The translations under genes were made by a program, and so were the position numbers. The notes beneath the pieces were generated by a model. It had not been told where the DNA came from. It saw nothing but the letters and a program-made list of their open reading frames with translations, and did no database searches. DNA of 34,899 nt from Candidatus Thorarchaeota archaeon (GTDB lineage Archaea > Asgardarchaeota > Thorarchaeia > Thorarchaeales > Thorarchaeaceae), in assembly GCA_003345595.1 (NCBI GenBank), contig PRDI01000027.1:1-34899 (forward strand), read 5' to 3'. The first letter of the stretch is position 1, and each line of letters starts with the position of its first letter. Below, in pieces: positions 1 to 34,899 of this stretch.

Positions 1-102
1 CGTCACGAAACGAGAACGGGAGTCAAGGCAATGACCTATGCTGACATGAAAATCGAGCAGTCTGCCGCCAAGACAACCGTCTGGTTCACTCTTGACATCT
101 GA
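1..102 (+). CDS. Archease, C-terminal fragment (gene begins before the window)
   Basis: Frame 1 reads RHETRTGVKAMTYADMKIEQSAAKTTVWFTLDI*. This matches the archease KAxTY...DI C-terminal signature. Too short for the ORF track. Confidence 0.85.
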   Translation, partial: RHETRTGVKAMTYADMKIEQSAAKTTVWFTLDI

Positions 103-121
103 TCATTGGAGGTTCTAAGGC

Positions 122-979
122 TTGGGGCTTGCTGTGGCAATTCCTGACGCATCACTTGCGGATTGTTCAGACCTTCGTGACAAGACCATAAAGGTCGGGG
201 CCTTGGCACGTGCATTTGCGGTATTCCGTGTTGACACGGTCGTCGTATACGACACTGGTCTGCTCCGCCATGAGCGGAAATCGGACGCAAACGTACTTGT
301 CACATTACTCCGGTACATGGACACGCCACAGTACTTGCGCAGACGTGTGTTTCCGCAGAGTGCCTCACTCAGATACGCCGGTCTTTTGCCTCCGCTGCGG
401 ACCCGAAGCCATCCTCTGAACTCAGACACATCCAGTCTTGCAAAGGGCGAGTTGAGATGGGGCGTGCAAGATCGCACGGGAAAGGTCGACATCGGTACCA
501 AGACGCCTGTGGACTACCACAGCCCTGTGAGCGCCACAGTGCCAACCCTCTTTCGCATTACTGACACTACTCCCGAGGTCAAGCTCGAAGTAGTGTCACG
601 AAAGGATGCAGAGCTTTACTGGGGCTTTGAAACCAAGTCTGTCGGAAGCCTGCTGCACTACTTAGAGGTATCAGCCGGTTCCACTCGGATTGCCCTGTCC
701 CGGACTGCTCCACCTTTCAAGAGCCAAGAGAGTGCAATCGGGTCTGCAGTCGCAGCAACGAAGTCTGTCGTGGCCATGTTTGGTGGTCCCTACCATGGTC
801 TCCAGGAGATCTTCAGCAGCGACTTGGGCTCTCTTAGGAACTGTACTGAATTCTGGATAAACACAATCCCTGACCAAGGCACTGAGACTGTACGTCTGGA
901 AGAAGCAGTGTTCGCGAGTCTCGCTCTTCTGAACAACTCGATTGGGCCGCTCATTCAGAAACCAGGCTATCACACATGA
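122..979 (+). CDS. SPOUT-family RNA methyltransferase (DUF171 / MTH1 / C9orf114-like)
   Basis: Motifs ARAFAVFRVD, YMDTPQYLRR, LRYAGLLPPL and C-terminal knot NTIPDQGTETVRLEEA. Sits in its usual archaeal position upstream of rpl3. Confidence 0.9.
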   Translation: MGLAVAIPDASLADCSDLRDKTIKVGALARAFAVFRVDTVVVYDTGLLRHERKSDANVLVTLLRYMDTPQYLRRRVFPQSASLRYAGLLPPLRTRSHPLNSDTSSLAKGELRWGVQDRTGKVDIGTKTPVDYHSPVSATVPTLFRITDTTPEVKLEVVSRKDAELYWGFETKSVGSLLHYLEVSAGSTRIALSRTAPPFKSQESAIGSAVAATKSVVAMFGGPYHGLQEIFSSDLGSLRNCTEFWINTIPDQGTETVRLEEAVFASLALLNNSIGPLIQKPGYHT

Positions 980-1035
980 GCTGTGTCCCGTTCATCAGCC
1001 AGACCATGATGAAACTGGGACGTCATACGGTAAGG

Positions 1036-1042
1036 TTAAAAA
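1036..1042 (+). promoter_or_regulatory. Candidate TATA box of the rpl3 operon
   Basis: TTAAAAA preceded by purine-rich AAGG (BRE-like), about 85 nt upstream of the rpl3 ATG. Confidence 0.55.
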
Positions 1043-1124
1043 GTGAACCCCCGAACCGCCCCGCTGTAGTACGAATAGCCCAGTCTAGAGGCCGTTCGGC
1101 AAGGGACTAGAGTGGTGTTGTTAG

Positions 1125-2132
1125 ATGGCTCATAGAAAGAAGCATCAACCTAAGCGTGGCAGTCTTGCGTACTTGCCACGAGGTAGGGCCTCTAAGTTCG
1201 TCCCTCGGATCACGAACTGGCCTGAGTGGAAAGGCTCGGCTGCAAAACTACTTGGTTTCGCTGGCTACAAGGCCGGCATGACTCATGCAGTGGTCACGAA
1301 CATAAATGCAAATAGCCCCATGAAGGGACAGGAGATGGTCGTACCGGTCACGGTCATTGACACTCCACCGGTGCGCCCGTTCTCGATACGAGGCTATGCG
1401 GCCACCCCGACAGGCCTAAGACTTGTCACAGAGGTGCTCGCAGACAACCTCTCAGATGACCTCCGCAAAGATATGCCCCTGCCTAAGGAGTACGACCAAG
1501 CAGCTAAGATGAATGAGCTTGAGTCAAAGCTCGATTCACTTGCCGAGATTAGGATGTTGATCCACACTCAGCCAAGGCTTGCAGGAGTGCCCAAGAAGAG
1601 ACCCGATGTGATGGAGTACAAGATTGGCGCATCGAGCGTCAAGGACGCCTTCGCGTATGCCAAGGGCGTCTTGGGAGCAGACCTGCGTATCGCTGACATA
1701 TTCGGCGAAGGACTAGAGGTTGACACAATTGCTGTCTCAAAAGGACACGGTATCCAAGGTCCTGTACGTCGTTGGGGTGTCAGGATAATGCAGGATAAGG
1801 CTAGGAAGACGAAGCGAGGAATTGGGACTCTTGGACCTTGGAACCCTAGCAGCATTCGATATACAGTGCCCCGTGCCGGACAGACAGGGTTTCATTCGCG
1901 TACGAGCTTCAACAACGCTGTCATCAAGGTGGGTGAGCGTGGCGAGGAGATCACGCCCTCTGGTGGGTTTGTGAACTACGGTGTTATCCGCGGTGACTAC
2001 ATCATGTTGCGTGGTCACGTTCCGGGTACAGTCAAGAGGCCCGTCAGACTGAGGTTCGCAATTCGACCTAAGAGGAGCTACACTGTGGCACCAATCCGAC
2101 CGAGCTACATCAGCACCTCGTCAAAGCAGTAG
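1125..2132 (+). CDS. rpl3: 50S ribosomal protein uL3
   Basis: PKRGSLAYLPR, GFAGYKAGMTH, TVPRAGQTGFH, ITPSGGFVNYG, C-terminal YISTSSKQ. Confidence 0.98.
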   Translation: MAHRKKHQPKRGSLAYLPRGRASKFVPRITNWPEWKGSAAKLLGFAGYKAGMTHAVVTNINANSPMKGQEMVVPVTVIDTPPVRPFSIRGYAATPTGLRLVTEVLADNLSDDLRKDMPLPKEYDQAAKMNELESKLDSLAEIRMLIHTQPRLAGVPKKRPDVMEYKIGASSVKDAFAYAKGVLGADLRIADIFGEGLEVDTIAVSKGHGIQGPVRRWGVRIMQDKARKTKRGIGTLGPWNPSSIRYTVPRAGQTGFHSRTSFNNAVIKVGERGEEITPSGGFVNYGVIRGDYIMLRGHVPGTVKRPVRLRFAIRPKRSYTVAPIRPSYISTSSKQ

Positions 2133-2149
2133 TGGGTAGATGATATCCT

Positions 2150-2938
2150 ATGGCAAGTGTAAAGACATACTCTCTGAAGGGGAAGGCAGGTCCTGCCATT
2201 CAGCTGCCAGTGCATTTTGAAACCCCTTATCGCCCTGATGTAATCAAGAGAGCCGTACTGGCAGTGCAATCACAGGGGCGTCAACCGCATGGTACGGACG
2301 AGTTAGCTGGAAAGCGGAACACAGCTCAGAGCTGGCAGACTGGACGCGGCAAAGCACGTATACCGCGAGTGAAAGGTGCCGGCAGCAAAGCCTCGAGCCA
2401 AGGTGCGTTTGCTCCTGGCACTGTGGGTGGTCGCCAAGCACATCCGCCAGAATCTCGAAAGGTCATTATCGAGAGGATAAACGTGAAGGAACGAAGGCTT
2501 GCAATTCGTTCGGCAATCGCGGCGACCGCGAACAGTGAGCTAGTGAGAGCACGTGGCCATGACATAGACTCGGTGCCGGCATTGCCTCTGGTTGTGAACG
2601 ATGGCCTTGAGTCACTCAAGACAACAAAGGAGGTCCAGAACGTTGTGTCTGCTCTCGGTCTACAAGACGATCTGAAACGTGCGGTTGATGGTCGTTCTAT
2701 CAGGGCAGGCAAGGGGAAGATGCGCGGGCGGAAGATGAAGCACCCGAAGTCTTTCTTGATAGTTGTCGGCTCCGATCAAGGTATTTCGAAAGCTGCTCAC
2801 AATCTCACGGGTGTCGACACGGTCGAAGTACAAGGTTTGAATGCTGAGCTCCTTGCCCCCGGGACTCATCCCGGTCGTCTTGTTGTGTGGACGCAGGGAG
2901 CAATCTCTCGACTGGAGAAAGAGAATCTGTTCATGTGA
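2150..2938 (+). CDS. rpl4: 50S ribosomal protein uL4
   Basis: RPDVIKRAV, GRGKARIPR, IRAGKGKMRGR, LLAPGTHPGRL. Confidence 0.98.
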   Translation: MASVKTYSLKGKAGPAIQLPVHFETPYRPDVIKRAVLAVQSQGRQPHGTDELAGKRNTAQSWQTGRGKARIPRVKGAGSKASSQGAFAPGTVGGRQAHPPESRKVIIERINVKERRLAIRSAIAATANSELVRARGHDIDSVPALPLVVNDGLESLKTTKEVQNVVSALGLQDDLKRAVDGRSIRAGKGKMRGRKMKHPKSFLIVVGSDQGISKAAHNLTGVDTVEVQGLNAELLAPGTHPGRLVVWTQGAISRLEKENLFM

Positions 2939-2949
2939 GGTGTGGCACG

Positions 2950-3213
2950 ATGGTAGATCCAAATGAAATCATCATCCGACCGGTTGTGACAGAAGCTAGC
3001 CTTCAGGCAGTCGAGAGCCAGAACAAGCTGGTGTTCTATGTTGCTCGCTCGGCAAACAAGAACATGATAAAGTGGGCCATAGAGTCTCTCTATGATGTTG
3101 TCGTTGACAAGGTGAGCACTCAGATATTGCCTGATGGAAGAAAGAAGGCAACATTGCGTCTGGCGCCTGAATACAGTGCGGCCGATGTGGCGACGCAGCT
3201 GGGGATATTCTAA
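2950..3213 (+). CDS. rpl23: 50S ribosomal protein uL23
   Basis: IIRPVVTE...NKLVFYV...ANK...KKA...A.DVATQLGIF. Start moved to ATG 2950, which follows a GAGGTG RBS. Confidence 0.97.
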   Translation: MVDPNEIIIRPVVTEASLQAVESQNKLVFYVARSANKNMIKWAIESLYDVVVDKVSTQILPDGRKKATLRLAPEYSAADVATQLGIF

Positions 3214-3225
3214 GGAGGTGTTCGT

Positions 3226-3951
3226 GTGGGTAGACGAATACTAGCTCGAAGGAAAGGACGTGGTGCACAGCAGTTCACTTCACCTACGCATAAGAAGTTG
3301 GCACCCGCAATGCATCCGAAATGGGCCCCTGGGAAGACATACATGGGTGTCATATCCGCTCTCCGCCATGAGCCCGGCAGAGGTGCTCCTCTGGCAGTGG
3401 TGAGGTTTAAGGATGAGCCACAGTCCCACTACATTGTGGCTCCGGAAGGCGCTTATGTTGGTCAGGAGATTGAGTGTGGAGACGATGCAACTCTCGCTAA
3501 TGGCAACACCCTGATGCTTCAGCACATCCCGGAAGGGATGCCGATCTACAACATTGAGGGAAGCCCGGGTGACGGCGGCAAGTTCGTTCGAGCATCAGGA
3601 CTCTCTGCAACAGTGCTGTCTACTGACAAGACTCGCACCATAGTCAGATTGCCCAGTGGTCATCAGAGACCCTTCAGTCCCCGGTGCAGGGCTACGATAG
3701 GCATTGTCGCTGGAGGTGGACGCCCAGAAAAGCCGTTTCTCAAGGCTGGTGGAGTATTCCACAATATCAGTGGTAAGGCAATCAAGTGGCCAGTTGTACG
3801 TGGCTCCACAATGAACGCCTGTTCTCACCCCCACGGTGGTGGTTCTCACCAGTCTCCAAGCAAGCCCACAACTGTGAGCAGGAACGCACCTCCTGGACGC
3901 AAGGTAGGCCACATTGCTGCACGACGGACTGGTCTAAAGCGTAAGAAGTAG
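3226..3951 (+). CDS. rpl2: 50S ribosomal protein uL2
   Basis: MGRRILARRKGRG, HEPGRGAPLA, GDGGKFVRASG, HPHGGG, PPGRKVGHIAARRTG. GGAGGTG RBS before a GTG start. Confidence 0.98.
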   Translation: MGRRILARRKGRGAQQFTSPTHKKLAPAMHPKWAPGKTYMGVISALRHEPGRGAPLAVVRFKDEPQSHYIVAPEGAYVGQEIECGDDATLANGNTLMLQHIPEGMPIYNIEGSPGDGGKFVRASGLSATVLSTDKTRTIVRLPSGHQRPFSPRCRATIGIVAGGGRPEKPFLKAGGVFHNISGKAIKWPVVRGSTMNACSHPHGGGSHQSPSKPTTVSRNAPPGRKVGHIAARRTGLKRKK

Positions 3952-3961
3952 ATTCAGACCG

Positions 3962-4004
3962 GAGAGTGAAGAGGTCCGCCTCTTCATCTCGCCCCTTCTT
4001 TTCT
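3962..4004 (+). terminator. Hairpin plus pyrimidine tract after rpl2
   Basis: GAGA-G-TGAAGAGG [TCCG] CCTCTTCA-TCTC followed by GCCCCTTCTTTTCT. Confidence 0.65.
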
Positions 4005-4080
4005 AACAGAATGCAACTCAAACGCTGGTATTACACGAGTACATATCTTTCTGGAAGGACCTCTCTTCGGAGGACTGCCC

Positions 4081-4266
4081 ATGCGTCTCATTGCTGTGCA
4101 TTTGCCTGAGAAGCTGGTTGATGACATACAGCGCTTGGTCGACAATGGCCTCTACCCTAACCGTTCAGAAACCATACGAATAGCCATCCGCGACCTGCTC
4201 AAGAAAGAACTCTGGACGCAGGGCACTGCAAGAAACGAAGCGTCAGGGGTGGTAGCCGAGGGATGA
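4081..4266 (+). CDS. cdrS: Ribbon-helix-helix regulator, CdrS-like
   Basis: MRLIAVHLP...GLYPNRSETIRIAIRDLL is an RHH pattern. Its stop overlaps the ftsZ start (ATGA), as in archaeal cdrS-ftsZ2 operons. Confidence 0.8.
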   Translation: MRLIAVHLPEKLVDDIQRLVDNGLYPNRSETIRIAIRDLLKKELWTQGTARNEASGVVAEG

Positions 4267-5534
4267 GGTCCTTCGTTGACGACGCAAAGGAACACAGCCG
4301 TGGGGAGCGAGGCATGTCAGGCGGCCGTGACATGGGTCAAGCCAGAATTGTAGTCGTTGGCTGCGGAGGTGCAGGCAACAACACGGTCAAGCGGCTCATG
4401 ACGATCGGAGTCCAAGGCGCAGAGTGTGTTGCCATCAATACAGACAGGCAACATCTGGCAGTGACCACAGCTCATCGCAAGCTTCTGATAGGAGAAAGAA
4501 TCACACGTGGACTCGGCGCAGGCGGATACCCACACGTGGGTCAAGCCGCAGCAGAGGAGTCCATACCTCAGCTCACTGAGCTCCTCCGAGATGCAGACTT
4601 GGTCTTTATTGCCGCAGGCATGGGCGGCGGTACTGGGACCGGCAGTGCACCAGTGATAGCAGAGATTGCAAAGAAGAATGATGCAATAGTCGTTGGCGTC
4701 GTCACGATGCCATTTGACCTAGAGCGGACACGAATCGACAAAGCCAAGGCAGGACTGGCCCGGCTTCAGGAGAACGCAGACACGGTTGTAGTGATTGACA
4801 ATCAGAAGCTGATGGAGCTCGTACCTGATCTGCCACTGGAGGAGGCCTTCGGAGTAGCAGACGAGGTCTTGGCTGGGATGGTTAAGGGTATCACAGAAAC
4901 GATAACGATGCCCAGTCTGATCAATCTTGACTACGCAGACGTACGATCAATCATATGCAATGGCGGTGTCGCTCTCGTTGGTCTGGGCGAAGCGACTGGT
5001 CAGAAGAGAGCCGAGGCAGCCATACAGAACGCACTGAACAGTCCCTTGCTGGAGGTCGACTGGAACGGTGCCACAGGCGCGCTGATACACATCACAGGCG
5101 GACCTGATATGTCGTTGGCTGAGGCGAATAATGTCGGTGAGATGATATCGAAGAAGCTGAGCACCGACGCCAATGTCATTTGGGGTGCACGAGTCGATCC
5201 ACGCCTGAGCGGATTACTACGCGTGATGCTAATACTCACCGGTGTGAAGAGTCCTCAGCTTCTTCCCAGGTCCAAGGACGATGGTGCCACTTCTTCAAAC
5301 AGAAGGAAGCTGGCTGATCTGGGAGTGCTTGCGTCACAGGCAGGCTCTATCGACCCAAGAAGAATCAAAGAGGAGTTCAAGACTATCGGCAAGATCCCGT
5401 CCTACCCGCGTCAAGGTTCTTGGGAAGACAGACTGAAACCCATAGAAAGGCACCACCCCGACGTTCGGCTCGACCGGGATTTTCCAGACAGAAAGAAGAA
5501 CACTGAGGACTTAGGACTCAGGAAGCTTCTGTGA
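4263..5534 (+). CDS. ftsZ: Cell division protein FtsZ (FtsZ2-type)
   Basis: [20 protein letters not shown], tubulin signature GGGTGTG, T7 loop [13 protein letters not shown]. Coupling to cdrS supports the FtsZ2 subtype. Confidence 0.97.
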
Positions 5535-5648
5535 GGCCTCGACGTCATTCTATTTATGACCCTGGCGCAGATGTCAGATCACGAGCGCTCAGTCCTAGTG
5601 ACACCTAGACCTCACTAGATCAAGCAGCAGCCGACTTTGAACATGGTT

Positions 5649-6095
5649 CTACTCTGTCTTCTTCTCGATACCATGCTCGTCCATCCACTCTTTTGCGATT
5701 GCTGCGACTCGCTCATAGAGTGGACCGGAGCCATCTACTCCCTCAGGGGTGATGCGTATCTTGTTCATGACGACTATCACCTGTGTGTCGGCAAAATAGC
5801 GTACGCCGCCCGGCGGGAATGTCGTTTCCAGCTTCTTCGCAAGCCCTTCTAGGCTGATCTCCTTCTCAGCGACGGAGAAAGAAACAATGCTGCTACCGTA
5901 AATGAAGATCCTTGGGATTTTCTGCTCTTCACCATGGACGGCCACATCAGAGAGGACAATGCTCAGCGTGGCTTGGTCAATTCCCTTGAGAGTGCCTGTG
6001 TATGTCTTCCCTGTCGTAGTCGTAACGTTGACAGAGGCTCCAATCACCGAGGCCATCTCGCGGTTGAAAGCTCTCATTGCAGTGACATCTGACAT
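5649..6095 (-). CDS. Sm-like protein with C-terminal extension (SmAP3 / Lsm_C type)
   Basis: Sm1 GKTYTGTLKGID, Sm2 RIFIYGSSI, then an extra domain of about 70 aa (FPPGGVRY...KIRITPEGVDGSGPLYERV). Confidence 0.85.
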   Translation of the reverse strand: MSDVTAMRAFNREMASVIGASVNVTTTTGKTYTGTLKGIDQATLSIVLSDVAVHGEEQKIPRIFIYGSSIVSFSVAEKEISLEGLAKKLETTFPPGGVRYFADTQVIVVMNKIRITPEGVDGSGPLYERVAAIAKEWMDEHGIEKKTE

Positions 6096-6270
6096 CTTTC
6101 ATCACCCTTTACTTGGGTCATACAAGAATGAGGGCTCCCATTCTGTTGTCTTAAAAGTGATGCTCCTTGTACATGACAGGCGATTCTGATGCAGAATGCA
6201 TCGTAAGGGGCTCCTACGGGCCCAAGAATCATGGGTTGTTTCCTAACAACAGGTTATTAGCCGAACGCAC

Positions 6271-7143
6271 TTGGGAGCTTTCGACCAAGACGAGGTGCAC
6301 AAGTTGTCCACTTCTGAACGGCACTTCTCCCTTCCATACATCCGCGAATCAGTCCTGCCCACACCGTTCTGTCCGGGGTGTGGGAACGGTATTATCATGA
6401 ACATATTCCTGAAAGCAGTGAAAGATCTTGGACATGACGACCTCAGCAAGTTCGCGTTTGTCTCCGGTATAGGGTGTGCGTCATGGGCCATCTCCCCTCA
6501 CTTCCTTGCAGACACACTACACACAACGCACGGTCGAGCTCTCGCCTTTGCCACTGGTCTCAAGGCGGCGCGCCCCGAGTTGAAGATAGTGGTCATAAGT
6601 GGTGATGGCGATTTGGCCGCTATTGGGGGTAACCACCTCATTCATGCGGCGCGCCGCAACATCGACATGACGGTCATATGCAGTAACAACTATGTGTACG
6701 GCATGACAGGGGGTCAAGTTGGTCCAACGACATTCAGTGGCGACAGGACGACCACATCCCCGTACGGGAATCCCGAGCGTCCCTTTGACCTCGCACGACT
6801 AGTCGCCGCAGCGGGTGCCAACTATGTCGCCCGATGGACCACCGCACATCCGATTCAAGCCTCGCGCGCCATAAGGAAAGCCCTACAACGCAAAGGCTTC
6901 ACATTTGTCGAGATACTCAGCCAATGTCCGACTGCATACGGCCGCCGGGTCAAGATGCCCAACCCGGTCGACATGATTGAGTGGTTCAAGAAGCTCCCCG
7001 TTCGGAAATCGGACTCGCCTGTCGAGTACAAGGTCCCCACAAAAGAGGGACAGGACCTCGGTGAGTTCGCTGATCGGGAGGAGCCGGAATTCATTGACTC
7101 ACTCAAACAGATGGCGGCAGGCGCAGGAGGGGAAACACGATGA
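6271..7143 (+). CDS. korB: 2-oxoacid:ferredoxin oxidoreductase beta subunit (TPP-binding)
   Basis: FCPGCG, SGIGC, HTTHGR, GDGD...NN TPP motif, YGMTGGQ, SQCPT. Substrate specificity cannot be determined from sequence. Confidence 0.9.
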   Translation: MGAFDQDEVHKLSTSERHFSLPYIRESVLPTPFCPGCGNGIIMNIFLKAVKDLGHDDLSKFAFVSGIGCASWAISPHFLADTLHTTHGRALAFATGLKAARPELKIVVISGDGDLAAIGGNHLIHAARRNIDMTVICSNNYVYGMTGGQVGPTTFSGDRTTTSPYGNPERPFDLARLVAAAGANYVARWTTAHPIQASRAIRKALQRKGFTFVEILSQCPTAYGRRVKMPNPVDMIEWFKKLPVRKSDSPVEYKVPTKEGQDLGEFADREEPEFIDSLKQMAAGAGGETR

Positions 7144-7667
7144 GGGTTGAGATTCGCATTGCTGGCACTGGTGGAATGGGCGTGGTGCTCGCTGGTGTAA
7201 TAGTCGGCCATGCTGCTGTTGTACACGGTGGTCTCAATGCGGTGCAGACACAGAGCTACGGGTCTGAGGCTCGGGGCACTGACGCCAAGAGTGAGGTCAT
7301 CGTGAGCGACCAGCCAATACACTATCCAAAGGTGCAGAAAGCAGACTACAGTGTTCTCATGTCTCAGAAGGCTTTTGACGCGTATGCGAGCGGTGCCAAG
7401 GAGCACAGCACGATCATCATCGACTCTGACTTGGTGGATTGTGGCACAACTCAGACAGAGTACGACATCGTTGGTGTCCCGGCAATGAGGCTTGCTGACG
7501 ACCTCGGCCAGAGGATGGTGTCAAACATGGTCATGCTGGGAGCTCTAATCAAGAAGTCGAGAGTCTTCCCCTTGGAAATCTTGGAGAAAGCCGTGGGCGA
7601 GATGGTGCCTGCGAAGTCCTTTGATGTCAATCTGCAAGCTGTCCGTGCCGGTGCAGCTCACGTCTGA
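7140..7667 (+). CDS. korC: 2-oxoacid:ferredoxin oxidoreductase gamma subunit
   Basis: EIRIAGTGGMG, QSYGSEARG, NMVMLGA. ATGA overlap with the beta subunit. Confidence 0.9.
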   Translation: MRVEIRIAGTGGMGVVLAGVIVGHAAVVHGGLNAVQTQSYGSEARGTDAKSEVIVSDQPIHYPKVQKADYSVLMSQKAFDAYASGAKEHSTIIIDSDLVDCGTTQTEYDIVGVPAMRLADDLGQRMVSNMVMLGALIKKSRVFPLEILEKAVGEMVPAKSFDVNLQAVRAGAAHV

Positions 7668-7942
7668 CCCCCATGCACGAGTGGGAGAATCACTATACTG
7701 TTCCCATTCCTGAGCTTAGTCTCAAGACCACCAGTCAGCTCAACGTCCACTCCATCACACATCATCAGTGTGTTCTGGCAGACCTGTTCAGGGTTTGTCC
7801 ATACCGCTCCGATGTTTCTCTCTGTGACGATTAGGGTTTCCAACAGGCCGCGAAGGCTGGTTTCCCTGTCGACCTCTATCTCAATCTCAGCCTTGCCTAC
7901 TCTGGTCGTAATGGGTCCCCTGAATCGGACAGTGATTCTCAT
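7658..7942 (-). CDS. MoaD/ThiS/SAMP-like ubiquitin-fold protein ending GG-QT
   Basis: MRITVRFRGP...LETKLRNGNSIVILPLVHGGQT, 94 aa from ATG 7942. Beta-grasp pattern with a di-glycine near the C-terminus. Confidence 0.85.
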   Translation of the reverse strand: MRITVRFRGPITTRVGKAEIEIEVDRETSLRGLLETLIVTERNIGAVWTNPEQVCQNTLMMCDGVDVELTGGLETKLRNGNSIVILPLVHGGQT

Positions 7943-8043
7943 GACGTTCGATGTCCAAGGTCGCTCACAGTGATAAACCAATCCAAGCAGTCGCATTCAG
8001 CTTGCAGACCGACACCTGACCCTTTGAACGGCTGGCCTCGTTA

Positions 8044-9000
8044 TCACATGCCGAATGACTGCTTCAGGGCATCTGGATTCAGCCTGCCTGCGGTGAAGGT
8101 CCTCTCATTAGTGACATCATTGATGGTGAACTCAGCGGGGCTGAACAGGTTTGGGTCGACCTTGTACAAGTCGAACCCCACGGACTTGAACAGGTCATAG
8201 AAGGGCTGACCATACTGAGGTGAAGCTGATGACGGGCATCTTTCAGTCAGGATGCCTAGATCTTCAGACTCTTCGCATCTCACGAAGAAGTATGCACGAC
8301 CACCATGCAGGATGCAGTCATTGGTGACTCCTATTGCCCTCCTGTCGTCCTCTGCAACAGGTGCGATTGGTGCAGTTCCATAACCTGTTCTGACCTTCCC
8401 GGGGTCGAGTCCTAGCATATGCAGCTTGTGCATGCCGGCTTCCACGACTCTGGCAGATGTCTGTACAGAACCGGCTGCACTAGCGGTCGGCGACATCAAA
8501 CAATAGAGGTTCGACGGAGATATACGACACGAGTCCGCTATGGACTGTGTGACTGTTTCTGGGGGCGGGTTTCTGGTTTCAAGGCAAATGACCCCAAAGT
8601 CACAGTCATCCCTGTAGTCCAACTCTGAGTAGAGCTTGGTTTCGACCGTTGCCAGAGCTCGTGCCGGACCCGAACCCAAGGCGAAATAGCCCTCTGACTC
8701 TATGGGCCAACCCGCATACTGTGATCCCAATGTGGCAATCCCTGGTAGATCCGTCCCAACAATGACTGCAGGCAGAGTCAGGTCTCCAATGTGTACACTA
8801 GTCAGTCTAACTGCACCTAGCCCCCCCATGCAGGCCTCTCCAATCAGTCGACCCGCTTCGGCTCCGCCGGATACTGCTATACCGGCGTCAACGAGAGTAG
8901 CTCCATTGCGCTGCTGTGTCACTGTGCAGTTGAGTTCATCCTTCCTATCTATAATCTCAAGGACAATCTCTAAGGCCTGTTTGTTCACACTCACTTTCAC
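8044..9000 (-). CDS. mch: Methenyl-tetrahydromethanopterin cyclohydrolase
   Basis: SVN, LVDAG, CMGGL, LGSQYAGW, GSGPARAL, SARVVE, TND, YGQPF, DPNLFSPA. GGAGG RBS before a GTG start. Confidence 0.95.
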   Translation of the reverse strand: MKVSVNKQALEIVLEIIDRKDELNCTVTQQRNGATLVDAGIAVSGGAEAGRLIGEACMGGLGAVRLTSVHIGDLTLPAVIVGTDLPGIATLGSQYAGWPIESEGYFALGSGPARALATVETKLYSELDYRDDCDFGVICLETRNPPPETVTQSIADSCRISPSNLYCLMSPTASAAGSVQTSARVVEAGMHKLHMLGLDPGKVRTGYGTAPIAPVAEDDRRAIGVTNDCILHGGRAYFFVRCEESEDLGILTERCPSSASPQYGQPFYDLFKSVGFDLYKVDPNLFSPAEFTINDVTNERTFTAGRLNPDALKQSFGM

Positions 9001-9207
9001 TTTGGTGCCTCCTCAGAGCGATATCTTCTGGATATCCTTCAGAGGTTCAACCACTATCATATTGGGTCAGACTTGGTGACATGCGGCTTCATGAGTTTGC
9101 GTATAGAGGTTTATCATCCATCATTGTTGTCGAAAGATTTATCTCTCGTAGCAGGGCCGAGAGCGCGGAATGGCGCTTCTGCCGGACTGTGAGCCTTTCC
9201 AACGAAA

Positions 9208-9317
9208 GCCCCAGTAGCTCAGCTGGTTAGATCGCCTCCTTGGTAAGACGGCTTGACACTTAGTCTGGCCTCACATGCAGGAGGAAGTCGCGAGTTCGAA
9301 TCTCGCCTGGGGCTCCA
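9208..9317 (+). tRNA. tRNA-Thr(GGU) with 33-nt intron at 37/38 (9246-9278); CCA encoded
   Basis: Acceptor GCCCCAG/CTGGGGC, discriminator T, anticodon stem CCTCC/GGAGG, anticodon GGT at 9242-9244, T-arm GCGAG-TTCGAAT-CTCGC. Confidence 0.93.
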
Positions 9318-9393
9318 TCATCTCTTCGCTTGCTTCTTGCTTGAATAGGGCCGGTAATCTCATGAGCATCATCGGAGCTGCACAATATGCGGT

Positions 9394-9666
9394 CTAGTCT
9401 TCTGACAGGCTGTCTTTCTTCTCTCTATTCTTCCTCTGGGTCGCCAGGCGCTGAGCCAGGAGTCGCTTGGCCTGTTCTGGTCCCACAATCTCGCTCAGCT
9501 TTTCTAGGGCACCAGGTTCGTCAGCTTTGTCCAGCCACTTTTCAATCTCTCTCTGGAGCGATGGTGAGAGGTCTTTCGCCAGTTTCTTGGTCCGACCCTT
9601 GCGGTCCAGTCCAAAATCGTCAGGCCCGAGAAGGCTCATTTCTAGTCGTTTCATCATACTCATCAA
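9394..9666 (-). CDS. Small charged hypothetical protein (5' end uncertain, possibly frameshifted)
   Basis: 90-aa K/E/R-rich, helical-looking ORF filling the gap between tRNA-Thr and the GH31 gene. No family recognised. Confidence 0.5.
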   Translation of the reverse strand: MMSMMKRLEMSLLGPDDFGLDRKGRTKKLAKDLSPSLQREIEKWLDKADEPGALEKLSEIVGPEQAKRLLAQRLATQRKNREKKDSLSED

Positions 9667-9812
9667 GAGGTTATGGCTTTTCCTTCACCTTGCTTTTTCG
9701 TGTTGTTCTTCGTGGACTGGGCACCGCCACTGACACATCATTCTCAGACAGCTCATACCAGGCCGTTTGAACGAGGCCCGATTCACTTCGCAACTGACAA
9801 AAGGGATTAACC

Positions 9813-12224
9813 ATGCGCCGATATGCGGAGTATCCAGAGTTGAACGGAAGCATCGGCAAGGTCATTCACGTCCAGCGTGACGCCAACATCTTCGAGTTTC
9901 AATGCACAGGTGGCAAGTCAAGGATAACGATACTTGCTCCCAGAATCATCCGTGTTCAGGCAACGCAGGATGACGAGTACCGCCGTTACGAATCCTTCGC
10001 CACGGTCGGCTACTCCGAGCCAGTTCCTGTCGAAGAAGAAGACCACGAAGACCGCAAGGTCATCTCTGGAGAGCACTTTAGACTGGAAGTGATGCTCAAT
10101 CAGTTTGTCCTTCGGCTGCTAGACTCTTCTCGAAGTGTCATTCAGGAGGACTTGCCATCGGGTGGTGTTGTCTGGAGCGGGAATGGGTTCGAATGCAGGA
10201 AGCGCATGCTGGGGAATGAGCATTTTTACGGCACGGGCGAGAAGGCTCATGGTCTGGACAAGAGAGGCCTTCACTATGAGATGTGGAATACTGACAACGG
10301 CGATCACGACTCAAAGACAGACCCCCTCTACCAGAGCATTCCCTTCTTCATAGTCTTTCGTGAGGGCGTTGCTCACGGCATCTTCTTGGACAACACATAT
10401 CGGACTGAACTCGATTTCGGTCTAAGAAACCCGAGCTATTACTCTTTCTCCGCGCCAAACGGTCCTCTGGACTACTACCTGTTTCTAGGGCCGAGGATCA
10501 GTGATGTTGTTGAGGAATACACCTCATTGACAGGGAAACCCTGCTTTGTGCCTCGCTGGGCGCTTGGACATCAACAATCGCGTTTCATGGAATACAGGAA
10601 CGAAGAGGACGTCCTCAGCGTAGCTCGGAACCTGCGCAATCACAGGATTCCATGTGACACCATGGTGCTTGACATCGGGTATATGAACGAGTGCCGAGTG
10701 TTCACCTGGGACCAGAAGGTGTTTTCCGACCCAAAGGCATTCACAAGCAGCTTGGCCCGAATGGGGTTCAAAGTGATGACTATAATTGATCCGGGCGTGA
10801 AGCTTGAAGACGGGTACTTCATGTACGATGAAGGCGTACGAGCCGGCTATTTTCTGGCGAAGGAGAATGGGTCTCTGTATGTGGGGTTAGTATGGGCTGG
10901 CGAAACAGTCTTCCCCGATTTTTCACGATCCGAGGTAAGAGCATGGTTTGGGTCGAAATACAAGATGCTTGCAGATTCTGGTACAAGCAATAGCAGTTGG
11001 ATCGATATGAATGAACCAAGCAACTGCATCTACGATAAGCTGAAAGACGAGTACTCGATGGTGGATGTAGTGGACTGCCAAGGAAACCCTTGGGAGGCAA
11101 GACTGCGTAACGTCTATGCACTTGGCATGGCTCAAGCTGTCTTCGGGGGTCTGAAAGACGCATTCCCCGGCAAGAGGCCCTTCATCCTGACACGATCAGG
11201 ATTTGCAGGATACCAGCGCTACGCGGCAATGTGGACTGGTGATAACCACTCCACTTGGGACATGCTATGGCTCTCCATTCCGATGCTTCTTAATCTTGGT
11301 CTGTCGGGAGTGCCGTTTTGCGGCGCTGACATCGGTGGTTTTGGAGGAGATACGACACCCGAGCTGCTTGCACGCTGGTATCAGCTAGGTGCATTCTATC
11401 CGTTCTCTAGGAACCACTCCGACATTCGGTCCATAAGGCAGGAGCCTTGGCTCTTCGGTGAGGAAGCGGAGAGCGTGGCGCGTGACTCCGTGTCTTTCAG
11501 ATATCTCCTCATGCGATACTTCTACTCTCTTGCTAAGACTGCTAGCACAAGCGGCATTCCAATCATGCGTCCTCTGGTCTTGGAGTTTCAAGATGATCCT
11601 GCAACATATACCCTTGACACACAATTCATGATTGGGCCCTTCTTGATGGTGGCTCCCGTTCTCGAAGAAGGTGCGAATTCACGCGAGGTATACTTCCCGC
11701 GAGGAAGATGGTATGACTTGTGGACAGACACGAGCATTGAGGGGCCACAGAGTCTTCGGGTAGATGCACCGTTCGACAGAATACCCGTCTACCTGCGCGC
11801 GGGTTCCATCATTCCAACCGGGCGTATTGTTCAGAACACAGATGAAGATCAAGGGGACCTAGTCCTCTGGGTCTACCCGGGTGGTACAAGCACTACGGCG
11901 GTCTTCGAAGATGACGGTATTTCGGATAATGAACAGAGTTGCGAAACAACTTTCGCCCAGGATTCGACGGATGATAGAGTGGTAGTTACAATCGACAAGA
12001 GAAAGGGTCGCTGGAAGCCGGCTGAACGATCACTCGTCCTTGAAGTAAAGGGGTTGACAAGGCCGAAGTCGGTCGAAGCTGACGGAAAGCGAGTGTTGCA
12101 GGAGAAGACGGTTGCTGGACTCGAGAAGCGCTCTCCCTCGTCATTCTATGACCTGGCTCACAAGACACTTCACATGAAACTCAAAGATGACGGAAACTCT
12201 CACAAAATCTCTCTGGTCTTGTGA
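9813..12224 (+). CDS. Glycoside hydrolase family 31 alpha-glucosidase
   Basis: LYQSIPF, PRWALG, IIDPG, nucleophile motif WIDMNEP, acid/base WTGDN, GADIGGF, FYPFSRNH, QEPW. No evident signal peptide. Confidence 0.95.
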   Translation: MRRYAEYPELNGSIGKVIHVQRDANIFEFQCTGGKSRITILAPRIIRVQATQDDEYRRYESFATVGYSEPVPVEEEDHEDRKVISGEHFRLEVMLNQFVLRLLDSSRSVIQEDLPSGGVVWSGNGFECRKRMLGNEHFYGTGEKAHGLDKRGLHYEMWNTDNGDHDSKTDPLYQSIPFFIVFREGVAHGIFLDNTYRTELDFGLRNPSYYSFSAPNGPLDYYLFLGPRISDVVEEYTSLTGKPCFVPRWALGHQQSRFMEYRNEEDVLSVARNLRNHRIPCDTMVLDIGYMNECRVFTWDQKVFSDPKAFTSSLARMGFKVMTIIDPGVKLEDGYFMYDEGVRAGYFLAKENGSLYVGLVWAGETVFPDFSRSEVRAWFGSKYKMLADSGTSNSSWIDMNEPSNCIYDKLKDEYSMVDVVDCQGNPWEARLRNVYALGMAQAVFGGLKDAFPGKRPFILTRSGFAGYQRYAAMWTGDNHSTWDMLWLSIPMLLNLGLSGVPFCGADIGGFGGDTTPELLARWYQLGAFYPFSRNHSDIRSIRQEPWLFGEEAESVARDSVSFRYLLMRYFYSLAKTASTSGIPIMRPLVLEFQDDPATYTLDTQFMIGPFLMVAPVLEEGANSREVYFPRGRWYDLWTDTSIEGPQSLRVDAPFDRIPVYLRAGSIIPTGRIVQNTDEDQGDLVLWVYPGGTSTTAVFEDDGISDNEQSCETTFAQDSTDDRVVVTIDKRKGRWKPAERSLVLEVKGLTRPKSVEADGKRVLQEKTVAGLEKRSPSSFYDLAHKTLHMKLKDDGNSHKISLVL

Positions 12225-12336
12225 CGGTTTCCATTCTCTCACACAGAGGGCAAGAGCGATTGGCGTGAATGAGAATCATCTTGATGTTCACTATCCTCCC
12301 GCGACACAGATTGCTGGTTCACAGAGCCCGTTAGTC

Positions 12337-12342
12337 TTATAT
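12337..12342 (+). promoter_or_regulatory. TATA box of tRNA-Pro
   Basis: TTATAT about 28 nt upstream of the tRNA 5' end. Confidence 0.65.
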
Positions 12343-12369
12343 CTGCTGCAATCTGTGAACCCGCTGAAT

Positions 12370-12477
12370 GGGTCGGTTGTCTAGCTTGGCTATGATTCTT
12401 GGTTTGGGACGGACCAAGTTGTCCTTGGCTCGCTGAGTTCCAAGAGGTCGCCGGTTCAAATCCGGCCCGGCCCACCA
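12370..12477 (+). tRNA. tRNA-Pro(UGG) with 30-nt intron at 37/38 (12409-12438); CCA encoded
   Basis: Acceptor GGGTCGG/CCGGCCC, anticodon stem CTTGG/CCAAG, anticodon TGG at 12405-12407, G37, T-arm GCCGG-TTCAAAT-CCGGC. Confidence 0.94.
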
Positions 12478-12573
12478 GCTCACCACTTCGCATGGTACTA
12501 CGCAAGTTTACCACTTTATAGTTCGGCAATAGTCGAAATACTTATCTTGGAATCGTCGTATTTTCCTCTTGGA

Positions 12574-13299
12574 ATGTCGGCTCAGGTGTCAATCCGTGAG
12601 CAGCTTGCGCGCCGGATGGCGGGTGAGATTGCTCTGTCAGAGCACCCTGGACAGGCAATGCGCATCTGGCGAGAGCGTTTCAGATTGCCACAGATTGTCT
12701 TGGCAGAGTTCCTAAACATCAGTCCCAGTGTGATTAGCGATTACGAGTCAGGTCGCCGGAAGTCTCCAGGCACGTCCACAATAAGACGCTTCGTCATGGC
12801 ATTGCTCACGCTTGATGAGCGGAATGGTGGACAGGTGATTGCTGCCTTTGCTAGACTAATGGATGTAAGTCTTGTCGACCTGAACATCGTACTGGCAATG
12901 AGTGATTTCTCCGCTCCTGTGACCTGCGGAGAGTTCTGCAAGCGACTGAAATGTGAGATCCTCTCAGGAAAGAGTCTACTGAACAGACAGATCTATGGCT
13001 ACACTCTCGTGGATGTGGAACGAGCTGTCAGAGAGCTGAGCAGTGATGCTTTCCTGAAGCTGTTCGGAGCTACGACCGAACGCTGTCTCATATTCACAAA
13101 GGTATCTACAGGGCGTGCACCGATGATTGCCATAAAGTCCCAAGAGTTCAAGCCAGTCTTGGTTGTCTTCCATGGTGTCACCGAGGTTGATCGTCTGGCC
13201 ATAGAGCTCTCAGAGCAGATGAAGATCCCTCTGGGTGTGAGCAAGATCAGTTCTATTGATACACTAATCAAGGAACTTCAGACTGTGAAGCCCGCCTAG
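12574..13299 (+). CDS. Archaeal XRE-family HTH transcriptional regulator (COG1709-like)
   Basis: MAGEIALSEHPG, HTH Q..LA..L.ISPSVISDYESGRRKSPG, GATTERCLIFTKVSTGRAPMIAIK. ATG 12574 preferred over TTG 12547. Confidence 0.88.
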   Translation: MSAQVSIREQLARRMAGEIALSEHPGQAMRIWRERFRLPQIVLAEFLNISPSVISDYESGRRKSPGTSTIRRFVMALLTLDERNGGQVIAAFARLMDVSLVDLNIVLAMSDFSAPVTCGEFCKRLKCEILSGKSLLNRQIYGYTLVDVERAVRELSSDAFLKLFGATTERCLIFTKVSTGRAPMIAIKSQEFKPVLVVFHGVTEVDRLAIELSEQMKIPLGVSKISSIDTLIKELQTVKPA

Positions 13300-14213
13300 C
13301 CGAGAATGAGTTTCAGTATTGCCATTCTCGTCACAACACCGCTGTGCACCTGTTCGAAGTACTTGGCTTGGGGCGTCGAATCGACTTCCGGGTCTATCTC
13401 ATCAACTCTTGGTAGAGGGTGGAGTATGATTGCATCGTCACGCATCAAACCCACCTCCTTTAGACCGAGTCGAAACTTCCCCTTTAGGGCATCATACTCT
13501 CTGACGTCCGGGAATCTCTCCTTCTGAATACGGGTCATGTAGACCACGTCCACGTCCTTCAGACCTTCTTCCAAGGTGTCGACTTCTGTGACCCGGAGGC
13601 CCGCTTCCTTCATCTCAGCGATTACTGCAGGCTTCATCCTTAGCGGTGGCGGAGCCACAAGCTTGACTGTGACATCGTAGTGTGAGAGTGCCATGCCAAG
13701 TGAATGTACTGTACGACCGTACTTGAGATCCCCGCATAGAGAGATTGAGATTCCATCTATCTTTCCCTTGAGCTTCTTTATCGAGTACAAGTCAAGCAAG
13801 GCTTGGGTGGGATGTTCTTCCGATCCACTCCCTGCATTTATGACGGGTATCTTGGAGAACTCTGCGGCTACTCTTGCGGACCCGTCAAGATTGTGACGGA
13901 TGACTATAACATCAGCATAGCGCTCGACTGTACGAATGGTGTCTGCAAGGGTCTCTCCCTTTCCTCCTGCGCTCGAAACGGCCACATCCGCGAAGCCGAG
14001 GACACTCCCACCGAGCCTGAACATAGCACTCTCGAATGACAGTCGTGTTCTCGTAGAGGGTTCGAAGAACAGGCAGGCCATTATCTTTCCTTCCAGGTCC
14101 TTGCTCTTCTTTATCGCGACCTGCTCCATCTTCGCTGAGTGCTCAAGTATGAGATCGATGTCTTGCCGTGTGAGGTCTAGTATACTAATCAGGTTGTGAA
14201 GTCGCCCTATCAT
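13296..14213 (-). CDS. pyrB: Aspartate carbamoyltransferase catalytic subunit
   Basis: FFEPSTRT, KGETLADT, HPTQALLD, GDLKYGRTVHS, RIQKERF, HPLPR. Confidence 0.98.
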   Translation of the reverse strand: MIGRLHNLISILDLTRQDIDLILEHSAKMEQVAIKKSKDLEGKIMACLFFEPSTRTRLSFESAMFRLGGSVLGFADVAVSSAGGKGETLADTIRTVERYADVIVIRHNLDGSARVAAEFSKIPVINAGSGSEEHPTQALLDLYSIKKLKGKIDGISISLCGDLKYGRTVHSLGMALSHYDVTVKLVAPPPLRMKPAVIAEMKEAGLRVTEVDTLEEGLKDVDVVYMTRIQKERFPDVREYDALKGKFRLGLKEVGLMRDDAIILHPLPRVDEIDPEVDSTPQAKYFEQVHSGVVTRMAILKLILG

Positions 14214-14292
14214 ATGTCACTCCTCTGGCATCTCAGGCAGGGCATGTGTGTGCCACTCTTTAAGGTTTTCAGCCCGTGTCCAATCGATTTGC

Positions 14293-14775
14293 TCAATCTC
14301 GCTTGCCGACGCTTCGACCGTAGTTACGCACCACATCCACATGTCTCACATTCAGACCTGCTTCCTTTGCGAGCTGCGCTGCTAGGTCGTCTTCATACTC
14401 CTCGATGTAGACAATCTCAACGATTCCTGCGTTAATCAGCATCTTCGTGCATATGCTGCAGGGTCGAGTAGTACAATACATGCTCCCATCCCTGACACTC
14501 ACACCATGGTAGGCCGCTTGGATGATCGCATTCTGTTCCGCATGTAGGCCTCGACAGAGTTCGTGACGTTCTCCGGGTTTCACAGCTAGCTTCTGCCTGA
14601 TACACCCAACGTCCTCACAGTGTGGCAGTCCTTTCGGTGCGCCATTGTAACCCGTAGAGAGTATTTGTGACTCCTTTACAATTACTGCGCCTACTTGGTT
14701 CCTCAGACATGTGCTCCTTGATGATACAAGATCGGCGATTTCAGCGAAGTATACATCCTTGCTCTTTCGCGCCAA
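14293..14775 (-). CDS. dCMP deaminase (cytidine/deoxycytidylate deaminase family)
   Basis: RSTC..QVGAVIV, TGYNG, zinc motifs HAEQNA and PCSIC. Confidence 0.93.
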
Positions 14776-14948
14776 GAGTCTTTTCTCCTTGGTCGTCAGC
14801 CGTGTCGTTGGCGGCTCAATGACTTATCAATCTCATTGTTGAATTCAACTCTCAGTACGTTTACGGTCCAATAGAATGATAAAGGTAAAAAGAAAACCAT
14901 CCTCTCGTTGGGAGACCTCCCGCAAGTGGACAATGCTAGGGACATGCC

Positions 14949-15299
14949 ATGAAGAAACACAAAGACACGGTCATAGTCTGGCCCGCGTATCTCGATGCAA
15001 ATCTGACAAGGGCTCGGGGACGCAGAATTCCAGCTAACCTAGCAGCGCCTGATGTCACAGTCGAGATGCTGGAGGCGGCTGCAGATGCTGCGGGTTTTGA
15101 ATCGGAGGTCGCGCCCGATAAGCGCTATCCCCGCAACTGGTCAGGAAACAGTGGTCAGATTCTTCTGAAGAACCAGGAAGGGCACAAGAAGAAACGACTG
15201 CTTTTGGTGCTGGCTAAAGGTGTCCGGAGAGTTGCGGCTCAACGCGAGTCTGAACGACAAGCAGCCGAGATCAAGAAGACAAAGAAGAAGCGGCGCTAA
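14949..15299 (+). CDS. srp19: Signal recognition particle 19 kDa protein
   Basis: IVWPAYLD...GRRIP, DKRYPR.W, K..LL...AK. Confidence 0.93.
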   Translation: MKKHKDTVIVWPAYLDANLTRARGRRIPANLAAPDVTVEMLEAAADAAGFESEVAPDKRYPRNWSGNSGQILLKNQEGHKKKRLLLVLAKGVRRVAAQRESERQAAEIKKTKKKRR

Positions 15300-15330
15300 C
15301 AGGCTCTCTAATACGAGGTGTGACTACAGG

Positions 15331-15561
15331 TTGAGACGACTTGGCAAGGTTCTTCACACATCACGGCGGGGACATATTATACTCAGAACCGACAAGACTC
15401 CTCCTGTCGGTGCGGAGGTTGTTGACAAGAATGTTGATGTCGTAGGAACTGTTGCGGATGTCTTTGGACCGGTGAAACTCCCCTATGTTTCGGTGCGCGT
15501 CAAGGAGGGTGTTGACGCGACGAAACTGATGGGCCAGCCACTATACCTGTATAAAACATGA
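15331..15561 (+). CDS. gar1: H/ACA RNP component Gar1
   Basis: MRRLGKVLH...VGTVADVFGPVKLPYVSV. TTG start at 15331 follows a GAGGTG RBS. Confidence 0.92.
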   Translation: MRRLGKVLHTSRRGHIILRTDKTPPVGAEVVDKNVDVVGTVADVFGPVKLPYVSVRVKEGVDATKLMGQPLYLYKT

Positions 15562-15693
15562 TGTACACATCAGTACATAGACGGCTCAGACCGTACAAAG
15601 ACTGTCGCCCGAAACTTGTGCATTCCGAACACTTAATTTGGGACCGTGTATGTAGTTTGATGTTGTCACGTGTCCAGCCTAAGGGTTATTCCA

Positions 15694-16038
15694 ATGAACG
15701 GTGTAGCTGACCTTGTACTCAGGGCCCTGCGCGACGCAGGCCGTGGGGGTCTGCTCGCTGAAGAACTGACGCAAAGGTTAGACATCGACTACCAAGTGAT
15801 AATGCCGACTATCGAGAACATGTTGGCAGAGGGAATAGTGGTGCAAGAGCAAGAAGTCGAGAACCCGAGATACTTTATGAAGACCCAGTTGGACGATGAG
15901 GCTGGCCATCTCTCTGACTTGAATGGGTGTCCTTGTTTTCATTGTCTAAGGATAGACCGGTGCGGTGTGAGACAGCCAGACTCACCTGTGATATGCAGGA
16001 GTCTCGAAGAGTGGGTTGTTAGTTCCGAGTCTGACTAA
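15694..16038 (+). CDS. RPC34-like winged-helix / Fe-S protein (TFE beta subunit homologue)
   Basis: N-terminal winged HTH, C-terminal PCFHC-x5-C...SPVIC..LEEW four-Cys motif. Lies between gar1 and trm1, the known neighbourhood for this family. Start is ATG 15694 or GTG 15670. Confidence 0.8.
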   Translation: MNGVADLVLRALRDAGRGGLLAEELTQRLDIDYQVIMPTIENMLAEGIVVQEQEVENPRYFMKTQLDDEAGHLSDLNGCPCFHCLRIDRCGVRQPDSPVICRSLEEWVVSSESD

Positions 16039-16655
16039 GCAGCCCCGTTTCGAACTCGTTTCTTGATTGGGTGCTCAGCCAAGAGATAGATCTCCGCACT
16101 CGTTTTTCTTGAGGCCTCAGGCTTGATGAGCCTGACTGATTGAAATGTGGTCCGAACCGATTGTACGAACTCCTGAAACCCCTTCCCCTGAAACACCTTG
16201 AGGAACACCTTTCCTCTTCCACTGAGCAACCTCAACGCAATCTCGATGGTGACTTCGGCTAGAAACAGTTGTCTAGCAACGTCGAGTTCCCAATTTCCGC
16301 TCACGTTCGGAGAGCAATCCGAGAGAACAAGATCTACAGACCCGCCTGTGCTTCTCTCAATACTCTCGAGAGTTTCAGGTGCTGTGATGTCCCCTTGAAT
16401 AAAGGCAACTCCTTCTATTGGCAACATCGCACTGAGATCTACTGCAACTATCTCGAGACTCGCATTAATCTCATGCAAGACCTGTGTCCACCCCCCGGGG
16501 CAGCAACAGAGTTCCAACACCTTGTTCACTCCCTTCAGGAGTTTGTGCTCCCCTATGGCCTGCTTGATCTTGTATGCAGACCTGCTGCGATATCCTTCCT
16601 TCTTGGCCGCCCTGTAGTAGTGTTCCTTCTTGCGATCTTCCTTTGGCCTACCCAT
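16035..16655 (-). CDS. rlmE: RlmE/FtsJ-family RNA 2'-O-methyltransferase
   Basis: YYRAAKKEGYRSRSAYK, PGGWTQ, QGDIT, LSDCSPNVSG, KVFQG, KPEASRKTSAEIY. K-D-K-E tetrad intact. Confidence 0.94.
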   Translation of the reverse strand: MGRPKEDRKKEHYYRAAKKEGYRSRSAYKIKQAIGEHKLLKGVNKVLELCCCPGGWTQVLHEINASLEIVAVDLSAMLPIEGVAFIQGDITAPETLESIERSTGGSVDLVLSDCSPNVSGNWELDVARQLFLAEVTIEIALRLLSGRGKVFLKVFQGKGFQEFVQSVRTTFQSVRLIKPEASRKTSAEIYLLAEHPIKKRVRNGAA

Positions 16656-16660
16656 AGATA

Positions 16661-17866
16661 TCACATCGGATTTGTCAGATCTCTTGCACTAGCCGTGATT
16701 TCTCTGACTGAAGCGTTTGTACGGATGGCTGTTGGCCTGAAGTGGGTTCTGCTCGCTTTGTACCCCGCTTCTCTTAGTCGAGTCATAAGACTAGCCATGG
16801 AGGGCGACTCCAGGCCGTGGAGGTCACATAGCGCATGTATGTCCACATATATGTGGTCCGCCAAGGCATTCTCCTCTCGCATGGCGCCCAACAGCTTGGG
16901 CACGCGTTTGTCGTAATTGTCAGGTTTCTTGGATAGGAACTGAGAGGCAGTGTCTAGTAGTGATTGGTTGTACATCTCACCTGTCCATAGGGGGCCTGCC
17001 AAGGACACTCTGCCTTTGCAGTCGTCTCTCTCGTGTTGAATCCGCAATTGAGTCAGACTCGGACCCAATGGCACGGTTTCTGTTCGCATACACCCTTCGC
17101 AGTAAACTACAAATCCCATGTTTCTGGCTTGATCATTGGAGTCTGTGCAGCTAGTCCTGATGTCAAGCCAGACGCGAATGTAGTGATCCGTACTAAGGGC
17201 CGCCAGTGGGTAGACTGCGCAGTCGTTCATTGCCGCGACGCTATATGCACGTCCGATTAGAAGGCGGACTGCAAGCTCATGTGAAAACGGGGCTCTAATA
17301 GATAGACCACCATACTTCCTGATGGCGACACGGGGCTGAGCGCCACACAATACTGGCATATCAGTAGCAGTTAGGCCGAGCATTGCCCGCTTTGGGCTCA
17401 GCGATTGAACTGCAGCGGTCAGGAAAGGAGCCGGAGATCCAAACGGATCGAGGTCGACGAAGTCAAACCTCTTCTCGCGAGATTCGGTGAGTAGTAGGAC
17501 TTTGGCGTCGCCTCTCTTGATGGTGGTCCTGTGTTCGAACCCGTACCTCTCTATGTTCTTCCTCACCACATCTAGGGCCAGAGGGTTTGTGTCCGATACC
17601 AACGCATGGAATTCTCCCGGACATTCGTTCAAGTATCGCAGGGTCCTGACCCCACATCCGGCAAGGGGCTCACACATCGCCTGTATGGGGCTTCTGTCAA
17701 GGTACGCCAAGAGGAAAAGCACAGAGAGATCCCTATTTACACGCATGCGCGGATTGTAGAAAACCGGCAGGTCCGATGTCAGCTGATGGCTGTCAGCAGC
17801 ATAGTGCTCTATGTCGGCACTGAGGAAAGTCGTAGTTCCCTCTGTGTACTCTTTCGTGGCAATCAT
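16661..17866 (-). CDS. trm1: tRNA (guanine26-N2)-dimethyltransferase
   Basis: PVFYNPRM..NRD, GCGVRTLRY, DLDPFGSP, TATD, HYIRV, GPLWTG, SRTHF...IRTNA. Start placed at ATG 17866. Confidence 0.95.
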   Translation of the reverse strand: MIATKEYTEGTTTFLSADIEHYAADSHQLTSDLPVFYNPRMRVNRDLSVLFLLAYLDRSPIQAMCEPLAGCGVRTLRYLNECPGEFHALVSDTNPLALDVVRKNIERYGFEHRTTIKRGDAKVLLLTESREKRFDFVDLDPFGSPAPFLTAAVQSLSPKRAMLGLTATDMPVLCGAQPRVAIRKYGGLSIRAPFSHELAVRLLIGRAYSVAAMNDCAVYPLAALSTDHYIRVWLDIRTSCTDSNDQARNMGFVVYCEGCMRTETVPLGPSLTQLRIQHERDDCKGRVSLAGPLWTGEMYNQSLLDTASQFLSKKPDNYDKRVPKLLGAMREENALADHIYVDIHALCDLHGLESPSMASLMTRLREAGYKASRTHFRPTAIRTNASVREITASARDLTNPM

Positions 17867-18049
17867 GGGGGCGGGCCAACAGACTCTCTGGCGCGCTAAT
17901 AAGCCGATGGGCATGCCAAGGTCGGTGTAGATTCGTCTTGTCCTCCTCTGGCCCACCGGTGTAGGCTGTACGCAGCAATAGTACCATTCCAGAACAGATA
18001 TCGGGATGAATACGCCGGAACAGCCAAGCACCACAGGAGCAGATGGCTC

Positions 18050-18940
18050 ATGAGATTCGGCATAACAGCACTTGAGTTCAGGCCCATTCTTGACCAAGTA
18101 GTCGTGGACGGCGTACCGGATTTCTCCAGGTTCGATATCACCAACTTGGTTCGGTTAGCCCTGCAGATTCAGCACATCAAGGTGATTGAGGTAACAGCAG
18201 ACATCGAGCATGTGATTCCAGGATCGCTAACTGAACAGTCAATCGAGAAGATGGTGCATCTCAAAGAAGAGCTCAAGCATGCATATACGGTTCACCTACC
18301 TATTTGGTCGCTTGAACTCTCGACGTTCAATGAGTATGCTAGGAAGGCAGCCGTTGAGTGTACTGTGGAATCCATCAAGTTGGTGGAGCCGCTTCAGCCT
18401 GAGGTCTACGTACTCCACGCAACAGGCGCATTGGCCGCCGAGTTCTCAAGACTGAAGTTCCCGAGGAGCATGGTCCAGCTGATATGTGGCTATATGGCAT
18501 CATATGCCGCAAAGAGCATCGAAGAAATCCTTGCAAAGACGGAGATTGACCCACGGAAGGTCGCTATAGAGAACCAAGAGTTTCCTTTCCAAATCGCGCG
18601 CGATCTGGTCGACCAGTATGGCACCAACATCTGCTTTGACACAGGTCATCTACTGACAAGGTACTCTGGTGATGAATCGGTGCTGGAGTTCTACAAGCAA
18701 CATCGTGACAGGATTGTAGAGATTCATCTGCACGATGGTAGCTATGAAAAGCTGGGCGACGACCTAGTCCACAAAGATCACATGGCACTTGGGCGTGGAG
18801 CTATGCCAGTAAGAGAGTTTCTGAGAGAGCTTGTGAATGACAAGTTCAATGGTCCTGTTGTGTTCGAGCTGGAGGCTGCAGAAGCAAAGGAATCACTGGA
18901 GAGAATACGAGCAGTTGTTCCCGAGGCTTTGAAGCGATAG
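18050..18940 (+). CDS. AP-endonuclease-2 / xylose-isomerase-like TIM-barrel metalloenzyme, CbiR-like
   Basis: YTVHLP, YVLHA, AIEN, CFDTGH, EIHLHD, DHMALG, VFEL metal-binding pattern. The specific function is tentative. Confidence 0.75.
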   Translation: MRFGITALEFRPILDQVVVDGVPDFSRFDITNLVRLALQIQHIKVIEVTADIEHVIPGSLTEQSIEKMVHLKEELKHAYTVHLPIWSLELSTFNEYARKAAVECTVESIKLVEPLQPEVYVLHATGALAAEFSRLKFPRSMVQLICGYMASYAAKSIEEILAKTEIDPRKVAIENQEFPFQIARDLVDQYGTNICFDTGHLLTRYSGDESVLEFYKQHRDRIVEIHLHDGSYEKLGDDLVHKDHMALGRGAMPVREFLRELVNDKFNGPVVFELEAAEAKESLERIRAVVPEALKR

Positions 18941-18960
18941 AAGTCCTTGTTGTCATAATG

Positions 18961-18967
18961 TTTAAAT
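18961..18967 (+). promoter_or_regulatory. TATA box of tRNA-Ile
   Basis: TTTAAAT about 48 nt upstream of the tRNA. Confidence 0.6.
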
Positions 18968-19014
18968 CGCGTTCTCGGTCTTGCGCCTTGGGAGCCCGTG
19001 GGCAAAGGAAAGCC

Positions 19015-19092
19015 GGGACCGTAGCATAGGCTGGTTAATGCGACGCTCTGATAAGGCGTAGATCGCGCGTTCAAATCGCGTCGGTCCCACCA
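19015..19092 (+). tRNA. tRNA-Ile(GAU), intronless; CCA encoded
   Basis: Acceptor GGGACCG/CGGTCCC, D-stem GCAT/ATGC, anticodon arm ACGCT-CTGATAA-GGCGT, T-arm GCGCG-TTCAAAT-CGCGT. Confidence 0.96.
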
Positions 19093-19134
19093 ACTTCTTC
19101 TCACAGCAAGTCGATATCTGACTGACAATCGAGC

Positions 19135-21021
19135 TCAGAGTTTCAGAGTGAATATGTACTCATCATTCTGAAGGCTCAGCTTGCTCTCAACGACCTTGCC
19201 AGTCTTGTGAATGAATGCTATCATCTTCCTGTTGGATGGGTGAACATATGCGATGAACGCATCAACACCCTTGCTCTTGGCAATACGCATGAGCTGGCTC
19301 AACAAGAAGGAACCTATCCCCCTGTTCTGGTACTCATCCTGCACAAGGAGTGCGAACTCAGCCTGATTGGTGCTCCTGTTCAACAGATACCTTCCTGCTC
19401 CGATGATTTTCTCGTTCTCGCTTTCATCATCTGTCCTGACGACTGCAACCAGAGATATGTCACGGTCTTGGTCCACGGCATAGAAGTCCTGAAGGGTCTG
19501 ACGACGCAGGCTCTTCAGCGGGGTCAGGAAGCGGAAGTATATACTCTCCTCGCTGAGATCGTAGAACAGGTCCTTTATCCTATCAGCGTCATCCGGGCGT
19601 ATCAGCCGGAATTTGATTGTGATCGGGCCATCTGGACCCTTGAATGACTCCTGCACTTCAAACTCTGAGGCGAAGTACGTTCCACGCACTAGGAATGGCA
19701 CTTGGTCCTCAAAGACATAGTGCATCTTCTTGGCCGCCTCTAGAAGCTGGTTTCTGAAATCAGGATGCGCGACGGCTATGAGCGAAAGCACTCGTTCACG
19801 TATCGTCTTGCCATGAAGCACCGCAAGGCCGTACTCGGTGATGACTATGTCTACGTCACCTCTAGTGGTGACTACGCCTGCCCCCTCACTCAGTCGGGGC
19901 ACAATCCGCGAAACCTGACCATCCATGGCAGTGGACTGCATGCAAATCACTGCCTTCCCGTCCGCTGACCTCGTTGCACCTCTGATGAAGTCGACCTGTC
20001 CTCCGATACCACTGTAGAATCTGTGACCGATGGAGTCGGCACACACTTGGCCGGTGAGATCTATTTCGAGGGCCGAGTTGATAGCGACCATCCTACGATT
20101 CTGACCAATCACATAAGGGTCGTTGACATACTCACTTGGGTGGAACTCGAAAAACGGGTTGTTGTTGATGTAGTCGTACAGCTTCTTTGAACCCATTGCG
20201 AAGCTGGCAATCACCTTGCCTCTGTGCAGGGTCTTCTTCTTGCAGGTGACTACGCCGTTATCGATTAGGGGGAGAAGGCTATCACTGAACATCTCAGTAT
20301 GCACACCCAAGTCTTTGACGCCAGTTTCGAGAAGGTTGTTGCATACAGCTTGAGGCAATGCACCAATGCCGAGTTCAAGCGTAGACTCATTCTCAATCAG
20401 TCTTGCCACGTAAGAGCCAATGAGATCGATTTCCTTGTCGACTTCTGCAGACTGGAACTCGCGAAGTGGTTCATCGAAAGGAACCAGATAGTCAATGTCT
20501 CTCACATTGATGAACGAGTCTCCGTGAGTAATGGGCATGTTCTCATTGACTTGGGCAATTACAAGGTCTGCACAATCGGCAGCGGACTTGGTTATGTCGA
20601 CAGAGATTCCGAGAGAGCAGTAACCGTGGTCATCTGGCGGGCTCACCTGCACAAGTGCCACATCCAGAGGCATCCTCTTTGTCTTGAACAGTCGAGGTAT
20701 ATCTGAGAGCATTATGGGTGTGTAGTCTGCACGTCCTTCAGAAACAGCATCTCTCATGTTGTCGTAGATGAAGAACGAATTGTGTCTGAACTGTGCCTGA
20801 AACTGTGTATCGGCCGACGGTGTGTCTCCTAGGGTAAGCAGATGCACAATCTCATTGTCAGCCATCCTGCTTGCACTGTTTGCCAGTGCCTGTACGAGAT
20901 GGTAAGGGACGCCGCAGCCTGTCCCCAAGAAGATTCGGGTTCCCCTCTTTATCTTCCTGATGGCATCAGGTGCACTCAGTACCTGTTTCTTGTACCTCTC
21001 GGTCCATTTTGCAGCCACCAT
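19135..21021 (-). CDS. Acetyl-CoA hydrolase/CoA-transferase fused to a C-terminal Pat-type GNAT acetyltransferase
   Basis: VSPPDDHGYCSLG, LGVHTEM (catalytic Glu), INSALEIDLTGQ, SGIGGQVDF. GNAT part has IRPDD, LSEESIYFRF, AEFALLV.DEYQNRGIG. ATG 21021 preferred. Confidence 0.9.
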   Translation of the reverse strand: MVAAKWTERYKKQVLSAPDAIRKIKRGTRIFLGTGCGVPYHLVQALANSASRMADNEIVHLLTLGDTPSADTQFQAQFRHNSFFIYDNMRDAVSEGRADYTPIMLSDIPRLFKTKRMPLDVALVQVSPPDDHGYCSLGISVDITKSAADCADLVIAQVNENMPITHGDSFINVRDIDYLVPFDEPLREFQSAEVDKEIDLIGSYVARLIENESTLELGIGALPQAVCNNLLETGVKDLGVHTEMFSDSLLPLIDNGVVTCKKKTLHRGKVIASFAMGSKKLYDYINNNPFFEFHPSEYVNDPYVIGQNRRMVAINSALEIDLTGQVCADSIGHRFYSGIGGQVDFIRGATRSADGKAVICMQSTAMDGQVSRIVPRLSEGAGVVTTRGDVDIVITEYGLAVLHGKTIRERVLSLIAVAHPDFRNQLLEAAKKMHYVFEDQVPFLVRGTYFASEFEVQESFKGPDGPITIKFRLIRPDDADRIKDLFYDLSEESIYFRFLTPLKSLRRQTLQDFYAVDQDRDISLVAVVRTDDESENEKIIGAGRYLLNRSTNQAEFALLVQDEYQNRGIGSFLLSQLMRIAKSKGVDAFIAYVHPSNRKMIAFIHKTGKVVESKLSLQNDEYIFTLKL

Positions 21022-21187
21022 AGGGTCACCCTCAGGTCTTCTGAGATATCCAGTGCAGACGACATATAGAGCTTTCCAAGTGGAGGGAGCCAAAGCCACC
21101 AAATTGGGTGATGCACGATTGGCGCAAGCCTTTTAGTTGGTGCAGGTGCCCGCCCACAATACTCGACACACAATTGGTGAGTGCTTG

Positions 21188-22471
21188 ATGTCAGAAACAA
21201 AGGTAGGCAATCGCTACGTCGTTGTACTTGGCGGTCTGCTGATTCAAGTCTGCCTCGGTAGCATCTATGCCTGGTCGTTCTTCCAAACTGCACTCGGAGA
21301 AGCATCAGGTGTGTACCACTGGTCAACAATACTGACGCAGTTGCCTTTCGCAGCGGGTCTTGCGTCATTCGCTTTCTTCATGGTTCTTGCCGGAAGGTGG
21401 CAAGACCGAGTTGGTCCTCGAAAAGTGGCCACATTCGGTGGTGTTCTACTGGGTGCAGGCTACATACTGGCGTGGTTGGTTGACATAGTGAGCGCTGGCG
21501 ATGTCACCGTGGGCGCCTTGTACTTGATCCTTACCTACGGAATCATTGGCGGGGCAGGCATTGGCTTTGGGTACGTCTGTCCGATAGCATCCCTTGTAAA
21601 GTGGTTCCCTGACAAGAAAGGCGCAATCACAGGTATCGCTGTATTTGGATTCGGTGCTGGCGCGTTGATCATTGGTTATGCAGAACAGTATCTCCTTGGG
21701 GTATTCCAAGCACCTGCTACTAACTCAATCGGAGGCCCATTCCTCATATTGGGAGTTGTCTATCTCATCGGTGTTACTGTTGGTGCCCAGGTTCTGAAGA
21801 ATCCTCCTCCCGGGTGGACATGCCCCGGCTATACTCCTCCTACAACTACTGCTGACGGCAAGGGACTGAGCATCATGCCCGGACAGATGATTCGGACTGG
21901 TGGTTTCTGGCTTCTATGGACAATGTTTGTCCTTGCTGCTACGGCAGGTTTGATGACGTTGGGAAATGTAAAGAGTGCAGCCATAGCGATTGATCCCTCC
22001 GCCGTGAGCTGGGCCGCCGTGATTCTGGGTGTCATGTCATTATGCAATGCCGCAGGACGAATCGTCTGGGGTGCAGTTTCTGACCGCTTGGGACGCGAGA
22101 ACACGATGCTATGCATGTTTAGTCTTCTCGCTGTGGCGATGTTCGTCTTCTCATACATGTCAACTATCAGCATCAGCTGGGTTGCAGTGATGGGTGTCGC
22201 CTCTGTGGTCGGCTTCTGCTTTGGCGGCAACTTCTCACTGTTCCCGTCTGCAACTGCTGACCTCTATGGTTCCAAGAACGTCGGCAAGAACTATGGTGTG
22301 GTCTTCACATCCTATGGTATTGCCGGCATTCTGGGCGGCTTGGTCGCTGGTCTCTTTGTGGGCTGGACAGGCAGCTACATGACGGCATTCGCAATAACTG
22401 GCATTCTAGCTGTCATGGCTGCCCTTCTCACCTTTGCGTTGAAGCGCGTTCTAAAGAAGAAGAAGGAGTAG
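21188..22471 (+). CDS. MFS transporter, oxalate:formate antiporter / monocarboxylate family
   Basis: CLGSIYAWS, QDRVGPR, KWFPDKKG..TG.AV.GFG.G, SDRLGR, YGSKNVGKNYG. About 12 hydrophobic segments. Confidence 0.92.
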   Translation: MSETKVGNRYVVVLGGLLIQVCLGSIYAWSFFQTALGEASGVYHWSTILTQLPFAAGLASFAFFMVLAGRWQDRVGPRKVATFGGVLLGAGYILAWLVDIVSAGDVTVGALYLILTYGIIGGAGIGFGYVCPIASLVKWFPDKKGAITGIAVFGFGAGALIIGYAEQYLLGVFQAPATNSIGGPFLILGVVYLIGVTVGAQVLKNPPPGWTCPGYTPPTTTADGKGLSIMPGQMIRTGGFWLLWTMFVLAATAGLMTLGNVKSAAIAIDPSAVSWAAVILGVMSLCNAAGRIVWGAVSDRLGRENTMLCMFSLLAVAMFVFSYMSTISISWVAVMGVASVVGFCFGGNFSLFPSATADLYGSKNVGKNYGVVFTSYGIAGILGGLVAGLFVGWTGSYMTAFAITGILAVMAALLTFALKRVLKKKKE

Positions 22472-22483
22472 TGTTTCGAGTCA

Positions 22484-22529
22484 GAGGTCAGAAGGCGTCA
22501 TGCCTGATGGCCTCCCTTTCTTTTCTTCT
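22484..22529 (+). terminator. Hairpin plus U-rich tract after the MFS gene
   Basis: GAGGTCA-GA-AGGC [GTCAT] GCCT-GA-TGGCCTC followed by CCTTTCTTTTCTTCT. Confidence 0.6.
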
Positions 22530-22641
22530 ATGCCATCGTGACTCCTATCAGTAGGCATCGGAACCTCGAGCCAGAGAGGTTTTTGGACAAGCCTTATATC
22601 CGTATATTATTGGCCGGCGCCCAAACTATCAGACCCACTGG

Positions 22642-24642
22642 GTGACGACCTTGTCCGTTGAGAAGAAAATCACAGTCACGAGCCACGAGCACAGGAAGTT
22701 CTCGCCTCCGAAGAGCTTCATAGATATGGCATACATCAAGTCTGCCGAGGAACGAAAGAAGCTCTGGGAAGAGTCAATGAAGAACCCTGACAAGTTTTGG
22801 CTCGACATTGCAAAGAAGCTCTGCTACTGGAAGAAAGTCCCAACCAAGGGATTCGACTGGAAGGATCCGAAAGGGGCCCGCTTCACTTGGTTTGAGGACG
22901 GCATCACCAACATGGCCTACAACTGCTTGGACAAACAAATAGAAGCAGGCAAGGGGAAGCAGAAAGCCCTCATCTGGCAGGGTGAGCCCGAAACGGACTC
23001 AGCAATCTTCACCTACGAGCAGCTCCGTGATCAGGTGAACAAGCTTGCAAATGCCCTCAAGTCACTTGGGGTCAAAAAGGGCGACAGGGTGTCCATCTAC
23101 CTGCCCATGATTCCCGAGCTGGCAATCTCCATGCTAGCATGTACACGAATCGGTGCTATCCACAGTGTAGTGTTTGGCGGCTTCAGCTCCGATGCTCTAA
23201 GAGAGAGGATTGATGACTGCAAGTCAAAGGTGCTCATCACGGCCGATGGCAGCTACAGGAGCGGAAAGGTGTTTCCTCTCAAGGACAATGCAGACATTTC
23301 TCTCAAAGACACGCCTACAGTTGAGAAGGTCATTGTTGTCAAGAGAACAGGAGTCGAGATCAAGTGGAGCAAGGGCCGCGACGAATGGTACCACGAATTG
23401 ATAGCAAAGGCATCCCCCAAGTGCGAGACCGAGTGGGTGAACGCAGAGGACCCTCTGTACATCCTTTACACCTCTGGCTCCACCGGTAAGCCAAAGGGTG
23501 TTCTTCACACGACAGGCGGCTACATGGTCTACTGTGCTAGGTCGTTCCTAGATATCTTCGACTGGCATCCGGGCGACACCTTTTGGTGCACTGCTGATAT
23601 CGGCTGGGTCACTGGCCACAGCTACATCGTCTACGGCCCGCTCTGTGCAGGCGCAACCACTTTGATGTTCGAGGGAATCCCCACTTACCCAGACAATGAT
23701 CGGTTCTGGCAAGTCTGCGAGAAGTACAAGGTCAACGAGTTCTACACTGCACCTACGGCTCTACGTGCTCTCATGAAGTTTGGTGAGGAACCAATCAAGA
23801 AACACAACCTCTCGAGCATCAGACTGCTCGGAACAGTGGGAGAGCCAATCAACCCTGAGGCGTGGATGTGGTATTATACCAACGTCGGCAAAGAAAAGTG
23901 CCCCATAGTTGACACGTGGTGGCAGACAGAAACAGGCGGAATTTGCATTACTCCATTGCCTGCTGCCACTCCGACGATTCCGGGTTCTGCTACTCTGCCA
24001 TACTTCGGAATCGATCCGTTGATCGTGTCGGAAGAAGGCAAGCCAGTCGGAGCCAACGAGGGCGGGTACCTCTGTATCAAGAAGCCTTGGCCAGCCCTTA
24101 TGAGGACTGTATATGGAAACCACGAGCGCTTCATTTCCACCTACTGGGTTCAATACAAGGACCAGAAGACTGGGCTGCCGGTGTACTTCACTGGTGACGG
24201 CGCTAGGTTCAATGAGGACGGCTACTACTTCATCATGGGCCGAGTTGACGACGTCTTGAAGGTCAGCGGCCACAGACTGGGGACTGCCGAGATTGAGTCT
24301 GCATTCGTCAGCCACCCCGCAGTCGCAGAGTCTGCCGTTGTCGGGTTCCCACACGATGTCAAGGGCGAGGCAATCTATGCCTTCGTCACGCTGAAGGCAG
24401 GTGTCGAGAAGAGCGACAAGCTGAAGGAGGAACTCCGACAGCACATTCGCAAAGAAATCGGTCCCATTGCCACTCCTGACAAGATTCAGTTTGCAGACAG
24501 CTTGCCCAAGACTCGTTCCGGAAAGATCATGCGGCGCATTCTGAAGAAGATCGCCTCAGGCGAGATCAAGGACATTGGTGATACGACGACTCTTGCAGAC
24601 CCATCTGTCGTCGATACTCTTGTGAAGGAACGTGTACAATAG
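22642..24642 (+). CDS. acs: AMP-forming acetyl-CoA synthetase
   Basis: [64 protein letters not shown] box at 22594. Start is GTG 22642 or TTG 22651. Confidence 0.97.
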
Positions 24643-24653
24643 ACTCGATACTG

Positions 24654-24691
24654 GAGAGGGCCAAGCAAGGCTCTCTCTTCTCACTTCTTTT
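24654..24691 (+). terminator. Hairpin plus pyrimidine tract after acs
   Basis: GAGAGGGCC [AAGCAA] GGCTCTCTC followed by TTCTCACTTCTTTT. Confidence 0.65.
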
Positions 24692-24837
24692 GTCAATCAA
24701 TCGAGTCCGCCATATGTGGTGACCAGAACTCCTCTCTTATGAGAATAGGAGCTCGGTCATGCGATTGTCAGTGACAAGTTTTATCAGCCCTTTTTTCCAG
24801 CTGAGGAATGCCGGCGAGTCGTGGCGAGGACAGGTGT

Positions 24838-25416
24838 ATGAAGACAAAGTTGATGGTTGAACCAGAGGGAAAAGCAAGAGAAGAAGTCAAACTCGAGTCC
24901 TCCATTCCTCTGAACTCCCAGCTCTTCGATAAGTGGAAAGAATCTTGGATCTCTGGTAAGGACTTCAAGAAGTGGCGTAAGGCGAAATGGCCCACTGACT
25001 TGATTGGTGAATACAGACATGGCAAGATACTGAAAGGGTCGTACGTGACTCCAGCGGGTGAGAAACCGCTGAAGGGAGACGCATTTGCCTTTCGTTCCTT
25101 CATTCCTGATGGTGCCGGAGGCAAGAGGAAGCTCCCAATGGTCCTATACGCACAAGTCAAGAAGTATCTGACTATCGATTTCTTCTCAGCTCTCAAGCTC
25201 GAGAGAGAACAGGAGCAGCAGCTGGCGGCCGAGATTACGGCAGACAGTTGGGCACCGGTTGCTGTCTGGCACCCCAACGCGCTCGATGCAGCGGATCAGG
25301 CAGCCATGGGTGCAGTCCTAGATTACCTGATCAGATTCAGCAAGACTCTGTTCATGAGCGAGACTGACCCGTCTTGGTGGCCTACCTTCACTGAAACAGA
25401 GGTCTTCAAGGAGTGA
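24838..25416 (+). CDS. Hypothetical soluble protein (Trp-rich)
   Basis: 192-aa ORF from ATG 24838, preceded by GAGGACAGGTG. Fills the gap after acs. No family recognised. Confidence 0.7.
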   Translation: MKTKLMVEPEGKAREEVKLESSIPLNSQLFDKWKESWISGKDFKKWRKAKWPTDLIGEYRHGKILKGSYVTPAGEKPLKGDAFAFRSFIPDGAGGKRKLPMVLYAQVKKYLTIDFFSALKLEREQEQQLAAEITADSWAPVAVWHPNALDAADQAAMGAVLDYLIRFSKTLFMSETDPSWWPTFTETEVFKE

Positions 25417-25422
25417 ACTGTT

Positions 25423-26424
25423 TCAGCCATTGATAGAATCTCGGCAACACTCAGGTTCTCTCGGCGGCCCAATGTGCAATGGTGCTTTGGGGTAGTGTAT
25501 GACGTCAGTTGCTTTCTCTCTTAGGTGTACCAAAGTGGCTTCCAGATCTTCGATTCGGTGTGACCATGCAAGCTTCGTAAACACTCCCAGCGTCACTACT
25601 AGGAACAAGAATGTGATGACAAGAAGCACTGGGCTCTTGAACGTGATATCGGGGCCCTGCACGCTGGGGTCTGGGCCCACCTTGATGCATTCATTGAGGA
25701 AGTTGATCAGAGTATGGGCGATGATTGGCCCTGTGAGTGTCGCCCTTGAGCTGAACTTTTCGTAGTATGCACCAAAGAATACCCCTACTACTCCTGCGAA
25801 GAGGAGCATGGCCGCAGCCTCGGATGGCGAGAACTCTCCGTATAGCCCTTTCACGATTGGCCAAGCGACGTGCCAGAGGCCGAACACAGTCGCGGACAGG
25901 AGTATCGCTCTATTTGGAGTGAACATAGACCTTAGGCCATTCTGGATCAGGCCCCGAAAGAGAGTCTCCTCCAGAAGCGCGTTCGCGAAGAAGAACAGGA
26001 ATTGGTACCAGAGTATGTCAATGAAGAGGATGTTTAGATTCAGAGGATACGACGCATCAAAGAATGTCCCGTAGATCACCGTGGGAACGACGTCGAGCAG
26101 CAGATACATCGAGCATCCGACTAGGAACCCCAGTGCAAGCTGCATTCTGAACTGCCGTCCGTTCAGTCCAAGGACTGCGCCAACATCTCCACGTCGGTAC
26201 TTCCAGAATAGCACAGTCATGATGAGAAACGGGAAAACCTTTGACGGCAGTATGTTCACCCAAGTTTCTCCCAATCTCAGTACAAAGATGTCAACTACTC
26301 GCCATGCAATGGCTATGGCTAACATGGCTCCCGCTATTTGCAACAGTCCTGCCCGTGACCAGAACTGCTTAGTGCTCTTTGCACTGGCAGTACTGCTCAC
26401 GACAGTTTCGACCTCAGTCATCAC
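25423..26424 (-). CDS. CPBP (CAAX protease / Abi / Rce1-like) intramembrane protease
   Basis: EETLFRG, FGLWH and HTLIN motifs in a polytopic membrane protein. Confidence 0.9.
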   Translation of the reverse strand: MMTEVETVVSSTASAKSTKQFWSRAGLLQIAGAMLAIAIAWRVVDIFVLRLGETWVNILPSKVFPFLIMTVLFWKYRRGDVGAVLGLNGRQFRMQLALGFLVGCSMYLLLDVVPTVIYGTFFDASYPLNLNILFIDILWYQFLFFFANALLEETLFRGLIQNGLRSMFTPNRAILLSATVFGLWHVAWPIVKGLYGEFSPSEAAAMLLFAGVVGVFFGAYYEKFSSRATLTGPIIAHTLINFLNECIKVGPDPSVQGPDITFKSPVLLVITFLFLVVTLGVFTKLAWSHRIEDLEATLVHLREKATDVIHYPKAPLHIGPPREPECCRDSING

Positions 26425-26450
26425 ACTCGTCCTCCATTCGTCTTTCAGGT

Positions 26451-27122
26451 CTAGGCCACCGCAGGCTCAACTGATTCAGGCGGCACGGCAAGGGGAATGT
26501 GCCTTCGTCTGAACCACGGATTGGTCAGTCCAAGGGTCGAGAAAACAGTCCCGAGTGTGATTAGCACATTGTTGAGAATCACTTGGTTCGCCACAAGCTG
26601 GCTCACGAAACCCAGCAGGAACGAGAGGACCATCAGATCACTCCTGACCTCTTTCAGCCTGTTCGTCTTCCATGTGATTATGAAGGTGACAATCATTGTC
26701 ATAGTGAGCACCAAGACAACTGGGATACAGAGTAACATGATCACCTCTTCCGACGGTCCAAGCAACGCAACAAGGACCCAGTAGGCCGCGAGTAGGCCAA
26801 CTATCCTGGGATGATACCTGCGTGCCCTGGGCAACCAGATGTGCAAAGCGACGACCAGTAGTGGAAAGGCTGTTCCCATGATAACGAGTGTTCGTAGACG
26901 GAACAGGTTCAACGACATTTCGACCACCCCAATGAGTGGAAGTGTCCGAATCAAGGTGTTGAATGCCTGAGCCATGAACGTGGTACCGAACATCAGGGGC
27001 AGGTCTGTGTAGAGATGGTTCTTCTGTCTGAACCAGAGTGCGAGCAGGTACAGGGAGAGCACTGCTGAGAACGCAGCCGTTGCCAAGTTGGCGGTGACTG
27101 CGGTGTCAAATATGAGCTGCAT
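26451..27122 (-). CDS. Hypothetical polytopic membrane protein (about 7 TM)
   Basis: About seven hydrophobic stretches with short basic loops. Ends 26 nt upstream of the CPBP gene on the same strand. Confidence 0.75.
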   Translation of the reverse strand: MQLIFDTAVTANLATAAFSAVLSLYLLALWFRQKNHLYTDLPLMFGTTFMAQAFNTLIRTLPLIGVVEMSLNLFRLRTLVIMGTAFPLLVVALHIWLPRARRYHPRIVGLLAAYWVLVALLGPSEEVIMLLCIPVVLVLTMTMIVTFIITWKTNRLKEVRSDLMVLSFLLGFVSQLVANQVILNNVLITLGTVFSTLGLTNPWFRRRHIPLAVPPESVEPAVA

Positions 27123-27370
27123 GGATTCCGTCCTCTATCTTGGTCCGAGCTGCAATGACGTATCATGGCATACAATAAAAGGAGCAACAAATCCATACGC
27201 CAACACAGGCACAGGGCAAATACGTCACACTGAAGGGCCAGCGGCTCACCCTACGTGTTTCTGCTCAAAAACAGTCTTTTGTCGAACTGGTCATCGTTCT
27301 TCTCGTGACCCTTAAATAACATGGTCGACGCGATTGTTCCTTCACGGAAGAACTGACTGGGTGATTCACA

Positions 27371-28240
27371 TTGTGTGATTGGTGTATGAAGCACGGAGCT
27401 GGCGGCAAGTGGTACATGAATGCGAGGAACTACTCCTATGAGCTCGCTGAGGAGTACAACATGCAGGCGTACCTCGAAGAACAGTGGAAGAACATGGAAA
27501 CCCTGTTCATCCGCAAGATCATGGGGTTCAGTTCCATTGGTCTCGGGTACAAGATGCAGATGCCGCTCATCGGACGTTTTCTTCGGTGGGCCGCTGAGAG
27601 GCAGATACACAGCGAGAAGCCCGGACGAAACCCGGTGAGAGCCGATGGCCACTTCGGACAGGTACTCCCCCTTGAGGACGCTCAGCACATAATTGGCAAC
27701 CTAGCGGCTGAGCCCATCATAAAGAACTACTGTGTATGCAGGTGGATGCAAAGAGGAGTGAAGGATGCTGTGTGCATCAATTTCGGCTGTCTCAGTAATA
27801 TAATCCCGAAACTCACTAGATACATCCCGGTTGATCAGAAGTGGCAGCTGGACAGGGAGGAGGCCATTGCAGCTCTCGAGGAGCAGAACAAGAGAGGATA
27901 TGTAGCATCTGTCTGGTTCCAGCCAGTGCCCTACATCAATGCAATATGCTCATGTGAGAGTCCGGAGTGTGGAGGCCTACGCCTAAGGAACGACTTCGGC
28001 CTCAGGACGGTCTACAAAGGCGAATACGTCGTCACGCTTGACCGTGACAAGTGCCAAGGTTGCAAGAACTGTGTTAAGATGTGTCAGTTTGGAGCTCTCC
28101 GGTATCTTCCATCAATCAAGAAGGTAATTGTCAACCACGACAAATGCTTTGGATGTGGAGTATGCAGGCACGCATGCAACAACGATGCCCTCACTCTCGT
28201 ACCCCGGGAGTCAGTGCCCGGACAGGCTGGCAAGTTCTAG
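27371..28240 (+). CDS. Cys-rich Fe-S protein with C-terminal 2x[4Fe-4S] ferredoxin domain
   Basis: Two CxxCxxCxxxC motifs at the C-terminus, plus CxxCxxH, CVCR and CSC-x4-C. Confidence 0.85.
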   Translation: MCDWCMKHGAGGKWYMNARNYSYELAEEYNMQAYLEEQWKNMETLFIRKIMGFSSIGLGYKMQMPLIGRFLRWAAERQIHSEKPGRNPVRADGHFGQVLPLEDAQHIIGNLAAEPIIKNYCVCRWMQRGVKDAVCINFGCLSNIIPKLTRYIPVDQKWQLDREEAIAALEEQNKRGYVASVWFQPVPYINAICSCESPECGGLRLRNDFGLRTVYKGEYVVTLDRDKCQGCKNCVKMCQFGALRYLPSIKKVIVNHDKCFGCGVCRHACNNDALTLVPRESVPGQAGKF

Positions 28241-28254
28241 CGGTGGTGAACTGA

Positions 28255-28536
28255 ATGGACAAGACACAGATCAAGATCGACTACAAGAAGTGTGGTCCCA
28301 ATGCAAGGATCGACCCCAGAGAGTGCAGGAAGTGCATGAATGTCTGTGACCCGGCAGTGTTTCTGATGCACCCAACGCTTGAGGAGCACAAGGACCCGTA
28401 CAACCCGGAGAAATGGTTAGTGACGCCTGTTTGGCCCTGCATGTGCACTGGATGCATGAGATGTGCACAGGTATGTCCGGAACAGGCAATCACAGTAAAA
28501 GCACAGCGGTCTCTGTATCAACTACGTCAGCCTTAG
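28255..28536 (+). CDS. 2x[4Fe-4S] ferredoxin
   Basis: C-x10-CxxCxxxC and CxxCxxCxxxCP motifs. GGTGGTGA RBS. Confidence 0.85.
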   Translation: MDKTQIKIDYKKCGPNARIDPRECRKCMNVCDPAVFLMHPTLEEHKDPYNPEKWLVTPVWPCMCTGCMRCAQVCPEQAITVKAQRSLYQLRQP

Positions 28537-28608
28537 AGCTTCACGATAGAGTTGGGCAATCACTATCGATAAGCTCGATTCAGATGGATGTCTAAGGGCC
28601 TGACTTGT

Positions 28609-29688
28609 TCAGGGTTGAAGAGTAGTTATCGGCCGTGCCTGAACCACAACTAGGCGAGAGCCCTTGATACACCACTCTACGTCCTGAGGGCAACCCAGAA
28701 GATGCTCAATCTCCAAGCCCTTCCGCGCAATCCTCAGTATCTCTCGATCCTCCAACGTGAACTCTTCCTGCTTGTCACGTGGTGTTGACTGAAGCAATAC
28801 GCGTTCTCCCTCATCGCTTTCACTAGGCACAGCTGTGACTGCCTTTGAACCAAGCGTGCGCTGTATCACCCGCATTGGATCCTTACCGAGTACATAGGTG
28901 TCAGGTACTATCCTCCCTGAAACCAGGGGTTCTCCTAGCCCCCAAGTGGATTCTACTATCATCTGGCTGTGGTCATTCGTAACTGTATTGGCTGTGAACA
29001 TGACACCGGAAACGTCTGCCGGAATCATCTCTTGCACAATGACCCCCATTGCTACTCTGTTGATTCTGATGCCCCTGCTGTGAAGATATAGAACAGAGCG
29101 TGAAGAAATGGCTGACTGCCATGTCCTCTTCACAGCATCGATAATGTTCTCAACTCCATTCACACCTAGGAAGCTCTCAGCCTGTCCCGCGAACGAAACC
29201 TGCTTTCCATCTTCTATGTTGGCTGAGGATCGGACTGCATACTTCGTGTCGTGACTGCCTACTCTCCTGTCGAGCTGCAGGAAGGCAGCAGCGATCTCTT
29301 CTCTCATCTTCTTGGCCATCGTGCACTGCCCCCCAAGCTGCTCAAGCTCTGTAGCAGCATCCAGAATCTCTTCGATGTTGGTTGAGGCTTCTAGACGTTG
29401 CAGCACTTCTCGCGAACGGGGCACTCTGTCCAAGAACTCCGTGAAGCAGTCGCAAGAGATTGTGAACCCGTTCGGCACATCGATACCTGCACGATAAAGC
29501 CGCCCAAGGTTTACTGCCTTGCCACCGAGCTTCTCGTATTCGTCTTGATTTATCTGTTCCAAGAACGTGACTGAATGAAACCGCCGAGTCGGAGAATCAT
29601 CTAGGCCATGATCCGGATGCGAGGTTTCCATCCTGGTCTTCTCTCCTGAGGACGACTTCTCCCTTCGGCGCGCCAAAGTAGCAGTCAC
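28609..29688 (-). CDS. Stand-alone PEP-synthase/PPDK N-terminal ATP-grasp (nucleotide-binding) domain protein
   Basis: GGKAVNL, VPNGF, AVRSSA..ED...SFAGQ, VIVQEMI, SGVMFT, WGLGEPLVSG, PQDVEW, QARPIT, then stop. Alternative start at ATG 29631. Confidence 0.92.
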   Translation of the reverse strand: MTATLARRREKSSSGEKTRMETSHPDHGLDDSPTRRFHSVTFLEQINQDEYEKLGGKAVNLGRLYRAGIDVPNGFTISCDCFTEFLDRVPRSREVLQRLEASTNIEEILDAATELEQLGGQCTMAKKMREEIAAAFLQLDRRVGSHDTKYAVRSSANIEDGKQVSFAGQAESFLGVNGVENIIDAVKRTWQSAISSRSVLYLHSRGIRINRVAMGVIVQEMIPADVSGVMFTANTVTNDHSQMIVESTWGLGEPLVSGRIVPDTYVLGKDPMRVIQRTLGSKAVTAVPSESDEGERVLLQSTPRDKQEEFTLEDREILRIARKGLEIEHLLGCPQDVEWCIKGSRLVVVQARPITTLQP

Positions 29689-30035
29689 TCCGATAGCAGA
29701 AGCACACCACCGGCCCCTTCGTCTGGTTGGATGGCCACTCTTTTGCGGTCAAGGCTTTCTGATGTTTCTAGTTTGGTGCCCATCAGCGCAGGAATCTGAA
29801 GCTCTCGGGTGACAATGGCTAAGTGAGAGCCGAGTGCTCCTGATGTGCAGACCACTCCTGCGAGCTTTGGGAGCACAGGGGCCAATGTGGTCGTGCCTGC
29901 GTCCTCAACGAGGACGATTTTACCGTCTGGTCCCTCCTTCCAGAGCTTGATTACGTCCTGGATAGATTTCACGACGCGCAGCTCTCCTTCTGCACTGAGT
30001 CTTAGGGTGATGAGCCCAACTCCGACTCTTCTCAA
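29685..30035 (-). CDS. Stand-alone PEP-utilising mobile (phospho-His swivel) domain protein
   Basis: AGVVCTSGALGSHLAIVTRELQIPALMG matches the G..SH.AI..RE..IP signature. Only 116 aa. Confidence 0.9.
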   Translation of the reverse strand: MRRVGVGLITLRLSAEGELRVVKSIQDVIKLWKEGPDGKIVLVEDAGTTTLAPVLPKLAGVVCTSGALGSHLAIVTRELQIPALMGTKLETSESLDRKRVAIQPDEGAGGVLLLSE

Positions 30036-30083
30036 CTCAGCAGGCCACCAAGACGATATCTTGGCGCTAGGCCGGACCGGGTC

Positions 30084-30194
30084 TTAAAAGAGTCGTGCAT
30101 CTTGACCAGCAGTGTATCGCTAGGATGCCAAATCACTGATGGTTTATCGAAAGACGCCGATTAAGAGGAGTAGCATGTCTGAAATGCTTAATAT
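30084..30194. promoter_or_regulatory. Divergent promoter region (two back-to-back TATA candidates)
   Basis: Minus-strand TTTTAA at 30089-30084 and plus-strand TTAATAT at 30188-30194, each about 50 nt from the facing start codon. Confidence 0.5.
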
Positions 30195-30248
30195 CCGCCA
30201 CAGGGCCGGAGCCAGTTCAATCCGTTTTCAAGACTGTCGCGTGGAGCT

Positions 30249-31415
30249 GTGATTTTGTTGCAGATTCGGGACGCAAACAAACAAATAACTCACCTCTCCT
30301 CGGTCTTCACAAACATCCTGATGGAGAGGGGACTCTTAGAGTCTAAGCTTTTCCCCGTGAATGCTTACATATGCGTTGGTTTCTATCAGACATACGCACG
30401 TCTTTATGATGTCATGAAACAGGTCTGGCAGAAGACAACACCGGAGGAGCTGGCAAAGAAGAGCAAGACCCTGCTCTCAGAAGTTCAGGCTCTATCCACA
30501 ACCTACCTTTGGCTCTACTACTCCCTAGCAAGGATGGGTGTCATCTTCAACAAGTTTGGGGGTGACGTATCCAAGGAGCCCAAAGAGAAACGCGAGCAAT
30601 GGCTCTTCATGCTCGATAACTGGTACAGACTTGCGACCAACTACTTCAACACAGGGAAGCCGACCGTAGCGGCTTCAGGTGGCACGAACCTAGCTTTTGA
30701 CAAGAAGACCATCAGTTGGCTGGTGGATCACCTCCAACCTGTCACCGAGGAAAAAGCAACAAAGACCAGACGTGCAATAGCGTCCGTCGACCTGTACGCA
30801 TTCATGGAAGAATGTGAGGCCCGCGCGAAGATAATTGATCATGGGCCCTATCCGTTGGACGGCGGCGAGGTCCTAGTAGTTTCAGAGTACACGAACCTAT
30901 ACGACGGGACTGGCGATCTCTGGTTGCCCTGGTCCAAGACTGACGCCAAGCTTCCGTCTTCCTCTTTGGGTGTGGCCATGACACTCAAGGGTGCAAGTGT
31001 GACTTTCAATGATGTCGGCACGATGACGGTAGAACCAGGTGACTACTCCAAGCTCGTAACCAAGATGGGCGCCTACACGAAACGCGCTGGCAAGGTGGTC
31101 CCGATTGGCCTTGACGAGCTGTCTGCATATGCGCAAGCGGCAGATGCTGCTCAAGCTGAGCTCTACATGAAGTTCGCAGAATGGGACCGGAAGCAGCTTC
31201 TCATTGCTGGAGCCACCGCATACTGGCGTGGATTCGCAAGGTTCACGAATCAGGTGGGCATAACCAAGAAGATAGACTGGGGTCTCTCGCCCTCCGTGGT
31301 AGAGGAGTATCTTCCGAAGTTCATGGAAGTCGACGCAGACCCGGCATTCTTCAGAATGTTTCGTGAGCCCGAGGAGCTGGAAAAGGACCCAACACTCTAC
31401 CTACTCCCAGGGTAG
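30249..31415 (+). CDS. Hypothetical soluble protein, 388 aa (candidate phospho-acceptor/substrate-binding subunit)
   Basis: Long ORF with globular composition, aromatic-rich helical N-terminal half, no TM segment. Function inferred from context only. Confidence 0.8.
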   Translation: MILLQIRDANKQITHLSSVFTNILMERGLLESKLFPVNAYICVGFYQTYARLYDVMKQVWQKTTPEELAKKSKTLLSEVQALSTTYLWLYYSLARMGVIFNKFGGDVSKEPKEKREQWLFMLDNWYRLATNYFNTGKPTVAASGGTNLAFDKKTISWLVDHLQPVTEEKATKTRRAIASVDLYAFMEECEARAKIIDHGPYPLDGGEVLVVSEYTNLYDGTGDLWLPWSKTDAKLPSSSLGVAMTLKGASVTFNDVGTMTVEPGDYSKLVTKMGAYTKRAGKVVPIGLDELSAYAQAADAAQAELYMKFAEWDRKQLLIAGATAYWRGFARFTNQVGITKKIDWGLSPSVVEEYLPKFMEVDADPAFFRMFREPEELEKDPTLYLLPG

Positions 31416-31444
31416 TGAGGTTGAACGTACGGACGTGATGTCAC

Positions 31445-32380
31445 ATGAGTAGACCCAGTGAAACCGATGAATCTCTCCATTCGCCGTCTGGGCGTCCGGA
31501 CTGGCGCGAGAGCTACTACTTCAACTTCGTCGATTCAGGACTGAACGTGTCTGGCTTCTCAACCATCGGTCTTCTGCCCAATGTCGGTAAGCGCGAATTC
31601 GTCTTTGTTCTCTTTCACGATGGCAAGCGAGAAGTGTACTTTGTCGAGCCTACAGGTGCAGTCCCGAAGGGTCATGCCGAGTCTCTCTCTGATGGCCATT
31701 TGAGCTATGAGCTCATCAGCCCTCTTCATGAGTGGAGAATCAGTTTCGCCGGAGTCGACATGACAGCGGAACTGAAGTGGAAGGCGCGATACCCGGCATA
31801 CATGTTCGGCACAGGAAGTGGTACGTCTTGGACTGGCCACTTCGAGCAGTCTGGACGTGTGACTGGCACGATAGAGTTGGCGAAGGGTGGACCAATCAAG
31901 CTGAAGGGCCTTGGTGAGCGTGACAAGAGCTGGGGCACACGCGATTGGCACATCGAGGGCTGGTTTGCTCTCCACGCACAGTTCGAAACCTTCTCGATAG
32001 GGCTTCGACGTGACATGGTGAAGGGGGAAGCGCATTCGTCGGGTGGCATCTCTTCGGCTAGGAAGCACGTGCCAGTCACAGATGTTGAGCTTCAAACCGG
32101 GTTCTCAAGAGGTGAATCGCGTATGCCAATCAAGGCCAAAACGCGTGTTCACGGGGCAGACGGTTCTTGCTACACCCTACAGTCAAAAATGATATCGCCT
32201 AGTGCTTTCGTCAGATTCTCTCGCCCGTTCCCCGGCGGTACAACTGAGCTATACGAAAACATGGCTGTCCACAAGTGTCAGGAGTCAGGTGAAACAGGCA
32301 GCGGGCTGCTAGAGTGGCTGTTCACACATCCTGAAACACAAGGGCCGGCTGCGGATCAGAAGACCCGCCCGGCACCTTGA
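31445..32380 (+). CDS. Tocopherol-cyclase/CrtC/AttH-like beta-barrel protein
   Basis: WRESYYFNF, GHFEQSGRVTGTI, GLGERDKSWGTRDW, C-terminal GSGLLEW. Beta-strand-rich. Confidence 0.7.
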   Translation: MSRPSETDESLHSPSGRPDWRESYYFNFVDSGLNVSGFSTIGLLPNVGKREFVFVLFHDGKREVYFVEPTGAVPKGHAESLSDGHLSYELISPLHEWRISFAGVDMTAELKWKARYPAYMFGTGSGTSWTGHFEQSGRVTGTIELAKGGPIKLKGLGERDKSWGTRDWHIEGWFALHAQFETFSIGLRRDMVKGEAHSSGGISSARKHVPVTDVELQTGFSRGESRMPIKAKTRVHGADGSCYTLQSKMISPSAFVRFSRPFPGGTTELYENMAVHKCQESGETGSGLLEWLFTHPETQGPAADQKTRPAP

Positions 32381-32401
32381 AGGCTCACTTGTACCACTAT
32401 T

Positions 32402-34129
32402 TCACGTTGTCAGCATTGTGGGTATAGGAAGAGCTGCCGCCAGAACCCAAGCGAACAACATAGCATTGACTGCAGCACCAAGGTAGTAGTGGTCTGTAAG
32501 GTGATAGCCCCACACCGTGACGACCGCGCTAGTGGCGAAATAGGGCGTGAAGGCATAGAAAAACAGGAGAGAGAAACCTGCATACCCCACAATGATTGGC
32601 ATCCCCGTGATTAGACCAAAGCCGTACTCAAGTATCACGATGGAGAGGTACGGGATGCACTTGATGAACATCGCCCTAATGGTCCAGTCCAACTGTGTAC
32701 GACCCCAAGTCTGTTTCGCCCCCGTCCTCAAAACCCCCATCAACCAGAACCCGTCAACCAAGAAGTAGACGAAAAACACTACAAAGTACAGCGGCGCTAC
32801 TAGCGCACGAGCTGGCGTGAGGTCGTTGAACCCGGGGAGGAAACACCGGATGTCGAGTGCGAAACCTAGGTCAACCAAGAGGGTCCATGCATAGAGCCAG
32901 ACAGTCACAGAGAGAGCCAACAGGAGAGTTCTCACGAGCTTTCGGAGTGGTACTTCAGAACCACCGTCTATGCTGACGAGGGATTTGAGGCTGACACCAG
33001 ATCTAGGAAACCGCCAAAGGACGAGAGCGGCAATCAGTGCACTTCCCAGAATCCATGTGCTCACCGCAAGACCAAAGCTTTGCAGCGGGTGAATCACTCC
33101 TTCCGCCAACGCGCCAATTGCTAAGAGCGGGAAGAACGTTCCCAGACCAATCGCACCGTAGACAAGCCCCCGGATGACGTACGACTTGCTACTTGCCGGA
33201 TTTCCTGTGTTGGATTCATGTTTCAGTCCGGAGAAGGCGGGAAGGTCGATTACGATTGCCAGCAACGGAAACACCGAGAGAAGTGCGCCAAGGAGGCTCA
33301 GGAATCCCCCTACCAGCCAACATGGATAGATGAGGTCTGTCTTCTGAAGCCAGTGTGCGTCCTCTGATCCTCCTTTTAGAGTGTCCTTCATCCATTCAAC
33401 ACTCTCACTCACAATCTCTGGGTTCACTGTTTCGAACAGATGGTTTGTACGGGCAATGAAAAGCTCACGAGCAGTCCCGTTTCTGAAGTCACCATAAACG
33501 GTGCCTGCTTCGATGTCTGTGCGACCGAACGACTCCTGCAGACCAGTGCGGTTTGTGGAATAGCGCACGAGAGAATCAAACTCGCCTACTGCAACGAGCA
33601 TGTTTCTAGGATACGTTGTGTTGGCTGTGTCAATGACAGGGCTGCCAACTATGACCAGCGCATTCACAGCGACTGTCGAGTTCTGAATGGCAGTCCACGC
33701 GATTCCTCCTCCCATACTATGACCGATGATACCGATAGAGGACGCATTGACGTAGTCGAGTGTGGTCAGAAACTCTAGGGCAGCAGTCCCTGCACCTGTG
33801 CCCGGGTCTGAGTCACCATGCCCGTTTGCATCGATTGTCAGCACGACAAATCCTCGTCGGGCCAACTCGATACCGAAGGCCATGAGCCATTCCTTGCTCT
33901 GAATGATGCCGTGAATCACCACTACAGCTGGAAGCGGGACTGAGTTCGTGGCGTAGGTAGGCCTCTGGAGGGTGCTGTGTATATTGGAGCCATCAGCTGC
34001 CCGGAAGTCGACTTCAGTCACAGCGACACTGCCCAGCCCTCCTTGGATCACAGATGCTGTGGCAGTGCCGGTTAGGATTAGAACCACACTGAGTATCAGT
34101 ATGACATACCTTGGGCGGAATCTTGACAT
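32402..34129 (-). CDS. Membrane-anchored alpha/beta hydrolase with polytopic C-terminal domain
   Basis: N-terminal signal/TM, HG oxyanion motif, GHG.S, nucleophile GHSMGG, candidate Asp (GEFD) and His (NHLFE), then about 8 TM segments. Confidence 0.88.
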   Translation of the reverse strand: MSRFRPRYVILILSVVLILTGTATASVIQGGLGSVAVTEVDFRAADGSNIHSTLQRPTYATNSVPLPAVVVIHGIIQSKEWLMAFGIELARRGFVVLTIDANGHGDSDPGTGAGTAALEFLTTLDYVNASSIGIIGHSMGGGIAWTAIQNSTVAVNALVIVGSPVIDTANTTYPRNMLVAVGEFDSLVRYSTNRTGLQESFGRTDIEAGTVYGDFRNGTARELFIARTNHLFETVNPEIVSESVEWMKDTLKGGSEDAHWLQKTDLIYPCWLVGGFLSLLGALLSVFPLLAIVIDLPAFSGLKHESNTGNPASSKSYVIRGLVYGAIGLGTFFPLLAIGALAEGVIHPLQSFGLAVSTWILGSALIAALVLWRFPRSGVSLKSLVSIDGGSEVPLRKLVRTLLLALSVTVWLYAWTLLVDLGFALDIRCFLPGFNDLTPARALVAPLYFVVFFVYFLVDGFWLMGVLRTGAKQTWGRTQLDWTIRAMFIKCIPYLSIVILEYGFGLITGMPIIVGYAGFSLLFFYAFTPYFATSAVVTVWGYHLTDHYYLGAAVNAMLFAWVLAAALPIPTMLTT

Positions 34130-34236
34130 GGACTGCTTCTCCTGAGTGAACCCCGACTGTTGTCAATCCCCCATTTATCTAGTATGAATCTGAGGAATAG
34201 GAATCCATATCATGCTCATGAGCATCTCGTACTTCG

Positions 34237-34875
34237 ATGCCAGACTGGGAACAGATATTCGGTGAAAGGGGCAAGGTCTTCACCGAACCCCATAAGGACA
34301 TGGCTAGGATTGCCGATCTGTTCTGCGACAAAGGCGTTCACAGGGTCTTGGACTTGGGCTGTGGAACCGGACGACACCTCGTATTCTTCTCGCGACGCGG
34401 GTTCGAGGTGTACGGCTTCGATGCGTCGCCTCGGGCGCTATCTATAGCTCATCAATGGTTACACGAGGAAGGTCTTGAAGCAGACCTGAGGCTGCACCGG
34501 ATGGAGAATCGTTTTCCTTATGCCGATGCATTCTTCGATGCCATCGTTTCGGTACAAGTGATTCATCACAACCTGATGAAGGGCATTTTGAAGACGGCAC
34601 GGGAAATTGATAGGGTTCTAAAGCCTGGAGGTCTGGTTTTCATAACTGTGTCGACAATGACCGAGTACCGCTCTAGAGAGGACTGGGCCCTGGAACTGAT
34701 TGAGAAGGATACATACCTTCCTCATGCAGGCCCTGAGAGTGGCCTACTACACCACTACTTCACTGAGGAAGAGATACGTACGGTCTTCAGTTCGTTCGAC
34801 GTCCTGGAGCTGTACATAGACGACACAAGGCATAGGTGCTTCCTAGGGGTCAAGAGAAACCTCCATGATGGCTAA
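34237..34875 (+). CDS. Class I SAM-dependent methyltransferase
   Basis: VLDLGCGTGRH, GFDAS, FDAIVS, RVLKPGG. Confidence 0.92.
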   Translation: MPDWEQIFGERGKVFTEPHKDMARIADLFCDKGVHRVLDLGCGTGRHLVFFSRRGFEVYGFDASPRALSIAHQWLHEEGLEADLRLHRMENRFPYADAFFDAIVSVQVIHHNLMKGILKTAREIDRVLKPGGLVFITVSTMTEYRSREDWALELIEKDTYLPHAGPESGLLHHYFTEEEIRTVFSSFDVLELYIDDTRHRCFLGVKRNLHDG

Positions 34876-34899
34876 TCTGCCGGCGAATCCCCAGACCAA

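Follow-up and report, generated by a model that had tools for sequence, protein, structure and literature searches.

Several described enzymes come close to the system reported here. PEP synthase and PPDK carry ATP-grasp and phospho-histidine swivel domains that are homologous to two of its proteins, and in the two-component dikinases HpeHI, CreHI and PpsAB (phenylphosphate synthase) the ATP-grasp is a subunit of its own (PMC12167813). In these two-component enzymes, as in the single-chain rifampin phosphotransferase RPH, a PPDK_N domain and a His swivel transfer phosphate to the hydroxyl of a non-pyruvate substrate, with the swivel joined to the C-terminal end of a RIF-binding-type helical domain (PMC12167813, PMC4844700). 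The other precedent is the pair formed by 25-hydroxysteroid kinase (25-HSK) and 25-PSL of Sterolibacterium denitrificans, which carries out an ATP-consuming dehydration of a tertiary alcohol (PMC8449060, PMC11061730; PDB 9fzn, 9g2i, 9g4c). In that pair, 25-HSK is a single 40-kDa kinase that works through a ternary complex with ADP as product, and its gene lies apart from the lyase gene (PMC8449060).

The locus lies in a 34,899-nucleotide stretch of a Candidatus Thorarchaeota genome (contig PRDI01000027.1), which we call the window. An earlier note, made from the sequence alone, had described two divergent gene pairs sharing a 213-nt spacer. The pairs are real: an ORF check of the window confirmed the four ORFs as first described, and dozens of genomes keep each of the four genes intact. 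On the minus strand are a stand-alone ATP-grasp protein (PPDK_N; 28609-29688, longest ORF 359 aa), hereafter the grasp, and a free phospho-histidine swivel of 116 aa (29685-30035); on the plus strand are X388 (30258-31415), the proposed acceptor-substrate module, and, 29 nt after its stop codon, a 311-aa DUF7065/DUF7064 two-barrel protein (31445-32380), a homologue of 25-phosphosteroid lyase (25-PSL) and proposed phosphate-eliminating lyase. The spacer itself had to be redrawn. The longest X388 ORF (30249-31415) encodes 388 aa, but X388 homologues have 385 aa and the GTG frame of one relative (L002) runs straight into a TGA, and we therefore place the true start at TTG 30258 (385 aa), which makes the spacer (30036-30257) 222 nt long. 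An alignment of four Thorarchaeota spacers shows blocks conserved among these close relatives (TCTTAAAAGA, GGATGCCAA, ATCGAAA, GCCGAT, GTCTGAAA and TTAATAT), which are probably the two promoters, while a 25-aa ORF at 30176-30253 is not conserved in this alignment.

Like known His-swivel dikinases, the window set includes a PPDK_N domain and a mobile His domain with a G-x-(S/T/C)-H motif, but a third domain of known dikinase type (PEP-utilizers_C TIM barrel or RIF-binding-type helical domain) was not found in it. The window encodes no PEP-utilizers_C barrel (PF02896), as the earlier note had observed; the only copy in the 2.73-Mb genome belongs to a 922-aa PPDK on a different contig, and a fused RPH-type dikinase is also encoded away from the window. 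Thus, the set differs from PEP synthase and PPDK both by the missing PEP/pyruvate TIM barrel and by the distribution of its domains over separate polypeptides. It resembles HpeHI, CreHI, PpsAB and RPH in the predicted transfer of phosphate to the hydroxyl of a non-pyruvate substrate, and its grasp is a separate polypeptide, as are HpeI and PpsB. However, its swivel is free, which makes three polypeptides instead of two, the fold of X388 is unrelated and has no solved match, the fused relatives are ordered swivel-X and not X-swivel, and the system is coupled to a lyase gene. With 25-HSK and 25-PSL it would share the ATP-dependent phosphorylation of an unreactive alcohol followed by elimination of the phosphate to give an alkene, although the kinase would be a phospho-histidine relay of grasp, swivel and X388, with genes that lie next to that of the lyase. 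The biological setting also differs, as the present hosts are anaerobic archaea not known to degrade sterols.

The PPDK_N domain of the grasp is complete (PF01326, E 2.9e-81, profile positions 3-312 of 328). The protein matches only the N-terminal third of the PpsA, RPH and PigC models and ends in VVQARPITTLQP directly before its stop codon. As most homologues align only from residue ~26-43 of the ORF, ATG 29631 (Met20) may be the true start; the overlap between the swivel and grasp genes that the earlier note reported, which measures 4 nt, is obtained only when the longest grasp ORF is taken. The swivel (PF00391, E 4.6e-12) carries the motif GSHLAIVTRE, in which the catalytic histidine is His71 (codon 29823-29825), and neither S70-H71 nor R77-E78 varies among 14 representatives, some of them from lineages without a dedicated grasp. 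The grasp gene adjoins the swivel gene in every Thorarchaeota locus in which the flank is present, as well as in Hermod-type and Atabeyarchaeial loci. The grasp is thus supported as a part of the module where it is present, and we propose that it loads the swivel histidine.

X388, whose family the earlier note had called unknown, and 68 relatives have no match in Pfam, NCBIfam or PDB sequences. Its AlphaFold2 model is very confident (pLDDT 96.9, pTM 0.94), and no solved structure matches it: the best Foldseek hit has an E-value of 0.29 and, in a comparison with 48,161 chains (VIA), the best Z is 4.7, none reaching Z 5. A known unrelated fold, which would have spoken against the role proposed for this protein, was thus not found. 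The RPH-type central domain encoded in the same genome is no closer (hhalign probability 0.3%), and X388 shows neither a nucleotide-binding motif nor a kinase fold match. Conserved residues across the family, which comprises ~180 clusters at 50% identity and is without a Pfam model or a solved structural relative, are R27, R95, R175, E190, R192 (100%), G199, P200, Y201 and G321; the four family-wide arginines and the invariant R192...GPY201 motif would fit a phosphate site. We infer an acceptor-side rather than donor-side role of X388 from the presence of the grasp, not from a feature of X388 itself.

The 311-aa protein scores above the gathering cut-offs of both DUF7065 (53.8 bits, cut-off 27) and DUF7064 (25.7 bits, cut-off 24.7), a family that includes Rv3169-type proteins. 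The five best Foldseek matches of its model (pLDDT 92.5) are all 25-PSL (E 5.9e-16, probability 1.00, TMq 0.72, ~350 columns), at a sequence identity of only ~15%, and the next match follows ~six orders of magnitude behind (E 4.2e-10). Similarly, 25-PSL is the sole match of the family profile among PDB sequences (E 1.4e-13), with a G-x-RD-x-SWG-x-R motif in common, and R159, D160, G164 and R166 of the 311-aa protein are invariant in 53 relatives. This protein is a true homologue of 25-PSL in both sequence and fold. The CrtC/tocopherol-cyclase-like label given to it previously is correct at no finer than the superfamily level, as the two-barrel fold is also that of kievitone hydratase (E 6.1e-10) and AttH (2ich, E 1.4e-8), both far behind 25-PSL, and of the Diels-Alderases Fsa2, CghA and Phm7. 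Its closest relative is nevertheless 25-PSL, and tocopherol cyclase appears neither among the Foldseek rows nor among the Pfam matches, although it may be a distant relative. By analogy with 25-PSL, the protein is likely a phosphate-eliminating lyase, and the homology thus makes ATP-dependent dehydration, by phosphorylation and then elimination, the likely function of the system.

Genomic neighbourhoods point in the same direction. Of the 24 PSL-family genes in 61 sampled Asgard genomes, 20 adjoin either an X-family gene (14) or an RPH-type dikinase gene (six), and both PSL-family genes of the present genome adjoin a His-swivel dikinase. The second of them (contig C120, locus L146) immediately follows the gene of an RPH-type fused dikinase, a likewise uncharacterised single chain of 953 aa in which an RPH-like central region replaces X388. 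Pairings of an RPH-type dikinase with a PSL were also seen in Brockarchaeota, and the split form without the grasp in Bathyarchaeia.

We assembled 78 archaeal loci from ~9 lineages; the position counts cover 72 loci. The swivel gene lies at most 1.5 kb upstream of X388 in 61 of these 72 loci, and a DUF7065 gene lies directly downstream in 69. Hermod-type loci in which no swivel gene is adjacent have a swivel-grasp pair, in the same orientation, 0.1-5 kb upstream. In some Acidimicrobiia, the swivel is fused N-terminally to the X domain with its catalytic histidine kept (P0147, 516 aa; P0211, 575 aa), and in others the two are separate genes that share 8 nt at the start of the X gene. Finally, the sole stand-alone grasp of two Lokiarchaeal genomes sits in a second, rearranged paralogous module of grasp, swivel, X and DUF7065 genes: one has the order PSL> <X' <swivel grasp>, and the other, at a contig end, has a grasp, a swivel and two X' copies. 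Gene fusion and linkage show that the swivel and X388 work together. The linkage of X388 homologues to swivel and PPDK_N genes, on which the earlier note had made its idea depend, is thus borne out, except that the grasp is not constant, and the fusions, the linkage and the rearranged module support X388 as the third module of a His-swivel phosphotransferase that is spread over several polypeptides and acts on a substrate other than pyruvate.

The swivel, X388 and PSL are kept in one complete Freyarchaeial chromosome and in two genomes each of Methanomethylicia and Bathyarchaeia, but the only PPDK_N encoded there is that of a canonical PpsA. Likewise, 16 Acidimicrobiia loci with swivel and X genes that are fused or next to each other show no PPDK_N at a distance of 7 kb or less. 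In the Methanomethylicia, Bathyarchaeia and Freyarchaeia that lack a dedicated grasp, an ATP dikinase of three polypeptides cannot by itself account for the system.

The neighbourhood also includes two Fe-S protein genes on the plus strand, at lower coordinates than the grasp gene, which the earlier note had left out of its finding: fer289 (27371-28240), which encodes a 289-aa protein with a C-terminal 2x[4Fe-4S] ferredoxin domain, and the gene of a 93-aa ferredoxin (28255-28536; Fer4_7, E 2.3e-9). Only the C-terminus of fer289 matches Fer4 families or PDB chains; its Cys-rich N-terminal region (~215 aa) belongs to no known family. The protein is 66-83% identical across phyla and is encoded at most 7 kb from X388 in 47 of the 78 loci, in several different arrangements, with a homologue of the ferredoxin (84-96 aa) directly downstream in seven of the eight representative loci having fer289. 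In Methanomethylicia it lies 120 kb away from the module, and it was not found in two Acidimicrobiia genomes. Thus, fer289 is a frequent but non-constant companion of the module.

The reading that we favour, and consider reasonably probable, is that four separate proteins make up an ATP-dependent dehydratase, or a system for activating alcohols. The grasp would bind ATP and phosphorylate His71 of the swivel, presumably via a pyrophosphoryl-histidine intermediate with release of AMP and Pi, as its homologues PpsA, RPH and HpeHI suggest. The phospho-swivel would then dock on X388, which would hold the acceptor, and pass its phosphate to a hydroxyl group, after which the 25-PSL homologue, judging from homology and linkage, would expel the phosphate to yield an alkene or a carbocation-derived product. 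Judged by the lipocalin-like barrels of the lyase and by the tertiary steroid alcohol handled in the known precedent, the substrate would be a hydrophobic alcohol, probably tertiary and possibly an isoprenoid. Conceivably, fer289 and the ferredoxin could carry out a redox step on the lyase product.

A first alternative leaves the relay in place and changes its outcome. The phosphorylated compound could be a stable end product, as in rifampin and phenol phosphorylation, the DUF7065/DUF7064 protein then being a hydratase, cyclase or pericyclase acting on it or on a related hydrophobic molecule. The two-barrel fold does serve such enzymes (kievitone hydratase, AttH and the Diels-Alderases), and the products of the split dikinases HpeHI and PpsAB go to carboxylases and other enzymes rather than to lyases (PMC12167813), but the wide lead of 25-PSL in the fold comparison, its position as the only PDB sequence match, the conserved RDxSWGxR arginine motif in common with it and the frequent adjacency of PSL-family and phosphotransferase genes make this unlikely. 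Nor do we give much credit to the idea that a ppsA or rph gene broke up and left the grasp and swivel behind, or that common descent is all that keeps the two gene pairs together. Vertical inheritance could account for the gene order if only Thorarchaeota are considered, but the swivel-X fusions refute such an origin, as does a linkage that has outlasted rearrangement both between phyla and in a paralogous module. Decay of an ordinary ppsA, a possibility that the earlier note had itself raised, is ruled out by grasp and swivel ORFs that are intact and conserved in at least 24 Thorarchaeota genomes, and by the presence of a separate PPDK and RPH-type dikinase; altogether, the chance that there is no system here is very slight.

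The persistence of a swivel/X388/PSL core without a dedicated grasp in Methanomethylicia, Bathyarchaeia, Freyarchaeia and Acidimicrobiia invites another question, namely whether X388 is the loading module. It would then charge the swivel histidine from a donor other than ATP, for example PEP, pyrophosphate, polyphosphate or some other phosphoester. The phospho-histidine would be used by a further protein, perhaps by the PSL homologue, and the Thorarchaeota grasp would be an alternative or additional loader. HpeH alone can shuttle phosphate between two phenolic phosphoesters (PMC12167813), so that one substrate module can serve both half-reactions. However, wherever a stand-alone grasp exists (Thorarchaeota, Hermod-type, Atabeyarchaeial and second Lokiarchaeal loci) it is inside the module, which would leave two loaders and no unloader, and X388 shows no nucleotide-binding motif and matches no kinase fold. 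Moreover, the solved 25-PSL entries hold, according to their titles, free phosphate and steroid but no protein partner. A donor-side X388 is, in our view, quite improbable. The favoured four-protein dehydratase can also be extended, at much lower confidence, to a claim that we regard as a long shot: X388 would be the founder of a new structural class of phospho-histidine-dependent enzymes, and the swivel/X388/PSL cassette, with the grasp and the Fe-S pair as optional parts, a widespread and horizontally mobile archaeal pathway for dehydrating tertiary isoprenoid-type alcohols, in which genomes without a grasp use a donor other than a dedicated ATP-grasp. The cassette might even run in reverse in these genomes, which is conceivable because the phosphoryl-transfer potential of tertiary alkyl phosphates equals or exceeds that of ATP (PMC8449060).

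We regard the system as a variant of known chemistry with a new-fold module. Its proposed kinase part is, as far as we have found described, the first member of the PpsA/RPH dikinase superfamily to be fully split three ways. ATP-dependent dehydration of small molecules by phosphorylation and phosphate elimination is known so far, to our knowledge, from essentially one bacterial sterol pathway. Our results suggest that such chemistry is common among uncultured archaea of the Asgard and TACK groups and among some Actinomycetota, and that a phospho-histidine relay, a kinase principle of another kind, drives it there. The X388 family thereby gains a testable role as phospho-acceptor module and the DUF7065/DUF7064 family a functional lead, and the identity of the substrate could bring to light a new step in the way these archaeal relatives of eukaryotes metabolise isoprenoids or lipids anaerobically.

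The split genes described in the earlier note (separate ATP-grasp and His-swivel genes, a protein of unknown family and, 29 nt further on, a barrel protein) were all recovered, and their domain identities are established. The leftward pair consists of grasp, a 359-aa ORF (28609-29688, minus strand) with a complete PPDK_N domain and no other domain (Pfam E = 2.9e-81), and of swivel, a 116-aa PEP-utilizers mobile domain protein (29685-30035, minus strand) with the motif GSH71LAIVTRE. The grasp protein ends five residues past QARPIT and, in the PpsA, RPH, and PigC models, matches no further than the first third. Divergent from this pair is X388 (30249-31415, plus strand), for which searches of Pfam, NCBIfam, and PDB sequences gave no match. 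We placed its start at TTG 30258, as its homologues are 385 aa long and the upstream GTG frame meets a TGA at once in a relative, L002 (identical to L051, MFD04408.bin.2.157). In this relative, the Fe-S gene (3158-4025) and the lyase-like gene (7197-8082) each align in two frames, which may reflect frameshifts or assembly errors. The last gene of the module (31445-32380, plus strand) starts 29 nt after X388 and encodes a 311-aa DUF7065/DUF7064 protein, a homologue of 25-phosphosteroid lyase (25-PSL) referred to below as PSL. The spacer between swivel and X388 (30036-30257) contains short blocks identical in four Thorarchaeota, including TCTTAAAAGA and the TATA-like TTAATAT. A 25-aa ORF with a GAGGAG box located 5' of X388 (30176-30253) was discarded, as its ATG is not kept in relatives.

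The earlier note envisaged that the swivel and grasp ORFs might be debris of an ordinary ppsA. This possibility is rejected, as the split genes are intact in relatives (24 of the 24 Thorarchaeota loci first retrieved, with identities of 41-84% for grasp, 60-97% for swivel, and 61-95% for X388) and as the genome encodes a separate PPDK and a separate RPH-type dikinase. This genome, a Thorarchaeota metagenome-assembled genome of 2.73 Mb (83% complete), carries three PPDK_N domains: one in PPDK, one in a 953-aa RPH-type protein combining grasp, centre, and swivel (contig C120), and one in the split pair. As previously noted, no PEP/pyruvate barrel is encoded in the window; the only one in the genome belongs to the 922-aa PPDK, on contig C24.

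Four lines of evidence indicate that the two divergent gene pairs form one system. The first one is gene fusion. When 1.84 billion representatives were scanned in full with HMMER, 183 clusters proved to be related to X388, and two of these (P0147, 516 aa, and P0211, 575 aa) are fusions in which the X domain is preceded by an N-terminal swivel that keeps the catalytic His. Both fusions are from Acidimicrobiia, of which sister genomes encode swivel and X separately, with an 8-nt overlap between the swivel gene and the start of the X gene. The second one is deep linkage, which the earlier note proposed to survey and which was examined in 78 archaeal loci, 72 of them with enough flanking sequence, from Thorarchaeota, Methanomethylicia, Bathyarchaeia, Brockarchaeota, and other Thermoproteota, as well as Lokiarchaeal, Hermod-type, Freyarchaeial, and Atabeyarchaeial genomes. 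A swivel gene lies at most 1.5 kb upstream of X388 in 61 of the 72 loci, divergently in 60 of these 61, and the gene directly after X388 encodes a DUF7065 protein in 69 of the 72. Loci without an adjacent swivel are mostly of Hermod-type, with swivel> grasp> located 0.1-5 kb upstream (arrowheads give gene direction). The third one is a rearranged paralogous module: each of two Lokiarchaeal genomes has a single stand-alone grasp, which adjoins a further swivel gene and further X-family genes, and one of the two paralogous modules includes a PSL gene, in the order PSL> <X' <swivel grasp>. Finally, His71 is invariant in all swivels examined.

In an all-against-all comparison of 15 representative neighbourhoods, the only conserved partners were swivel/grasp, X388, PSL, fer289 (an Fe-S protein), and a small ferredoxin. 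X388 and PSL are 15-50 nt apart, except in two Thorarchaeota with an insertion of about 4.3 kb (L024, identical to L111, 7140-11419; L021, identical to L097, 6816-11105). In the Hermod-type Promethearchaeota DZ2M.269 (L025:8089-8547), a gene for a 152-aa dual-specificity/PTP-type phosphatase lies 3 nt after the PSL homologue.

The earlier note took X388 for the third, substrate-specific module and called for a structure search, which revealed no known unrelated fold. The AlphaFold2 model (68-sequence alignment; pLDDT 96.9, pTM 0.94) is helical in its N-terminal part (residues 6-187), followed by a sheet of seven strands (195-286) and by further helices towards the C-terminus (288-379). No PDB match to the whole-chain model was better than E = 0.29 with Foldseek, and the Foldseek-independent VIA-align gave a best Z of 4.7 against 48,161 chains. 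At the sequence level, the X388 profile retrieved nothing below E = 0.15 among PDB sequences, a Pfam scan of 68 X-family members detected no common family, and an ESM Atlas search returned one unnamed bacterial cluster at 0.78, under the useful range. Homology to the RIF-binding/central domain of RPH-type enzymes was also considered and rejected (hhalign probability of 0.3% between the 68-sequence profile and the centre of the genome's own 953-aa dikinase). As Foldseek, VIA-align, and this profile comparison are all negative, X388 is not a diverged RIF-binding or PEP-binding domain and, judging from the whole-chain model, is apparently a module of new fold. Residues R27, R95, R175, E190, R192 (100%), G199, P200, Y201, and G321 are conserved across the whole X family, and the arginine cluster would suit a phosphate site. 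The idea that the C-terminal extensions of longer relatives (P0188 and P0246) are fused PSL domains was rejected, as they show no similarity to PSL.

The barrel protein had been labelled CrtC-like in the earlier note, which is correct only for the superfamily, as 25-PSL, a phosphate lyase, is the best match in both fold and profile searches. The PSL model (pLDDT 92.5) best matches the Sterolibacterium 25-phosphosteroid lyase (E = 5.9e-16, TMq 0.72), which fills all five top rows, followed by the Diels-Alderases Fsa2, CghA, and Phm7, kievitone hydratase, and AttH (E = 4e-10 to 3e-8). Similarly, a 53-member family profile searched against all PDB sequences matched only 25-PSL (E = 1.4e-13), with which the invariant G-x-RD-x-SWG-x-R motif aligns. 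An ATP-dependent kinase provides 25-PSL with its substrate, a phosphoester at the tertiary C25 of a steroid, from which 25-PSL eliminates the phosphate; taken together, the two steps amount to an ATP-dependent dehydration (PMC8449060, PMC11061730). Our literature search retrieved no paper on 25-PSL itself, DUF7065, the X family or the dikinase-lyase pairing.

Association with His-swivel phosphotransferases is a general trait of the lyase family. The source genome carries exactly two PSL-family genes, one after X388 and the other directly after the 953-aa RPH-type dikinase. PSL genes were found in 12 of 61 sampled Asgard genomes; 14 of the 24 informative genes adjoin an X-family gene and six an RPH-type dikinase (20 of 24 in total). 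In Brockarchaeota, both systems are adjoining, in the order <swivel X388> PSL> <PSL' <908-aa dikinase fer289>, and in Bathyarchaeia a PSL paralogue adjoins an HpeH-like protein (centre and swivel). On contig C120 (L146:272-4937), the dikinase is composed of PPDK_N, a centre of about 500 aa, and a swivel; a 322-aa DUF7065/7064 paralogue lies 11 nt past it, and a gene for a PRC-barrel protein overlaps this paralogue by 4 nt. Five other Asgard genomes, as well as Brockarchaeota (L108:9092-12780), also pair an RPH-type dikinase with a PSL paralogue.

As grasp is missing in several lineages, the invariant core of the system is swivel, X388, and the lyase. These three genes occur in two genomes each of Methanomethylicia and Bathyarchaeia and in a complete Freyarchaeial chromosome of 3.6 Mb, and the only PPDK_N match in each of them falls within an open frame as long as PpsA (805-859 aa). 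The two of these frames that were Pfam-scanned include a PEP-binding barrel and are therefore canonical PpsA. No stand-alone grasp was found anywhere in the complete Freyarchaeial chromosome, nor within 7 kb in 16 Acidimicrobiia loci. In such lineages, the swivel could be charged by PpsA in trans, by a non-ATP donor or by X388 itself. The fact that they keep swivel, X388, and the lyase is what keeps alive the alternative that X388 is on the donor rather than on the acceptor side; our preferred reading remains that X388 binds the acceptor. The Freyarchaeial chromosome has one free swivel, in the arrangement X'> PSL'> ... swivel> X> (L098:3340-8164), the two X paralogues being 36% and 47% identical to X388, and a third PSL gene without X neighbour about 130 kb away.

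Two Fe-S protein genes are also found in the window. In the 289-aa fer289 (27371-28240), a Cys-rich N-terminal part of unknown family (motifs CDWC, CVC, and CSCxxxxC) precedes a 2x[4Fe-4S] domain at the C-terminus; the next gene encodes a small ferredoxin of 93 aa (28255-28536). Across archaeal phyla, fer289 sequences share 66-83% identity, and 47 of the 78 loci encode a fer289-type protein no more than 7 kb from X388, arranged in at least four ways. It is located 120 kb from X388 in Methanomethylicia, and no orthologue was found in two Acidimicrobiia genomes searched with the window protein. Proteins resembling fer289 in the Atlas are '4Fe-4S' entries without a name, from Chloroflexota, Thermodesulfobacteriota, and Asgard archaea. 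Conceivably, fer289 or the ferredoxin might carry out a redox step on the product. Downstream of the module (32402-34875), a 575-aa alpha/beta hydrolase, similar to hydrolase families over its N-terminal ~200 aa only, and a SAM methyltransferase are encoded convergently then divergently. Their synteny extends to most Thorarchaeota and to no other lineage. These two proteins, as well as the CPBP protease and acs, were rejected as partners, as they are syntenic only within Thorarchaeota.

The distribution of the system is patchy. PSL was found in only two of the six other genomes of the window's own family, the four lacking it being 95-98% complete, and the X family in six of 301 sampled Actinomycetota (one of them, G092, flagged unpublished). 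Horizontal transfer of the cassette is suggested by X388 identities, as those between Thorarchaeota and TACK lineages reach 60-70%, compared with only 43-47% to Lokiarchaeal, Freyarchaeial, and Atabeyarchaeial copies.

We propose that grasp and ATP would charge His71 of the free swivel, which would then hand the phosphate to a hydroxyl of a substrate bound by X388, and that the PSL homologue would eliminate it. The partnership of swivel with X, the homology of the lyase, and the linkage of lyase genes to phosphotransferase genes are established, whereas the direction of transfer and the lyase chemistry are those we infer; AMP and Pi would be formed by analogy with PpsAB, HpeHI, and RPH (PMC12167813, PMC4844700). 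Judging from the 25-PSL precedent and the barrel fold, the substrate may be a hydrophobic alcohol, probably tertiary and possibly isoprenoid. In four related Bathyarchaeia only (L071:5560-6426; L073, L110, L076), a UbiA-family prenyltransferase gene lies directly downstream of swivel, which hints at an isoprenoid weakly and for this lineage alone. The proposed chemistry of the module resembles both that of the HSK/PSL dehydration pair and that of the HpeHI, PpsAB, and RPH dikinases. The module differs from all described dikinase subfamilies in its third module and polypeptide organisation. It is real, conserved, and uncharacterised: a variant of known chemistry with one module of apparently new fold.
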